This document shows positions 1 through 64,000 of a stretch of 64,000 nt of DNA, one piece after another. Positions within the stretch are counted from its first letter, which is position 1. Every line of letters begins with the position of its first letter. Below the pieces are notes generated by a model. That model was not told the origin of the DNA. It did no database searches and saw only the letters and a list, made by a program, of their open reading frames with translations. Source of the DNA: an uncultured Eubacteriales bacterium (lineage in GTDB: Bacteria > Acidobacteriota > Aminicenantia > Aminicenantales > Aminicenantaceae). The position numbers and the translations under genes were made by a program. The stretch is taken from contig CAYSQW010000010.1 of assembly GCA_964433135.1 (NCBI GenBank), positions 15,758-79,757 on the forward strand, given 5' to 3'.

Positions 1-85
1 CGACCAATCGGTTGCGCGGAAGCTCGACGCTCAGGTTTTTAAGATTGTGCTGAGCCGCTTTGACGACCCGGATATAATTCAACAT
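1..85 (-). CDS. uvrA: UvrA (excinuclease ABC subunit A), N-terminal fragment; the gene continues beyond the window start
   Basis: The reverse complement of 1-85 translates from the ATG at 85 as MLNYIRVVKAAQHNLKNLSVELPRNRLV. This matches the conserved UvrA N-terminus (I.V.GA..HNLKN.....PR..L.V). It is too short to appear in the ORF track. Confidence 0.65.
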   Translation of the reverse strand, partial: MLNYIRVVKAAQHNLKNLSVELPRNRLV

Positions 86-259
86 AAGGCGGTATTTTAG
101 CCTTTTTTGGGTTTTTCAACAAGCCGGAAACCGGAGATCCGGGTATGCCGGGCATCGAGCCTCCGCTTGCCGAAAGCCGATGAGGCATATTCCATTGACC
201 CTTTCAGGACAAAAATTATAAACTATCGAAAGAAGTCCTCCGCAAATAGGGAAGTCGAC

Positions 260-2608
260 ATGAACAAAGAAATACAGCTTTTAAAGTCGCTGGAGACCCT
301 GAAGAGGATAGGATCCAAGAACGATTCCATCCGGGCGATCAAGCACATCCCGGCGCGCGAAGGTCGGTTCCGGGATTATCCGGAAGACGTTCACCCCGCT
401 CTGACCGAGGCCTTGAAAGCCAAGGGATTCAACCGTTTGTACGAGCACCAATATCAAGCCTATCGGCATTTGCATGAAAAACGCAATATCGTCGTCGTGA
501 CCCCGACCGCATCCGGAAAAACTCTCTGTTATAACCTTCCGGTCCTGGATTCCCTGATGAAGGCCCCCTCTTCACGATCGATTTATCTTTTCCCCACCAA
601 AGCCCTGGCACAGGATCAACGAGCCGAATTGGACGAGACCATCAAACAGCTTCCCCAGGAAATCCGGATCTTCACTTATGACGGGGACACGCCGCAGGAT
701 GCACGGAAGGCGATCCGTTCCCGTGGCCACATCATCCTCACCAATCCCGACATGCTTCACACCGGAATCATGCCCCACCACACGAAATGGATCAAGCTAT
801 TCGAGAATCTCGAGTATGTGGTGATCGACGAACTGCATAATTACCGCGGGATCTTCGGCAGCCACCTCGCAAACATCCTGCGCCGGTTGAAAAGAATCGC
901 GGAATTTTACGGCTCATCCCCCAGGTTCGTTCTGTGTACGGCCACTATAGCCAATCCGCGGGAGATGGCGGAGCGCATGACGGAAGAACCCGTTTCGCTC
1001 GTGGATGAGAACGGAGCTCCACAGGGTGAGAAATATTTCATGTTCTACAATCCGCCGGTCGTCAACCGGTTCCTGGGCATCCGCAAATCGTACGTCAAGG
1101 AAGCCCGACGAGTGGCTTCCATTTTCTTGAAGAACCAGCTCCAGACCATCATCTTTGCCCAAAGCCGTCTCATCACTGAAGTCCTTCTTACCTACCTCAA
1201 AGGAGATATCGAAAAAGGTCTTCAGGAGGAAGGTTTGATCCGGGGATACCGAGGCGGATACCTGCCGTTGAAACGCCGCAAAATCGAAAAGGACCTCAGG
1301 GAAGGCCTGATTCGCGGCGTCGTTTCCACCAATGCCCTTGAACTGGGAATAGACATCGGGAGCCTGGACGTGGCCGTAATGGCCGGATATCCGGGGAGCA
1401 TCGCCAGCACCTGGCAGAGAGCGGGGCGGGCCGGACGAAAGACAGGGAAATCCGCCGCCGTCCTGGTCGCGAGGAGCTCGCCGATCGACCAGTTCATCGT
1501 CAATCATCCCGAATATTTTTTCTCTAAAAGCCCGGAGAAAGCCCTTATCAACCCGGACAATCTATCCATATTGATCAGCCACGTGGAATGCGCGGCGTTC
1601 GAACTGCCCTTTCAAGACGGAGACAAATTCGGCGGACTCGAGATAAACGACATCCTTCGCTTCCTTGAGGAGGAGAAACTCGTGCAGCACTCGCGTGACA
1701 AATGGTTCTGGACCTCCGACGCCTACCCCGCGGACGGGGTGAGCCTGCGCAGCATCAGCTCGGATAACTTCGTTGTGGTGGATACGACGGATAAAGCCAA
1801 AGTCATTGCCGAAGTGGATTTTTCTTCGGCCCTGACCGCCCTCCACCCCAAGGCCATCTATATGTGTGAAGGCGTGCAGTATTTTGTCGAGGAGTTGGAT
1901 TTTGAGCAGCGCAAAGCCTATGTCAAGAAAACCGATATCGATTACTATACCGACGCCATCGACTACACCAAGATCAAGATTCTCGATGTCTTCGACCGCA
2001 AGCCCATACCCCGGTCTTCCATTGCTCATGGAGAAGTTCACGTCGCCACCCAGATCGTGGGATTCAAAAAGATCAAATTCCATACCATGGAAAACGTCGG
2101 GGCGGGCGATCTCAGCCTTCCCCAGAATGAAATGCACACCACCTCATACTGGCTGACGATCCCGGCCGACGTCTTTCATTCACTGCCGTATTCGCCCGAA
2201 GAACGCATCAACGGACTGTTCGGATTGGCCTACTGCTTCCATCATGTCTCCCCGTTGTTCATGATGTGCGACATTCACGATGTCGGCGTTTCGGTGGGGG
2301 ACAACACGACCGGAAAATCTCTGCCTCCTCGAAACCTCCCCGCACGCATCACTCATTCTGATGAACCCCTGGATATCATAGATATAGACTTCGAGCCCAA
2401 TATCTTCATATATGATAATTTCCCCGGCGGGATTGGATTGAGCCCTTCCCTTTTCGAACTGGAACGCATTCTTCTGGAGCACTGCAAACAAACCATCGCC
2501 CTCTGCCCCTGCGGGGATGGCTGCCCTTCCTGCGTCGGCCCCGCGAAAGAAAGCGGAAAATTGGCCAAGGAAGTAGCCGCCGGACTGCTCGATGCCATAT
2601 TGGAATGA
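260..2608 (+). CDS. DEAD/DEAH-box (DEXH) helicase with C-terminal DUF1998/MZB zinc domain, MrfA/YprA-like
   Basis: Walker A TPTASGKT, DELH box, helicase C motifs (TNALELGIDIG, QRAGRAGR) and a C-terminal four-Cys cluster CPCGDGCPSC. Start placed at MNKEIQ (ATG 260), preceded by AGGGAAG; the track ORF opens at 107 with a non-ATG codon. Confidence 0.85.
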   Translation: MNKEIQLLKSLETLKRIGSKNDSIRAIKHIPAREGRFRDYPEDVHPALTEALKAKGFNRLYEHQYQAYRHLHEKRNIVVVTPTASGKTLCYNLPVLDSLMKAPSSRSIYLFPTKALAQDQRAELDETIKQLPQEIRIFTYDGDTPQDARKAIRSRGHIILTNPDMLHTGIMPHHTKWIKLFENLEYVVIDELHNYRGIFGSHLANILRRLKRIAEFYGSSPRFVLCTATIANPREMAERMTEEPVSLVDENGAPQGEKYFMFYNPPVVNRFLGIRKSYVKEARRVASIFLKNQLQTIIFAQSRLITEVLLTYLKGDIEKGLQEEGLIRGYRGGYLPLKRRKIEKDLREGLIRGVVSTNALELGIDIGSLDVAVMAGYPGSIASTWQRAGRAGRKTGKSAAVLVARSSPIDQFIVNHPEYFFSKSPEKALINPDNLSILISHVECAAFELPFQDGDKFGGLEINDILRFLEEEKLVQHSRDKWFWTSDAYPADGVSLRSISSDNFVVVDTTDKAKVIAEVDFSSALTALHPKAIYMCEGVQYFVEELDFEQRKAYVKKTDIDYYTDAIDYTKIKILDVFDRKPIPRSSIAHGEVHVATQIVGFKKIKFHTMENVGAGDLSLPQNEMHTTSYWLTIPADVFHSLPYSPEERINGLFGLAYCFHHVSPLFMMCDIHDVGVSVGDNTTGKSLPPRNLPARITHSDEPLDIIDIDFEPNIFIYDNFPGGIGLSPSLFELERILLEHCKQTIALCPCGDGCPSCVGPAKESGKLAKEVAAGLLDAILE

Positions 2609-2626
2609 GATTCGTGCGGAGGGAGC

Positions 2627-3280
2627 CTATTTACCGCTATTGATACGCGCCAGCTGTTTGTCCTCTCCCATGATGATGAGAATATCGCTGTCCTTGATCA
2701 TGAAATCAGCCTTGGGAATGAAGGTTGTCTTTTCCGGGATCAAGCTTTTTATCGCCATCACCTGAATACCGAATTTGTTCCGCAGGTCCAGCTGCTTCAA
2801 GGTCTTACCGATGAATTTCTCCGGAGGCGCGATTTCCTGAATCCCGAATCCCGAAATCAGCGGCAGATATTCCAAAACATTCGGATTGCTGAGTCGACGG
2901 GCCGTGCGAATCGCCATATCCTTCTCAGGATGAATGACCTCGCTCGCGCCGACCGCGTTTAGGATCTTTCCATGATCTTCCGTCAGAGCCTTGGCGATGA
3001 TTTGTTCCGTACCCATTTCACTCAGATAAAGGACGGTAAGAATCGATGACTCCATATCCGGACCCAGGCTGACCACCACGATGTCCATCTCCTGTATCCC
3101 CAAAGCCTGCAAATTTTCCTTATCGGCGGCATCCATGCTCACCGCGTGGGACACAAAAGATTTAACTTCATCGACCTTCTCTTTATCGCGATCCACCGCC
3201 AACACTTCCTGTCCCTTCTCATAGAGCGTTTTCGCGACCTGCCCCCCGAAACTTCCCAAACCTATAACGGCAAACTTCAT
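2627..3280 (-). CDS. trkA: K+ uptake regulatory subunit TrkA/KtrA (RCK N and C domains)
   Basis: N-terminal Rossmann motif MKFAVIGLGSFGG, 217 aa, directly downstream of a TrkH/KtrB-type transporter gene. Confidence 0.9.
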   Translation of the reverse strand: MKFAVIGLGSFGGQVAKTLYEKGQEVLAVDRDKEKVDEVKSFVSHAVSMDAADKENLQALGIQEMDIVVVSLGPDMESSILTVLYLSEMGTEQIIAKALTEDHGKILNAVGASEVIHPEKDMAIRTARRLSNPNVLEYLPLISGFGIQEIAPPEKFIGKTLKQLDLRNKFGIQVMAIKSLIPEKTTFIPKADFMIKDSDILIIMGEDKQLARINSGK

Positions 3281-3388
3281 TTTTATTCTCTCTCCCGATC
3301 AATCAACGGCTTCTCCCGATCCCCGATCGCCTGGATATAATCATTCCCATACGGCCGCTCGTTTCACATTCGGTTCGGCAAATTCATC

Positions 3389-4729
3389 TTAGCCTATCAT
3401 AACGCTTTCTTCAACATACTCATATTTGCCAATCGACCGTTGTCGACTGAACGCATAAAGAAAAGTCAGCGGTCCGATCCGCCCGATGTACATGGTCAGG
3501 ATAATGACGAGCTTGCCGATCAGTCCCAATCGCGGCGTAAGACCCAGCGACAGCCCGACCGTGCCGAAAGCCGAGAAAGCTTCGAACAAAATCTCTTCCA
3601 GAGCCGCTTCGGGATGCGCCAGCACCAGGCAAAAAGAGGAGACCGTAATCACTACGATCGCCAGGGTAACGACCGTAAAAGCCTTGATCGTGAGTTCCCG
3701 CGGCAGTGAACGATAAAACAGGCTGATGGAATCACGCGCCCGCATACTGGAACGCAGAAAAGCCAGGATCACGCCCACGGTGCTGGTTTTCACACCCCCC
3801 CCCGTCGATCCGGAGGATGCTCCGATAAACATCAGGACAATCATAAGAAAAACCGAAGCAAGGCCCAAAGCCCCCAGGTCCATGGTGTTGAAACCAGCGG
3901 TGCGCGCGGTGACGACCTGAAAAAGAGAGGTTAGGATTTTATCCTTCAACGACAGCGTCCGCAGGGAATTTCCCCACTCGATGGCCATGAAGAGGGCACC
4001 CGATCCTCCGATGAGAACGGGGGTTATTACAAGAATCAATTTGCTGTGCAGCGACAGCGCACGTTTCTTCTTCCGCAGCCGACCGCTCAGATTCTTGTTG
4101 ATCTCATGCAGCACGAGAAAACCCAATCCCCCCAGGATGATCAACAGCATCACAATGACATTCACCCGGATATCGTGATTGAAAGATACGAAGCTGTCGC
4201 TGAAAACCGAAAATCCCGCGTTGCAGAACGCGGATATGGAATGAAAAACCGAATTGAATAACGCCCGGCCGTCGGTGAATGTATCTTGCCAGCACAAAAA
4301 CAACGCCAGCGTTCCACACGCTTCGATCACGACGGCATAGATGAAGATATATTTGATCAAAGACTTGAAATTCTTCGGCGTGGAATGATGAAAATTCTCT
4401 TGGACGATGAGGCGCTCCTGGATGGAGATCTTTTTTCCCGCCACCATTAATATGAGAGTGGAGAACGTCATGATCCCCAATCCCCCCAGCTGAAAAAGGA
4501 TCATGATGATGGTCTGGCCGAGCGGGGTGAAATAGGTCGCCGTGTCCTGGACGATCAGCCCGGTCACACAGACCGCCGATGTCGACGTGAAAAACGCATC
4601 GGCGAAAGAAATATGTCCGGATTTCGTACTGAAGGGAAGCCACAGCAGAATGGTTCCGATCAGGATGGCCGCCGCAAAGCTGAAGGCCAGAAACTGGGCC
4701 GGGTGGAAGCGAATATCAACTCTTTTCAT
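3389..4729 (-). CDS. trkH: K+ transporter membrane subunit TrkH/KtrB
   Basis: Polytopic membrane protein with repeated pore-loop motifs (TAGFNT, GTVGLSLG, CNAGFS). Start placed at MKRVDIRFHPAQ (ATG 4729); the track ORF extends to 4804. Confidence 0.85.
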   Translation of the reverse strand: MKRVDIRFHPAQFLAFSFAAAILIGTILLWLPFSTKSGHISFADAFFTSTSAVCVTGLIVQDTATYFTPLGQTIIMILFQLGGLGIMTFSTLILMVAGKKISIQERLIVQENFHHSTPKNFKSLIKYIFIYAVVIEACGTLALFLCWQDTFTDGRALFNSVFHSISAFCNAGFSVFSDSFVSFNHDIRVNVIVMLLIILGGLGFLVLHEINKNLSGRLRKKKRALSLHSKLILVITPVLIGGSGALFMAIEWGNSLRTLSLKDKILTSLFQVVTARTAGFNTMDLGALGLASVFLMIVLMFIGASSGSTGGGVKTSTVGVILAFLRSSMRARDSISLFYRSLPRELTIKAFTVVTLAIVVITVSSFCLVLAHPEAALEEILFEAFSAFGTVGLSLGLTPRLGLIGKLVIILTMYIGRIGPLTFLYAFSRQRSIGKYEYVEESVMIG

Positions 4730-4902
4730 CAGGATGATTCTCTTAACCGCAAGGCTTTCATTCGGGCAGATTCCAACTGTAATCCTTCCTCCTGATTTTG
4801 TCAAACAAGGGGTTGTCGGCAGGCGAATGCAACGAAATCTCTATGCCGCGGTTTAAGTTTTCGGAAACACGCACCGAACCGGGCGGAAGCCCCCGTGTTT
4901 AT

Positions 4903-4931
4903 TTGACAAGAATCCGGGCTTATGCTAATTT
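4903..4931 (+). promoter_or_regulatory. Candidate sigma-70 promoter for the tol-pal operon (TTGACA-17-TAATTT)
   Basis: TTGACA at 4903-4908, 17 nt spacer, TAATTT at 4926-4931, 15 nt upstream of the tolQ ATG. No Shine-Dalgarno in between. Confidence 0.35.
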
Positions 4932-4946
4932 CAATGTTCGAAAACC

Positions 4947-5609
4947 ATGAATCTATTAAATCTAATCACTCAAGCAAGCTACGTTGTAAAATTCGTTCTC
5001 TTGGTACTGCTGTTTTTTTCCGTTTTCTCGTGGGCGATTATCTTCTTCAAACGAAGCGGAATCCGCACCGCCTCCCTACAATCGCGAAGGTTTTTAAAAA
5101 TCTTCCGCAAAAGCCGAAACCTGATGGAGGTCAACGAGGCCGCAAAAAAATTCAGTTCCAGTCCGCAAGCGGCCCTTTTCCAATCCGGATTCAAAGATCT
5201 GGCCTATCTCTCCAAGGGAAATTCTAAGCCGACCTTAAGTCCGGACAATCTGGAGAGCATTAACCGTTCATTGATCAAAGCCTCGAACAAGGAGGTGACC
5301 AAGCTGGAAAAAATGATGAATTTTCTGGCTACGACCGGCGGCGTCACTCCCTTCATCGGCCTCTTTGGAACGGTCTGGGGCATCATGGACTCATTTCACC
5401 AAATCGGCGCGGAGAAATCCGCCAGCCTTGTCACCGTGGCCCCCGGCATCGCCGAAGCGTTGATCGCGACCGCCCTCGGCTTATTCGCGGCCATCCCCGC
5501 CGTTATCGCCTACAACCATTTTCTTCACCGCATCAAGGAGATGGTCTCGGAGATGGAAGACTTTTCCATCGAGTTTCTTAACATCATAGAAAGACTCTAT
5601 GGCATATAA
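4947..5609 (+). CDS. tolQ: TolQ (MotA/TolQ/ExbB proton channel)
   Basis: 220 aa, three TM segments, conserved C-terminal stretch GGVTPFIGLFGTVWGIM...APGIAEALIATALGL. First gene of a tolQRAB-pal-cpoB array. Confidence 0.9.
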   Translation: MNLLNLITQASYVVKFVLLVLLFFSVFSWAIIFFKRSGIRTASLQSRRFLKIFRKSRNLMEVNEAAKKFSSSPQAALFQSGFKDLAYLSKGNSKPTLSPDNLESINRSLIKASNKEVTKLEKMMNFLATTGGVTPFIGLFGTVWGIMDSFHQIGAEKSASLVTVAPGIAEALIATALGLFAAIPAVIAYNHFLHRIKEMVSEMEDFSIEFLNIIERLYGI

Positions 5610-6030
5610 ATTTCGTTCGATCGTCCGCAAAGAAGTGGGGACATCTCTGTCCGAGATAAACGTCACCCCCCTAGTCGACGTTATGCTGGTCATGCTGATC
5701 ATCTTCATGGTCACGGCCCCCATGATGCAGTCAGGCATCGGCGTCAACCTTCCCCAGGCCGAAACGGAATCGGCTCCCGCGGAAGAAGGTTTGACCCTGA
5801 CCATCACCGAAGACCGCTACATCCATATCGGCGATACCGCCATCAATCAGTTTCTGCTTGAGCAAAAACTGAAGGAATATTTTTATGGTAAGGATAAAAA
5901 GATCGTTTTTATCCGAGCGGATGAACGGCTCTCCTACGGCTTTGTGATCACGGTTCTCGATATCATCAAGAAGGCTGAGGTCGAAGTCGTCGGACTTGTG
6001 GCTCAACCGCTGGATAAAAAGCGAAAATAG
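5599..6030 (+). CDS. tolR: TolR (ExbD/TolR family)
   Basis: 143 aa with the motif EINVTPLVDVMLVMLIIFM, which includes the conserved Asp in the TM helix. Overlaps the tolQ end by 11 nt. Confidence 0.9.
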   Translation: MAYKFRSIVRKEVGTSLSEINVTPLVDVMLVMLIIFMVTAPMMQSGIGVNLPQAETESAPAEEGLTLTITEDRYIHIGDTAINQFLLEQKLKEYFYGKDKKIVFIRADERLSYGFVITVLDIIKKAEVEVVGLVAQPLDKKRK

Positions 6031-6032
6031 CG

Positions 6033-6878
6033 ATGGCCGTAATGAGCCGGGACTACCGAGATTTCAAGCGCGGCGTCATCTTTTCCGTATCCGCCCATCT
6101 GGTGCTTATCATCCTGTTGATGATCTCGCCTCACTTTCCCAAAAACTCATCCAAAGGCATGGTCCATTATGTCAATGTCATTTCTTTTCCCGGGGGAGGA
6201 GGCGGATCCGGAGGCGGTGGAATGGGAGGAGCCCCCGGAGGAGGCGGCGGCGGCGGGGAAAAGGCGGTCGCCACTCCTGTCCCCGCCCGGGAACGGCTCA
6301 GCGACCTCACTACGCCGCAAAGACTCATCCAACAGAAACCCGCCAGCATGCGCTTTCCGGTAGAAAGACCGAAGCGCGAGCGCAAACCCCCGGAGGAAAA
6401 GAGAACCGTCATCCAGCGGCGGTCAAACACCCCCGCTTCGGGCAAGGGCACGGAAGAAGGCACTGGAGAGGAAGGTGCTGGAGGTGGAGGCGGTGGAGGC
6501 GGCCTGCGGATGGGCATCGGCGGCAGTGGAGGCGGCGGAGGATGGGGCGGCGGAGGATCATCGTATTCATCTCAGATAGGTCTCTCCTCTTTTCCCTACA
6601 CTTATTACCTCCAGACGATCCATGGGCGCATCTCCAGCAATTGGTTTACATCCCAGGTCCGTGCCGGCGTATCGGGAAAATACCATACCACCGTCTTTTT
6701 CAAGATCACACGAGACGGCCGTATAGACGGATTGAAAATCGAGGAGGGCAGCGGTATCCGGGCCTTGGATTTATCGGCCCGACGGGCCATCGAGTCGTCG
6801 GCTCCCTTCCCCCCGCTGCCCAGAGAATACGAAGACGAATACCTAGGCATACATCTTATTTTCGAGCACACCCCATGA
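6033..6878 (+). CDS. TolA/TonB-family energy transducer with glycine-rich linker
   Basis: N-terminal TM anchor, two long poly-Gly tracts, and a C-terminal TonB_C-like fold (GKYHTTVFFKITRDGRIDGLKIEEGSGIRALDLSARRAIESSAPFPPLP). It occupies the tolA slot between tolR and tolB. Confidence 0.8.
   Translation: MAVMSRDYRDFKRGVIFSVSAHLVLIILLMISPHFPKNSSKGMVHYVNVISFPGGGGGSGGGGMGGAPGGGGGGGEKAVATPVPARERLSDLTTPQRLIQQKPASMRFPVERPKRERKPPEEKRTVIQRRSNTPASGKGTEEGTGEEGAGGGGGGGGLRMGIGGSGGGGGWGGGGSSYSSQIGLSSFPYTYYLQTIHGRISSNWFTSQVRAGVSGKYHTTVFFKITRDGRIDGLKIEEGSGIRALDLSARRAIESSAPFPPLPREYEDEYLGIHLIFEHTP
6192..6560 (+). repeat. GGN-codon low-complexity tracts inside the tolA-like CDS
   Basis: 6192-6257 encodes GGGGGSGGGGMGGAPGGGGGGG. 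About 6471-6560 encodes GAGGGGGGGGLRMGIGGSGGGGGWGGGGS. Confidence 0.9.
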
Positions 6879-8167
6879 AGAACAAAACAACCATCATCTG
6901 GATTTTTCTGCTTTGCGCGTTCGGTCAACAGGCGGTCGCCCAGCAGGAAGTCGTAATGAGCATTAAGGAAGGCATGCCGATCATCCCGGTCGCCGTTCCC
7001 GATTTTGTCATACGAGAAACGGCGCCAAGCCTGAAAAAGGCCGCCGATACCCTGCGGGACGTCATCACGGCCGATCTGAAATACAGCCGTGTTTTCACGA
7101 CGCTCCCATCCAGCTACTACGGGTACATCCGGCCGTTGAATCCGGAGCGTATCTTCTTCAAGGATTGGGAATCGATCCAGGCGAAACTGCTTTTCGTCGG
7201 AGAAGTCGCGACCGCGGGCGGCGAAGATCTTCTCGTCGAGGCAAAAATCTACGATGTCAAGTCCGAAAGATTCATCGTCGGCAAACGCTATCAAACGGAA
7301 AAAGATCTTCTTCGTTTGGTCGCGCATAAAATTTCCAATGAATTCATGAAAATCTATGGAGAGCCCGAGATCTTCACCACGAAAATCATTTTCGTTTCCA
7401 ACCGGGACGAAAACGATGAACTTTACATGATGGACTACGACGGGTACAACCAGACCCGATTGACTTTCAATAAATACAAGGATTACATGCCCTCCTGGTC
7501 GATGGACGGGTCCAAGATCGCCTACACGGTATATCGCGGCGGCCTGACCGGATTATACATGCTGGATGTCTTCGCGGGAAAACGATCGGAAATCTACACG
7601 AAAGGGACCAGTTACGGCGCATCTTTTTCCCCCAACGGGAAAAAGATGGTTTTTTGCTCTACCGGCGACGAGTCGAACGCCGAACTGTATATCGCCGAAA
7701 GCGACGGCTCGCGCTGCAAACGCCTGACTTTCAACAAAGCCATCGATACCGCTCCTTCCTGGTCACCCACCAATCGTGAAATCGCCTTCACGTCCGACCG
7801 AGGAGGTACGCCTCAAATCTATATCATGGATGCCGAAGGATCCAACGTGCGCCGCATGAGCTTCGGAGGCAACTATCACGATGCTCCGGCATGGGCGCCC
7901 ACAGGAGACAGGATCGCCTACGTCTCCCGCGTCTACTCCATATTCGACATCTACATCCTGAATCTGCAGTCGCAACAGATCGTAAAACTCACGGAGAGCA
8001 ATGCCCGCAACGAGTCTCCCTGTTGGTCCCCGGACGGCCGACACCTTATCTTCTCCTCAAACCGAAGCGGAAGCATTCAGCTGTACACCATCGATTATGA
8101 CGGTTCCCATCTCAGACGTCTGACATCTCAGGGTACGAACAAACTTCCCGACTGGTCTCGAAATTGA
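6875..8167 (+). CDS. tolB: TolB periplasmic beta-propeller protein
   Basis: Signal peptide MKNKTTIIWIFLLCAFGQQAVAQQ followed by repeated PxWSPDG-type blades (PSWSMDGSKIAY, FSPNGKKMVF, PSWSPTNREIAF, PAWAPTGDRIAY, PCWSPDGRHLIF). The ATG at 6875 overlaps the tolA-like stop (ATGA). The 5996 start in the track is an artefactual Arg-rich extension. Confidence 0.9.
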   Translation: MKNKTTIIWIFLLCAFGQQAVAQQEVVMSIKEGMPIIPVAVPDFVIRETAPSLKKAADTLRDVITADLKYSRVFTTLPSSYYGYIRPLNPERIFFKDWESIQAKLLFVGEVATAGGEDLLVEAKIYDVKSERFIVGKRYQTEKDLLRLVAHKISNEFMKIYGEPEIFTTKIIFVSNRDENDELYMMDYDGYNQTRLTFNKYKDYMPSWSMDGSKIAYTVYRGGLTGLYMLDVFAGKRSEIYTKGTSYGASFSPNGKKMVFCSTGDESNAELYIAESDGSRCKRLTFNKAIDTAPSWSPTNREIAFTSDRGGTPQIYIMDAEGSNVRRMSFGGNYHDAPAWAPTGDRIAYVSRVYSIFDIYILNLQSQQIVKLTESNARNESPCWSPDGRHLIFSSNRSGSIQLYTIDYDGSHLRRLTSQGTNKLPDWSRN

Positions 8168-8226
8168 CGGCCCGCATTTTCTGAACAGGTCGGATCGATT
8201 TTTTTAAACCTAGTCGGAAGATGATA

Positions 8227-8257
8227 TTGACATCCGACTTGTTTAAATGTATATAAT
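8227..8257 (+). promoter_or_regulatory. Candidate internal sigma-70 promoter upstream of pal
   Basis: TTGACA 8227-8232, then TATATA at 17 nt (8250-8255) or TATAAT at 19 nt (8252-8257). Lies in the 150 nt tolB-pal gap. Confidence 0.35.
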
Positions 8258-8318
8258 TGTCCCAGAGTGCCAAGTGTTTGCATGTAAAGGTGATAAATAA
8301 ACATCCAAAGGAGTACCC

Positions 8319-8864
8319 ATGAAAAAATTTCTGATCCTTTCATTATCCTGTCTTTTGGTGTTGTCCTTTCTCGTATCCTGCAGGAAAAAAGTGGAAGAGA
8401 CACCTCCTCCGCCTCCTCAGGTCAAAGAACAACCAAAGGTTGAAAAGGTTGAAAAACCTGCGGCCCCGCCTCGCCTGACTGAAGAGGAGATTTTCCAAAA
8501 GAAATCCCTGGAAGAGTTGAACGCTGAAAAACCCGTCCAATTGATCTTCTTCGATTTCGACAAATACAACATTCGCGATGACGCCAAATCCGTCCTCCAA
8601 AACAATGCGTCCTATCTGAAAAAATGGACAAGCGTAAAAGTCCTGATCGAAGGGCATTGCGACGAAAGAGGCACGGAACAGTACAACCTGGCACTGGGAG
8701 AAAAACGGGCCAAAAGCGCCTACGACTATTTGGTATCACTCGGAATTTCCCCAGACCGCCTCAAAACCATCTCCTATGGAAAAAGCCAGCCCCTCGACAC
8801 CGCCAGCAACGAAATTGCGTGGCAGAAAAACCGAAGGGCTCAATTCACAATCATCGAAAAGTAA
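8319..8864 (+). CDS. pal: Peptidoglycan-associated lipoprotein Pal (OmpA family)
   Basis: Lipobox LVSC and an OmpA-like C-domain (IFFDFDKYNIRDDA, IEGHCDERGTEQYNLALGEKRA, NRRAQF). Strong SD AAAGGAG upstream. Confidence 0.92.
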   Translation: MKKFLILSLSCLLVLSFLVSCRKKVEETPPPPPQVKEQPKVEKVEKPAAPPRLTEEEIFQKKSLEELNAEKPVQLIFFDFDKYNIRDDAKSVLQNNASYLKKWTSVKVLIEGHCDERGTEQYNLALGEKRAKSAYDYLVSLGISPDRLKTISYGKSQPLDTASNEIAWQKNRRAQFTIIEK

Positions 8865-8867
8865 TTT

Positions 8868-9713
8868 ATGCTTAAAAAGCACTCCTTTTGGATAATCCTT
8901 ACCCTGCTCATAGCCGGAGTCCATGCTCAAGCGGACCAGAGCCGGAAAGCCTACGAGCTTATCTACGATGATATCCAGCTCTTGAAACAACAGGTGCAGC
9001 TCCTGGATGATAAAATTGATCAGAACCGGGAGGATATCCTCAGCATAAAAGCTCAGATCGACGAGCTGATTACACTCAGCCGGGCCGGACAGGTCGATCA
9101 GACCCGTGTAAAGGAAGGACAGGATGAAGTCCTCTCCCAATACCGTTCCCTTCTGGAAAAGTTCGAATCGCTCAATGATCAGCTTATCAAAATGTATGAG
9201 GATATGGTTGCGATCAAACGCGCCACCCTCCCGGTCGGGGGTGAAACCGAGGAAACCGAGCCCGAACCCGCTCCCGAAGAAGAAGTCCCGGTTCCGGAAG
9301 AAACGGAAGAAACCATCCTTCCCCTAGACCCCAATCTTTCCCCTCAGGAAGTATACAACATGGCCAGATCGGATTATCTGAAAGGAAACTTTGATTTAGC
9401 AATCGAGGGATTCACCATATACGGACAGCATTTTCCCGAAAGCCCCCTCGCGGACAACGCGCTGTATTGGATCGGAGAGTGTTTCTTCAGTCAAAGCCAA
9501 TATGAAGAAGCGATCAAAAGATTCAATGCGCTTATTCTTAAATTCCCCACGGGAGACAAAATCGCCGCCGCTTATCTGAAAAAAGGAATCAGCCTGACCG
9601 AGTTGGACAAAAAAGAAGAAGCCCTGACCGTTTTCAAGCTTCTGATCAGTAAATTCCCTCTTGAAGAAGAAACGAAGATCGCACAACAAAAGATCAAAGA
9701 ACTGGGATTATAA
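8868..9713 (+). CDS. cpoB: Tol-Pal system protein CpoB/YbgF (coiled coil plus TPR)
   Basis: Signal peptide, N-terminal coiled coil, acidic ETEETEPEPAPEEE linker, and C-terminal TPR with the typical YLKGNFDLAIEGF...FPESPLADNALYWIGECFF motif. Directly after pal. Confidence 0.88.
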   Translation: MLKKHSFWIILTLLIAGVHAQADQSRKAYELIYDDIQLLKQQVQLLDDKIDQNREDILSIKAQIDELITLSRAGQVDQTRVKEGQDEVLSQYRSLLEKFESLNDQLIKMYEDMVAIKRATLPVGGETEETEPEPAPEEEVPVPEETEETILPLDPNLSPQEVYNMARSDYLKGNFDLAIEGFTIYGQHFPESPLADNALYWIGECFFSQSQYEEAIKRFNALILKFPTGDKIAAAYLKKGISLTELDKKEEALTVFKLLISKFPLEEETKIAQQKIKELGL

Positions 9714-9714
9714 C

Positions 9715-10176
9715 ATGAGAGACGTCAACAGCCTGAATAAAGTTATCCTTATCGGTCGTCTAGGCCAAAAACCAGAAATCCGGTATCTCCCCAGAACGGA
9801 AAAAGCGGTAGCGAATTTTTCCCTCGCTACAAACGAACGGACATTCAATCCGAGCACGAATGAAAGCGATGTCCGCGTGGAGTGGCATAGGATCGTCGTT
9901 TGGGATAAGCTGGCGGAATTCTGTGAGAAATACCTGACCCAGGGAAAACAGATTTTGGTGGAAGGCCGACTGCGGACCCGAAAATGGCAGGATCGCGATG
10001 GAAACAATCGCTATACGACTGAAATCAACGCTTTCAACATCATTCTTTTGGGAAAGAAAGAAGACTCGGGCCCCCGGGACGATTATGCCGAACCCAGTGC
10101 GATTTCCGAGTTCCCATCCAAAAATCAGGATTCCGTGAATGGTCTCGATCCCGATGATGAAGACGTTCCCTTTTAA
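9715..10176 (+). CDS. ssb: Single-stranded DNA-binding protein
   Basis: OB-fold N-terminus NKVILIGRLGQKPEIRYL, WHRIVVW, and an acidic C-terminal tip DPDDEDVPF. Start at ATG 9715. Confidence 0.92.
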   Translation: MRDVNSLNKVILIGRLGQKPEIRYLPRTEKAVANFSLATNERTFNPSTNESDVRVEWHRIVVWDKLAEFCEKYLTQGKQILVEGRLRTRKWQDRDGNNRYTTEINAFNIILLGKKEDSGPRDDYAEPSAISEFPSKNQDSVNGLDPDDEDVPF

Positions 10177-10266
10177 ACGGGAATCATCCGGCGAGAAGAT
10201 GTAGTTTCAGGGAAAGAAGATACCTTTTGTTCTTTTCCAAACAAACCGCCCCAGGGGAGGATATCC

Positions 10267-10653
10267 ATGCCGCATAAGTGGGATGATGATTACGGTCGGC
10301 AATTCAGAGCCCAGATCACGGAAGACATCCGCCCCTGGGGAAAGTTTCGCGCCTATCCCCACAAAGATGCCGGAAGCTTGAAAATCATCACCGTCAATCC
10401 GGGAGGAACCCTATCCCTGCAGTACCATAATCGGCGCAGTGAGTATTGGGTCGTGCTTGACGAGGGCCTGGAGGTTACGGTTAATGATACCTGCTGGAAG
10501 CCGGATAGGGCAGAGGAGATTTATATCCCCGTTCAAGCCCGGCACCGTCTGCGGTGTGTCGGCGACCACCCCGCCCGAATCATGGAAATCTGGTTAGGCC
10601 GTTCCGAAGAAGACGATATCGTACGTTTGGATGACGCCTACGGCAGGGAATAA
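10267..10653 (+). CDS. Cupin-domain protein (mannose-6-phosphate isomerase type II C-terminal-like)
   Basis: 128 aa with WGKFRAY...LKIITVNPGGTLSLQYHNRRSEYWVV...IPVQARHRL, typical of ManC-type cupin modules. Confidence 0.75.
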   Translation: MPHKWDDDYGRQFRAQITEDIRPWGKFRAYPHKDAGSLKIITVNPGGTLSLQYHNRRSEYWVVLDEGLEVTVNDTCWKPDRAEEIYIPVQARHRLRCVGDHPARIMEIWLGRSEEDDIVRLDDAYGRE

Positions 10654-10659
10654 TCCCGC

Positions 10660-12423
10660 TCAAGTAACCTGATCCATAAGAAACACTTCCGGAAACTGGA
10701 CCAGTACCTTTTCTATTATGAATTCTTCCACTTCCTGAGACGTGCGCAGCGACATGGCTTGCCGAACCCATTCCGTGACCATGCTGCAGTCCACCGAACG
10801 CAGGGCATTTTTAATCCGGGGTATAAAGATCGGATTCATGCTGAAGGTTCTCAATCCAAGCCCCAACAAAACCAACGCGGACAAGGGATCCGCGGCCATT
10901 TCGCCGCAGACGGCAACATCTTTCCCGGCATTCCGCGCCGTCTCGATAATGTATTTCAAAAGGCGCAGCACCGAAGGATGCAGGGGCTTATACAAATAGG
11001 AAACCAGTTCGTTGGAGCGATCGACCGCCAGGTAATACTGGATCAGATCATTGGTGCCGACACTGATGAAATCCACTTCCTGAACAATCATATCCGTAAT
11101 CGCGGCGGCGGCCGGGACCTCGATCATGACCCCGAGCGGGATGTTCTCATCGAATTTGACCTTCTCGGATCGAAGCTCCTGCTTGACTTCACGAAAAAGC
11201 TGTTTCACTTCTTCGATCTCCTCAAATTCCGTGATCATCGGTATGATCACGCGCAGATTGCCGAGAACACTGGCTCTAAGAACGGCTCGAAGCTGGATTT
11301 TGAATAGGGGGCGGTCCCGCAGTGAAAGCCGAATCGCACGCAGCCCCAATGCCGGATTAGGCTCCTTGTCGACCTTCATCTGAGGAACTCTTTTTTCCCC
11401 GCCGACGTCCACGGTCCGGATATAGACCGGTCTCGGGTGTGCATCCTTGGCTAAACGCGAGTAAACCTGATAGTGATCCTCTTCGCTTGGATGGGTGATA
11501 CTCCGGAAATAAATGAACTCCGAGCGAAACAATCCAATGCCTTCGGCGCCGAGGGACAAAGCTAAGCCGACCTCTTCGGACAATTCGATATTCGCCATGG
11601 GATAGAAATCGATATTATCCCGGGTGGCGGGCGTTAATTTAGCGGTCTTCTTGAGTTCCTGCTGATAATCATCGTATTTCTTTTGCTTGCTGATGAATTC
11701 TTTCCGAATCGCAAGAGGGGGATTGATGATGACCTCACCATCCGTACCATCCACGATCAACCAGTCTCCATCTTTTACCTTGCGGGTGATATTCCGAAGG
11801 CCGACGACAGCCGGAATATTCAATGAACGAGCCAGAATGGCGGTATGAGAGGTTTTGCCTCCCATGTCCAGAGCGACGGCCAGCACGTTGCCCCGGCTGA
11901 GGCGCGACGCCGCTTCCGAAGGCAGAAGATCATGAGCAATCAGAATCTTTTCACCGTCATCATCCTTCTCCCGCCGACCGGCAGGTTCCAGATTGCGATA
12001 CACCTTCAGTAGCACATCCGAAACATCCGATTTTCGTTCCCGGAAATATTCATCGGCGATGGCATCGAAAATCTTCCGATATTTATCATGAACCTGAGAG
12101 ATGGCCCACTCCGCCCGGGCCTCCTCCTCCCTTATGATCTTCTCCAAACCGAATAAAAGCGATTTGTCTTCCAGAATGAGTAGATGCGCTTCAAAAATGA
12201 ACGCATGTTCTTCCCCAACCTTAGCCTTGATCTTATTTTTGATGAGAACAAGCTGTTTCCGGGTACGTTCGACGGCCCGGCCCAAACGCTTGATTTCATT
12301 CGGGATCTTGTTGCCGGGGATGGATTCTTTGCGCAAGGGAAAGGCCACTTTCTCCGTGAGTAGGACCTCGCCGATGGCCACACCGGGGGAGACGCCGGTT
12401 CCTCTCAGTCTGGAAAAAGGCAT
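10660..12423 (-). CDS. ptsI: Phosphoenolpyruvate-protein phosphotransferase (PTS enzyme I)
   Basis: 587 aa. Active-site region GGKTSHTAILARSLNIPAVVG and PEP-utilising C-terminal motifs (FRSEFIY, IGTNDLIQY, CGEMA). Confidence 0.93.
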   Translation of the reverse strand: MPFSRLRGTGVSPGVAIGEVLLTEKVAFPLRKESIPGNKIPNEIKRLGRAVERTRKQLVLIKNKIKAKVGEEHAFIFEAHLLILEDKSLLFGLEKIIREEEARAEWAISQVHDKYRKIFDAIADEYFRERKSDVSDVLLKVYRNLEPAGRREKDDDGEKILIAHDLLPSEAASRLSRGNVLAVALDMGGKTSHTAILARSLNIPAVVGLRNITRKVKDGDWLIVDGTDGEVIINPPLAIRKEFISKQKKYDDYQQELKKTAKLTPATRDNIDFYPMANIELSEEVGLALSLGAEGIGLFRSEFIYFRSITHPSEEDHYQVYSRLAKDAHPRPVYIRTVDVGGEKRVPQMKVDKEPNPALGLRAIRLSLRDRPLFKIQLRAVLRASVLGNLRVIIPMITEFEEIEEVKQLFREVKQELRSEKVKFDENIPLGVMIEVPAAAAITDMIVQEVDFISVGTNDLIQYYLAVDRSNELVSYLYKPLHPSVLRLLKYIIETARNAGKDVAVCGEMAADPLSALVLLGLGLRTFSMNPIFIPRIKNALRSVDCSMVTEWVRQAMSLRTSQEVEEFIIEKVLVQFPEVFLMDQVT

Positions 12424-12431
12424 GGAATCCC

Positions 12432-12701
12432 CTATTCGTCCTCCTGAAATTTCTCATCGATGAGAGCCACGAGGGCTTTCAATGCCGCCGTTTCATCAGA
12501 ACCGGTCGTTTTTATCGTGATCTCCGAGCCTTGAACGGCGGCCAGCGTCAGAAGTCCCAGGATGCTCTTCCCATCCACTTCATTCCCATCTTTTTCAATC
12601 CGAACGCTCGAAACGAAGCGATTGGAAAGGTTCATCAGTTTGACCGCGGCCCGGGCATGAAGCCCGAGCTTGTTCTTTATCAATACTTTTTTTTCTGTCA
12701 T
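12432..12701 (-). CDS. ptsH: Phosphocarrier protein HPr
   Basis: His15 motif NKLGLHARAA and Ser46 motif DGKSILGLLTL are both present. ATG at 12701 is preferred over the TTG at 12716. Confidence 0.9.
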   Translation of the reverse strand: MTEKKVLIKNKLGLHARAAVKLMNLSNRFVSSVRIEKDGNEVDGKSILGLLTLAAVQGSEITIKTTGSDETAALKALVALIDEKFQEDE

Positions 12702-12716
12702 GGAATTACTACTCAA

Positions 12717-13121
12717 TCAATTTTTTGCGCTCAGAAGGGCGCTGGCAAGATGGATATTCTTTTTTCCCTGCTCGACTACTTTTTTGGCGACATCTTTCAG
12801 ATTATTGCCTCTCTGAAGAGAAACGAACTTTATCAGCATGGGGAGGTTAACCCCGGTAATGATTTCCACCTGGTTATCCTTAAGAAAGCTGAAACTCAGA
12901 TTAGACGGCGTCCCTCCAAACATATCCGTGAAGATCAGAACGCCTTTCTTCTGGTTCACCTTTTTCATGGCTTGGTAAATCTTTCTTTTTGATTCCTCGA
13001 CGTCATCATACCAGCCGATCGAGATGGCCTGCATATTTACGGTTTCTCCTAGGATGATCGTCAGCGCATTCATGAGTTCCTCGGCCAATTTTCCATGGGA
13101 TACGATGATTCCACCAATCAT
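12717..13121 (-). CDS. PTS mannose/fructose-family EIIA component
   Basis: 134 aa. N-terminus MIGGIIVSHGKLAEEL carries the phosphorylatable His, and TDMFGGTP motif is present. No EIIB, EIIC or EIID gene is adjacent. Confidence 0.85.
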   Translation of the reverse strand: MIGGIIVSHGKLAEELMNALTIILGETVNMQAISIGWYDDVEESKRKIYQAMKKVNQKKGVLIFTDMFGGTPSNLSFSFLKDNQVEIITGVNLPMLIKFVSLQRGNNLKDVAKKVVEQGKKNIHLASALLSAKN

Positions 13122-13246
13122 GATTTACCTCTGTTTGATAATCTTCATTTATTCGGAATTCCCCGGTGCTCTTATCATCAAGACGTCAGACCGTATAATG
13201 TATTTTACCATCTCTCGATATTAACCTTAAGATTTTTTTACGTGAA

Positions 13247-13263
13247 ATGCAAGTATGGCCCCA
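13247..13263 (-). promoter_or_regulatory. Weak candidate sigma-54 (-24/-12) promoter upstream of EIIA-Man/HPr/EI
   Basis: The minus strand reads TGGGGCCATACTTGCAT. GG and GC have the canonical spacing of TGGCACG-N4-TTGCW, but 3 of the non-core positions deviate. A sigma-70-like TTAAGG-17-TAAAAT (with TG extension) also lies in the same 182 nt gap. Confidence 0.25.
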
Positions 13264-13303
13264 TGCATGGGAATAAAGCCGTCGTATCCGGGGACGAACC
13301 GGA

Positions 13304-14161
13304 CTATTTATACATATCCCGGTGATAGATCCGTGTGATGTACTTCTTCGTGGTGAGATGCGCCTCGAGCTTTTCCGCCACCATGACCGAGCGGTGCTTT
13401 CCTCCGGTACACCCGATGGATATCGTCAGGTAACTTTTCCCTTCATCCGTGAATCGGGGGATTAAATAATCGATGAAGCGAAACATCTCCTTGAGAAATT
13501 TCCTGGTGTCGTCCGAACTGCAGATAAATTTCTGCACATCGCCGTCAAGTCCGGTTTTTTCTCTAAGCTCATCCACATAGTACGGATTGGGCAAAAAGCG
13601 GGTATCCAGAACGAGATCGGAATCCAGGGGAATCCCATACTTGTAGCCGAAACTGACGACCACGATCCGGAGCCGAACCGCGCGTCCCTCTTGAAATCTC
13701 TGCGTCAGTATTTTTTTGAACTCGGTTATATTCAGCGCGGTGGTATCGATGATTTCATCCGCCAGGGTTTTTATTCCCTCGAGCCTTTTTCGCTCCAGGA
13801 TCACATTTTCCAGGATCGATTTCTTTTCCGTCAGGGGATGCGGCCGCCGGCTTTCACTGAACCGCTTGATAAGGGTTTCGTTCGACGCGTCAAGGAAGAT
13901 CAAACGGGAAGACACCTTTTCCCGAATGCCGCTTAAAACTCTTGGAAACTCGGTCGCGAATCCGGCTTCCCGGATATCCACGATCAAGGCGACGCGCCCG
14001 ATCTCCACTTCTTTACGCCGCCATAGATCGACAAAGCTGGGAATGAGTTTGGCGGGCAGATTATCCACACAGTAATAACCGAGATCTTCCAGAAAACGGC
14101 TGGCGGCCGTTTTTCCCGATCCGGATAACCCCGTGATAATAAGGAAGCGTTTTCCTTTCAT
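13304..14161 (-). CDS. rapZ: RNase adapter protein RapZ (YhbJ)
   Basis: P-loop ITGLSGSGKT, C-terminal IGCTGGKHRSV motif, 285 aa. Confidence 0.92.
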   Translation of the reverse strand: MKGKRFLIITGLSGSGKTAASRFLEDLGYYCVDNLPAKLIPSFVDLWRRKEVEIGRVALIVDIREAGFATEFPRVLSGIREKVSSRLIFLDASNETLIKRFSESRRPHPLTEKKSILENVILERKRLEGIKTLADEIIDTTALNITEFKKILTQRFQEGRAVRLRIVVVSFGYKYGIPLDSDLVLDTRFLPNPYYVDELREKTGLDGDVQKFICSSDDTRKFLKEMFRFIDYLIPRFTDEGKSYLTISIGCTGGKHRSVMVAEKLEAHLTTKKYITRIYHRDMYK

Positions 14162-14172
14162 ATGGATATCCT

Positions 14173-15093
14173 TCAGACTTTAGGTTTCCGAATCAAGGCG
14201 CGGTTCAATCTTCGGATCAATTCCTGCGGAGCATGCGTTCCCCTTTCCCGCTGCATATGCACCCTGCAGGCGACTTCGATCAGCGTGGCTATGTTCCTTC
14301 CCAAAGCCACCGGAATACTCATCTGTGGGATACTCACGCCTAAGATTTCATGCTTTTCCAAGGGCTTCAATCCCAGGCGATCGTATTCTTTGCCCTCTTC
14401 CCAACGGTTCAGTTTAATAACGAGATCGATTTCCGCGTGCGGAGAGATCGCCTTGGGTCCAAAGATATCCCGAATGTTTATGATACCCAAGCCGCGGACT
14501 TCCATGAGATCTCGTATAATTTCCGGGGCGGTTCCATAAAGTCGATGGCTTCCCCGCTTGTGAACGCAGGTAACGTCGTCGGAAACGAAATGATATCCGC
14601 GGGAGATCAACTCAAGCGTACTCTCACTCTTTCCGATCCCGGAATCACCGACGATCATGACTCCCAGTTCGGATATCTTAAGCAGTCCTCCCGAAACCAA
14701 TTTCTCCCCAGAGAACAACGACGCGGTCAGCAACTTCACTTCTTCACGGCATTTTTCCCATGGAAGATCGGAACGAAACAGCGTGATCTCTTTTTTTCGG
14801 GCCTCTTCGAGCATTTCAGGAAAATACTCCGCCCGGTCGGCGGCGATGACCGCCACCATGTCATCATCCAAATGTTCTGATGCAAAAAACCGTCGTTGAT
14901 TTTCCGGCAGGTTTTCGAATTCCTTAAAAAATTTCTCACCCCAAACCCGAACCGGGAGAACTTTGAGGGGCAGGGATGAAGACGCCAGAGGTCGGGAAAA
15001 TCCGGCCCGTTGAACGATATGCAGTTTCAGTGATTCCTTGTGCTTTTTAAAAAAATCACGCAGCAATGGGGAAGGGGGGTTCCCTTTATTCAT
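14173..15093 (-). CDS. hprK: HPr kinase/phosphorylase
   Basis: P-loop GDSGIGKSE, followed by HFVSDD and the signature LMEVRGLGIINI. Confidence 0.9.
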   Translation of the reverse strand: MNKGNPPSPLLRDFFKKHKESLKLHIVQRAGFSRPLASSSLPLKVLPVRVWGEKFFKEFENLPENQRRFFASEHLDDDMVAVIAADRAEYFPEMLEEARKKEITLFRSDLPWEKCREEVKLLTASLFSGEKLVSGGLLKISELGVMIVGDSGIGKSESTLELISRGYHFVSDDVTCVHKRGSHRLYGTAPEIIRDLMEVRGLGIINIRDIFGPKAISPHAEIDLVIKLNRWEEGKEYDRLGLKPLEKHEILGVSIPQMSIPVALGRNIATLIEVACRVHMQRERGTHAPQELIRRLNRALIRKPKV

Positions 15094-15556
15094 TTATCTT
15101 GTCTTCTTCGTCCCGAACGGCCTCGAGGATCATCCCCGTACTTTGGGCCTTAAGCACCCGATGCAGAAGCGGTTTCGCCTTCCTGACGAGATGGGCGATC
15201 GCGGCCAGGATCTGGAGGTTCAAACTGGGGTTTTCAGGAGAAGAGACCACGAGAAAGAAAAGATGAGACGGTTTTCCATCCAGCGCGAGAAAATCCACTC
15301 CACGGCGTGATACCGCCAGCAGCACAATGGGATTCTTGACGGATTTCAGTTTGCAGTGCGGGATGGCGACGCCTTCACCGATGGCCGTGCTTCCCAGCTC
15401 TTCACGTTTGATCAGTTTTTCAAAGAGATCTTTTCCTTTTGCGATACGTTCCCGTTTCTTTAAAAATCCGACCATTTCCTTTAAAACAGCATCCCGCGAA
15501 TCGGCTTCCATGTCCAGAAGGATCATGTCCTGGGTTAATAGGTTATATATTTTCAC
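15086..15556 (-). CDS. ptsN: PTS EIIA-Ntr (nitrogen regulatory IIA)
   Basis: 156 aa of the PTS_EIIA_2 type, with STAIGEGVAIPHC containing the phospho-His. Located in the rpoN-hpf-ptsN context. Confidence 0.88.
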   Translation of the reverse strand: MKIYNLLTQDMILLDMEADSRDAVLKEMVGFLKKRERIAKGKDLFEKLIKREELGSTAIGEGVAIPHCKLKSVKNPIVLLAVSRRGVDFLALDGKPSHLFFLVVSSPENPSLNLQILAAIAHLVRKAKPLLHRVLKAQSTGMILEAVRDEEDKINE

Positions 15557-15571
15557 TTGCTTCTCTCTGCT

Positions 15572-16093
15572 TCATTCGGGTTCGATCAAACCGATATTTC
15601 CGTCTTTCCTTTCGTACAGGACGGCCCACCTGTCGGAATCCGATTTTCTGAATACCAGGATCTCTTTTTTTGTAGATTCTAAATGGATCAGCGCTTCCTC
15701 GACGGACATGGGTTTTGGGGAATACTCGTGTATGCGCACAACGCGTTTTCCTTCTTCCTCATCCTCGGATACGGAGGGCGCTTCCATGATCTTGTTTCCG
15801 CGCCGCTTGCGTTCCCTCAATTTCTGGCGTTCCTTTTTGACGCGCTTTTCAATCCGATCGAACGCCATTGTCAGGGAGCTGTGCATATCCGAGGTTTCCT
15901 CATCGGCATTGAGGGTTCCTCCCTTGATCTTTATCGTGATTTCAGCTATCTGACGGTATTTTTCTACAGAAAGCTTGCAGTGGGTTTCCACCGGATAACC
16001 GAGTAATTTCTCGATGGATTTAAGCCTCCGCTCACAAACCTTTTCAATCTCCGGGGTGATCACGGTACGCTTTGCGGTATAGTTTATATTCAT
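15572..16093 (-). CDS. hpf: Ribosome hibernation promoting factor, long form
   Basis: S30AE/RaiA N-domain plus C-terminal dimerisation domain (ILVFRKSDSDRWAVLYERKDGNIGLIEPE). ATG 16093 overlaps the rpoN TGA (ATGA) and is preceded by GGAGGGA. Confidence 0.88.
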   Translation of the reverse strand: MNINYTAKRTVITPEIEKVCERRLKSIEKLLGYPVETHCKLSVEKYRQIAEITIKIKGGTLNADEETSDMHSSLTMAFDRIEKRVKKERQKLRERKRRGNKIMEAPSVSEDEEEGKRVVRIHEYSPKPMSVEEALIHLESTKKEILVFRKSDSDRWAVLYERKDGNIGLIEPE

Positions 16094-17571
16094 GATGTTC
16101 CCTCCATCCAATACTGTCGTTTTCGTATATGTGAAGGCGGAATCCCAAGTTGTTTCCTGTATTTGGCGACCGTCCTGCGGGCGATGTTGAAATTTTCCTT
16201 GGCAAGGGTATCGCCGATTTCGATGTCGCTTAAAGGATTGTCATGGTTTTCCGTCTCCAAAAGCTTTTTTATTCTGTCCTTAACCCTGAGCGAGGAGACC
16301 TCTTCGCCATAATCGCCGGTGAGAGATTTATGGAAGAAGTACTTAAGTGGGAACACTCCTCGGGGGGTCATCATGTATTTGTTTGAAACAACCCGGCCCA
16401 CGGTCGATTCATGAACACCGATTTCCTGAGCCAGTTCGATCAAAGTCAGGGGTTTGATATAATCTATACCTCGTTCGATGAAATCCCGCTGCTTGTCGAC
16501 GATGTTCTTGGCGACTTTATAGATGGTCTGATTTCTCTGGTCCAGACTGCGTAGGAACCAAAACGCTTTTTTCATCTTCTCTTTCAAAAACCGACAGGCT
16601 TCGGTATTCTCCTTGGAACTCTGCGTCATCAGCGTGCGGTAAAATCCATTGATTCTCAAACGAGGGAGCCCTTCATCGTTCAAATAGATATTCAGCTTAC
16701 CGTCCTCTTTTCTTACAACGATATCCGGCACGATATAAAACGTCTTTTCATGACTGAACTTTCTTCCGGGAGTGGGTTCCAATCTTTTGATGATTTCGAT
16801 ATGCTCCCGCAGTTCGTCCAACGTTATTTCCAGTTCTTTCGCCAGTTGGGGGAAATTGGATTTTTCCAGCAATGGCAGATAAAACTCGACGATACTCCGG
16901 GGGATCGGATTCTCGATCCCGTAGTATTCCAGCTGGACCAGAAGGGCTTCCTTCACATTCAAGCTTCCGGCCCCGATGGGGTCGAAATGCATGATTTTCT
17001 CGCGTATGGATTCAACGATTTCCGCCGACGTCTCCATGGTCTGAATGATTTCCTCCAATGAGGACGTCAGATAACCATCATCATTGATGTTGCCGATGAT
17101 GTACTGGGCGATTTCCTTCTCCTTCGCATCAAAGAATGTCAGGTTCGCCTGCCAGTTCAAATGATCCCAGAGGCTTACACTCTTCGACACGAAGTTTTCC
17201 AAAACCGGCGCTTCCTTTTTCTCATGAGAATACGTGCGCATCCCATTATCGAAGTATTCCTGAAAATAGGCGTCGAACTCTTTGTCTTCCTCGGATTTCG
17301 AGGAATCCAATCCATCCTCTTTTCCCGTCGGAGCGGCTTCCCGTTCCCGTCCCGCCTCCATTTCCTTCGATTCCTGGGAAGCCGCGGGATCCACTTTTTC
17401 ATCCGAAATTTCTTCTTCGATCTCCAGCATCGGATTTTGAGCCAACTCTTCATCAATGATTTCGATCAGCTCCAGATTGGTGAGCGGCAGGAGTTTAATG
17501 GCCTGCTGCAGGGCGGGTGCCAGAATAAGGCGCTGTACCTGACGTTGATGGAGTTGTTGTTTGAGCGCCAT
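16090..17571 (-). CDS. rpoN: RNA polymerase sigma-54 factor
   Basis: Region I (LKQQLHQRQVQRLILAPALQQAIKLL), an acidic region II, and a C-terminal HTH plus RpoN box (ARRTVAKYR). Confidence 0.95.
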   Translation of the reverse strand: MALKQQLHQRQVQRLILAPALQQAIKLLPLTNLELIEIIDEELAQNPMLEIEEEISDEKVDPAASQESKEMEAGREREAAPTGKEDGLDSSKSEEDKEFDAYFQEYFDNGMRTYSHEKKEAPVLENFVSKSVSLWDHLNWQANLTFFDAKEKEIAQYIIGNINDDGYLTSSLEEIIQTMETSAEIVESIREKIMHFDPIGAGSLNVKEALLVQLEYYGIENPIPRSIVEFYLPLLEKSNFPQLAKELEITLDELREHIEIIKRLEPTPGRKFSHEKTFYIVPDIVVRKEDGKLNIYLNDEGLPRLRINGFYRTLMTQSSKENTEACRFLKEKMKKAFWFLRSLDQRNQTIYKVAKNIVDKQRDFIERGIDYIKPLTLIELAQEIGVHESTVGRVVSNKYMMTPRGVFPLKYFFHKSLTGDYGEEVSSLRVKDRIKKLLETENHDNPLSDIEIGDTLAKENFNIARRTVAKYRKQLGIPPSHIRKRQYWMEGTS

Positions 17572-17593
17572 GGTTTATCCTCTCTCCATCTTT

Positions 17594-18325
17594 TCAGTTA
17601 TCAAGGTTGAAGTCCTCTCCCAAGTAGCTTCGTTTTACTTCCCGGGAAGAAACCAATTCCTGAGGCGTCCCTTCCTTCAAGATTTTCCCATCGCTGATGA
17701 TGTATGCTCGATCGGTGATTTCCAATGTTTCCCGCACACTATGATCCGTGATCAGCAACCCTATCCCCTTTTCCTTAAGTTTGATGATGATCTGCTGAAG
17801 ATCCCGAATCGCCAAGGGATCGATCCCGGTGAACGGTTCATCCAATAAAATGAACTGCGGATGGGTCACAAGAGCCCGGGCGATCTCCAGTCGGCGTCTC
17901 TCTCCTCCTGAGAGCGTATATGCCTTTGCCGATCTCAGGTGAGTCAGTCCCAATTCTTTCAGCGTCTCGGCCACTTGGCTTTTCTCTCGATTCGAATGAT
18001 TGCCCATCATCTCCAGAACGGAAAGCAGGTTGTCTGCGACACTCAATTTACGAAAGATCGAAGGTTCCTGAGGAAGCAAGCATAGTCCCTTCCTGGCCCG
18101 CGTGTACATGGGAAGCCGGGAGATGTTCTCGCCCCCCAAAAATATTTCGCCCTGATCTGGAGGCAACAGCCCTAAGATAAGAGAAAACGTAGTCGTTTTA
18201 CCCGCTCCGTTGGGACCGAGAAGCCCTACGATCTCTCTTTCCTCGACACATACGGAAACATCATCGACGACTTTCCGTTTCCGATAGCTTTTTTCCAACC
18301 TTACGGCTTCCAGGATTTTGGTCAT
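17594..18325 (-). CDS. lptB: LPS export ABC transporter ATP-binding protein LptB
   Basis: Walker A GPNGAGKTT, signature LSGGERRRLEIARAL, Walker B ILLDEP. Located immediately upstream of rpoN. Confidence 0.93.
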   Translation of the reverse strand: MTKILEAVRLEKSYRKRKVVDDVSVCVEEREIVGLLGPNGAGKTTTFSLILGLLPPDQGEIFLGGENISRLPMYTRARKGLCLLPQEPSIFRKLSVADNLLSVLEMMGNHSNREKSQVAETLKELGLTHLRSAKAYTLSGGERRRLEIARALVTHPQFILLDEPFTGIDPLAIRDLQQIIIKLKEKGIGLLITDHSVRETLEITDRAYIISDGKILKEGTPQELVSSREVKRSYLGEDFNLDN

Positions 18326-18328
18326 ATA

Positions 18329-20215
18329 TCACGATTTTATCAAGGTTGTCGATCGTTTTCGATCTTTATTTTCAACGACGATTTTACCATCGGGTATATG
18401 AAAAGTCAATTTGTCCCCCTCTGTCCGCCCCCTGGTTTTATCGAGTAGAACCGGGTTTCCGGTAAGGGAAATAGCCTCCTTCAGGAGATCGTAATCCGCC
18501 GTTTCACCCCGACCCTCATGAGAGCCTTGGCTGACGACAACCTGTTCATGTCCTATGATCCGGAGCAGTTCGCCCTGATCGACATCAAGGGATACCTGCA
18601 GTAAAGCCGAGCGGAGCACCACATCCTGCATCATAAGCTGGCAGTTCCCTTCATAATCGAGACGGTTCTTATCGGGATCGAACTGCATTTGACCCGCTCG
18701 AATCTCGAGGGTCGTTTCTTTTTCACCACTCTCGGGATGATAGGGCCAGCTTGTTTTGATCTTTTCTCGACCGACGATCCGCCCCGAATCCTGGAAAAGC
18801 GACAACTCCTGCGCCCACAGCATTTTCATTCCCTGCCAGGCTTTGACTTTCTCCTTAAAAATAAAACGCTGACGTTCCTCGATAAATCTCATTTCCTGGG
18901 CATGGATCAAAACCGGCGATTCCGCTGAAAAGAGACCCAGATAAGTCCCCTGCTTTTTTCCGGCTTCCAGTATAACGTCGATGCCTCCGGTGCCTTCCAG
19001 ATTGCTGTTGGTCAAATGAATCGTCAAGACGGAAGCTGAAATCTCGGATTTCGGGGTGCGGATACGGGCTTTGCGCTCTTTGTCTCCCTGAACCTTCAGG
19101 ATATTCCGATTCCCGCCGATGACCAGGGTTTTCCCCTCGATCCGGTTGAAATCTTCATCCGCCGATTGTTTCCTGATGCCGGCGCGCTCCACTGCGGCGA
19201 ATTCAACCAACCTCCCTTTTTTATCCAAAGTGAAATCAAGGCTTTCAGCTTCGATCAGGGTATACGCTCCGTCATGACTTGCGAATCGAAAACGGCAGTC
19301 CCCGGAAGCCTTGATCAGACGCGCCAGCGCCAGATCCTTGAAACCGGTAATCGAAAGTTCTTCCGCCCGCACTTCCCTCCGGGAGCCATAGAGAACAAAC
19401 ACGCCGTCTTCTTTTCCCGTCAGGGCGGCCGAACCATCGGCCTCTTCGTCGAGGAGAAGGGCTTCAACCCCCCCGATCAGGCGCAGGCTTCGGATATGAT
19501 CCCCACTGGCGACCAGGTCGAATCTCAACGCATCGCAGACAGCACGGCTTTCTCCCCGACGAAGCTTCACCGCTCCCTGAAAAAGGCCCTTCCTCCCTCT
19601 CCGGGTATATTCAAAGTGCTTCGATTCCACATGGAGAGGCTCCGCGGTTCCGAACACGTTCTGAAACGCGACTCTGACGTCTTTCCGCAGGATGATCTTC
19701 TTTTCAGGCAGCAGATAGGTGATTCCCAAGGCTGAGCCGACAATCCGATCCGATATGAAATCGACCGGTTCCCGGCTTCGGAAAAACTGCCGTCCGGCGT
19801 CATAATCCATGGAAGCGGCTTTAATGGTCAAGTCTTTGATCCGGATGCGCGCTTCGCCTTTCAGAGAGAAATGACTCCATTCTTTGTCATAAACGATTTC
19901 ATCTCCGAAAAGATAGACATCTTCTCCTTGTCCCCTCCTGAAAAACACGACTTCGACATTTCCCTCGAGATGATAAAGGTCATCCTCTCCCATATAATTC
20001 TTTTCCGCCCGAATTTGGAGGTTTCCCTTTTCTCCCTCCGCCTCATAGTGTTCTATTTTCTCTTTGGAATCGATTTTCTGTTCGTCGATCGAGACGACCG
20101 CTTGGGGGAGCTTGGGATCTCGATGGGAATTCCGCATGAAATCAGCCGAAATCAGGACAAGCACTCCTCCCAGAAAAACAAGGCTGATCGCTTTGATGAT
20201 CTTTGTCCAGTGCAT
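18329..20215 (-). CDS. Membrane-anchored multi-module LptC/LptA (OstA-like) protein
   Basis: 628 aa. N-terminal TM anchor, then several OstA-type beta-jellyroll-like segments. It ends in a typical LptA C-terminal module (ADYDLLKEAISLTGNPVLLDKTRGRTEGDKLTFHIPDGKIVVEN). It occupies the lptC-lptA slot upstream of lptB. Confidence 0.75.
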   Translation of the reverse strand: MHWTKIIKAISLVFLGGVLVLISADFMRNSHRDPKLPQAVVSIDEQKIDSKEKIEHYEAEGEKGNLQIRAEKNYMGEDDLYHLEGNVEVVFFRRGQGEDVYLFGDEIVYDKEWSHFSLKGEARIRIKDLTIKAASMDYDAGRQFFRSREPVDFISDRIVGSALGITYLLPEKKIILRKDVRVAFQNVFGTAEPLHVESKHFEYTRRGRKGLFQGAVKLRRGESRAVCDALRFDLVASGDHIRSLRLIGGVEALLLDEEADGSAALTGKEDGVFVLYGSRREVRAEELSITGFKDLALARLIKASGDCRFRFASHDGAYTLIEAESLDFTLDKKGRLVEFAAVERAGIRKQSADEDFNRIEGKTLVIGGNRNILKVQGDKERKARIRTPKSEISASVLTIHLTNSNLEGTGGIDVILEAGKKQGTYLGLFSAESPVLIHAQEMRFIEERQRFIFKEKVKAWQGMKMLWAQELSLFQDSGRIVGREKIKTSWPYHPESGEKETTLEIRAGQMQFDPDKNRLDYEGNCQLMMQDVVLRSALLQVSLDVDQGELLRIIGHEQVVVSQGSHEGRGETADYDLLKEAISLTGNPVLLDKTRGRTEGDKLTFHIPDGKIVVENKDRKRSTTLIKS

Positions 20216-20464
20216 CGCTTTTTCACACCTTCACGAATACCGCGTCCCGTTTCATTCTCAGGTCTATTATACATCCAAACCGGAATTAAATCCCCTTCCG
20301 CTTCTCTTGCATCTCTACGCACCGTCTTCCGGGAGAGATCATACAGATCCCATACCGGAGGAATTCAAACCAAGAAAGCTTTCAAAGGGGATTGAACGGA
20401 GCCGGAGCGAGCCTCTGTCTCGTGTTGCTCACAGCTGAAAGAACCGTTTCATTCCCAAGAAACG

Positions 20465-22153
20465 TCAGCGGATATCCTCCAGGATCAGATTCACCTGATC
20501 CTGCCCTTGAAAATGGGATGTTTGAACGGAATAGATCAGGTCGATCCGATCTCCCTTCCCCACACGATCCGCCCATTCGCCTTGTCCCCAACCCAAAGCA
20601 TCAAAGACTCTCTCGTTCTGTCTGAGAAGGAATTTACAGTGTTTTTGTTTCAGTTTTCGGGGAGGGGCAATGACTTCCGCTCCCCGCGAGAGAAAGAGAG
20701 GACGGGAATTCCCCATCCCGAAAGGAGAAAGCAACTCCAGCTTTTCAAGAAAGCCCGAATCGATCCGGTTGAAATAGATCTCGGCGTCGACATGAATTTT
20801 TCGCTTCAAATCTTCATCGCTGAGATGGGAATCGGCATAGGCGTTCACATTTTGTTTGAAGAGAGCCAAATCGTCACAGGAGAGCTCGCAGCCGACGGCC
20901 TGGATGTGACCGCCAAAATTCGCGAGGTGATCCCGGCTGTTTTTAAGACACTCGATAAGAGAAAATCCCCGTATACTCCGGCCGGAGCCGAAAGCGCTGC
21001 CGTTTTTATACGCAAACAGCAGGATCGGACGGTGGAAACGTTCCTTCAGTTTGGAAGCCACGATTCCGATCACTCCCCGGTGCCACTGCTCACATCCAAG
21101 GATCAGGATTCTGTAGCGGCGGTGAAGTTCCCGCTCTTCAATTCGGCGTATGGCCTGTTTGAGAATTTTTTCTTCCACTTTCTGACGATCGGTGTTAAGC
21201 CGGTTCAGGGTACCGGCCAAGGCGGCGCTCTCTTCCCGGGCACCGGTCAGGAAAAGACGAACAGCCAGGTCGGTCATCCCCATCCTTCCAGCCGCATTGA
21301 TGCGGGGGCCGATGCGAAAGCCGACATCGCCCACCGATACCCGAGAGCCGTCCAAACCGCATACGCCCATGAGACTGAGCAGCCCGGGATTGGAGACACG
21401 ACTCAGGGCTTTCAAGCCGTATTTCACGAACAAACGGTTTTCTCTGCGAAGAGAAACAACATCCGCGACCGTCCCTATAGATACCAGTTTCAAGTAATGC
21501 GGCACCTGCGCGGCCTTGCCGGCACCTTCCAGCAGTGCCTGTATCAATTTGAAAGCCACGCCGATCCCGGCCAGGTCTTTATCCGGATAGAGGGAGCTCT
21601 CGAGCTTGGGATTGAGAATCGACAGCGCCCGCGGCAGCTGTTCTCCGGGCTGGTGATGGTCGGTGATAATGACGTCGACGCCCCGGGTCCGAGCTTCCTG
21701 CGTAAAATCCACCGCTTTGATCCCGCAATCCACGCTGATGACCAGCGAACAGTCCTTCTCCCGCACGCGCTCTATATAATCCTTCTTGATACCGTAGCCT
21801 TCCGTCAACCGCTCGGGAATAAAATACTCCACATGACCGCCCAACGATTCGAGGGCTTTCGTCAGGATGACGACGGAAAGGATTCCATCCACATCATAAT
21901 CCCCGATAATGATGATCTTTTCTTCGTTTGCGATCGCAGCACGGATCCGACGGACGGCCGTCTCCATTCCCGGCATCAAAAACGGATCGATCAGGTCCTG
22001 AAGCGTTCCGAACAGAAAGCTTCGGGCGTCTTTTTCATCATGAATACCCCGGTTTACCAGAATTTGCGTGATCTCAATGGGAAGGTCCAGAGTTTTTGCC
22101 AGAAAACGGGACTCTTCGTTCGGTTCGGGAAGAATCCAAATCGTCTCGTTCAT
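20465..22153 (-). CDS. recJ: Single-stranded-DNA-specific exonuclease RecJ
   Basis: DHH motifs (IIIGDYDVDGILS, VISVDCG, IITDHHQP) and a DHHA1 region (GGH). Confidence 0.93.
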   Translation of the reverse strand: MNETIWILPEPNEESRFLAKTLDLPIEITQILVNRGIHDEKDARSFLFGTLQDLIDPFLMPGMETAVRRIRAAIANEEKIIIIGDYDVDGILSVVILTKALESLGGHVEYFIPERLTEGYGIKKDYIERVREKDCSLVISVDCGIKAVDFTQEARTRGVDVIITDHHQPGEQLPRALSILNPKLESSLYPDKDLAGIGVAFKLIQALLEGAGKAAQVPHYLKLVSIGTVADVVSLRRENRLFVKYGLKALSRVSNPGLLSLMGVCGLDGSRVSVGDVGFRIGPRINAAGRMGMTDLAVRLFLTGAREESAALAGTLNRLNTDRQKVEEKILKQAIRRIEERELHRRYRILILGCEQWHRGVIGIVASKLKERFHRPILLFAYKNGSAFGSGRSIRGFSLIECLKNSRDHLANFGGHIQAVGCELSCDDLALFKQNVNAYADSHLSDEDLKRKIHVDAEIYFNRIDSGFLEKLELLSPFGMGNSRPLFLSRGAEVIAPPRKLKQKHCKFLLRQNERVFDALGWGQGEWADRVGKGDRIDLIYSVQTSHFQGQDQVNLILEDIR

Positions 22154-22259
22154 AAGTTTTCCACCTTAGCACAAACGGGTGCGGACCTCAACCGGACGCA
22201 TGGTTTTAAACACGATATGAATTGACTTTGTCCGGGGTGAAAAATATAATGAATTCACT

Positions 22260-23153
22260 GTGCTTGCTCAACTTAAAGAAAAAATAGCCAAAACCCGCGA
22301 AGCCTTTCGATCGAAGTTCGAAGATCTCGTTCACAGCGACAAAAGTCGCGAAGAAATTCTTGACGAATTGGCCGAATCCATGATCCTGGCGGATATGGGA
22401 ATCCCGCTCACGGAACGCATCCTCGACGCCATACGCGCGGGCAGCAAAAAAACCGATCCGTTTCCCGTTATAAAAAGCCTATTGGAAAAAGAGATAACCC
22501 GCATACTTTCTGCTTTCCCAACCCGGATGAATCTGGAGCAACCGCTCTCCGTTCTCATGGTGACGGGTGTCAACGGCGGTGGGAAAACAACCTCTCTGGC
22601 AAAAATCGCTTCCGTTTACAAGCAGAAGGAAAAGAAGATTCTTATGGTGGCGGCGGATACTTTCCGCGCCGCGGCTCAGGAACAGCTCTCTATATGGGGG
22701 GAAAAGCTCGAGATCCCCGTGATAACAGGACAATACGGAGCGGATCCCGCCGCAGTCGTCTTCGATGCCATCCAATCATTCAAGGCGCACGATTTCGATC
22801 TGCTGTTGATCGACACGGCGGGCCGAATCCATACGAACATCAATCTCATGCATGAACTTGAAAAGATCAAACGCGTGATTTCCCGGGAAATTCCCGAAGC
22901 CCCGCACGAATGTCTCCTTGTACTGGATGCGAGCATCGGACAGAATGCCCTGATCCAAGCCAAACAGTTTCTAAAGTTTTCCGGATTGACCGGCATCGTA
23001 TTGACCAAACTGGACGGCACGGCAAAAGGAGGCAGCGTCATCAGCATCCTCGACGAATGCCGTCTGCCTATCAAGCTCATCGGCGTAGGGGAAGGAGAAC
23101 AGGATCTCATCCCCTTTTCCGCGGAAGAATTCACATCCGCCCTGCTTTCATGA
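22260..23153 (+). CDS. ftsY: Signal recognition particle receptor FtsY (short form, NG domain only)
   Basis: GTG start. GTPase motifs GVNGGGKTTS, DTAGR, TKLDGTAKGG. 297 aa. Confidence 0.92.
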   Translation: MLAQLKEKIAKTREAFRSKFEDLVHSDKSREEILDELAESMILADMGIPLTERILDAIRAGSKKTDPFPVIKSLLEKEITRILSAFPTRMNLEQPLSVLMVTGVNGGGKTTSLAKIASVYKQKEKKILMVAADTFRAAAQEQLSIWGEKLEIPVITGQYGADPAAVVFDAIQSFKAHDFDLLLIDTAGRIHTNINLMHELEKIKRVISREIPEAPHECLLVLDASIGQNALIQAKQFLKFSGLTGIVLTKLDGTAKGGSVISILDECRLPIKLIGVGEGEQDLIPFSAEEFTSALLS

Positions 23154-24250
23154 TTGATATCAAAGACACCGCTTACATGAAGATGGCCTACGCTCTGGCT
23201 GAAAAAGCCCGTGGTTGGACCAGCCCCAATCCCTGCGTGGGAGCCGTGCTTGCGAAAGCCGGCAAGGTCATCGCGGTCGGTTATCATTCCAGGCGGGGAC
23301 AACCTCACGCCGAAGCGCTGGCGCTGCAACAGGCGGGGGAAAAGGCCAGGGGCGCCACCCTCTATGTCACGCTCGAACCCTGCATCCACTGGGGATACAC
23401 ACCCCCCTGCGTTCAATGCATTCTGGAATCGGGCGTGAAACGCGTGGTGGTCTCCGCTTTGGATCCCAACCCCCGAATCCATAAAAAAGGCATCGCCCGC
23501 CTGCGCCGGGAAGGCCTCGATGTCGAGGTGGGTCCGCTGTCTGAAATGAACGAATCTCTCAATGAGGTTTATCGTAAATACATCACGCGGCACATTCCTT
23601 TTGTCGTCATCAAAGCGGCGCTCAGTTGGGATGGAAAAACCGCAACCCGCACTCTCTCTTCCCAATGGATATCCTCGGAACCGACACGGCGTTATGTTCA
23701 TCTTCTCAGGGGGGAATGCGATGCCATCCTGGCGGGGATCGAAACCATTCTCAGAGACGATCCGCGCCTGACGGTCCGCCATCCCTGCTGGAAGGGCAAA
23801 TCGATCACCCGCGTCATCATGGATTCCAAGTTAAGATTTCCACTCGACGCCCGTATGCTGAAAACCCGTACCCAAGGGAAACTGCTGATTTTTACGGGTC
23901 CTGGAGCCCCCCAAGACAAGGCCCGCCGTCTTCAGGATATGGGTGCTTCCGTCATAGAGTGCTCCCGTTCCGAATCCGGCATCAATCCCAATGAAGTTCT
24001 TCTCCATCTGGGAAAACAGGAAATTTCAAGCCTTTTCATTGAAGGCGGCGGTACACTTCAATCCGCATTTTTGGAAAACGGACTGGCCGATAAAATTTTC
24101 CTGACATTTTCCCCCAAGCTCGTGGGAGGAAAAGAAGCCCCCGTTTTTTTTACCGGAGAAGGAGTGGATCAGATCCGCGATGCGATGCGCATCAAGCGCA
24201 TTCGGTTCTTTAAGATCGCGGACGACATCATGGCGGAGGGATATCTCTGA
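23150..24250 (+). CDS. ribD: Bifunctional riboflavin biosynthesis deaminase/reductase RibD
   Basis: Deaminase zinc motifs HAE and PCxxC (TLEPCIHWGYTPPCVQCI), then a reductase domain. ATG 23150 overlaps the ftsY TGA (ATGA). The track ORF starting at 22910 is an in-frame upstream extension. Confidence 0.9.
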   Translation: MIDIKDTAYMKMAYALAEKARGWTSPNPCVGAVLAKAGKVIAVGYHSRRGQPHAEALALQQAGEKARGATLYVTLEPCIHWGYTPPCVQCILESGVKRVVVSALDPNPRIHKKGIARLRREGLDVEVGPLSEMNESLNEVYRKYITRHIPFVVIKAALSWDGKTATRTLSSQWISSEPTRRYVHLLRGECDAILAGIETILRDDPRLTVRHPCWKGKSITRVIMDSKLRFPLDARMLKTRTQGKLLIFTGPGAPQDKARRLQDMGASVIECSRSESGINPNEVLLHLGKQEISSLFIEGGGTLQSAFLENGLADKIFLTFSPKLVGGKEAPVFFTGEGVDQIRDAMRIKRIRFFKIADDIMAEGYL

Positions 24251-24840
24251 TGTTTACAGGAATCATAAGCCACATGGGAAAATTCAGGGGCTATCGGCGG
24301 GGAAAACAGGAGCTGGCCCTTTCCTCCTCAAAACCCATTCCCCAGATCGGACTTGGAGACAGCCTGGCCGTCAACGGCGTCTGTCTCAGCCTGATCAGAA
24401 AAGAACGGGACCTGCTGGTGTTCAACCTCTCCCAAGAAACCATCAAGCGATCTACGCTCGGCGAGCTCCGTTCCGGCGACATGTTGAATCTCGAGATTCC
24501 CCTCACGCTCAACTCGCTTCTCAACGGTCACCTTGTGTCCGGGCATATCGACGAGACCGGACGGATCATCCGCATTCAAGAAAAGTCCGGCGGGTGCGGG
24601 ATGGAAATCCGGATGTCTCCAAAGAACCGCGCCTTTCTCATCTCCAAGGGATCGGTAGCCTTGGACGGCATCAGCCTGACCGTCGCCGACGTAAGCCCCG
24701 CTTCTTTTGTCGTTGAAGTGATCCCTATCACGCTGCGGGAAACCAACCTGAGCTCACGAAGACGCGGAGACAGCGTCAACCTCGAATATGACATTTTCGG
24801 CAAATACGTGTATAATTGGACGCGTCGAAACGAATCATAG
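24250..24840 (+). CDS. ribE: Riboflavin synthase (alpha chain)
   Basis: MFTGIISHMGKF N-terminus and a duplicated lumazine-binding barrel (GDSLAVNGVCLS / GSVALDGISLTV). Confidence 0.92.
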   Translation: MFTGIISHMGKFRGYRRGKQELALSSSKPIPQIGLGDSLAVNGVCLSLIRKERDLLVFNLSQETIKRSTLGELRSGDMLNLEIPLTLNSLLNGHLVSGHIDETGRIIRIQEKSGGCGMEIRMSPKNRAFLISKGSVALDGISLTVADVSPASFVVEVIPITLRETNLSSRRRGDSVNLEYDIFGKYVYNWTRRNES

Positions 24841-24861
24841 GTCAGGAGGAAAGTTCACCCC

Positions 24862-26076
24862 ATGCCGAAAACAGCGATTGCACCCGTTGAAGAAGCCATC
24901 CAAGCCGTTCGCTCGGGTAAAGTCATCATTATCGTCGATGATGAAGATCGGGAGAACGAAGGCGATCTCATGGTCGCGGCGGAAAAAGTCACGCCGGATA
25001 TCATTAATTTCATGGCTAAGGAAGGCCGAGGTCTTATCTGCCTGTCCTTGACCGAAGCCCGGCTCAAGGAACTCGACCTCCCCCTGATGGTTCAGGACAA
25101 TACGGCTCCATTCGAGACAGCCTTCACCGTCTCCATCGATGCTAAAGAAGGCGTCACGACCGGAATCTCCGCGTATGACCGGGCTCAAACCATCCGCGTC
25201 GCGCTCGAGCCGAACTGCAAACCCGCCGATCTCACGCGCCCCGGTCACATCTTTCCCCTGAAAGCCAAAAACGGCGGAGTTCTCGAAAGGACCGGCCAGA
25301 CAGAGGCCTCCGTAGATATCGCCCGCCTGGCGGGACTCAAGCCGGCCGGCGTCATCTGCGAAGTTATGAACGAGGACGGAACCATGGCGCGGATGCCTCA
25401 ACTGGAGGAATTCAGTAAAACTTACGACCTCCCCATTCTTACCGTAGCCGATCTGATCAAATATCGCATGAACCACGAAACGCTCGTCACGCGGGTCGAA
25501 GAGGCCGATCTGCCCACCGAGTTCGGACATTTTCGCATATCCGTGTTCGAAGATTCGATCCGCAAGGAACAGTATGTCGCCCTGGTCAAGGGAGAGATCA
25601 CCGCCGAGGAACCGGTTCTCGTCCGCACCCATTCCCAATGCCTGACTGGGGACACCTTCGCCTCCTCCCGCTGCGACTGCGGCGCTCAGCTTCACGAATC
25701 CATGAAGATGATCGAAAAGGATGGAAAGGGAATCATCCTCTATATCCTCAACCAGGAAGGCAGAGGCATCGGTCTCGCCAACAAGATCAAAGCCTATGCC
25801 ATTCAGGAACATGGAGTCGATACCGTGGAAGCCAACCGCAAGCTTGGATTCAAACCCGATCACCGCGACTACGGAGTCGGCGCTCAGGTTCTGGTTGCCC
25901 TGGGGGCGAGAAAACTTCGTCTCATCACCAACAATCCGCGAAAATACATCGGCCTGGCGGGATACGGCCTTGAGATCGTCGAACGCGTTCCCATGGAGAT
26001 CGCTCCCAACCAATCGAATTTCGATTACCTCAAGGCTAAAAAAGAAAAGATGGGACATCTTCTGGAAATGGTCTGA
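24862..26076 (+). CDS. ribBA: Bifunctional 3,4-dihydroxy-2-butanone-4-phosphate synthase / GTP cyclohydrolase II
   Basis: DHBP synthase motifs ([17 protein letters not shown]) and GCH-II zinc motif ([18 protein letters not shown]). 404 aa. Confidence 0.93.
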
Positions 26077-26239
26077 ATCGCTTCCGGAATCCACTTCCTG
26101 ATCTCGGAGAGAGACGCCATTCCGGGATATCGCGCCGTCAGAAGATCCGGGAGAAATCTCGGTCGACATGCCGCGCATGAAAAAGACATTGTTTTCATCG
26201 GGGTCGTCGGTCACGGCATGCTTAAGGCCGGCAAAACAT

Positions 26240-26268
26240 TTGCACTTTCCGCTCAACTGCGATATATT
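26240..26268 (+). promoter_or_regulatory. Candidate sigma-70 promoter with very short leader for the HEAT-repeat gene
   Basis: TTGCAC 26240-26245, 17 nt spacer, TATATT 26263-26268. The ATG at 26282 lies 13 nt downstream with no SD. Confidence 0.3.
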
Positions 26269-26281
26269 CGTTCCTCACATC

Positions 26282-26806
26282 ATGGGAAATAAGTCGAAGA
26301 AGCTTACCCCCCGCCAACTCGAGCAACAACGTCTTTGCGCCGAAACCCTCCAAAGGATTCAAACCGCTAAGAACAAGGAAGAACGTTTTTTGCTTCTGCA
26401 GAAGATCGCCGGCGATCCGGGCGATTGGACGACTGAAGCTCTCTTCCGATGTCTGGAAGATCCTTGCGAAAAGATACGGGATTATCTCATCAATACATTG
26501 AGCCGAAGAGACAATCTGAATCCGGATCACATTCAAGCCAAACTGCAATCATCCCCCTGGTTCGTCAAGAGCGCCATCCTCAGGATATTCGGGCTCCAAA
26601 AAGATCCCAAATGGACCGCCGCCATTGAAACGCTCCTTCACGAACCCAACGCGGACGTACGACGCACCGCGGCTCAGTCTCTGGGTGATATAGGAGGGAA
26701 AGAGGCGTTGAAGCTCCTGTTGGAGCTGGCCAAGGACAGCAACCGTTTCGTTCAGTTATCGGCGGAAAAAGCTCTGCATAAGATCAGCGACCTAAAATTC
26801 AGCTGA
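26282..26806 (+). CDS. HEAT-repeat protein
   Basis: Repeats of the PBS-lyase/HEAT type (EPNADVRRTAAQSLGDIGGKEALKLLLELAKDSNRFVQLSAEKAL). The start is ambiguous: ATG 26282 is preferred, and the track ORF opens at 26168. Confidence 0.7.
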   Translation: MGNKSKKLTPRQLEQQRLCAETLQRIQTAKNKEERFLLLQKIAGDPGDWTTEALFRCLEDPCEKIRDYLINTLSRRDNLNPDHIQAKLQSSPWFVKSAILRIFGLQKDPKWTAAIETLLHEPNADVRRTAAQSLGDIGGKEALKLLLELAKDSNRFVQLSAEKALHKISDLKFS

Positions 26807-27251
26807 TCTCCTCACCCGCGGAAAAGACAAAAGTCACCGGTCCCTGATTGATCAAATGGATTTCCATTTCGGCTCCGAAAACACCGGTTTCGACTCGAAT
26901 CCCTCTATCCCGCAGAAGCGAGACAAAACGATTGAATAGGATTTCTGCCCGTCTTGGTTCTTCGGCATGATCGAAACTCGGGCGTCTTCCTTTTCTTACG
27001 GAACCGGCCAGCGTGAATTGGGATACGGCCAGGATGTCTCCCCGCACCTCCAGCAGCGCTCGGTTCATCTTCCCGTTATCATCGGGAAAAACACGCAGCC
27101 CCACAACTTTACGGACCAGACCGCGGACCTGATCTTCACCATCGCCTTTTTCAATACCCACCAGCAGGCAGTAGCCTTTACCGATTCGGCCGGCGCATTT
27201 ACCTCCGGCCTCGACCCAAGCGGATTTAACCCGCTGTAAAACGATTTTCAT
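26799..27251 (-). CDS. dtd: D-aminoacyl-tRNA deacylase
   Basis: MKIVLQRVKSA N-terminus, with SQFTL and GPVT motifs. 150 aa. Confidence 0.92.
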   Translation of the reverse strand: MKIVLQRVKSAWVEAGGKCAGRIGKGYCLLVGIEKGDGEDQVRGLVRKVVGLRVFPDDNGKMNRALLEVRGDILAVSQFTLAGSVRKGRRPSFDHAEEPRRAEILFNRFVSLLRDRGIRVETGVFGAEMEIHLINQGPVTFVFSAGEEIS

Positions 27252-28831
27252 CCCGAATCCTTCGTTTTTCTTTCCGTTTTCATCATTCTCAGAAAACGGG
27301 ATATCTCCTCATGGTTGAACAGGAGACTGCCGGCCGTATAGATCACGAGCCCAAGGATGATGGCCGCCGCCAGAACACCCATACGGTGGAGAAAGGACAG
27401 CGCTTGAAATTCCCACATCCGCATGAAGGCCCATATGCCTCCCCCCATCAATATCGAAGAAAAACCCGATTTCAAGGCGGACCTCAAAAATTCCCGCTTT
27501 TTTACAGAGCCTATTTTTCGCTCCAGGAGATGAAACAGCAGAAAAAAATTCAGCGCCGACGACAACGACAGAGCCAGCGCGATCCCCCCGACACGCAGGG
27601 GCCTCATCAACAGGAAGGACGACAGGAGATAGGCCAACATGACGAAAAAAGCCACGACAACCGGCGTTCGCGTATCTTTCAGGGAATAGAATGCGGGGGC
27701 GAGGATCTTCACTCCGGAGATAAAGGGAAGGCCGAACGCGAAATAAAACAAACAGGAAGCGCTCATAACGGTTGACTGGGCGCTAAAAACACCCCGCTCA
27801 TATAAAACACGAATGATCGGCATGTTCAGAACCAGGAGACCGACCATCGCCGGCAGGGTGATGAAAAAGATCAAACGGAATGAGAATGCCAGCGTTTCTT
27901 TCATCCGGTCGTGATCCTTTTGAGCGGCGAGTTCGGAAAACGTGGGGAGCAAAACGATGGAGAGCGCGATGGAAAAGATCCCGAGCGTCAGTTCCTGAAT
28001 CCGCGATGCGTAATACAGCGACGACACGCTGCCTTCTTCCAGGAGCGAAGCGATCATCCGACTGAGAGCAAAATTGATCTGTGAGATCCCCACGCCGAAT
28101 ATTCCCGGCAGCATGAGTCGGCCGACTTTGCGAACAGCGGGATGAGAGAAACTCAGCCCCCAGCGAAAACGCATCCCCTGCCGCCAGAGAAAAGGCAGCT
28201 GGAACGCCAATTGACAGCAGCCCCCGATCACGACGCCGACCGCGAAAACCATTGCGGGCTCATCAGCCCGGGCGGCTCCGATCACCGCCGCCGTGATGAT
28301 GGCCAGGTTAAACAGGACAGGCGTCAGTGCGGGAACAAAAAACTTCTTAAAGGAATTGAGGATCGCCATCGCCAGGGCGGACAAGCTGATCAGGAAGATA
28401 TACGGAAACATCATACGGGTGAGAACGATCGTCAGATCCCATTTTCCCTGAACATCCTTGAATCCGTAAGCGATTATCCTGACCAAAAGGGGAGTGGATA
28501 CCATACCGATGACCGTCAGCGCCGCCATAATCACGGTCAGATCGAAAAAGAAGGCATTCGCGAACTTCCATAACTCCTCTTTCCGGTTTTCTGATTTAAA
28601 CTGGGTAAAAACCGGAATGAAGGCGGCGGTCATGGCCCCTTCTCCGGTCAGGCGGCGCAGCAGATTAGGGATGACGTAAGCGATAGTGAAGGCATCCGCG
28701 CTCCGGCCCGTTCCCAGATAATACGCCTGCAGCATATCCCGGACATAACCCAGGATGCGGCTTAGCAGAGTGGGCAGAGATACGGCAAACGTGGAGCGGA
28801 CAAGACGGGAATTCCTTGTTTTCTGATCCAT
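27248..28831 (-). CDS. murJ: Lipid II flippase MurJ (MviN)
   Basis: 527 aa polytopic protein. N-terminal LLSRILGYVRDMLQAYYLGTGRSADAF...IPNLLRRLTGEGAM signature. Confidence 0.92.
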   Translation of the reverse strand: MDQKTRNSRLVRSTFAVSLPTLLSRILGYVRDMLQAYYLGTGRSADAFTIAYVIPNLLRRLTGEGAMTAAFIPVFTQFKSENRKEELWKFANAFFFDLTVIMAALTVIGMVSTPLLVRIIAYGFKDVQGKWDLTIVLTRMMFPYIFLISLSALAMAILNSFKKFFVPALTPVLFNLAIITAAVIGAARADEPAMVFAVGVVIGGCCQLAFQLPFLWRQGMRFRWGLSFSHPAVRKVGRLMLPGIFGVGISQINFALSRMIASLLEEGSVSSLYYASRIQELTLGIFSIALSIVLLPTFSELAAQKDHDRMKETLAFSFRLIFFITLPAMVGLLVLNMPIIRVLYERGVFSAQSTVMSASCLFYFAFGLPFISGVKILAPAFYSLKDTRTPVVVAFFVMLAYLLSSFLLMRPLRVGGIALALSLSSALNFFLLFHLLERKIGSVKKREFLRSALKSGFSSILMGGGIWAFMRMWEFQALSFLHRMGVLAAAIILGLVIYTAGSLLFNHEEISRFLRMMKTERKTKDSG

Positions 28832-28903
28832 CTTGGTTTAAAGCCTTCCCGACCTCCGCATCGATAACATGAAATCCCTCCCACGCTCAACATGAGCGGG
28901 AGG

Positions 28904-28932
28904 TTGACAAGAAAGAGAAGATATCATATCAT
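28904..28932 (+). promoter_or_regulatory. Candidate sigma-70 promoter of rpsT (TTGACA-17-TATCAT)
   Basis: TTGACA 28904-28909, 17 nt spacer, TATCAT 28927-28932, 24 nt upstream of the rpsT ATG. Confidence 0.4.
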
Positions 28933-28956
28933 ACCATTTCTTTATAGGAGAGATAA

Positions 28957-29235
28957 ATGGCTCAACACAAATCTGCGATACGCCAGTGGCGACGGACCCT
29001 CCGAAGAACCGCGATCAACACACGGAACAAATCCATTCTGCGCACACAAATCAAGACCTTACGGGAAGCCATCGACAAAAAGGATTTGGACGCGGCCCGC
29101 GAGCTGCTTCCCCAAGTCGTATCCATCATCGATAAATCCGTAAAAAAGGGAACCATTCACCGCAACAAGGGCAACCGCACTAAATCTCGCTTGAGCCGTC
29201 AAGTCGAGATGTTGAATCCTTCCCCTTCCAAATAA
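28957..29235 (+). CDS. rpsT: 30S ribosomal protein S20
   Basis: MAQHKSAIRQWRRTLRRTAINTRNKS; basic; 92 aa. Confidence 0.93.
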   Translation: MAQHKSAIRQWRRTLRRTAINTRNKSILRTQIKTLREAIDKKDLDAARELLPQVVSIIDKSVKKGTIHRNKGNRTKSRLSRQVEMLNPSPSK

Positions 29236-29289
29236 AATACCTTCTCGCTTTTTTCCCTTTTTCCGCCTCAGGAGTCTGCATTTCCCGGC

Positions 29290-30342
29290 TCAACGCTGGG
29301 TATAATGGAACAGGAGACGTTCAAGCATTTCCCTGGCGGGAGGATGCGTGCTTTTCATCGTGAGGTCGATCCGCTCCATCTCCGTGATCAAACGACCAAG
29401 AGACTTCATGGATATTCGGTCCACAGCCGCAAAGAACCGTCTGAACTTCCGGCTGTACAGCGATCCAAAGCTTTTTCTCAATTGCGGCCTCACCTGATTG
29501 AAGATCATCTCACGGTCGAGTGATTTTTCGCGCAAGGCCACTTTGGCGAAGAGAAGATCACGAAGAAACCAGCTTATCAAATTCGCAATCTGACCCGCCG
29601 CGACGCCTTCTTTGCTCATCAATTTACCCAGGGTCAGAAGGCACTGCTCATAATCCGCCTTTTCCAAGCTATCCGTAAATTCCCACTCGAAAAAGGATTT
29701 CACCCAACCGGACACCTGATTGACATCGTCCACTTCCATGATTTTCTTATCGCCGAGGAAGGTGATAATTTTCTCAAACTCGGAATCAAGTCGATCCATT
29801 TCGTTTCCGGCAAATTCAAGCAGTCGGTCGACGGCGCCCGCTTCAGCCCGCCTTCCGCTCTCCCGAAGTCTGAATTCGATCCAAGCGTGCAGCCCTTCTT
29901 CCCGCAAACGCTTCACTTCCCGGCTTCGAACACTTCTCGTCCGTGTGCTGAAAAAGCGAACAAAGGCGGAATTTTTGGGGGATTTCCCTTTATAGATGAT
30001 AATCAGGATGGTCTGAGGCGCCGGGTCTTCCAGATATTCACCGATCCTTCTCTTCTCGGATTCCGAAATCCGATCGCCTTTGCCCTTCCGGACAACGGTC
30101 ACGATCAACCGATGAGAGAGAAAAAGCAGGGGAACGGAACGGGCTTCATCGATAATATCCGTCCAGGTTTGCTCACCGAGAAGAAAGCGCTCTTCCCGCA
30201 GTTCCGCTTCTCCGTCCGGACTCAGATCAGACCGCAGCTTTTCGATGAAACTCCATGCCAGAAACGTCTCTTCTCCATAGAAAAAGAAACAGGGAGGCAG
30301 GGGGGGCTCTAAAAATTTTCGGGTCCATGATGAGCTGCTCAA
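29290..30342 (-). CDS. holA: DNA polymerase III delta subunit
   Basis: 350 aa with FFFYGEETFL near the N-terminus. Sits in the conserved leuS-lptE-holA gene order. Confidence 0.8.
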   Translation of the reverse strand: MSSSSWTRKFLEPPLPPCFFFYGEETFLAWSFIEKLRSDLSPDGEAELREERFLLGEQTWTDIIDEARSVPLLFLSHRLIVTVVRKGKGDRISESEKRRIGEYLEDPAPQTILIIIYKGKSPKNSAFVRFFSTRTRSVRSREVKRLREEGLHAWIEFRLRESGRRAEAGAVDRLLEFAGNEMDRLDSEFEKIITFLGDKKIMEVDDVNQVSGWVKSFFEWEFTDSLEKADYEQCLLTLGKLMSKEGVAAGQIANLISWFLRDLLFAKVALREKSLDREMIFNQVRPQLRKSFGSLYSRKFRRFFAAVDRISMKSLGRLITEMERIDLTMKSTHPPAREMLERLLFHYTQR

Positions 30343-30345
30343 TCC

Positions 30346-30855
30346 TTAAAATCCCTCTAAGATGGTAATCATCAGGCTGCGCGCAAATTTTTCCGCGATC
30401 TTGTCGATCGCCTCGGATTCGACGGTTTCAAAATCCGATCCCTCCGGCACTTCGTATTCTTCCTGGTAAGCGAAATTGGGATTGGAAAAGATCACGCGGT
30501 TGTTGGTCAAATCCCGCAGAGTGATTTTAGCCACAACCGTGATATTGTACCTATCCGCCGAGCCCTCGCCCGAAAAAGCGATCGGATTCGCCACAAACGT
30601 AATCACATCTCCGAGCAGTGTCGCCTCGGCGGAAGACTTGTCCGCTGTCACTTCCACTTTACCGCGCGCCACCATTTCATCGATGATCTTTTGCGTCAGC
30701 TTTAATTCCAGCTCAAACCGCGTGGTCGAGTTGGTGAACATGGGGACATGAACGCGGGCGATGTGGGAGGGCAGCGAACTGCCCGTTCCCCGCAGATGGT
30801 AGCCGCAGCCACACAGGACTCCGCACAAGAGCAAAATGAGAAAGAATTTTTTCAT
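30346..30855 (-). CDS. lptE: LPS-assembly lipoprotein LptE
   Basis: Lipobox LCGC followed by GYHLRG. 169 aa, between leuS and holA. Confidence 0.85.
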   Translation of the reverse strand: MKKFFLILLLCGVLCGCGYHLRGTGSSLPSHIARVHVPMFTNSTTRFELELKLTQKIIDEMVARGKVEVTADKSSAEATLLGDVITFVANPIAFSGEGSADRYNITVVAKITLRDLTNNRVIFSNPNFAYQEEYEVPEGSDFETVESEAIDKIAEKFARSLMITILEGF

Positions 30856-30865
30856 CCTGAAAAAA

Positions 30866-33340
30866 TTATACCACGATATTGACCAGTTTGTTTTTGATTC
30901 CGATGATCTTTCTGATTTCTCCGCTTCCGATCAGCGACCGGATACGCGGCAGTTCCAAGGCAAGGCGTTTGATCTCCTCTTCGGAAAGATCCCTCTCCAC
31001 ATCGAACTTCTCCCGCAGTTTTCCATTGATCTGGACCACGACGGTAACCTTTTCTTCCTTTGCCAGATCCGCGTCGAAAACAGGCCAGGGAGACAGGGAT
31101 ACCTGACCGTCCAAATGCATCCGGGATCCCAACTCATCACACACGTGCGGCGCGAAGGGGGACAGCAAGCGGACAAGATTCCGCATGGATTCCTTCAGGA
31201 TCGTCCGGCCGGCCGCGGTGGACCTCAGGACATCGCGCGCTTTTTTCATCTGATTGAACATTTCCATGATGGAACTGATCGCGGTATTCATATGAAATCT
31301 ACGATCCAGATCTTCCGTCACCTTCTTGATGGTCTGGTGCATCTTGATCTCGAGCCCATGGCTCGCCGCGTCAACCGGGGCCGCGTCCGGTTCCGGTGAA
31401 TCGAAAAGATCGAGGTTGTCTTGAAAAAAAGCCCAGATCCGATGAATGAAACGGAAGCTTCCTTCGATCCCTTTTTCATTCCAGGCAAATTCTTTTTCCG
31501 GCGGCGCCGCGAAAAGGATGAAAAGGCGAACGGTATCCACACCGTACTTGGCGATCATCTCATCCGGATCCACGACATTGCCCTTGGATTTGGACATCGC
31601 CGATCCGTCCTTGGTCACCATTCCCTGTCCAAGATAGTGCGGAAAGGGTTCACTGATATCCGTCAGCCCCAGATCGCGCAGAACCTTGCAGAAAAAGCGC
31701 GCGTAGATCAGATGAAGGATCGCATGTTCGACACCCCCGACATAAATATCGACAGGAAGCCAATATCTTGCGGGATCGGGCTGAAAAGGAAGGCTGTTTT
31801 CCCGAGGAGAACAGTACCTGAAGTAATACCATGAGGAATCGAAAAATGTATCCATGGTATCCGTTTCCCGGCGGGCGTGTCCTCCGCATCGGGGACAGGT
31901 CGTCCGGACAAAATCCTCGACTTTCTCCAAGGGTGAGCCTTCCGTTCCCTCGAATTTCGCCTCGTAAGGAAGCCGGATGGGAAGATCCGAGACCGGAACA
32001 CCGACGACACCGCATTCCGGACAGTAAACGATCGGAATAGGCGTCCCCCAATATCGCTGCCGCGATATTCCCCAATCGCGAAGACGATAGACCGTGCTTA
32101 TGCGTCCGAATCCCTCTTGTTCTCCCCTCTCCGCCATGGCTTCGATCGCATCCCGCGAAGTCTTCCCGGAATACGGGCCGGAATTCACCAGGCATCCGTA
32201 ATCGGTAAACACTCCTTCCCGGCTTCCGGCTTCGAGCGGCTTTTCGGGTTCGATGACCGGTCTGATCGGAAGCCCATATTTAAGCGCGAATTCGTGATCG
32301 CGCTCGTCATGAGCCGGAACCGCCATGATCGCGCCGGTGCCGTATTCCATCAGCACATAATTCGCGATCCAGATGGGGATCTCTTCTCCTGTATAAGGAT
32401 TGAGTGCTTTTTTCCCGGTATCGATCCCCAGTTTCTCCTCATTTCCGGATTCTTCCCTAGGATTTCCGGCGGCATGCTGGATATGCACCCATTCTTCGAT
32501 CTTGTTCTTCTCGGGTGAATCCCCGATGAGATCGGAAACCAGAGGATGCTGGGGGGAAAGGACCAGGAACGTTGCTCCGAAGATCGTATCCAGGCGCGTC
32601 GTGAAAACTTCGATCTCATCCGACGTTCCCGTCACGGAAAACGTCACATGGGCGCCTTTGCTCTTCCCGATCCAGTTTCTCTGCATGGCAAGAACGTGTT
32701 CCGGCCATTTCCGGAGCGAATCATGTCCGTACAGCAGCTCCTCGGCATACGCCGTGATCTTGAGAAACCACTGCTCCATGTCTTTTTCCTCGACCAGGGT
32801 ATCACACCGCCAGCAGCGTTCCCCGATAACCTGCTCATTCGCCAGTACGGTCTCGCACTGCGGGCACCAGTTCACCACGCTTTTTTTTCTGAAAGCCAGA
32901 CCGCGTTTCAGCATCTGCAGAAAGATCCATTGATTCCAGGCATAATACTCCGGCAGACACGTCGTGACTTCCCGGTCCCAATCGTAGCTGAAACCCAAGC
33001 GCTGGAGCTGCTTTTTCATGTGAGCGATATTTTCCAAGGTCCAGTCCTGAGGATGGATGCCGCGTTTGATGGCGGCATTCTCGGCCGGCATCCCGAAAGC
33101 ATCCCAACCGATCGGATGCAGCACGTTGAATCCCCGCATCTTCTTAAACCGGGAGATTACATCCACGATGGAAAAATTTCTTACGTGCCCCATATGGATA
33201 CGGCCGGAGGGATAGGGATACATTTCCAGGCAGTAGAACTTAGGCTTGCCGGAATCCTCACGCACGCGAAAATCACCCTGCTTTTCCCAGACCGTCTGCC
33301 ATTTTTCTTCGATGGTTAGATAATCGTAGTCTTCATTCAT
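30866..33340 (-). CDS. leuS: Leucyl-tRNA synthetase
   Basis: HMGH (HIGH) motif YPSGRIHMGHVRN, KMSKS variant AMSKSKGN, and a CP1 editing domain. Start at MNEDYDY (ATG 33340). Confidence 0.95.
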   Translation of the reverse strand: MNEDYDYLTIEEKWQTVWEKQGDFRVREDSGKPKFYCLEMYPYPSGRIHMGHVRNFSIVDVISRFKKMRGFNVLHPIGWDAFGMPAENAAIKRGIHPQDWTLENIAHMKKQLQRLGFSYDWDREVTTCLPEYYAWNQWIFLQMLKRGLAFRKKSVVNWCPQCETVLANEQVIGERCWRCDTLVEEKDMEQWFLKITAYAEELLYGHDSLRKWPEHVLAMQRNWIGKSKGAHVTFSVTGTSDEIEVFTTRLDTIFGATFLVLSPQHPLVSDLIGDSPEKNKIEEWVHIQHAAGNPREESGNEEKLGIDTGKKALNPYTGEEIPIWIANYVLMEYGTGAIMAVPAHDERDHEFALKYGLPIRPVIEPEKPLEAGSREGVFTDYGCLVNSGPYSGKTSRDAIEAMAERGEQEGFGRISTVYRLRDWGISRQRYWGTPIPIVYCPECGVVGVPVSDLPIRLPYEAKFEGTEGSPLEKVEDFVRTTCPRCGGHARRETDTMDTFFDSSWYYFRYCSPRENSLPFQPDPARYWLPVDIYVGGVEHAILHLIYARFFCKVLRDLGLTDISEPFPHYLGQGMVTKDGSAMSKSKGNVVDPDEMIAKYGVDTVRLFILFAAPPEKEFAWNEKGIEGSFRFIHRIWAFFQDNLDLFDSPEPDAAPVDAASHGLEIKMHQTIKKVTEDLDRRFHMNTAISSIMEMFNQMKKARDVLRSTAAGRTILKESMRNLVRLLSPFAPHVCDELGSRMHLDGQVSLSPWPVFDADLAKEEKVTVVVQINGKLREKFDVERDLSEEEIKRLALELPRIRSLIGSGEIRKIIGIKNKLVNIVV

Positions 33341-33507
33341 TTCATCACTTCCACAATTCACTCCGGAATCAAGCAGTAGAATGCGGTTAGATATCCTTAA
33401 GAACCGACTTGAATTAAAGTTCAATATTAGATTCTTCCCCTGTAAAAGTCAAGACGCGTCGCCCGCGCCGCCGATCTCCTTTCCTTCTTGCTCCCGCCTA
33501 TCCCTTA

Positions 33508-34101
33508 ATGATAGAATCGAATCCGAATATGGATTTTTTTTATATCCGGGATCGCAAACACCGCTACCGATTTTTCTGTTCCGAGCCTCTCCATGATGTG
33601 ACGGTTCGATTTTCCCGATGGGAAAAATTCTGGGAGTCGGCCAAAAAAAAGCTTATGCTGCTTCCCAGGCGGGATCTCGCGCAGGAACAGGCCTTCGCAA
33701 GGATTCGCACCTGGAAGCGAAAAGACATCACGATCAAGGTCTCCGGCTGTATCAACGTCCGCAAGAGCCACCGGCGGTTTTATCTGTTTCTCCAAAAAAA
33801 GCGTTCACAGCATGTTTTGATGCTCGTTCTGGAAGCGATCTTGCTGCCCATCAGCGGCGTATTGGCTTTTCTTCCCGGCCCCAATGTCTTCTTCGGGGTT
33901 CTGGCTCTGATCATGATCACCCACTGGCAGGCTCTCCGCGGAATCAACCACCTTTCCCGAATCCAGAGGCATTTCTCCCGAACTCCGCTGTTCAGAGAAT
34001 GGGAAGAAGCCGTTGATTCCGGAGACGAGGACATATATCCGGTTATCCTGGATAAGATCTCGAAAAAATATCATCTGGAACACATCCGCTCGATTCTGTA
34101 A
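33508..34101 (+). CDS. Hypothetical membrane protein (two predicted TM helices)
   Basis: Basic N-terminal half, then hydrophobic segments VLMLVLEAILLPISGVLAFLPGPNVFFGVLALIMI. The start is ambiguous (ATG 33508 or ATG 33529). Confidence 0.6.
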   Translation: MIESNPNMDFFYIRDRKHRYRFFCSEPLHDVTVRFSRWEKFWESAKKKLMLLPRRDLAQEQAFARIRTWKRKDITIKVSGCINVRKSHRRFYLFLQKKRSQHVLMLVLEAILLPISGVLAFLPGPNVFFGVLALIMITHWQALRGINHLSRIQRHFSRTPLFREWEEAVDSGDEDIYPVILDKISKKYHLEHIRSIL

Positions 34102-34216
34102 GGGTGCTTTCAGGCATGGACCGCCCGGAAGCACCGTCGACAATGAAGAGGAACGAAGCCCTTCTTTCGCGTCCCCATTGACAAGTTAGGGCTTTTTATA
34201 CTATTTATGTATTACA

Positions 34217-34588
34217 ATGCCGCTGACGCTTAGCCAGTTCCTTTTTTTGGTGATCACCATCGTCGTCGTCGCCACGGGGACCGCACTCATCATATTGATT
34301 GCCCAACTGCGCAAAACAGCGAGTAAAAGTGAGGAAGCCCTGGCCGATCTCAGGGAACTGCTGCAGAATTTATCAGAGACCTCCCGCACGGTCAACGCCA
34401 AGCTCGAGGAAGTGGACGACATCGTGGGGGCCGTAAAAAAAACCGCCGGCAGTCTGTCGGAAATCACATGGTTCCTTACCACCAAGATGATTCGGCCGTC
34501 CTCGAAATTCTGGCCCTTTCTTTACCCCCTCATTAGAACAGGTTGGCGGCAGATCAAAAAACGTAAGGAGGATAAGAATGGCAAATAA
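34217..34588 (+). CDS. DUF948-like small membrane-anchored coiled-coil protein
   Basis: N-terminal TM helix followed by a helical region (LRKTASKSEEALADLRELLQNLSETSRTVNAKLEEVDDIV). Confidence 0.6.
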   Translation: MPLTLSQFLFLVITIVVVATGTALIILIAQLRKTASKSEEALADLRELLQNLSETSRTVNAKLEEVDDIVGAVKKTAGSLSEITWFLTTKMIRPSSKFWPFLYPLIRTGWRQIKKRKEDKNGK

Positions 34589-34889
34589 AGAATCCAGTGC
34601 ATTGGAAATCACGCTGTCTTTTCTGATCGGAACGGCAACGGGATTTGTTCTGGGAGTCCTTTTTGCTCCGACGAGTGGAGAAGAAACCCGCAAAAAGCTT
34701 CATGAAGGCGCAAAAAAAACCGGAGAAGCCGCCAAAGACAGCTACGAAAAGATCGCCAAAGAAGCGGAAAAAGGGATAAACATCGTAAAAGAGAAGACCA
34801 GTGAGGGCATCGACTCCATAAAAGAATTCGTTGAAAAGAAAAAGTCCGAAATCACCAAGAAGACTCAAGAACTCAATAAAGAAGAGTAA
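34578..34889 (+). CDS. YtxH-domain protein
   Basis: LIGTATGFVLGVLFAPTSGEETRKKL is the YtxH signature, followed by a Lys/Glu-rich helix. 103 aa. Confidence 0.75.
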   Translation: MANKESSALEITLSFLIGTATGFVLGVLFAPTSGEETRKKLHEGAKKTGEAAKDSYEKIAKEAEKGINIVKEKTSEGIDSIKEFVEKKKSEITKKTQELNKEE

Positions 34890-36266
<1,377 letters not shown>

Positions 36267-36282
36267 TCCAAACCAGAGGGAG

Positions 36283-37884
36283 ATGACGAAACCGAGAAAG
36301 GCGATATTCCGCACCTCTTCCGGCATCGAGCTCAAACCCGTTTACAATGCGGAGGATATTCCGCTCTTCGATTCAGCCCAAAAGCTGGGGAAGCCGGGAG
36401 ATCCTCCCTTCACCAGAGGCATATATCCCGCCATGTACCGGAAGAAGCTCTGGACCATGCGGCAATATGCGGGATTCGGCACGGCGGCGGAATCCAATCA
36501 GCGCTTTCGCTATCTCCTGGACCAAGGCCAGACCGGCCTCAGCGTAGCCTTCGACCTTCCGACCCAGCTGGGTCTCGATTCCGACCATCCCCTTTCCCGG
36601 GGGGAAGTGGGGAAGGTGGGCGTCGCCGTCGATTCTCTGGAGGACCTGGAGGTGCTTTTCGACCGTATTCCCCTGGAACGAGTATCGGTTTCCATGACCA
36701 TCAACGCCACCGCCGCTGTGATTCTGGCTATGTACCTGGCGATGGCGAAGCGAAGAAATATTCCCTGGCCAAAGCTGGCGGGGACCATCCAGAATGATAT
36801 CTTGAAGGAATACGTCGCCCGCGGCACCTATATTTATCCGCCCCGGCCTTCGCTCAAAATCACCACGGATATCATCTCCTTCTGCCAGCGGCAGGTTCCG
36901 CGGTGGAACACCATCAGCATCAGCGGCTACCATATCCGGGAAGCCGGAGCCACAGCAGTACAGGAACTGGCCTTTACATTCGCCGATGCCGTCGCCTATA
37001 CGGAAGCCGCCATAATAGCGGGACTGCGCGTGGATTCGTTTGCACCGCGGTTTTCTTTCTTTCTGGCGGCGCATAATCATTTCTTTGAAGAAATCGCGAA
37101 ATTCCGAGCGGCGCGAAGGATCTGGAGCCGTCTCATGCGGGATCGATTCCACGCCCGGAATCCACTTTCCTGGAAATTCCGCTTTCACACCCAGACTTCC
37201 GGCGTAACGCTCACCGCCCAGGAGCCGGAAAATAATGTCGTTCGCGTCACGCTGCAAGCCTTGGCATCGGTGTTGGGTGGAACCCAATCGCTTCATACCA
37301 ACTCGCGGGATGAAGCCTTGGCGCTGCCCACTCGGGAATCCGCTCAGATCGCCCTCCGCACACAACAGATCATCGCCCATGAAAGCGGCGCGGCCGATAC
37401 CGTCGATGCCCTGGGTGGAAGTTTTTTCATCGAGACTCTGACCGACCGAATCGAAAGCGATGTCAACGCCGCCCTGCAGCGGATTGCGGACATGGGAGGA
37501 ACTCTGTCCGCGATCGAATCCGGTTTCATCCAGCGGGAGATCCAAAACAGCGCGTATGCCGCTCAAAAGCAGATCGAATCCGGAGATTCCATCATCGTGG
37601 GTTTGAACGCATTCGCGGAGAACGCCCCGGGAGCGCGATTCGGGCTGCATACACCGCCTCCGGAACTGGAATCCCGTCAGATCGAAACCTTGCGCCGCTT
37701 CAAAGGACGGCGCAACACGTCTCGGGTTCAAAAAAAGCTCCAGGAGCTGGAAGACATCCTCCACAGAGATGAAAATCTCATGCCGATCCTGATCGAAGCG
37801 GTCACGGCCGGCGCCACGCTGGGAGAAATCTCTGACCGAATGAAATCGGTTTTCGGAACTTTCCGGGAAGATGTCACGGTCTGA
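36283..37884 (+). CDS. Acyl-CoA (methylmalonyl/isobutyryl-CoA-type) mutase large catalytic subunit, without a B12-binding domain
   Basis: FTRGIYPAMYRKKLWTMRQYAGFGTAAESNQRFRYLLDQGQTGLSVAFDLPTQ is the mutase TIM-barrel signature. At 533 aa it ends before any cobalamin-binding module. Confidence 0.88.
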   Translation: MTKPRKAIFRTSSGIELKPVYNAEDIPLFDSAQKLGKPGDPPFTRGIYPAMYRKKLWTMRQYAGFGTAAESNQRFRYLLDQGQTGLSVAFDLPTQLGLDSDHPLSRGEVGKVGVAVDSLEDLEVLFDRIPLERVSVSMTINATAAVILAMYLAMAKRRNIPWPKLAGTIQNDILKEYVARGTYIYPPRPSLKITTDIISFCQRQVPRWNTISISGYHIREAGATAVQELAFTFADAVAYTEAAIIAGLRVDSFAPRFSFFLAAHNHFFEEIAKFRAARRIWSRLMRDRFHARNPLSWKFRFHTQTSGVTLTAQEPENNVVRVTLQALASVLGGTQSLHTNSRDEALALPTRESAQIALRTQQIIAHESGAADTVDALGGSFFIETLTDRIESDVNAALQRIADMGGTLSAIESGFIQREIQNSAYAAQKQIESGDSIIVGLNAFAENAPGARFGLHTPPPELESRQIETLRRFKGRRNTSRVQKKLQELEDILHRDENLMPILIEAVTAGATLGEISDRMKSVFGTFREDVTV

Positions 37885-37946
37885 ATTCATGAAATCAACC
37901 TTTCACCGATCCGGCTGACGGAAGCGGAATCCCCGTTTCCCCCCGG

Positions 37947-37975
37947 TTGACTTTAACCGCCCCCGTGTCTAATAT
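37947..37975 (+). promoter_or_regulatory. Candidate sigma-70 promoter with leaderless geometry (TTGACT-17-TAATAT)
   Basis: TTGACT 37947-37952, 17 nt spacer, TAATAT 37970-37975. The ATG at 37982 begins 7 nt after the -10 hexamer. Confidence 0.35.
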
Positions 37976-37981
37976 AAATCT

Positions 37982-39289
37982 ATGACCGGCGCCATTTTGC
38001 GGATTCTGCTTTTAACCGTCAGCCTGTATCCATTTGCTTCCGCACAAAACATCGAGGAGGAGAAAATCATGTCCCGGCGCATCGATTACCAGATCGAAAA
38101 ATATAAAGCGGAAATCATCAAAACCCGCCGCTTCATCCATATGAATCCGGAGCTGAGCAATCGCGAATTCGAAACCGCCAAACTGGTCGCCTCCACACTC
38201 ATGTCCTACGGCCTGGAAGTGAGAACCGGCATCGCCAGGACCGGAGTGGTCGCCCTGCTGCGCGGTTCCCAACCCGGATTTACCGTCGGCATCCGTGCCG
38301 ACATGGATGCTCTCCCCATACAGGAGATGACGTCCCTGAGCTATAAATCGCTCAATCCCGGCGTCATGCACGCCTGCGGCCACGATATCCATACCGCCGT
38401 GGCTATCGGAACCGCAATGGTCATGAGCCAGTTGAAAGGTCAGATCAAAGGCAACATAAAATTTATCTTCCAACCGGCCGAAGAAGGCCCCCCGCCCGGC
38501 GAAGCGGGAGGGGCTTCCCTGATGCTGGAACAAGGCATCCTCGACAATCCGCCCGTCGGCGCCGTCTTCGGACTTCACACTTGGCCGGAAGCCGATGTCG
38601 GCACGGTCCTGTTTTCGCCCGGCCCCATCATGGCCAGTTCGGATGGATTTGAAATCATTTTAAAAGGCAGGGGCTCCCACGGCGCCCGTCCGCATGAAGG
38701 CGTTGACGCCGTCACGCTCGCCGCACAGACCATACTCACTCTCCAATCGCTCATCGACCGCCGGATTGACGCCACAGATCCGGCCGTTATCACCATCGGC
38801 AAAATCGAAGGCGGCACGCGCGCCAACATCCTGGCCGAGCAAGTAAGCCTGGCCGGCACGGTAAGAACCTTGAGCCTTGAGAATAGAGAGCGGATCCCAC
38901 GTCTAATTGAAGGGGCCCTGAAGGGTATATCGACCGCCTATGACGCATCTTATGAGCTGAATTATCGAAAAGGTCATCCCGTGGTATACAATCATCCTCA
39001 ATTGGCCAAGGCCATGCAACCGACCCTACTTAAAGCGCTGGGCGAAGATCATGTCGGCCCGTTGGAACCGCAGATGATATCAGAAGATTTTTCCTATTTC
39101 TGTCAGCAAGTCCCTGTCTTCTTTTTCTTTCTGGGAGTCCGGCCCCGGGGAATGAAAGAGATGCCGCCGCTGCATAATCCCTACTACAATCCGGACGAGG
39201 AAAGCCTGACGGTCGGGATTCGAACCATGTGCCACCTTCTGCTGGACTGTCTGGAGTTGCAGAGCACCCTGGAAACCCACAGGCCCTAG
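37982..39289 (+). CDS. M20D-family amidohydrolase (N-acyl-amino acid amidohydrolase / hippuricase-like)
   Basis: IHMNPELSNREF, MHACGHD and QPAEEG motifs. The long form begins with a Sec-type signal peptide (MTGAILRILLLTVSLYPFASA-QN). An alternative SD-led start is at ATG 38069. Confidence 0.85.
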   Translation: MTGAILRILLLTVSLYPFASAQNIEEEKIMSRRIDYQIEKYKAEIIKTRRFIHMNPELSNREFETAKLVASTLMSYGLEVRTGIARTGVVALLRGSQPGFTVGIRADMDALPIQEMTSLSYKSLNPGVMHACGHDIHTAVAIGTAMVMSQLKGQIKGNIKFIFQPAEEGPPPGEAGGASLMLEQGILDNPPVGAVFGLHTWPEADVGTVLFSPGPIMASSDGFEIILKGRGSHGARPHEGVDAVTLAAQTILTLQSLIDRRIDATDPAVITIGKIEGGTRANILAEQVSLAGTVRTLSLENRERIPRLIEGALKGISTAYDASYELNYRKGHPVVYNHPQLAKAMQPTLLKALGEDHVGPLEPQMISEDFSYFCQQVPVFFFFLGVRPRGMKEMPPLHNPYYNPDEESLTVGIRTMCHLLLDCLELQSTLETHRP

Positions 39290-39298
39290 CTCTTCGCA

Positions 39299-41674
39299 AT
39301 GACGCAGCCTTTTCTATATCTGACACTATCTTTGACGGCGGGGATCCTGCTTGCCTTTTATTGTCCGCTTCCGCAGATCGTATACCTGCCGGCCATGCTG
39401 ATATGCCTGTCCGCGGCGTGGCTCCGCCTGATCCTGATCCGCCTGCGCTCGGCTCTGGTTTGGAGCCTGATTTGCATGGGTTTTTTAGGGGGTACGCTGA
39501 TAACGCATACCAGAAACTCCATCGATAAAAGCCCCCTGCACCAAATGGATTCCAATACATATATCGATATCAAGGGAACCCTGATCCGCACCCCTTCTCT
39601 TGGAAAAGACAGGATTTTGCTGTTCCTTGAAGTGGGATCGGCCCGGACCGACCGGCGCGAAATCCCGGTTCGGGGAAACGTCAGGATCTCCGTCCCTCTA
39701 ACCGAGACGGCGCGTCGAATCCAATTCTACCAGGTGCACGATCGGATTCAAGCAGCCGTCAAACTCATTTCCATCCGGGATTATGAAAATTTTCAAACAC
39801 CCCGCACGGATATCATGCTCAAAAGTCAGGGTATCGTCCGGTATGCTTTCTGCAAAAGCCCGCTGCTCATCCAACGATTGAAAAAAGCCTCTCGATTCGA
39901 TCCGCTGCGCCTGATATCATCGGTTCGTCTGTCGATGCTCACGGCCCTACGCAGAGGATTCCCCGTATCCGGGCCCAACGGCGATTACGGCGCCGTCATT
40001 GAAGCCCTGCTTCTGGGAGAAAGGGACCGCATCCCCGTCGAAATGACCCGGGGCCTTCAAAAAGCCGGTCTTTACCACCTGTTCGCTATTTCGGGCGCTC
40101 ATATCGCGATCATCTCTTTTCTCCTTTTTTCCCTGCTGAAAGCCGTCGGGCTATCCCCCCGGACTTCCACCCTGTGTCTCCTCGTGGTTTTGGTATTCTA
40201 CGCCTTTTTGGTCGAAGGCAGGCCGTCCGTTCTTCGAGCCACGCTCATGGCCGCGGCATATTGTATCGGCAAGCTCTTGTGGAACGATGTGAACCTGCTC
40301 AACACCCTGGCCGCCAGCGCCTTTGCTCTCCTGATCTTCAATCCTTTTCGAATTTTCGCATTGGGCTTTCAATTAACCTACGCCGCCACGCTTTCCATCA
40401 TCCTTTTCTATCCGAAAGTCATCAAACACCTTCCGCGCCTGCCCATGCGTCTCAGCGAAATATTCGCCATCACACTCACCGCCCAGATGGGCGTGCTGCC
40501 CCTTTGCGCCTGCGCTTTCAACCGGATCACTCCATCCGCCCTTCTCCTCAACTATGCCGGCCTGCCTCTCATATCCGTGCTTTTGATCCTGGGATTTCTT
40601 TTTCTTCTCCTGACGGGAATAGGAGTGGAACCGATTTCGCTGATAACCGGTCCAATCCGGATTACGATCGATCTTTTGATCGGAGCTTCTCATCTCTTCG
40701 ACCGGATCCCTTACCTCTCCTACCGTATCTCTACCCCCCCTGCCGCGATACCGGCTGCCTATGTTTTTTCAGGACTGGCTCTGTTGGCTCCCCGCCGATT
40801 CAAAGGTCAGCGTACGGCCGCGGCCTTACTCTTCATCGCTTCGGCCGTGCTTCTAGCCACCTCCCCCTTTTCTTCTTCTACCGGAAACCTGAAAGTGACG
40901 TTTCTCGATGTGGGACAGGGAGATTCCATTTTGATCGAGTTTCCCGGAAGAAAAAAAATGCTTATCGACGGCGGAGGACTGCGTGAAGAACGATTCGATA
41001 TCGGAGAACATGTCGTCTCCCGTTTCCTCTGGAACAAGGGGATTCGTTCCCTCGACATCCTGGCTTTGACACATGCACACCCCGACCATATCAACGGCTT
41101 GAAGGCGGTGGCCCGCAATTTCAGGATCAGGGAATTCTGGCGGTCCGAAATCCCTCCCCATGATCCGAATTTTCAAGCCTTTTCCTCTTTCCTGGGAACA
41201 TCCGTTCGACGAAAACATCTTTACCGGGGAGATTTCCGAGTTTTCGGGCTCGTCCGGATCGATGTTCTGCATCCCCCGAGATCCTCCGGAGAATCCCGGG
41301 ACCACAATGAGCAATCCCTTGTGCTGCGATTGACTTATGGGGACACATCTTTTTTGCTGACGGGAGACATAGGCCGATCTTCGGAAAAGATCATCCTGAC
41401 CCGAGATGGAGTTATCGGAAGCCGGGTGCTCAAGTCTCCCCATCACGGCAGCCGCAACTCCAGTTCACCTGAATTCCTGCGCGCCATTTCTCCCGATATC
41501 ATCGTGATCACGGTGGGCGAAGGAAATCCCTACGGTCTTCCCCATACCGAAGTACAAGAGCGATATGAAAACCTCGGAAGCCGCATCTTCCGAACCGACC
41601 TCCACGGAGCGGTCGAAATCTCTTCGGATGGAAAAAACCTTCGGGTCCGGACGGCTTGCGGAAAACCCGAATAA
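39299..41674 (+). CDS. comEC: DNA internalisation competence protein ComEC/Rec2 (with metallo-beta-lactamase domain)
   Basis: Polytopic competence domain (GLYHLFAISGAHIAI) and a C-terminal MBL domain (VTFLDVGQGDS, LTHAHPDH, SPHHGS). Confidence 0.9.
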   Translation: MTQPFLYLTLSLTAGILLAFYCPLPQIVYLPAMLICLSAAWLRLILIRLRSALVWSLICMGFLGGTLITHTRNSIDKSPLHQMDSNTYIDIKGTLIRTPSLGKDRILLFLEVGSARTDRREIPVRGNVRISVPLTETARRIQFYQVHDRIQAAVKLISIRDYENFQTPRTDIMLKSQGIVRYAFCKSPLLIQRLKKASRFDPLRLISSVRLSMLTALRRGFPVSGPNGDYGAVIEALLLGERDRIPVEMTRGLQKAGLYHLFAISGAHIAIISFLLFSLLKAVGLSPRTSTLCLLVVLVFYAFLVEGRPSVLRATLMAAAYCIGKLLWNDVNLLNTLAASAFALLIFNPFRIFALGFQLTYAATLSIILFYPKVIKHLPRLPMRLSEIFAITLTAQMGVLPLCACAFNRITPSALLLNYAGLPLISVLLILGFLFLLLTGIGVEPISLITGPIRITIDLLIGASHLFDRIPYLSYRISTPPAAIPAAYVFSGLALLAPRRFKGQRTAAALLFIASAVLLATSPFSSSTGNLKVTFLDVGQGDSILIEFPGRKKMLIDGGGLREERFDIGEHVVSRFLWNKGIRSLDILALTHAHPDHINGLKAVARNFRIREFWRSEIPPHDPNFQAFSSFLGTSVRRKHLYRGDFRVFGLVRIDVLHPPRSSGESRDHNEQSLVLRLTYGDTSFLLTGDIGRSSEKIILTRDGVIGSRVLKSPHHGSRNSSSPEFLRAISPDIIVITVGEGNPYGLPHTEVQERYENLGSRIFRTDLHGAVEISSDGKNLRVRTACGKPE

Positions 41675-41799
41675 ACTTGCAACGGAAAGCAGGTCTCCCA
41701 CCGTCTTTCGATCCCTTTTTTCTAATCTTTCCACTTTCCATGCCCCCTTGAGACAGCCGATCCGAGCGGAAATTTCATCATGTGCTCACCCTCGAATTT

Positions 41800-41828
41800 T
41801 TGACATGGATGTCAACTTCAATTATATT
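41800..41828 (+). promoter_or_regulatory. Candidate sigma-70 promoter (TTGACA-17-TATATT) whose -35 lies in a 16-bp palindrome
   Basis: TTGACATggATGTCAA at 41800-41815 has perfect 7-bp arms. TATATT at 41823-41828, 19 nt upstream of ATG 41848. Confidence 0.35.
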
Positions 41829-41847
41829 GTGAAAGAAGGATCGAAAC

Positions 41848-42369
41848 ATGAAACGATTCATATTCGGGGGATTGATCATATGCTTGACCGCCGGTTTCCT
41901 CTCGGGTCAAAGTCTTGTCGAGCTGGCCAAAAAGGAAAAAGCCCGACGTGAAAACCTGCAAGGAAAAAAAGGACGCGTCATCACCAATGCCGATTTGAAA
42001 AAAGTCGATAAGACGGCGGCCCTGATTTCGACACCGAATCGCGCCCCCGATCCGAAAAGGACGCGGTTGAACTCACCGGCGCCCCGCCCCCCAAGTCGAG
42101 AACCGAACTCCTCTTCAGCCACTCGGGATATCGACAGCAAGCCTTCGGCCCCATCCCAGGACCTGGAAAAAGAATGGCGTGAATCCAATCAACTCGTCAC
42201 GCTGCTCACCACCAAGATGAACGGATTGTGGCAGGAATTCTACAGCCTGGATGATATGCGAGACCGCGGAAGCATCCAGAAAGAGATCAGCGACACCTAC
42301 CTGGAGCTGCAAAAAGCGCAACAGAACGTCTTGCGGCTCAAAGAAGAGCGCGATTCAAAAAAGAGATAG
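41848..42369 (+). CDS. Hypothetical secreted protein (signal peptide, Pro/Ser-rich linker, C-terminal coiled coil)
   Basis: MKRFIFGGLIICLTAGFLSGQS signal-like N-terminus, a low-complexity middle and a helical C-terminus. SD GAAGGA upstream. Confidence 0.6.
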   Translation: MKRFIFGGLIICLTAGFLSGQSLVELAKKEKARRENLQGKKGRVITNADLKKVDKTAALISTPNRAPDPKRTRLNSPAPRPPSREPNSSSATRDIDSKPSAPSQDLEKEWRESNQLVTLLTTKMNGLWQEFYSLDDMRDRGSIQKEISDTYLELQKAQQNVLRLKEERDSKKR

Positions 42370-42405
42370 ACTTATCTCCACGACCGGGTCGAAGACGACT
42401 GCGAC

Positions 42406-43272
42406 TCAACGGAAATACAGAAAAGAGATTTGAAGACCCAGCTCCCGTTGATCGTTCGAGTTGGGGATGATCTGAGCGGGGACGAACACTTTGTCCGTTG
42501 CCACGATCAGGAAAAATTCATCTTTATCTCCGAGCATCTCCTTTTTTATATTGTAGGTCTTCTCAAAATGGCTCTGCTCGGGGATGAATTCATCCAGGAT
42601 GAGGTCGTTTATCTTAAAGATCACTTTTTGATCTTCCAGCGCTTCCAGGTTTAAACCGCCCTTGATCACGAGCAGAGCATCCCTTCCCGGATTGTCGATA
42701 ATGCACCGGGCTTCTTTCGACGTCCACCGCCACTGTTTCTGAAAAGAATCCGGGTTGATTTCCAAGTCGAACCACCCCTCCTCGTAAACGATCTCCGGAG
42801 TGTCCAGAGGAGGAGGCGTCAGCTTCAGCTTTTTTGAGACGATTTCCTGTTTGGCTTTTCCGGTACGGTCATAAGGAGAGTAGAATCCGATGGACATCCG
42901 AAGGGTTTCTTCACCGCTGAAATCAGGATCGAATTCATCGATGAAGGTGGGGATAAAGATACGCGCGGCATACCGGTATTCTTTTCCGGCTTCCCACTGC
43001 GTTGTGGGAATCTCGGGGGAATAGTCGGCCTGGAACAGCAAATTCGTTTTGTGCCAGAAGTGGATGAAAACATCGAAATCCTGGGCCATTTTTTCAAAAT
43101 CAGCATCCGTGGTCCAGATCAACTCCATATCCGTCATCAAGTTGTCCGAGAGTTTCTCTTCGGAAAACTGCACGTCCAGAGTTATCCCCTTGACCGGGGC
43201 TTTATTTTTACACTGAAAAGTAACCAAAGCCAGCAGGATTACCAAACCCGCTGTCGTCGTTTTTTTCCACAT
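42406..43272 (-). CDS. Hypothetical lipoprotein
   Basis: Start placed at MWKKTTTAGLVILLALVTFQC (lipobox-like TFQC). About 288 aa with no family I can name. Confidence 0.6.
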   Translation of the reverse strand: MWKKTTTAGLVILLALVTFQCKNKAPVKGITLDVQFSEEKLSDNLMTDMELIWTTDADFEKMAQDFDVFIHFWHKTNLLFQADYSPEIPTTQWEAGKEYRYAARIFIPTFIDEFDPDFSGEETLRMSIGFYSPYDRTGKAKQEIVSKKLKLTPPPLDTPEIVYEEGWFDLEINPDSFQKQWRWTSKEARCIIDNPGRDALLVIKGGLNLEALEDQKVIFKINDLILDEFIPEQSHFEKTYNIKKEMLGDKDEFFLIVATDKVFVPAQIIPNSNDQRELGLQISFLYFR

Positions 43273-43421
43273 CCGATGCCTCCTTATCAAACTTTCAGCA
43301 GTATTATAAAGAATCACCCCTTTGAAGTAAAGCCGGGGGAAAAGATCCTCCGTTTGCAATACAGACGGTTTCCTCCGCAGCTTCCTCCCGTTGAAGCGAA
43401 ATTGAAAGCGGCTGAATAATC

Positions 43422-44444
43422 ATGTATCATAGCTTCCTGATGGCCCTCCTCATGCTGTTTTTTTCCTGGATAAACCGGTTCGCCTGCCGGCTGCAGGATT
43501 TGTCGATCCGCCTGAACCTCCGGCCTCCTTACAAAGCACCGCTTCCCGTTGTCAGCATCGGCAATATAACCCATGGAGGTTCCGGTAAGACCCCACTGGC
43601 GATCGCCATGCTTTCTTTCCTGCTTGAAAACGGATACCGCCCCGCCTTGATTTCACGGGGATACAAAGGCCGATGGGAGCAGGACGGAGGAATTCTGTCG
43701 CTGGGGAACGGACTTTTGGGAAACTGCGAGGAAGCAGGGGATGAAGCCGTGATGGCGGCGCGAGCCGTTCCCCGGGCGGGAGTTTTTCTGGGAAAACATC
43801 GCCTTCTCTCCTGCCGGCGCGCTTATGAAAAGGGATTTTATCCCGCCGTTTTAGATGATGGTTTTCAGCACCGGCGGCTTGCACGCGACATCGATATCGT
43901 TCTTTGCGACCGGACGCACGGGTGGGAGTTGAGAGAATCCCCCGCCGCTCTCGCGCGCGCCGATTTTCTGCTTCTCAACCGGGGTCTGGGATCCGGAGAA
44001 CGCCACCGCTTGGAGTCCCTTGCCCCCCGCGCCCATTGCTACTCCTATGAAACCGTTCCCGACAGCTTGATTCGTTTGGGAGCAAAGTCCACGATGCCCG
44101 CCGGGGATGCGGCAAAAGAACGAGCTGTCGCGTTCAGCGCCATCGCCCGCCCTCATAGATTTTACTCCCTTCTCGAGCGGACCGGGATCGTTCCCATCGC
44201 CCGGATATCTTTCCCCGACCATCACGCCTATCCCGAGTCTTCCCGGCGGCGCATCCGACGCATGTACGAAGAAAAAGACGGAAGCATCCTCATCACGACT
44301 GAAAAGGACGCCGTCAAACTATCTTCCATGCCTTTTTTTGCGAATCTGCCGGTTTATTATCTAAAAATCGCATTGGAAGTCGACGGCGGTTTTTATGAGG
44401 AAGTCCTCATCCGACTGGCAGAGCTCAATGACCGCGAGCCTTAA
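43422..44444 (+). CDS. lpxK: Tetraacyldisaccharide 4'-kinase
   Basis: P-loop VSIGNITHGGSGKTP and a LISRGY motif. 340 aa. Confidence 0.88.
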   Translation: MYHSFLMALLMLFFSWINRFACRLQDLSIRLNLRPPYKAPLPVVSIGNITHGGSGKTPLAIAMLSFLLENGYRPALISRGYKGRWEQDGGILSLGNGLLGNCEEAGDEAVMAARAVPRAGVFLGKHRLLSCRRAYEKGFYPAVLDDGFQHRRLARDIDIVLCDRTHGWELRESPAALARADFLLLNRGLGSGERHRLESLAPRAHCYSYETVPDSLIRLGAKSTMPAGDAAKERAVAFSAIARPHRFYSLLERTGIVPIARISFPDHHAYPESSRRRIRRMYEEKDGSILITTEKDAVKLSSMPFFANLPVYYLKIALEVDGGFYEEVLIRLAELNDREP

Positions 44445-44528
44445 ATCAGAACGTCTATATCCCAAATCATCCAAATGCCCCGCCGGGGATTCCGAATTGA
44501 TTCCGCCTTTTCTCGCAGTCCACCGGGT

Positions 44529-44558
44529 TTGACATTTCCCCCGCGGCTGTACTATAAA
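44529..44558 (+). promoter_or_regulatory. Candidate sigma-70 promoter upstream of the lpxL-like gene (TTGACA-18-TATAAA)
   Basis: TTGACA 44529-44534, TATAAA 44553-44558, about 80 nt upstream of ATG 44641. Confidence 0.25.
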
Positions 44559-44640
44559 AAGGTACTTGCAGCGGCATGATTGTGTCCGGTCCCAAGCCGC
44601 TTTCTTCGGGGACGGATGAGTATTCAAACCGACGATACCT

Positions 44641-45567
44641 ATGGCAAAAAGCAATAATCCCATTCCCGCCTGGATTTTCAGCACGGTTCAGCTGTTATCA
44701 GCCGCCCTGCCTCGATCGCTCTTTCTTTGGAAGGGACGACTTGTCGGTCGATTGGCATATGCGATGGATAAACAGCATCGGCGGCTTGCCCTCTCCAATC
44801 TGGCTCAGGCATTTCAAAAAGAACTCTCGGAACGAAAGCGAAAAGCCATTGCCCGCAGATCCTTCGTTCATTTCGGCGAGCTTTTTTTTGACTTGATCAA
44901 ACTATCCACCATGAAACCGGAACGCATACGCCGCCTCATCGATTTTAAAGGGGAAGAACATCTGCGCCGGGCGCTCGCTCAGAATCGGGGCGCCCTGATC
45001 ATTTCCGCTCATTTCGGCAACTGGGAGATAGCTCCTTTCCTGATTTCTAAAATAGCGCCTTTGTATGTCATCGCCCGTCCGTTCGACAACCGCCCACTCG
45101 AGCACAGAATGATCGCGCTGCGGGAGCATTTCGGGGCTCGGGTCATCTATAAACAAAAAGCTTCGAGACACATTCTTCGCGCGCTGCGGGAAAAATCCGT
45201 CGTCGCCATCCTGATCGATCAGAACGTCCTGCGGGAACACGCCGTATTCGTGGATTTTTTTGGGAAGTCCGCGGCGACAACCCCCGGCGCCGCAACCTTT
45301 CACTTGAGAACCGGGGCGCCTATACTCCCGGTCTTTTCCTACCCCGTTTCCGGCCGCCGCTACCGTATTGAGATCATGCCCGCTCTGCATTTCCCCCACA
45401 CGGAGGAAAACGACCGGGACTTGACGTCCATCACGCAAACATGTACGGACGTCATCGAGTCTAAAATCCGCGAGCGCCCTCATCTCTGGCTCTGGTTTCA
45501 CGACCGTTGGAGATCCCGGCCGGCATCTGATTCGAACGCCTCTGCTGCCGGCGCGTGTGAAGATTGA
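44641..45567 (+). CDS. Lipid A biosynthesis (Kdo2-lipid IVA) acyltransferase, LpxL/HtrB family
   Basis: ISAHFGNWE (H-x-x-x-x-E/D acyltransferase motif), PGAATFHLRTGAPILPVF and PHLWLWFHDRW. Adjacent to lpxK. Confidence 0.82.
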   Translation: MAKSNNPIPAWIFSTVQLLSAALPRSLFLWKGRLVGRLAYAMDKQHRRLALSNLAQAFQKELSERKRKAIARRSFVHFGELFFDLIKLSTMKPERIRRLIDFKGEEHLRRALAQNRGALIISAHFGNWEIAPFLISKIAPLYVIARPFDNRPLEHRMIALREHFGARVIYKQKASRHILRALREKSVVAILIDQNVLREHAVFVDFFGKSAATTPGAATFHLRTGAPILPVFSYPVSGRRYRIEIMPALHFPHTEENDRDLTSITQTCTDVIESKIRERPHLWLWFHDRWRSRPASDSNASAAGACED

Positions 45568-45645
45568 TTGTTCATTTGGTCCGTTTTTGTGTATGATGGA
45601 TTAAGGAACCGAATCCCGCTTAATTTCAAGCTGAAGGACAAACCC

Positions 45646-46389
45646 ATGCGAAAAAACAATCGAACATTCGAGCAGATCCGGCCCACTCAATTCACGACCG
45701 ACTTTATCCAGACAGCCGACGGATCCGCCCTTATCGAAATGGGAAAAACCCGAGTGATCGCCACAGCGACGATCGAAGAGAAAGTTCCCTCATTCCTTAA
45801 GGGAAACGGAAGCGGATGGATCACGGCGGAATACGCCATGCTGCCCCGTGCTACGGCCAAGCGAACGGTGAGAGAAAGATTCACCGGCCGTTTGTCGGGA
45901 AGGACCCAGGAAATTCAACGTTTGATCGGAAGGGCGCTGCGAGCGGCGACCGATCTGAAAGCTCTTGGTGAAAGAACCATCATAATAGACTGTGATGTTA
46001 TTCAAGCCGATGGAGGAACGCGATGCGCCTCCATCAACGTCGGGTGCGTTGCGCTGGCGATGGCTCTCATCAAACTGATGGAATCCAAAGCCATTAACCG
46101 GATGCCTCTCAAGCACCTGGTCAGCGCCGTCAGCGTCGGGATCGTCAGAAAAAAGATTCTGTTGGACCTGGATTATTCCGAAGATTCGAGGGCGGACATC
46201 GATATGAACGTCGTAAAAACGGATTCCGGAGAAATCGTCGAGATTCAGGCGGCCGCGGAAAAAGACCCATTCCCCAGAGAAAGCCTGGACTCCTTGTTGG
46301 AACTCGCCGACACAGGCATCAAGGAGATCACATCGATTCAAAAGTCCGTTCTTAAAAAGACCAGTCTTCTTTTCATGGCATACGGATAA
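45646..46389 (+). CDS. rph: Ribonuclease PH
   Basis: [56 protein letters not shown]. Start at ATG 45646. Confidence 0.93.
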
Positions 46390-46429
46390 CGGACCGACGC
46401 GGATCCAACGGGTCCGGAAGGAGAGAGGC

Positions 46430-47380
46430 ATGAAACGTATCCTGGTTACGGGTGGAGCAGGATTCATCGGCAGCCACCTCTGTGACATCTTGCTGGAGGA
46501 GGGGGCCGATGTCATATGCGCCGACAACTTTTTTTCGGGAAGCAAGGACAATATCCGGCATCTCTTCTCTCATCCCTATTTTGAATTGATCCGGCATGAC
46601 GTGATTCACCCTCTCTTTGTCGAAGTAGACCGGATCTACCACCTAGCCTGCCCGGCATCTCCCATCCACTACCAGTATAATGCCATCAAAACCATTAAAA
46701 CCAACGTGATGGGAACCCTGAATATGCTGGGATTGACCAAACGCATCAAAGCCCGCATCCTGCTCGCCTCCACTTCAGAGGTCTACGGAAATCCTGAAAT
46801 CCATCCTCAACCGGAGAGCTACTGGGGTCATGTCAACCCCATCGGAATCCGCAGCTGCTACGATGAAGGCAAACGTGTGGCGGAAACACTGATGATGGAT
46901 TACCACCGGCAAAACCGGGCCGATGCGAAGATCGTTCGTATTTTCAATACCTACGGGCCGCGCATGGCGGTCGATGACGGACGCGTGGTCAGCAATTTTA
47001 TCGTTCAAGCTCTGATGGGAAAGCCTCTCACCATTTATGGGGCAGGCACCCAGACCCGATCTTTCTGCTTCATTTCCGACCTTATCTCCGCGCTCCGGAA
47101 AATGATGGCGGCGGATGATCTCGTCGGTCCCGTCAATCTCGGAAATCCGAGTGAATGCACGATCCTGGAGCTGGCCGAAAAGATCCTGCGGCTTACGAAA
47201 AGCTCATCGAAAATCATCCATGAATCCCTGCCGCCGGACGATCCGGGACAGCGCTGCCCGGATATATCTCTGGCCGAAAGCAAGCTCGGATGGCAGCCCC
47301 GGGTGGAATTGGAGGAAGGATTGGGACAGACCATCGAATACTTCAGAAAACGCCTGTCTGAAAAAGAGACCACGTTATGA
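46430..47380 (+). CDS. UDP-glucuronate decarboxylase (UDP-xylose synthase-type SDR)
   Basis: [56 protein letters not shown]. Confidence 0.88.
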
Positions 47381-48063
47381 AGCTCTCAATAGTCGTTCCG
47401 GTGTACAACGAAAAGGGGACCATCAGGGAAATCCTCCGCAGGATTCAGGAAGTGGATACGGGCCTTGAAAAAGAGATCATCGTCGTAAATGACGCCTCGA
47501 GTGACGGAACCCGTGAAATTCTGGAAACCATTGATGATCCTTCCATTCGGATCTTCCATCACGATAAAAACGGGGGGAAAGGCCGCGCCCTGCAAACCGG
47601 CTTTTCCATGGCTCAAGGCGATATCATCCTGATTCAGGATGCCGACCTGGAATATGATCCGCGGGAATATTCCATGCTTCTGGCCCCTATCCTGGATAAC
47701 CGTGCGGATGCGGTTTACGGATCACGATTCCTCGGAGGTCCCCATCGAGTCTTGTTTTTCTGGCACTATGCCGGAAATCGGCTGCTCACAACGCTTTCCA
47801 ACATGCTGTCAAACATCAATCTAACGGATATGGAAACCTGCTATAAGGTCATCACCCGCCCTTTCCTGGACCGTATTAAGATTAAATCAAGGCGTTTCGG
47901 TTGTGAGCCGGAAATTACAATGAAGCTGGCCAGACTCAACGCCCGTATCTATGAAGTCCCGATATCTTATTCGGGACGCGACTACCGTGAAGGGAAAAAA
48001 ATCGGATGGAAGGACGGGCTGGCGGCGCTGTTCCATTTATTTCGCTTTAAATTTTTTGATTGA
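47377..48063 (+). CDS. Family 2 glycosyltransferase (polyprenyl-phosphate sugar synthase-like)
   Basis: [28 protein letters not shown] (DxD). 228 aa. The start overlaps the upstream stop (ATGA). Confidence 0.82.
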
Positions 48064-48103
48064 AATTAAAAAATAAATGCTTTTATTAAAAATATTTACC
48101 CCT

Positions 48104-48139
48104 TATAATAGGTTATTATTTTCCCTCATCGAATGAGGG
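48104..48139 (+). promoter_or_regulatory. TATAAT -10 element and perfect 7-bp stem hairpin in the AT-rich leader of the flotillin gene
   Basis: TATAAT 48104-48109. Hairpin CCCTCAT-cga-ATGAGGG at 48123-48139. Strong SD AGGAGG 48152-48157 before ATG 48163. Confidence 0.3.
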
Positions 48140-48162
48140 CAATTAATATTTAGGAGGTCATA

Positions 48163-49572
48163 ATGAATCCTCTCTCAATGATTATCTTGATCGGAATCAT
48201 AATTGTCGTAATAGCCCTGATCGCTTTTCTTGTCGCCAAACAGTACAAGAAAGTCGGCCCCAACGAACTGTTGATCATTTCGGGGGGGCGGAAACACACG
48301 ATCGTCGAACCGGACGGAACCAGACGCAAGATCGGCTTCCGCTATCGTGTCGGCGGCGGGACCTTCGTGATGCCGCTGTTGGAAACCGTCGACATCCTGC
48401 CTATCGACATCATCAACCTGACAATCAAAACTCCCGAGGTGCTCACGCACGGAGGAATCCTGATCATGGCGGACGCCGTAGGTCAGGTTAGAGTCAACAC
48501 GGACGAAAATTCCATTCGCTTGGCCGCCCAGCAGTTTCTCGGAACCGGAAAGGAAGGAATCCGTGAAGTCGCGACCACTATCCTCGACGGCAAGATGCGA
48601 GCGGCTATCGGAACCATGTCGGTTCAGGATATTTACCGCGGACGGCAAGATTTTTCAGATAAGGTTATCTCTTCGGTCAAACAGGCTTTTGCCGATATGG
48701 GACTGGACCTGATATCTTTTTCATTAAAAGAGATCAGCGACACGCAGGGCTATCTTGACTCCCTTGGCAAACCCCGGATCGCCGAAGCCAAGCGCGATGC
48801 CGTAATCGCGGAGGCGGAAACCGAGAAAGAATCCATCATCAAATCGTCTCAAGCCCGTAAGGAAGGAGAGGTCGCCCGCTTGAACGCAGACGCCCTCATC
48901 GCCAAAGCCCAATGGGAAAATGAGGCGAAGAAGGCCGAATCCCAGGTTGCGGTAAACCAGAAGAAAGCGCATGCGGACTATGCCTATGAGTTAGAGCGAT
49001 TCCGCCTCAATAAAGAAATAAAGAAAGAAGAAGCCCAAGTTCAACTCATCGAGAAGGAAGAAGCCATCAAGATCGAAGAACTCGAGATCGCGCGCCGGGA
49101 AAAAGAGCTTGAATCCAATGTCATCAAACCGGCCAACGCCCGCAAATATCAGATCAAAGCCGAAGCCGAAGCCGAAGGATTCCGCATCAAGGCCGAAGCT
49201 CAAGGAAAATCCGAAGCCATGAGACTGCACGGCGAAGCCGAAGCCGATCAGGTCAAACAACGAGGACTCGCCGAGGCCGAAGCCATGATGAAAAAAGCTC
49301 AGGCCTGGGAAAAATACAATCAGGCCGCGCTTTTCGACACCTATCTCAATGCCCTGCCGGAACTGGCCAAAGCCGTGGCCGAGCCTCTCTCCAAGATCGA
49401 CAAGATCGTGCTCGTGGGCGGCGACAAGGGGACCGGCGCCACCAAAATCACGGGACAAGTAGCTGATGTTCTGGCTCAAATGCCTGATGTCGTCAAGTCC
49501 TTGACAGGAGTCGACCTGAAGAAATACCTCAAATCAAAACTCTCGCCGGAAAAAAAGACCGAAGACGAATAA
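48163..49572 (+). CDS. Flotillin-like SPFH/band-7 protein
   Basis: N-terminal membrane hairpin, an SPFH domain, and a long Ala/Glu-rich coiled coil (AEAEAEGFRIKAEAQGKSEAMRLHGEAEA). 469 aa. Confidence 0.88.
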   Translation: MNPLSMIILIGIIIVVIALIAFLVAKQYKKVGPNELLIISGGRKHTIVEPDGTRRKIGFRYRVGGGTFVMPLLETVDILPIDIINLTIKTPEVLTHGGILIMADAVGQVRVNTDENSIRLAAQQFLGTGKEGIREVATTILDGKMRAAIGTMSVQDIYRGRQDFSDKVISSVKQAFADMGLDLISFSLKEISDTQGYLDSLGKPRIAEAKRDAVIAEAETEKESIIKSSQARKEGEVARLNADALIAKAQWENEAKKAESQVAVNQKKAHADYAYELERFRLNKEIKKEEAQVQLIEKEEAIKIEELEIARREKELESNVIKPANARKYQIKAEAEAEGFRIKAEAQGKSEAMRLHGEAEADQVKQRGLAEAEAMMKKAQAWEKYNQAALFDTYLNALPELAKAVAEPLSKIDKIVLVGGDKGTGATKITGQVADVLAQMPDVVKSLTGVDLKKYLKSKLSPEKKTEDE

Positions 49573-49593
49573 TGCTCGTCCGAGAAAAATCCA

Positions 49594-51957
49594 ATGATTG
49601 TATCAGACAAAGCAAACCAAATCGGTGAATCGCCCACTTTCAAGGTGACCGCCAAAGCCAAGGCGATGAAGGCCGCCGGGATCGATGTTGTCGATCTCAG
49701 CGTCGGAGAGCCTGATTTCCCTACGCCGGCCAACGTAAAAGCCGCCGGAGTCAAAGCCATCGAGGAAAACTTCACCAAATACACGCAGTCTGACGGAATC
49801 CCCCAACTCAAGGATGCCGTCATCACGCGAATGAAGGAAGATTTGGGATTAGAATATCAAAGAAACGAGATTCTCATTTCTTCCGGAGCAAAAAGCTCCC
49901 TGTTCCATCTCGTCCAGTCACTGATCAACGAAGGCGACGAAGTCATCGTGCCCGCCCCTTATTGGGTGACCTATCCTCATGTGGTTTCACTGGCCAAGGG
50001 AAAGTCGGTTTTCGTTCCCACCAAAGAAGAGAACGGATTTCAAATCACTCCCGACCAACTGCGTGCCGCCATCACGCCGGCCACCAAGGCGATCATCCTC
50101 AATAATCCCTCGAATCCCACCGGCGCCGCCTACAAGCGGCACGAACTGGAGGCGCTGGCGGACGTCATCATGGAAGAAGATATCTTCGTGATCGCCGATG
50201 AGATCTACGAAAAGCTCGTTTATGACGATTTTCATTTCGTCAGTTTCGCGGCTCTCGGAGAGGAGATCAAAAAGAGAACCGCCATTATCAACGGCGTGTC
50301 CAAAGCCTATGCCATGACGGGTTGGCGTATCGGTTTCGCGGCCGGACCCGCGGAGATTATCGGCGCCATGTCCCGAATCCAGAGTCACACGACATCCAAC
50401 GCCTGCTCCATCTCACAGAAGGCAAGCCTGGAAGCTCTCCATGGGCCTCAGCATGATATTTCCAAGATGACTTCGGAATTTCAGCGCCGTCGGAACTACG
50501 TCAGCATGCGGCTGCAGTCCATTCCCGACATCTCCTGCTATAAATCTCACGGAGCTTTTTATCTGTTCCCCAATGTCTCCGCCTACTACGAAAAAGAGTT
50601 CAATAATACCCCCTTGAGAAATTCCTACGGGATGGCCTATTACCTGCTTAAAGAAGCTCGGGTCGCCATCGTTCCGGGAGATGCTTTCGGCGCGGACAAA
50701 TACATCCGAATTTCCTATGCCACATCCATGGAAAAGCTGGAAAAAGGCATGGACCGGATCATCGACGGATTAAGCCGCCTGAAAACCGCTAAAAAGGTCA
50801 AACGCGTAAATCTCAACAATACGGTTACCCACCATAAGAAATCGGTTCCCGTGGATTCCGACGTCTCCATCAAAATGCGGGATGCTTTGGTGGCGGAAGT
50901 CGAGAGTCACCTGGGCTATGAAAATTATTTCGAATGGAACGCCAATATCAACGGGGTGATCGTTCAACTTCGAACCAACATCCCTCACCTCTACGATTTT
51001 TGGGTGGAAAACTGGTATCCGGCCCAATTGGAGGCCGACCTGGAACCTCACGGCATCATCTACGCCATAGATCACATAGCGGGTCGGGAACCGCGCGCCT
51101 TCTACAATTCCGAAACCAAAACCGGGATCCTCATCAACACGGATAACTACGCTCCGCTGCGCAGCCTGGCCCTCGGGCTGGTGATGGACGTCTCCGAGCG
51201 ATTGTTCAACGTTCACGCCGTTCGCGGTATGTCGGCCGATATCGATTCTCAGGGAGTCCTCCTGATCGGACCGAAGGGAACAAAAAAAACCGAACTGTTT
51301 TACGGGCTGTTGCTGGAATCTCGTTTCCGCCTTCATGCCAACGACCTCGCTTTCGTTCGTTTTTCCGGCAAGAATGCGTTGGCGGATTCTCCGGAGAGAA
51401 AACTCTTTATGCCCACCAATACGGTGAAAAGCTATTCGGCCTATGCCTCACTGTTTGATTCCAGCAAATGCGAGAACGTCATCACTCGTAAGGAAGATTG
51501 CCAGAACGAAAAATGCCTGCAGGGAGACGACTGCCGTCTGGACCGGGGTTCGCCGTTCTGCTACACCGCGTTGAAAGACAGTTACGCCATGCTCGATCCA
51601 TACTGGATCCGGGGACCGGAAAAACACACCAAACGCACATCGCTGCGCTGGGTATTCATCCTTCGCAACGATAATGTATCCCCGCCCTTCGTGGAGATGG
51701 AGACCGAGGATGCCTTGCGCATTCTCGAATACGGAGAGAGCATCGGCTCGACAAGATCCGTCGGCCCGATGAAAAACAATCCCTTTTTCAATCCTCATCT
51801 CCTGGTTGCAACACCGGAAAGATTGGAGTTCCATCGACAATTTTTCCGTCAGCTGTTGGACAACACCCGGTGCTTCCTTTTCAACAGCGGTGTCGCGGGC
51901 GCCGACGTGCTCAAGAAGATTCTTATCGGAGAAGAGGAGACCGGAAAACGACTTTAG
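49594..51957 (+). CDS. Class I (aspartate-type) aminotransferase fused to a C-terminal degenerate PEPCK/HprK-like P-loop domain
   Basis: aa 1 to about 395: LSVGEPDFPTP, NPSNPTG, and SKAYAMTGWRIGF with the PLP lysine. aa about 400-787 aligns by eye to the neighbouring PEPCK (TDNY/TDYM, VHAV/LHAG, GVLLIGPKGTKKTE/GVFLFGLSATGKST, ENVI) but lacks the KKG lysines and has an atypical Walker A. Confidence 0.8.
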   Translation: MIVSDKANQIGESPTFKVTAKAKAMKAAGIDVVDLSVGEPDFPTPANVKAAGVKAIEENFTKYTQSDGIPQLKDAVITRMKEDLGLEYQRNEILISSGAKSSLFHLVQSLINEGDEVIVPAPYWVTYPHVVSLAKGKSVFVPTKEENGFQITPDQLRAAITPATKAIILNNPSNPTGAAYKRHELEALADVIMEEDIFVIADEIYEKLVYDDFHFVSFAALGEEIKKRTAIINGVSKAYAMTGWRIGFAAGPAEIIGAMSRIQSHTTSNACSISQKASLEALHGPQHDISKMTSEFQRRRNYVSMRLQSIPDISCYKSHGAFYLFPNVSAYYEKEFNNTPLRNSYGMAYYLLKEARVAIVPGDAFGADKYIRISYATSMEKLEKGMDRIIDGLSRLKTAKKVKRVNLNNTVTHHKKSVPVDSDVSIKMRDALVAEVESHLGYENYFEWNANINGVIVQLRTNIPHLYDFWVENWYPAQLEADLEPHGIIYAIDHIAGREPRAFYNSETKTGILINTDNYAPLRSLALGLVMDVSERLFNVHAVRGMSADIDSQGVLLIGPKGTKKTELFYGLLLESRFRLHANDLAFVRFSGKNALADSPERKLFMPTNTVKSYSAYASLFDSSKCENVITRKEDCQNEKCLQGDDCRLDRGSPFCYTALKDSYAMLDPYWIRGPEKHTKRTSLRWVFILRNDNVSPPFVEMETEDALRILEYGESIGSTRSVGPMKNNPFFNPHLLVATPERLEFHRQFFRQLLDNTRCFLFNSGVAGADVLKKILIGEEETGKRL

Positions 51958-52097
51958 CCCGGGATCGGATCGACGCCTCAAACACGGCGGGAGGGCCTGA
52001 CAATATCGGGAGGAATAATGCATAATAATAATTTAAGTCCCTATTTCAGGCCCGATATTATGCCGTGTAAAAAATCCGTATAGAGAGAACGAGACCC

Positions 52098-53933
52098 ATG
52101 AGTACACAAGACATATATAACCTGGACGCATACAAGGACTTTTCCAAAAAGCTTAAGGAGGTTCTTAAAGGCCCCAACATACGGACCGTTGACATGAAAT
52201 GGCTGGAGCCCCGTTCCAAGGCCACCGGCGTTCGGACCAAATACGGGTCCTACGGATGGCGGGCCGCGATCTCCAGCCGGATCGCGCCCAAAACCGTTTA
52301 CCTGGGAAGCGAAGATGTTCGCATGTCCGATCCGACGCCGGTACAGAAATCCATCATCGCCAATGCTCCCCAGGAATTAGAAAAAGTGCTTCATCTGATG
52401 AAAACGCTGCCGTTCGTCCACATCCGCCGCCGGATGGGTGAGAACGACGTATACAATCCGCTCTGCGATCTGTATGTTTCCGAAGCGGACCTGATCAATA
52501 ACCGCCTTGCATATATGTGGGGCACCACCATGTTCAAACCCGGAAAGCGCCCAGGCCCTCAATTCACAATGATCCATATCCCTGAAGAACACCCCCTTAG
52601 GCAGCAGGTTCTGGTCATGCCCGAGCAGAACATCAACATCGCGCTGGGAACGGATTACATGGGAGAGGACAAGAAGGGATTCCTGCGTCAGGCCATGTGG
52701 GCCGCCGACCAGGAAGGGATGCTGGGACTGCATGCCGGCACCAAGATCGTTACGGCCCTCGGGCCCGACAACAAACTCAAAACCTATGGAGTCTTCCTTT
52801 TCGGACTTTCCGCCACCGGGAAGTCCACGTGGTCATGCCACCAGCTTGGTTTGGACTACAAGCGCGGCGAAAAAACCTTGGTCACTCAGGACGATATCTG
52901 CTTTCTTCGCAAAGACGGGTCGGCGTTTGGATCGGAAAACAACTTTTTCGTCAAAACCGATGTCGAACAAAAATACCAGGAAGCGATGTACAACGCGCTG
53001 ATCGATAAGTCGGCCCTGTTCGAAAATGTGATCATCAAATCCAACGGAGAACTCGATTTCCTGGACGAAAGCCTGACCGCCAACGGAAGAGCGGTCCTGC
53101 AACGGCGCAAGCTGCGGGTCAACATCAAGGGACGTATGGTCCCCATCTTTTCCAAATCCATCAATCTTCCTCCCTTGGAAGAGCTCGACGGCTTGGTCTT
53201 CGCTTTTATCACACGCCGCCACACCATCATGAGCTTCGCCCAGGAGCTGACGCCTGAACAGGCGGTCCTGGCTTATCTCTGGGGAGAAAGCACGCACAGC
53301 TATGCCAGCCAGCCGCTCAAGGCGGGAGAGTCGGTACGCATCGTCGGAACCGACCCCTTCATCGTCGGCTCTCGGGCGAAAAAAGTGAACCGCCTTTATG
53401 AGATCATCATGACGCTCGCCAGCAACTATCCTGACAAGCTCAAATGCATGCAGTACAACACAGGGGGCATGGGAGAGATCATCGAAACCCTGGAAGAGAA
53501 CGGCAAACGGAAAAAGCGTCTGGTGCGGAAAGTCGAACGCGTTCCCATCAGCCTGATGGCGCAAATCCAGCGCGGCGACCTCCGGGGAGCCAACCAATAC
53601 GAAAAAGGGAAGCTGGGAACCAGACAGATCGTCAGCGCCGAAGGCAAGTCACTGGATGAATGGGACGCCCGCAAATATTATTCCGACGCCAAGATTCAGG
53701 AATACATCCATGATCTCGTAGAAGGGCGCCGGGAATATACCGAGGAGATCGCGAAGGAAGGCTTGCGGGATGAGGTTCTTTATGCCGCTGAGAGATCCTT
53801 CCGGATTGATCAAACCGCCGGAAAATCTTCGGTCGCGGTTCCGGAAGCACCTTCCGTCGATGAGGAAAAACAGCCGGTCATCTGGAATACGAAATCCCGG
53901 CCTCGACGCGACGGCTTCCGTCGTTCACGCTGA
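52098..53933 (+). CDS. pckA: Phosphoenolpyruvate carboxykinase (ATP), divergent, with C-terminal extension
   Basis: GTDYMGEDKKG...LHAG...FGLSATGKST...TQDD...NGRAVL...YNTGGMG parallels the E. coli PckA motifs as I recall them (GGEMKKG, H232, GLSGTGKTT, GDDEHGW, NTR, NTGWNG). About 70 aa of extra C-terminus end in a basic tail. Confidence 0.85.
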   Translation: MSTQDIYNLDAYKDFSKKLKEVLKGPNIRTVDMKWLEPRSKATGVRTKYGSYGWRAAISSRIAPKTVYLGSEDVRMSDPTPVQKSIIANAPQELEKVLHLMKTLPFVHIRRRMGENDVYNPLCDLYVSEADLINNRLAYMWGTTMFKPGKRPGPQFTMIHIPEEHPLRQQVLVMPEQNINIALGTDYMGEDKKGFLRQAMWAADQEGMLGLHAGTKIVTALGPDNKLKTYGVFLFGLSATGKSTWSCHQLGLDYKRGEKTLVTQDDICFLRKDGSAFGSENNFFVKTDVEQKYQEAMYNALIDKSALFENVIIKSNGELDFLDESLTANGRAVLQRRKLRVNIKGRMVPIFSKSINLPPLEELDGLVFAFITRRHTIMSFAQELTPEQAVLAYLWGESTHSYASQPLKAGESVRIVGTDPFIVGSRAKKVNRLYEIIMTLASNYPDKLKCMQYNTGGMGEIIETLEENGKRKKRLVRKVERVPISLMAQIQRGDLRGANQYEKGKLGTRQIVSAEGKSLDEWDARKYYSDAKIQEYIHDLVEGRREYTEEIAKEGLRDEVLYAAERSFRIDQTAGKSSVAVPEAPSVDEEKQPVIWNTKSRPRRDGFRRSR

Positions 53934-53949
53934 ACGCAACGACCTGCGA

Positions 53950-54522
53950 CTATATGCTTTCCGTGTACAGCCTTTCTTCCACTTCCTGTGCCAACAAATG
54001 CAGCAGCAGCAGATGAACCTCCTGGATTCGTGGGGTTTCCCGGCTGGGAACGACCAGAACGTGATCCGCGAGTTTCCGCAGGTTCTTCCCCCGCTCCCCA
54101 GTAAAGGCAACGGTTTTCATTTTTCGCCGTCTGGCCGATCGCAGCGCCGTCAATATATTGGGAGACGCGCCGCTGGTTGACAGCGCCAGGGCCAAATCAC
54201 CGCTGTCTCCCAAGGCCTCCACCTGGCGGCTGAAGACCTCATCATAAGAGACATCGTTTGCAATCGAGGTTATGGCTGCGGTGTCGGTCGTCAAGGATAC
54301 TGCCCGGTACGCCGGACTCGGTTTCAGGAACTTGTTGACAAGCTCCGCGGCAAAATGCTGAGCCTGAGACGCGCTTCCTCCGTTCCCGAATACCAGCACT
54401 TTTTTTCCGGAGGAAAGCACATCGCACGTCAAACGGATGACGGTTTCAAGCGATTCGCTCTGCTCCGGAAAGAATGCCCTCATGATCTGTTCCAATTCAT
54501 CAACGATCCGTGTATATTTCAT
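53950..54522 (-). CDS. gmhA: D-sedoheptulose-7-phosphate isomerase (SIS domain)
   Basis: KVLVFGNGGSASQAQHFAAELV and STSGASPN motifs. 190 aa. Confidence 0.88.
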   Translation of the reverse strand: MKYTRIVDELEQIMRAFFPEQSESLETVIRLTCDVLSSGKKVLVFGNGGSASQAQHFAAELVNKFLKPSPAYRAVSLTTDTAAITSIANDVSYDEVFSRQVEALGDSGDLALALSTSGASPNILTALRSARRRKMKTVAFTGERGKNLRKLADHVLVVPSRETPRIQEVHLLLLHLLAQEVEERLYTESI

Positions 54523-54606
54523 CTTTTCACCTTTTCATGATCCGGCTTTTCCCACAAGACGGAAGATATCCACGAACTCGGGAAATCATGCAAGCCTCGA
54601 GGTCCG

Positions 54607-55344
54607 TCAAGCATTTCTTTTCCCGGCATCGACGGGTTTTCTTCCCTCAAGCCCGGATTGGATTATATCCCTGATCTTCTTGCTGAGAACAAGCACATCT
54701 TCTTCACCCAATCCATTGACCGGAACCGGGTCGTGGAAACAGACCGAGACTGTCCCTTTTTTTATATGAGAACTCCCTCTCGGCATGAGTTCAAAAGTGC
54801 CGTCGATACTGACCGGAACGATTCGGGCGCCGCTGTTTACCGCCAGATAAAATCCGCCGCGGCGAAACCGTTGGAGCCTACCGTCCCGGCTTCTCGTCCC
54901 TTCCGGAAAAACCAGGAAAGAATCACCATGCTCCGTGATCCTAACAACGGCCTTTTCGATGCTTTCCATCCCCCGCTTGCTGCCGCTTCGGTCAACGGCC
55001 ACGAAGCGGATACACCGCATAGCCGTACTTAAGATCGGAACCTTGAACAATTCTTGTTTTACAATGGAACGTACGGGCCGTGCAAAGAGTGAAAAGACGA
55101 GGGGACCGTCAAGGTTGCTCACATGATTGCTGATGTAGATGGTAGGTTCCCCGTCATCTTCCCGCAGCTGTCCGGTAACGTCGATTCTGATCCCCAAGAC
55201 CTTCAATCCCACCCGAACCACCCACCTTCCCATATAGTAAACCGGCCGTTCCCATCGAAATAATCCGGAAAGAAAAAGCATCGGCATAAAAAGAAAAAGG
55301 GGGAGCAGTAGAATCAGAAAGAGTGCGGCATATCGCATACGCAT
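54607..55344 (-). CDS. plsC: 1-acyl-sn-glycerol-3-phosphate acyltransferase
   Basis: N-terminal TM helix, HX4D motif NHVSNLDG, FPEGTRS motif. 245 aa. Confidence 0.88.
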   Translation of the reverse strand: MRMRYAALFLILLLPLFLFMPMLFLSGLFRWERPVYYMGRWVVRVGLKVLGIRIDVTGQLREDDGEPTIYISNHVSNLDGPLVFSLFARPVRSIVKQELFKVPILSTAMRCIRFVAVDRSGSKRGMESIEKAVVRITEHGDSFLVFPEGTRSRDGRLQRFRRGGFYLAVNSGARIVPVSIDGTFELMPRGSSHIKKGTVSVCFHDPVPVNGLGEEDVLVLSKKIRDIIQSGLEGRKPVDAGKRNA

Positions 55345-55356
55345 GATAGGGATCAG

Positions 55357-55365
55357 ATTATAGCA
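55357..55365 (-). promoter_or_regulatory. Candidate extended -10 promoter (TGCTATAAT) for plsC with very short leader
   Basis: The minus strand reads TGCTATAAT. The plsC ATG (55344) lies 12 nt downstream of the hexamer with no SD. Confidence 0.3.
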
Positions 55366-55425
55366 CAGAAGGGGAATCTTAAGGCAAGGGGATAGAGGAA
55401 AAATCCATTAAAATATCCAGGCCGG

Positions 55426-55977
55426 TCACGTGCCCGGATCCGATGATCTGGGTCCACGCAGCCAGGATCCGTTCATGTTGATGAGATCATTCTTGAAATC
55501 GGACATGTTTCTCACAATATACCATCCGGAGATCGGATTATTGGGATCGTAAACCCATCCGTCCTCCTCACCGCCGCGTCCCCTCGAAGCGACAATGACA
55601 TCATCCGCTCCGACTTCAGCCGCTTCGATGTCATAAACCCCAGACACAGCCGAGCCCGAGTAAACCAGGAACGAATTCCCCCACTGGTCGCTGATGGGGC
55701 AGCTCTTGATATACACCGGAACAATGGCGGCGGCAAAGACGCTTCCCGCTTGAAGGGCGCCGGCTTGGCTTCCCGAATCAGGCGCCTCTCCGTTATCCGT
55801 GGAGTAATCGACGGCGGCCGTGATGATGCTGATGATATCTTTCATCGTCTGCTTCTGTTTGGCTTTCTGCATGGCGGGGATCGCATTGGGGATAAGCAAT
55901 GCGGCAAGAATTCCGACGATCGCCACAACGATCAGAAGTTCTATCAACGTGAATCCGTTCGGTCTTTTTTTCGGCAT
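55426..55977 (-). CDS. Type IV pilin / pseudopilin paralog 2 (prepilin N-terminal methylation domain)
   Basis: MPKKRPNG-FTLIELLIVVAIVGILAALLIPNA class III signal peptide. Clear paralog of the upstream pilin along its full length, including the C-terminal DFKNDLINMNGSW. Confidence 0.9.
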   Translation of the reverse strand: MPKKRPNGFTLIELLIVVAIVGILAALLIPNAIPAMQKAKQKQTMKDIISIITAAVDYSTDNGEAPDSGSQAGALQAGSVFAAAIVPVYIKSCPISDQWGNSFLVYSGSAVSGVYDIEAAEVGADDVIVASRGRGGEEDGWVYDPNNPISGWYIVRNMSDFKNDLINMNGSWLRGPRSSDPGT

Positions 55978-56011
55978 GGATCTTCCTTGATTTCGTGTTC
56001 TCGGTCAGATT

Positions 56012-56040
56012 AAAAAAAAGGCGGCGCGAAAAGCGCCGCC
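56012..56040 (-). terminator. Rho-independent terminator between the two pilin genes
   Basis: Perfect 8-bp GC stem GGCGGCGC / GCGCCGCC (56020-56027 / 56033-56040) with a 5-nt loop, followed on the minus strand by T8 (56012-56019). It lies 27 nt after the pilin-1 stop. Confidence 0.8.
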
Positions 56041-56066
56041 TTTTCAACCAATGACCTGCGTTCAGA

Positions 56067-56627
56067 TTAAGTGCCGGAAGCAGCCGTCCTCGGCGCATGG
56101 ACCCATGATCCATTCCAGTTGACCAAGTCGTTTTTAAAATCCTCCATGGAATTCACGACATAAAGACCGGCCTCGGGGTTTGTAGCCACAAAAGTATAGG
56201 CTCCATAAGTGCCGCCGCCGTCAACTCCGTCACGTCCTCTAGACGCGATAACGAAATCGTCAACACCGACCATGGCAGCTTGAATACCGTATGCCCCGGC
56301 TACACCCGTTCCCGTGTACACCATAAATTGAGTGCCCCACTGATCGTTGATCGGACAGATTTTGATGTAAAAGGGAGAGATGTCGGTCAGGAATTCATCG
56401 CCGGCTGCGAGTTCCGCAGCCCTTCCTTCCTGCGGAGCTTCCCCATTGTCGGTTGAATAGTCCGCGCATGCGGTCGCGATGGCCACGATGTCTTTCATGG
56501 TTCCTTTCTGTTTCGCTTTCTGCATAGCGGTAATGGCATTAGGGATAAGCAATGCCGCAAGGATTCCGATGATCGCCACAACGATGAGCAGCTCGATCAG
56601 GGTAAAACCTTTTGCTTTCTTTAGCAT
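56067..56627 (-). CDS. pilA: Type IV major pilin candidate (PilA-like), paralog 1
   Basis: MLKKAKG-FTLIELLIVVAIIGILAALLIPNA. Start placed at ATG 56627, where GGAGG lies 5 nt upstream; the track start 56639 would add MEVN. Located immediately downstream of pilS-pilR and a sigma-54 promoter. Confidence 0.88.
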   Translation of the reverse strand: MLKKAKGFTLIELLIVVAIIGILAALLIPNAITAMQKAKQKGTMKDIVAIATACADYSTDNGEAPQEGRAAELAAGDEFLTDISPFYIKICPINDQWGTQFMVYTGTGVAGAYGIQAAMVGVDDFVIASRGRDGVDGGGTYGAYTFVATNPEAGLYVVNSMEDFKNDLVNWNGSWVHAPRTAASGT

Positions 56628-56692
56628 GTTAACCTCCATTAATTTTCCGGCGATTTTTCTACCGGAATCATTTTTAATTCACTTATATAAAA

Positions 56693-56707
56693 GCAATTTA
56701 CATGCCA
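56693..56707 (-). promoter_or_regulatory. Sigma-54 (-24/-12) promoter of the pilin gene
   Basis: The minus strand reads TGGCATGTAAATTGC, versus the consensus TGGCAC-N5-TTGC, with a single mismatch outside the GG/GC cores. It lies about 65 nt upstream of the pilin ATG and downstream of a sigma-54 enhancer-binding regulator gene. Confidence 0.6.
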
Positions 56708-56812
56708 ATCTTTTACAAGCATAAACACCATATAATCAACAACATATAAACATAAGACTTGATTATGTCGCCTTGATTTAACATTTTATCGTACATGAAT
56801 TGCCAATATTTG

Positions 56813-58225
56813 TCACCTGCCTGCCCGTTCCATTCCCGTATCGGCGGTATTCCGGTCCTCGGATTTCAAATCCAGCTTCTCTATCAGGTAGCGCAGCGAC
56901 CTGTAATTGATGCCCAGCATCAAAGCGGTTTTCTTGAGACTGCCCCCTGAATTCTGGAGAGCCTGACGCACAAAATTCCGGGTGAGCTGATCCAGAGTCT
57001 CATTCAGGTTGAAACCGGGTTTGATTTCAACCTCCGATGCCTGAGGCTGGCTGGGTCTGAGCAGTTCTTCCGGCAGGCTTTTCTCGGTTATCGTTTCCCG
57101 CTCTTCGATGGCGACGATCCGCTCCACGACGTTCTCCAACTCGCGCACATTGCCGGGCCATGCGTATGCTTCAAAGATACGAATAACTTCGGGCGCAAGC
57201 CTTTTCATCCTTCGATCCATTTTGGCGCAGTATTTTTCAAGGAAATGCGAGACCAGAAGCGGGATGTCCTCCTTGCGTTTCCGCAGGGGCGGGATCTCCA
57301 GGGAGATGACGTTCAAACGATAGAAAAGGTCTTCCCGGAATATCCCCTCAGCGATCTTCTGCTTCAAATCCTGGTTGGTTGCGGCAATAATACGTACATC
57401 CACGAAAATTTCATCGTTTCCTCCCACCCGCCGGATAGTGCGCTCCTGGAGAGTACGAAGCAGCTTGACTTGAGTCCATGGCGACATCTCCCCGACTTCA
57501 TCCAGAAAAAGCGTGCCTTTTTCCGCCACTTCGAACATGCCTTTCTTATTGGCGATCGCCCCGGTAAAAGAGCCTTTCATGTGTCCGAAAAGCTCGCTCT
57601 CGAGTAGATTTTCCGGAAGCGCACTGCAGTTGAGAGAGACGAAAGCCCGGCCGCGGCGGCGGCTGCTGAGGTAAATCGCCCGGGCCGCCATTTCTTTTCC
57701 CGTCCCGCTTTCACCGGTGATGAGGACGGTGGAATCCGTTACCGCGATCTTATCGATCAGCGCATACAGATCACGCATTACCTTGCTTTTTCCCACCATG
57801 TTTTCATACCGGCTTTTTTCGTCCAATTCCTTTTTCAGATAGAGGTTCTCCTGCTTCAGCCTTCTTTGCTCCATCCCCTGCGCCACAATGATTTTCAATT
57901 CCTCCACGTTGAAGGGTTTGACGACGTAGTCGAGAGCTCCGGCCTTCAAGGCATCGACGGCCTGCTTGATGGTTCCATAGGCCGTAATCATAATAACGGG
58001 AATATCCGGCCTTTTCTTCCTGACGCGCTTAAGAACCTCCATGCCGGAAATCTGAGGGATTTTGATGTCCGTCAAAATCAGATCATAGTCCCCGTTTTTC
58101 TCGAGAGCTTCCAGCGCCTTGGACGAGGACAGAAAAACATCCACATCATATCCTTCTTTTTTAAAGACGACCTCCAGCAAGTCCAAGAGGCTTTTTTCAT
58201 CATCAATCACTAGTATTTTTTCCAT
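56813..58225 (-). CDS. pilR: Sigma-54-dependent response regulator (NtrC family, PilR-like)
   Basis: REC domain (DLILTDIKIP), AAA+ sigma-54 activator (GESGTGKE, GAFTGA-like GSFTGA, ESELFGH) and a C-terminal Fis-type HTH. Confidence 0.88.
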   Translation of the reverse strand: MEKILVIDDEKSLLDLLEVVFKKEGYDVDVFLSSSKALEALEKNGDYDLILTDIKIPQISGMEVLKRVRKKRPDIPVIMITAYGTIKQAVDALKAGALDYVVKPFNVEELKIIVAQGMEQRRLKQENLYLKKELDEKSRYENMVGKSKVMRDLYALIDKIAVTDSTVLITGESGTGKEMAARAIYLSSRRRGRAFVSLNCSALPENLLESELFGHMKGSFTGAIANKKGMFEVAEKGTLFLDEVGEMSPWTQVKLLRTLQERTIRRVGGNDEIFVDVRIIAATNQDLKQKIAEGIFREDLFYRLNVISLEIPPLRKRKEDIPLLVSHFLEKYCAKMDRRMKRLAPEVIRIFEAYAWPGNVRELENVVERIVAIEERETITEKSLPEELLRPSQPQASEVEIKPGFNLNETLDQLTRNFVRQALQNSGGSLKKTALMLGINYRSLRYLIEKLDLKSEDRNTADTGMERAGR

Positions 58226-58246
58226 TAATTTCTCGCTTATTGCTTT

Positions 58247-59503
58247 TCACATAAGACGGGGGAGCGTGATCCTAACTTCCGTTCCCTGACCGGGGACGGA
58301 ATCCACCTTGATCTCACCGCCGTATTCACCGACGATCCTGTGCACAACCGCCATCCCTATACCTTTGCCGTTCTCAAATCCGGTGTAAAAGGTTTTGAAG
58401 ATGTTCTCCCGTTCTTCTTCACTCATCCCGACACCCGTATCCTTGAACCGCATCTCGACTCCTCCCGGCGCATGCTGGATAAAGTCGATGGTCAACACGC
58501 CTCCATCCGGCATGGCTTTGATGGCGTTTTTAAGCAGGTTCCAGTAGATCTGCTTAAACTGATCACGGTTCCCGAAACACTTCAAGCGGGAATTTCTGAA
58601 ATTACCTTCGAGGCGGCACTTTCCATCAAGCTCCCCGCTTCTCTGCAACAAGATGATGGTTTCTTCCAGAACGGGAGAGATCTCAATAGAACTCAGGGTC
58701 TGATCCCCGGGAGAGGCCAGACTGAGAAATTGTTCGATGGAACGGGAAATCCGGGAGGATTCGTTGACGATGATGTCCATAAGCCTCCTCTGCTCGCCTT
58801 CCGGATTCAGCTCGTTTCGAAGGACTTGGACCGAACCGGAGATCGCCGCCAGCGGATTCCGAATCTCATGGGCCAGTTGAGCGGAGACCTCGCCAGCGAC
58901 GGCCAGGTTCTTTTTGACTTCGAGTTCTTTGCTCATTCGCCCCAATTCCGCCCGGGTTTTTTTTAAGCTCCCGGTAAGGAAATTGACCAAAAAAGCAACC
59001 AGAAAAAAAACGGCCCAAGCGATGATGATATTGTTGATAACGCCGGCCAAGGAAATCGACTCGGACATCTCAGAATCTATATAAGGGATGATACCGAAGT
59101 AAAGCCCGTCTACCAGAAGACTGAAAAATACGGCAGAGAAAGAGGCGACCAGGTAAGCGGCTCGCGCGGAGATAACGACGCTGGCGCCGATGATCCCGAA
59201 TATATAGAGGATATAAAAAGAGCCCCGGATGCCCCCCGAGATATAGACCAATGCCGTTATCAGGAAGAGATCGACGATGATTTGAATATATGCCAACAAC
59301 TCATATCGCCGAGAGAAAAAGAACAGAAGGAGATAAACGACCGATACTCCATAAAAAATCAGAACCAGCAGGTAAAAAGTCGTAAGCGGCAGAAATGTGG
59401 CTGTGCTGAACTGGAGTATGATCACCGAAGAAAGGACCAGGGAAGTGACAACGATCAACCTGAGAATAATGAACCAGAGAACGGCTCTTTTTTTCGTTTC
59501 CAT
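58247..59503 (-). CDS. pilS: Sensor histidine kinase with polytopic N-terminus (PilS-like)
   Basis: About six TM helices, an H-box SAQLAHEIRNPLAAI, and N/G boxes (NLLKNAIKAM, DTGVGM, GKGIGM). Confidence 0.82.
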   Translation of the reverse strand: METKKRAVLWFIILRLIVVTSLVLSSVIILQFSTATFLPLTTFYLLVLIFYGVSVVYLLLFFFSRRYELLAYIQIIVDLFLITALVYISGGIRGSFYILYIFGIIGASVVISARAAYLVASFSAVFFSLLVDGLYFGIIPYIDSEMSESISLAGVINNIIIAWAVFFLVAFLVNFLTGSLKKTRAELGRMSKELEVKKNLAVAGEVSAQLAHEIRNPLAAISGSVQVLRNELNPEGEQRRLMDIIVNESSRISRSIEQFLSLASPGDQTLSSIEISPVLEETIILLQRSGELDGKCRLEGNFRNSRLKCFGNRDQFKQIYWNLLKNAIKAMPDGGVLTIDFIQHAPGGVEMRFKDTGVGMSEEERENIFKTFYTGFENGKGIGMAVVHRIVGEYGGEIKVDSVPGQGTEVRITLPRLM

Positions 59504-59615
59504 ATGCCCGTGTTTCTTTCCTTAAATTCTCGTCAACGGCTCGAACAGAGCCTCCATCCGCTCCGCTTTCGGATTGGTTTCTTGATTGTGTTAAGCCGAA
59601 GGAATCCGCGCCCCG

Positions 59616-60818
59616 TCAGAGTTCCGCAAGCAGGCTGAAAATAGGCAGGTACATGGAAACGACGATCGCTCCCACCATCCCTCCGACAAAAATGAGCAGA
59701 ACCGGTTCCAGGACGGAAAGCAGCGCCGAAACGGCGGCCTCGACTTCATCGTCGTAGAAATCAGCCAGTTTCATAAGCATCTCATCGAGAGTTCCGGTCG
59801 CTTCGCCCACTCCGATCATCTGGATCAGCATGAATGGAAAATGTTTGGTTTCCTTGAATGCCTCGGTCAGACTCGAGCCTCCGGCCACGAGGCTCCTGGA
59901 TCGCATGATGTTCTCTTCGACAATCACATTTCCAGAGGTCGAAGAAGTGATCTTAAGGCTTTCCAGCATGGGGACGCCTCCCGACAGCAAGGTGCTCAAC
60001 GTACGGGTGACCCGGGACAAACCGACCTTGGAGAGCAGGCTCCCGAAAAGAGGCACTTTGAGCAGAATCCGATCCACGACTTTTCTCCCGTATTCAGTAC
60101 GCCGGAAGTACCTGAAACCGACGACCAAGACGATAGCACCGACCACTATCAGCAACATATAGTTCTGAAGAAAACGGGAAAGGGCCATAATGAATGCCGT
60201 CAGAGCGGGCAGAGTTGCGCCCAATTCAATGAAAATCCCGGCAAAGACCGGAATGACCTTCCACAGCATGAAGATGCATACAAGAATGGAGAACCCCACG
60301 ATGACCGAGGGGTAAACCATGGCTTGGCGGACCTGCGACCGCAGTTTGACGATGCTTTCTAAGAATTCCGCAAGCCGACGCAACATGATATCCAATGATC
60401 CGCTCTGCTCTCCAGATGCCACCAGATTGCAGTACAGGTCATCGAATACTCTTGGGAATTTTCTTTTCGCCTGATTGAGCGTGGAACCGGCCTCAACATC
60501 TTCGCGGACATCCTGAATCACCTGTTTGAAATACTTGTTTTTCGTCTGCTCCGAAAGGATGTTCAAACTTTGGATCAGGGGCAGCTCGGCATCTATGAGA
60601 ACGGACAACTGGCGGCTGTAAACAGCCAGTTCCTTTGCCTTGACCTTCTGCCGCGTCAAAAAAGGGATTTTTAATTCGGCCCCTTTTCGGGTGATTTCCT
60701 CGACCGATATCTGTTCTCTTTGAAGACTTTGGGCAAGGCCATCCTCGTCCCGGGCGACCCGGCGCCCTTCAACGGAATCGCCATAACGATTTTTCCCTTT
60801 CCAAAAATAAACCGGCAT
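59616..60818 (-). CDS. pilC: Type IV pilus assembly platform protein PilC (GspF family)
   Basis: 400 aa with a duplicated GspF domain and three TM segments. Located between pilT and pilS. Confidence 0.88.
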   Translation of the reverse strand: MPVYFWKGKNRYGDSVEGRRVARDEDGLAQSLQREQISVEEITRKGAELKIPFLTRQKVKAKELAVYSRQLSVLIDAELPLIQSLNILSEQTKNKYFKQVIQDVREDVEAGSTLNQAKRKFPRVFDDLYCNLVASGEQSGSLDIMLRRLAEFLESIVKLRSQVRQAMVYPSVIVGFSILVCIFMLWKVIPVFAGIFIELGATLPALTAFIMALSRFLQNYMLLIVVGAIVLVVGFRYFRRTEYGRKVVDRILLKVPLFGSLLSKVGLSRVTRTLSTLLSGGVPMLESLKITSSTSGNVIVEENIMRSRSLVAGGSSLTEAFKETKHFPFMLIQMIGVGEATGTLDEMLMKLADFYDDEVEAAVSALLSVLEPVLLIFVGGMVGAIVVSMYLPIFSLLAEL

Positions 60819-60834
60819 ATCTCACCTCATTTGC

Positions 60835-61953
60835 TTATTTCTTCGCCTGGCCCGGATTGAAGCGTCGTTCCGTAACTCTCAGACCTTCTTTCCTCTGGAT
60901 TATATCCGTCAGTTCCTCGGGTTTCGAGGTCACGTTCATGGCCGTCTCCAGCGTGATCTTCTTTTTAAAATACAAGCTGGCCAGAGACTGGTTGAACGTC
61001 TGCATCCCGTATTTCTCCTGCCCCATCTGCATGGCGGCATATATCTGATGAATCTTGTTTTCTCGAATCAGGTTTCGGATCGCGGAATTCGGAATCAGGA
61101 TTTCCATCGCCAGAACTCTTCCTTGACCGTCCGCACGGGGAAGGAGGGACTGCGTGATCACCGCCTCCAAGCTCATGGAGAGCATGATGCGTATCTGAGT
61201 CTGGTATGTCGACGGAAAAATGTCAATGATTCGGGAGATGGTTTCAGAGGCCGAATTGGTATGCAGGGTGGAAAATGTCAGGTGACCGGTTTCCGCCACC
61301 CGCAGGCAGGCTTCCACGGTTTCTAAATCGCGCATTTCGCCCACCAGAACGACGTCGGGATCTTCACGCAGAACCGAACGCAGGGCATTGGGATAGGAAA
61401 GGGTATCGACAAACAATTCTCTCTGATTGATGATGGATTTTTTGGGCGTAAAATAATATTCAATCGGATCTTCTATGGTAACGATATGGACGGATCGCTC
61501 CCGGTTGACATGGTCAACCATGCAGGCCAGGCTTGTCGATTTGCCGCACCCCGTGGGACCGGTGACCAGAACCAGCCCGCGAGGCAAATAGCAGAGTTTA
61601 GCCAGTCGCTGTGGAATCCCCAATTGAGGAAAACTCCACATGACGGGCAGAAATCTCCGGAAGGCGGCGGCAACGGACCCCTTCTGCATGAATACATTCC
61701 CGCGGAAACGTCCCAGATCTTTCATCCCGAAAGAGAAGTCCAACTCCATTTTTTCTTCAAACTGTTTCTTTTGGCGGTCCGTCAGCAGGCTGTAAACGAT
61801 GGTTTTGGTTTCCGCCGGCGTGAGCGGGGGATGGTCCAGGGAGACCAACTCTCCGTGTACCCGGATACGTGGCGGAACGTGTGTCGTCACGTGAAGATCG
61901 CTGGCATCTCGATCCACGGCGATCTGCAGTAATTCCTGTATGGTTATGGCCAT
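60835..61953 (-). CDS. pilT: Twitching motility retraction ATPase PilT
   Basis: Walker A GPTGCGKST, Asp box, Walker B DPDVVLVGEMRD, His box FSTLHTN and AIRNLIRE motif. Confidence 0.92.
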   Translation of the reverse strand: MAITIQELLQIAVDRDASDLHVTTHVPPRIRVHGELVSLDHPPLTPAETKTIVYSLLTDRQKKQFEEKMELDFSFGMKDLGRFRGNVFMQKGSVAAAFRRFLPVMWSFPQLGIPQRLAKLCYLPRGLVLVTGPTGCGKSTSLACMVDHVNRERSVHIVTIEDPIEYYFTPKKSIINQRELFVDTLSYPNALRSVLREDPDVVLVGEMRDLETVEACLRVAETGHLTFSTLHTNSASETISRIIDIFPSTYQTQIRIMLSMSLEAVITQSLLPRADGQGRVLAMEILIPNSAIRNLIRENKIHQIYAAMQMGQEKYGMQTFNQSLASLYFKKKITLETAMNVTSKPEELTDIIQRKEGLRVTERRFNPGQAKK

Positions 61954-61955
61954 TC

Positions 61956-63689
61956 TTATACCTCCATGTCCTTTACGGTCTCACGCAGAACTTCTTCCAC
62001 GGAAGTGATGCCTTGTTTTATCTTGGTCAATCCGCTCATTCGAAGAGTCATCATTCCCTGGCTCATCGCGACGCGTTTGATCTCCTTGGATGCCCCCCGT
62101 GCCAGGATCAGATCCCGGATCTCATCGGTGACCTGCATAATTTCGAACAAACCGACACGGCCTTTATACCCGGTATTGTTGCAATCCGGACATCCGTACG
62201 GCTTATAGATTTTAACCTTTTGCGCTTCTTGGGTTGAGTATCCGATGTCCACCAGGGCTTCCGGAGTCAGATTGTGCTTCACCCGGCATTTCTTACATAA
62301 CCTTCTCACCAACCGCTGCGCTACGATGAGATGGACCGAATCGGCCACCAGGAACGGTTCGATATCCATGTTCACCAGACGAACGACCGTGCTGGCGGCA
62401 TCGTTGGTATGAACGGTGGAAAAGACCAAGTGCCCCGTCAAGGCCGCTTTGATTGCGATATCGACGGTTTCGTGATCCCGCATCTCTCCCACCAGCATGA
62501 TATCCGGATCCTGCCGAAGGAAGCTGCGCAGGGATGATGAAAAGTTCAATCCGATCTCATCTCGGATATTAACCTGATTGATCCCGGGGATATAGAATTC
62601 GACGGGATCTTCCGCCGTCATGATGTTCTTCTCCATGGAATTGATCGACGAGATCGCCGAATAGAGAGTGTTTGTCTTGCCGCTGCCCGTGGGACCCGTA
62701 ACCAAGATGATCCCCCAAGGCTTGACGATGCTCTGTTTCATGATTTCCAGGGATTCTTTCTCGAAGCCGAGTTGGGAAAGATCCAGCTTCAGCATTTCCT
62801 TATCCAGGATACGAACGACAATTTTTTCACCGAATATCGCAGGCACGCTGGAAACACGCATATCGACTTCCTTGCGGTTCCCATTCTCCATTTTTACGCG
62901 CATCTTGATACGGCCGTCCTGCGGCAGCCTCTTTTCGGCGATATCCATATTGGAAAGGATCTTGACCCGGGAGATTACGGGATTTTTAAATTTCATCGCC
63001 AGGTTCATCATCTCATACAGCGTGCCGTCGAGGCGGTAGCGGATGCGGAATGCTTTCTCATAAGGCTCGAAATGAACATCACTGGCACCCTTCTTGATGG
63101 CGTCGATAAAAACCGTGTTCACGAGAGTGATGATCGGAGCTTCCTCGGTGGAATGAACCAATTCCTCGATATCGTAATCTTCCTCATCCTCTTCAATAAT
63201 ATTGACGCTGGTGTCTTCCGCCTGCTCGATTTCATCGACGATCTGCTTGACGCGTAGAGAATCCGATGATCCGTAATACTTATTGATGGCATTCATGATG
63301 CCTGTTTCGGAAGCGATGACGGGTTGGATGCTCAGTCCGGTCCGGAAACGGATATCCTCGATAACATCCAGGTCCGTGGGATCGACCATGGCAAGCGTCA
63401 GGAAAGACCGGATGCGGTGGATCGGCATGATGAGATAATTCTTTGCGATCTCAACCGGGATCAGATTGATCACATCGGGATACACTTCGAATTGATCCAG
63501 GTTTATATAAGGATATCCCAACTGCCGACTGAGAGCCTGCGCCATCTCCTCTTCGGAGATAAAACCCAAACTCACGATAGCCGTCGGCGTAGTGACTTCA
63601 TTTTTTTTCTGGAATTCCAAAACCGTCTTCAACTGGTCGGAATCCAACAGCTTTTCTTGCAGAAGCAACTCACCTAAATTAGATCCCAT
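61956..63689 (-). CDS. pilB: Type IV pilus assembly ATPase PilB (GspE family)
   Basis: N-terminal MshEN/T2SSE_N domain, Walker A GPTGSGKTN, and a tetracysteine motif (CKKC...CPDC). Confidence 0.92.
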   Translation of the reverse strand: MGSNLGELLLQEKLLDSDQLKTVLEFQKKNEVTTPTAIVSLGFISEEEMAQALSRQLGYPYINLDQFEVYPDVINLIPVEIAKNYLIMPIHRIRSFLTLAMVDPTDLDVIEDIRFRTGLSIQPVIASETGIMNAINKYYGSSDSLRVKQIVDEIEQAEDTSVNIIEEDEEDYDIEELVHSTEEAPIITLVNTVFIDAIKKGASDVHFEPYEKAFRIRYRLDGTLYEMMNLAMKFKNPVISRVKILSNMDIAEKRLPQDGRIKMRVKMENGNRKEVDMRVSSVPAIFGEKIVVRILDKEMLKLDLSQLGFEKESLEIMKQSIVKPWGIILVTGPTGSGKTNTLYSAISSINSMEKNIMTAEDPVEFYIPGINQVNIRDEIGLNFSSSLRSFLRQDPDIMLVGEMRDHETVDIAIKAALTGHLVFSTVHTNDAASTVVRLVNMDIEPFLVADSVHLIVAQRLVRRLCKKCRVKHNLTPEALVDIGYSTQEAQKVKIYKPYGCPDCNNTGYKGRVGLFEIMQVTDEIRDLILARGASKEIKRVAMSQGMMTLRMSGLTKIKQGITSVEEVLRETVKDMEV

Positions 63690-63703
63690 CGTCGTGAATC
63701 CCT

Positions 63704-63732
63704 ACATTAAAAAATATGACATTTTTTGTCAA
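63704..63732 (-). promoter_or_regulatory. Candidate sigma-70 promoter of pilB (TTGACA-17-TAATGT)
   Basis: Minus strand: TTGACA (63727-63732), 17 nt A/T-rich spacer, TAATGT (63704-63709), 14 nt before ATG 63689. Confidence 0.35.
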
Positions 63733-64000
63733 CACCAAAACAATAAAAACATCGCCGTTGAGCGCGGAGCCATGACTTTCATTCACCGTTTCTATTCGCA
63801 TCTCAGACCCATTTCAAAAGTGCCTCCATCATCCCAGATAGAACGTTCGCCGTCAATCACCATGAGGGAGGATTCCCGGGGTGATATTCCTCTTGATCCT
63901 ATCACCTTTAAAGGCGATCCTTCCATTGTTTAGCGATGAGACGAATGAAAATTTTTACGGGATTCATAATAAAGTTTTTACAAATACCCCTTACATCTCT

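Follow-up and report, generated by a model that had tools for sequence, protein, structure and literature searches.

A widely conserved fusion of a class Ib aspartate aminotransferase with a PEPCK-fold domain in an Aminicenantes bacterium

Aspartate aminotransferases (AspAT) interconvert aspartate and oxaloacetate. The known enzymes closest to the N-terminal half of the protein described here, the class Ib aspartate/prephenate aminotransferases (Phormidium 1J32, Sinorhizobium AatA/AatB 6F77/6F35 and Arabidopsis PAT 5WMH), stop near residue 400. The closest known fold of its C-terminal half is that of the ATP-type PEP carboxykinases (ATP-PEPCK; PckA, PF01293; E. coli 1AQ2/1OEN, Thermus 1J3B/1XKV), proteins of 530-610 aa. 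Pseudoenzyme paralogues are known to partner active enzymes, and gene fusions ('Rosetta stone' proteins) to link pathway neighbours.

In the window, a 64,000-nt stretch of DNA from an Aminicenantes bacterium, one ORF of 787 aa, correctly placed and measured in the initial annotation, encodes an aminotransferase followed by a shortened PEPCK-like (mini-PEPCK) domain, referred to as the C-domain (Table 1). The product is a genuine bipartite protein: the identical 787-aa ORF is carried by 13 independent contigs and, in a survey of related genomes, both halves lay in a single frame at 149 of 150 non-redundant loci, which derive from many samples and assemblers. A relative is present in 421 GTDB species representatives; by their source names, the fused members belong to Aminicenantes/Acidobacteriota, Zixibacteria, Calditrichota and candidate division CSSED10-310. 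The AspAT-mini-PEPCK fusion is widely conserved, yet it has never been annotated.

Table 1 Features of the fusion locus (window positions).
Feature	Position (nt)	Strand	Basis
Flotillin-like gene, 469 aa: N-terminal membrane helix, SPFH/Band_7, Flot	48163..49572	+	Pfam
Fusion ORF, 787 aa, aminotransferase + mini-PEPCK domain	49594..51957	+	ORF listing
Class I/II aminotransferase domain, aa 31-389, class Ib aspartate/prephenate type	49684..50760	+	PF00155
SKAYAMTGWRIGF motif with PLP-binding lysine K237 (nt 50302-50304)	50299..50337	+	
Interdomain linker, about aa 390-425	50761..50868	+	pLDDT dip at aa 401-404
Mini-PEPCK (PEPCK-fold) domain, about aa 426-787, ~370 aa	50869..51954	+	AF2, Foldseek, hhalign
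EWNANINGVIVQLRTN, start of block invariant in fused members only	50932..50979	+	residue table
Deviant P-loop GPKGTKKTE; K564 for Walker-A glycine; K565, T566 kept	51268..51294	+	
HANDL, kinase-2-like motif; D268 replaced by N583, D269 equivalent D584 kept	51334..51348	+	
Fifth Cys C626, fused-specific	51469-51471	+	
Cys4 cluster C636-x4-C641-x5-C647-x8-C656, inserted relative to PEPCK	51499..51561	+	
Spacer of 140 nt, fusion gene to PEPCK gene	51958..52097	+	
ATP-type PEP carboxykinase, 611 aa, divergent NF006821-like subfamily	52098..53933	+	PF01293 E 3e-26

The aminotransferase domain matches Pfam Aminotran_1_2 with an E-value of 1e-76, and the NCBIfam aspartate transaminase model NF004769 with 437 bits, under its cutoff of 617. 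The motifs that had been noticed in the first 395 or so residues are all present, GEPDFPTP at aa 38-45, NPSNPTG at aa 171-177 and SKAYAMTGWRIGF at aa 236-248, the last aligning with the equivalent SKAYAMTGWRIG of the solved structure 8wkj. Comparison with solved class Ib AspAT structures (8wkj, 1j32, 6f35 and 6f77; E 1e-103 to 1e-109) showed that the N-terminal 395 aa are about half identical to 8wkj over the full length and share the PLP lysine motif and other class I motifs, while all the matched structures are without a C-terminal extension. By these matches the N-terminal half is a complete aminotransferase of class Ib, predicted to act on aspartate and possibly also on prephenate.

The initial annotation had aligned the remainder of the protein by eye with the PEPCK encoded downstream. 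BLASTP reproduced its blocks (E 0.008), and the resemblance is above chance in a Smith-Waterman alignment (score 66 vs 37.1 +/- 4.9 in 1000 shuffles, none of which reached 66; z = 5.8) and in a profile-profile comparison with PEPCK (hhalign, E 2.5e-6). As to the domain families then suggested, Pfam gave no match for the C-terminal half, whereas the NCBIfam scan returned the PEPCK subfamily NF006821 (E 5e-5) and, marginally, HprK (E 0.012). Decisive is the predicted fold: the AlphaFold2 model of the domain (pLDDT 87.7, pTM 0.86) had ATP-PEPCK structures as its top 35 Foldseek matches (E 1e-17 to 5e-15, TMq 0.67-0.76, with the ATP-PEPCK fold assigned at E 1e-17 and TM 0.74-0.76), and all 50 matches listed were PEPCK, HprK being absent among them. 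The C-terminal half is by this model a PEPCK-fold domain within the PEPCK/HprK P-loop fold.

With ATP-PEPCK the C-domain shares the order of its motifs (Tyr207 region, His region, P-loop, kinase-2 Asp, ENV and NTG-like) and the equivalents of Y207, K254, T255, D269 and E311-N312 (E. coli numbering). Unlike ATP-PEPCK, it is only about 370 aa long, without part of the PEPCK N-terminal domain and without the C-terminal adenine-binding part, has no Pfam match, contains the Cys4 insertion and is fused to an aminotransferase. The HprK C-terminal domain and HprK-related kinases (PF07475, TIGR00679, TIGR04352, ScmC PF27840) belong to the same P-loop superfamily, and local likeness extends over His-x-G...G-x-G-V-L-I-x-G-x-x-G-x-G-K-S-E and the subsequent Asp motif, including the Glu trailing the P-loop; the HprK-type matches are, however, marginal (E 0.012-0.1, far under cut-offs), and HprK lacks the PEPCK-type N-terminal sub-domain that the C-domain has.

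The state of the active site was tabulated over 151 fused domains (104 close and 47 distant relatives) and 16 stand-alone ones, with equivalences to E. coli PEPCK taken from sequence and profile alignment, not from structural superposition. In the window clade H232 is replaced by R, G253 by K, D268 by N, K288 by P and R333 by Y, and these replacements are fixed or nearly fixed; about five of the eight residues of the catalytic signature are lost, close relatives of the window protein scoring 3/8. Both the P-loop with Lys for Gly and a trailing Glu and the change of DD to ND were as initially read: position 564 is K, R, N, S or Q, and never G, among the 104 close relatives, vs G in 41/47 distant fused members. 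The table supports a degeneration of the C-domain at several putative catalytic positions in the Aminicenantes lineage. YAPLRS does stand in place of GEDKKG, with its lysines gone, but this is not a simple loss, since the basic R523 near the K212/K213 site is conserved in 150 of the 151 fused members. Y519, R523, D584, E601, R602, E627 and N628 are conserved throughout, and K565, T/S566, D/E584 and R544 each occur in 104/104 close relatives. The alignments show that the equivalents of the P-loop Lys/Thr, Asp269 and Tyr207 and the basic residue near K212/K213 are kept under strict selection. All 104 close relatives share the P-loop Lys/Thr and the equivalent of Asp269, so the window-clade C-domain has probably retained ligand binding; the initial description, 'catalytically dead', probably holds as regards PEPCK chemistry.

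The C-domain had been taken for a PEPCK paralog. It is not a recent duplicate of the neighbouring gene; it belongs to a separate, wide and unannotated mini-PEPCK family with an ancestral Cys4 insertion. Stand-alone members of 360-460 aa (e.g. P0245, P0246, P0252 and P0263), annotated 'hypothetical protein', are end-to-end the same domain, and their best library match is likewise NF006821. The Cys cluster was correctly located (nt 51469-51561), but a lineage-specific insertion it is not: four of its five Cys (C636, C641, C647 and C656), found in 104/104 close fused, 46-47/47 distant fused and 11/16 stand-alone members, are by this distribution ancestral to the whole family. They lie in a lower-confidence part of the C-domain model. 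Unlike in the window C-domain, the full signature (APTGTGKST, IHG, DD, RT, R) is intact in 10 of the 16 stand-alone members examined, which look catalytically active; one stand-alone relative has an intein within its P-loop. Many distant fused members (13) score 7/8, which implies that the family overall is not a pseudoenzyme family. Absent from the stand-alone proteins is a block invariant over the 151 fused domains, including E447, W448, N449, N451, Q458, R460, H465, D468, E472, P476 and others, and in the three stand-alone contexts seen there was no link to an aminotransferase, flotillin or PEPCK.

The downstream gene, likewise correctly placed in the initial annotation, encodes an intact ATP-PEPCK, as claimed there: it keeps the equivalents of Y207, K212, K213, H232, the P-loop, D269 and R333. 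Its score against NF006821 (282.7 bits) is under the cutoff of 369. More than 1353 homologues were found, the named ones in Aminicenantes/Acidobacteriota. In the window the 140-nt spacer has no terminator-like site on the + strand and contains one promoter-like match, not above chance; in relatives the spacer is often 5-80 nt, or the genes overlap. PEPCK is directly downstream of the fusion in 84 of 97 close relatives (87%) and missing in the other 13. Among distant loci it is upstream and divergent in five, upstream on the same strand in three, absent within 5 kb in 12 that were fully checked, and not found downstream, the only checkable side, in 13 more. In P0255 (three contigs, archaeal context) a domain of the same degenerate type precedes a full PEPCK within one protein; in the bacterial P0386 it is likewise fused to PEPCK, and in L179 it is encoded by a 341-aa mini-domain gene that overlaps a PEPCK gene by 4 nt. 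Genomic context, and context only, suggests a functional tie between the C-domain and PEPCK, in four independent genomic forms.

The most constant neighbour of the fusion is not PEPCK but flotillin. A flotillin-like gene (Pfam Band_7 E 6e-26, Flot E 1e-8) stops 21 nt ahead of the fusion gene, and of the 116 loci whose upstream sequence is long enough, 110 have flotillin as the immediately preceding gene (85/85 close, 25/31 distant), at a median of 29 nt in close relatives. This gene had been overlooked in the initial annotation.

The position of the fusion gene between flotillin and working PEPCK genes suggests a physically linked aspartate-oxaloacetate-PEP unit. We propose that the window-clade C-domain no longer performs PEPCK chemistry and may, as a pseudoenzyme, bind a ligand containing phosphate, dock onto the active ATP-PEPCK of the adjoining gene, or do both; aspartate-oxaloacetate transamination would thereby be tied to oxaloacetate-PEP conversion, either by handing on labile oxaloacetate or by co-regulation of both activities, and the flotillin may localise or scaffold the unit at the membrane. 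We give about even chances to such a non-catalytic docking or ligand-sensing module coupling the aminotransferase to PEPCK. Against it stand the 13 close and 12 fully checked distant loci where PEPCK is missing beside the fusion, the kept P-loop Lys/Thr and Asp, which could signal residual catalysis, the full-length model, whose pTM of only 0.53 (pLDDT 83.9) gives no defined arrangement of the two domains, and the flotillin constancy and 7/8 scores given above.

An unlikely alternative is that the C-domain is an allosteric cis sensor of the aminotransferase which does not bind PEPCK, the PEPCK neighbourhood reflecting shared pathway regulation only. Its predicted ligand (nucleotide, PEP, oxaloacetate or phosphate) would be held by the P-loop Lys/Thr and Asp584, the residues fixed in 104/104 close relatives, and the fusion to the aminotransferase is constant while PEPCK varies in position, with none encoded within 5 kb of the fusion at 12 or more distant loci, in addition to the 13 close ones. 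However, P0255, P0386 and L179 combine the degenerate domain with PEPCK and not with an aminotransferase, no confident intramolecular interface is predicted, and the adenine-holding part of PEPCK would, from the alignments, lie beyond the end of the C-domain.

Still less likely is that the C-domain has kept an enzymatic activity, as a minimal carboxykinase, a kinase or a decarboxylase of oxaloacetate working through an unusual active site, which would make the protein truly bifunctional, e.g. from aspartate through oxaloacetate to PEP or pyruvate: the window clade has other residues at the positions of the Mn ligand H232, the Walker-A glycine, D268, K288 and R333, and the adjoining gene encodes a full PEPCK. 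In distant fused loci the signature is lower with PEPCK nearby (4.1 vs 5.4 without, uncorrected for phylogeny), while close relatives stay at ~3.0 with or without it. Consistent with an enzyme are the full signature of the 10 stand-alone relatives, the P-loop intein, at a site typical of essential motifs, the 13 distant fused members at 7/8 and the seven residues conserved throughout.

It is very unlikely that the C-domain mainly recruits the aminotransferase to membrane flotillin assemblies, with the PEPCK link secondary; the closely spaced upstream flotillin and the block invariant only in the fused, that is flotillin-linked, members would fit, but the PEPCK-linked mini-domains of P0255 and L179 have no nearby flotillin gene, no flotillin-binding element is evident in the sequence, and the searched literature holds no precedent. 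The chance that faulty assembly or sequencing merged two genes into the long ORF is practically nil: two related loci (L001 and L047) have the aminotransferase and C-domain in different frames, but the frameshift of L001 sits within the aminotransferase domain and the reading frame continues unbroken from where that domain ends into the C-domain, which, with the 13 contigs and the one-frame loci, refutes an artefactual joining.

The initial annotation knew of no example of this architecture, and none emerged here: no Pfam or NCBIfam family, solved structure in the PDB or paper in the searched literature describes this protein or the combination of AspAT, PEPCK-like pseudo-domain, PEPCK and flotillin. 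Read as a docking or ligand-sensing module, the C-domain would nevertheless fall under two familiar concepts. As with pseudoenzymes and their partners, a degenerate, paralogue-like domain is encoded beside an active family member; as with 'Rosetta stone' fusions, it is joined to an enzyme handling the shared metabolite, here oxaloacetate.

The two ORFs that make up the core of the locus, one of 787 aa and the next of 611 aa, lie exactly where the initial annotation had placed them; base composition is even across both, and there is no sign of a join. The N-terminal half of the 787-aa fusion is a typical class Ib aminotransferase. Residues 31-389 match Pfam Aminotran_1_2 (PF00155) with an E-value of 1.1e-76 over profile positions 2-361 of 361, and the first 399 aa match the solved class Ib aspartate/prephenate aminotransferases 8wkj, 1j32, 6f35, 6f77 and 5wmh (E 1e-103 to 1e-109). 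The PLP lysine motif and NPSNPTG, both noted earlier, were found together with DEIY. On account of the end-to-end Pfam match, the solved-structure matches, the PLP lysine and the motifs, this half looks fully functional. Its nearest solved relatives include bifunctional prephenate aminotransferases, and its top NCBIfam model, NF004769 (aspartate transaminase), scores 437 bits, under the cutoff of 617. In an AlphaFold model of the full-length protein both domains are good and the pTM is only 0.53; a rigid intramolecular interface between them is thus unsupported, and the two halves appear to be flexibly tethered in the model.

The fusion is not an artefact of assembly or sequencing. Thirteen contigs, derived independently from different samples and assemblers, carry exactly this 787-aa ORF flanked by the same genes, and the aminotransferase and the C-terminal domain (C-domain, about aa 426-787) share one frame in 149 of 150 non-redundant loci. 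A first survey had given two apparent exceptions. One of them, locus L001 (4724-7065), is not a pair of separate genes: its frameshift, which splits the gene call in two and may reflect an indel error of long reads or a pseudogene, sits inside the aminotransferase domain, and the frame is continuous at the junction. In the other, L047, the aminotransferase and the C-domain match different frames. An apparent 1404-aa triple fusion of aminotransferase, C-domain and PEPCK at L133 was rejected, a stop lying at 6122 and the PEPCK starting at 6129. When one genome was scanned for each GTDB species, 421 species had a relative, the best 80 of the 421 all being Aminicenantes; metagenomes searched with distant members as seeds added 80 further loci. 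By source names the members belong to Aminicenantes/Acidobacteriota, Zixibacteria, Calditrichota and candidate division CSSED10-310. A protein search with the 387-aa domain returned fragments of at most 663 aa, the search seemingly omitting targets of which the query covers under about half; full-length fusions of 780-830 aa are present in the same collection and on public contigs, labelled by NCBI as "pyridoxal phosphate-dependent aminotransferase" only. The gene at L002 (6003-7577), on the Zixibacteria chromosome CP070796.1, has just the final ~135 aa of the aminotransferase domain ahead of its C-domain and lies between a Der GTPase gene on its 5' side and ndk on its 3' side, with neither flotillin nor PEPCK in its vicinity; truncation or remodelling could account for it. 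The same chromosome is reported to encode another relative, P0086.

The C-domain is PEPCK-like, as the initial annotation had recognized by eye; sequence signals and predicted fold agree on this. A Pfam scan of the C-terminal half matched no family at E ≤ 1, and a PDB search with the single C-domain sequence gave no match. The matching blocks shared with the neighbouring PEPCK were reproduced by BLASTP (E 0.008), and the Smith-Waterman score of the pair was 66 vs 37.1 ± 4.9 for shuffled sequences (z = 5.8), none of 1000 shuffles reaching it. Profile-profile comparison of 34 C-domain homologues with E. coli PckA and the neighbour's family gave E 2.5e-6. NCBIfam models score below threshold, both the PEPCK subfamily model NF006821 (E 5e-5, 22 bits, cutoff 369) and the HprK model TIGR00679 (E 0.012, 14.9 bits, cutoff 240), and a PDB search with the C-domain family profile returned only aminotransferase tails and marginal matches to HprK chains (E 0.055-0.11). 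AlphaFold2, run on the family alignment, gave a high-confidence model (pLDDT 87.7, pTM 0.86). In a Foldseek search with it, ranks 1-35 are all ATP-PEPCKs (E 1e-17 to 5e-15, query TM 0.67-0.76), with a best E-value of 1.4e-17 and query TM 0.74-0.76 against 1oen, 1xkv and 1j3b; GTP-PEPCKs rank after them.

From an alignment of 151 non-redundant fused domains we listed the positions that correspond to E. coli PckA residues, separating group A (n = 104, at least 60% identical to the window's domain and essentially from Aminicenantes) from the more distant group B (n = 47). The ATP-PEPCK catalytic set H232, D268, K288 and R333 is absent from the C-domain, where R544, N583, P607 and Y664 stand instead, and the replacements at catalytic positions are fixed or nearly so in the 104 close relatives. 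The deviations reported before hold: Walker A reads GPKGTKKT in place of GxxGxGK[ST], and DD has become ND. E627-N628 of the ENV motif is kept across all groups. Residues invariant in fused members only are E447, W448, N449, N451, Q458, R460, H465, D468, E472, P476, E484-P485-H486, G497-R498-E499, K603, S624-K625, D668-P669, W671 and H735. On an 8-point catalytic signature, ten canonical stand-alone members (proteins without the aminotransferase) score 8, group B members without a nearby PEPCK average 5.4 (13 of them at 7), those with one 4.1, and group A 3.0, a raw comparison uncorrected for shared ancestry. The residue table and these scores indicate that the C-domain of the window is a fixed, strongly constrained and partly degenerate version of the domain, with no decay. 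Of the earlier description as a catalytically dead PEPCK paralog, "dead" is likely to be right for PEPCK chemistry, a working PEPCK being very unlikely, but binding of a phosphate-bearing ligand is probably retained.

Features of the locus, with residues of the C-domain aligned to E. coli PckA (A, group A; B, group B)
Feature	Position	Strand	Details
Flotillin-like gene	48163-49572	+	N-terminal membrane helix, SPFH/Band_7 and Flot; ends 21 nt before the fusion
Fusion ORF	49594-51957	+	
NPSNPTG (NPxNPTG motif)	aa 171-177		aligns with 8wkj
DEIY (D-E-x-Y motif)	aa 202-205		aligns with 8wkj
PLP-binding lysine K237	in SKAYAMTGWRIGF		S-K-x-x-x-M-T-G-W-R motif; aligns with solved AspAT 8wkj
PckA Y207	Y519		conserved in A and B
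PckA K212/K213	R523		basic in A and B
PckA H232	R544		A: R 104/104; B: H 14, R 29
PckA G253	K564		A: never G; B: G 41/47
PckA K254	K565		A: K 104/104; B: K 40, R 7
PckA T255	T566		A: T/S 104/104; B: S 13, T 10, other 24
PckA D268	N583		A: N 98/104; B: D 14
PckA D269	D584		A: D 95, E 9; B: D 46, E 1
PckA K288	P607		A: P 94; B: R or K 25
PckA R333	Y664		A: mostly H/Y/F; B: R 35
ATP-PEPCK gene	52098-53933	+	
Prepilin-type gene, N_methyl domain	55426-55977	-	in tandem with the next
Prepilin-type gene, N_methyl domain	56067-56639	-	
Sigma-54 response regulator	56813-58225	-	
PilS-like histidine kinase	58247-59503	-	
ORF, PilC-like by eye	59616-60818	-	

The domain also exists outside the fusion. 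Searched with a profile, 1.8 billion representative proteins gave 358 clusters at 50% identity, many of them stand-alone proteins of 350-460 aa. Among 16 stand-alone proteins, six are fully degenerate and ten keep all PEPCK/HprK catalytic-type features (YYGQxKS, IHSIHG, APTGTGKST, HSDDW, SERxFYLRT and NSRAMLDP), their top library match being the PEPCK subfamily NF006821 (E 1e-11 to 1e-18). These stand-alone proteins of archaea and bacteria (360-460 aa; P0245, P0246, P0252, P0257, P0263, P0281 and P0293 among them) are annotated as hypothetical, and the three genomic contexts seen (L094-L096) share no theme, containing a radical SAM/B12-like gene, a peptidase M3 and PanC. The 754-aa stand-alone P0316 has its P-loop interrupted by an intein (Intein_splicing, E 1.5e-16) that separates GTGK from ST; motifs essential to function are the usual sites of inteins.

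The strongest available evidence that the partner of the degenerate domain is PEPCK comes from context, namely from independent fusions or overlaps with PEPCK and from the PEPCK neighbours of the fusion loci. In the 899-aa protein P0255, found on three contigs (L091, 6001-8700), the mini-domain precedes a complete PEPCK in the same chain; it is 30% identical to that of the window (E 2e-50) and has the same R544, N-D, ERK and Y664 signature and a dead P-loop, with no four-cysteine cluster. A gene context of gelsolin-like and Roadblock/V4R genes and a closest named relative in Jordarchaeaceae suggest that its host is an Asgard archaeon. In P0386, from a bacterial MAG (L180, 4148-5491), the same degenerate domain runs into a PEPCK start, and at L179 (263-2901) the mini-domain, 341 aa, has a gene of its own that shares 4 nt with the adjoining PEPCK gene, whose product is 40% identical to the window's PEPCK. 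No aminotransferase or flotillin lies near these three PEPCK-linked mini-domains.

All 104 group A members keep the cysteine cluster C636-x4-C641-x5-C647-x8-C656, as do 46-47 of 47 group B and 11/16 stand-alone members, which identifies it as an ancestral feature of the family, not gained at fusion. The initial annotation had called it inserted; it does lie inside an insertion relative to PEPCK, where model confidence is lower, but only C626 is specific to fused members. The larger set also ruled out an Aminicenantes-specific cluster, which is missing in a Zixibacteria subclade only. Most simply, the cluster would be a structural Zn(Cys)4 or an Fe-S site.

Among the neighbours of the fusion the flotillin-like gene, unmentioned in the initial annotation, is conserved best; it passes the Pfam thresholds for Band_7 (PF01145, 92.1 bits vs 23.6) and Flot (PF15975, 35.6 vs 27). 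Across 116 loci, close and distant, 110 have it immediately before the fusion: all 85 from group A (median gap 29 nt) and 25 of the 31 group B loci with enough sequence, four more of which have it elsewhere in the locus. PEPCK follows directly in the window after a 140-nt gap, which has no terminator-like site and in which no promoter or terminator signal exceeded chance. The association with PEPCK, proposed earlier, is borne out downstream in 84 of 97 scorable group A loci (adjacent in 83, farther away in one; 7 loci undetermined), but PEPCK is absent from the remaining 13; L001 and 12 other close relatives lack a PEPCK gene between the fusion and a SIS-domain gene. Twelve group B loci have a PEPCK no more than 5 kb away, of which 4 carry it downstream, 5 upstream in divergent orientation and 3 upstream on the fusion's own strand; 12 fully checked loci of the group have none.

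The neighbouring PEPCK matches PF01293 with 92.4 bits (gathering score 26.5). Its score of 282.7 bits against NF006821, under the cutoff of 369, and 30-47 bits against equivalog models make it a member of a divergent subfamily of putative ATP-PEPCKs. All catalytic motifs are intact, as first reported (SSRIAPK, GTDYMGEDKKG, LHAG, GLSATGKST, QDDICF, ANGRAV and NTGGMG), in a check covering the R65 region, Y207, K212, K213, H232, K254, D268/D269, R333 and NTG. Unlike E. coli PckA, it extends by a further ~70 aa at the C-terminus, ending in a basic tail, KSRPRRDGFRRSR, conserved across aligned relatives. Beside the locus, 55426-60818 on the reverse strand looks like a type IV pilus/pseudopilus regulatory cluster.

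From the genomic context we infer a mechanism in which the C-domain, as a pseudoenzyme module, would bind PEPCK, a metabolite or nucleotide, or both, and would couple the transamination of Asp to oxaloacetate with the conversion of oxaloacetate to PEP. Flux could be gluconeogenic, from amino acids, or could proceed by PEP carboxylation with ATP gain and then aspartate synthesis, both directions being compatible with an anaerobic fermenter. As AspAT enzymes are dimers, the unit could consist of two aminotransferase-domain chains, each holding one PEPCK. The C-domain might instead act in cis as a sensor, recruit the aminotransferase to flotillin, or carry residual or new catalysis, and each of these roles is compatible with docking of PEPCK. 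The most elaborate proposal, that flotillin, fusion and ATP-PEPCK form a membrane-scaffolded metabolon channelling unstable oxaloacetate between aspartate and PEP, glued by a pseudoenzyme derived from an active mini-PEPCK kinase and with the cysteine cluster as a metal or redox switch, we consider a long shot; if true, this would be the first bacterial flotillin organizing central carbon/nitrogen metabolism.

The locus points to organized oxaloacetate handling at the aspartate/PEP node in uncultured, abundant sediment bacteria (Aminicenantes, Zixibacteria and Calditrichota), and the fusion is a concrete, conserved candidate client of a bacterial flotillin. Half of each fusion and 358 mini-PEPCK clusters are at present unannotated. 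Within one fold there is a natural series, from active-looking stand-alone proteins through fused members that keep most catalytic residues to fixed degenerate ones usually adjoining PEPCK, and this gradation therefore provides a testable model of an enzyme becoming a pseudoenzyme partner, relevant to the fields of pseudoenzymes, metabolic channelling and bacterial flotillins.

The architecture is undescribed in Pfam, NCBIfam, the PDB and the literature searched by full text, in agreement with the initial annotation, which knew of no example. In comparison with PEPCKs, which have 530-610 aa, the C-domain has ~370 aa and, judging from the alignment, lacks a portion of the N-terminal domain as well as the C-terminal stretch beyond the NTG motif. 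It has the PEPCK fold, yet falls outside PEPCK by profile thresholds and catalytic residues and outside HprK by thresholds, and is a member of an unnamed sister family.
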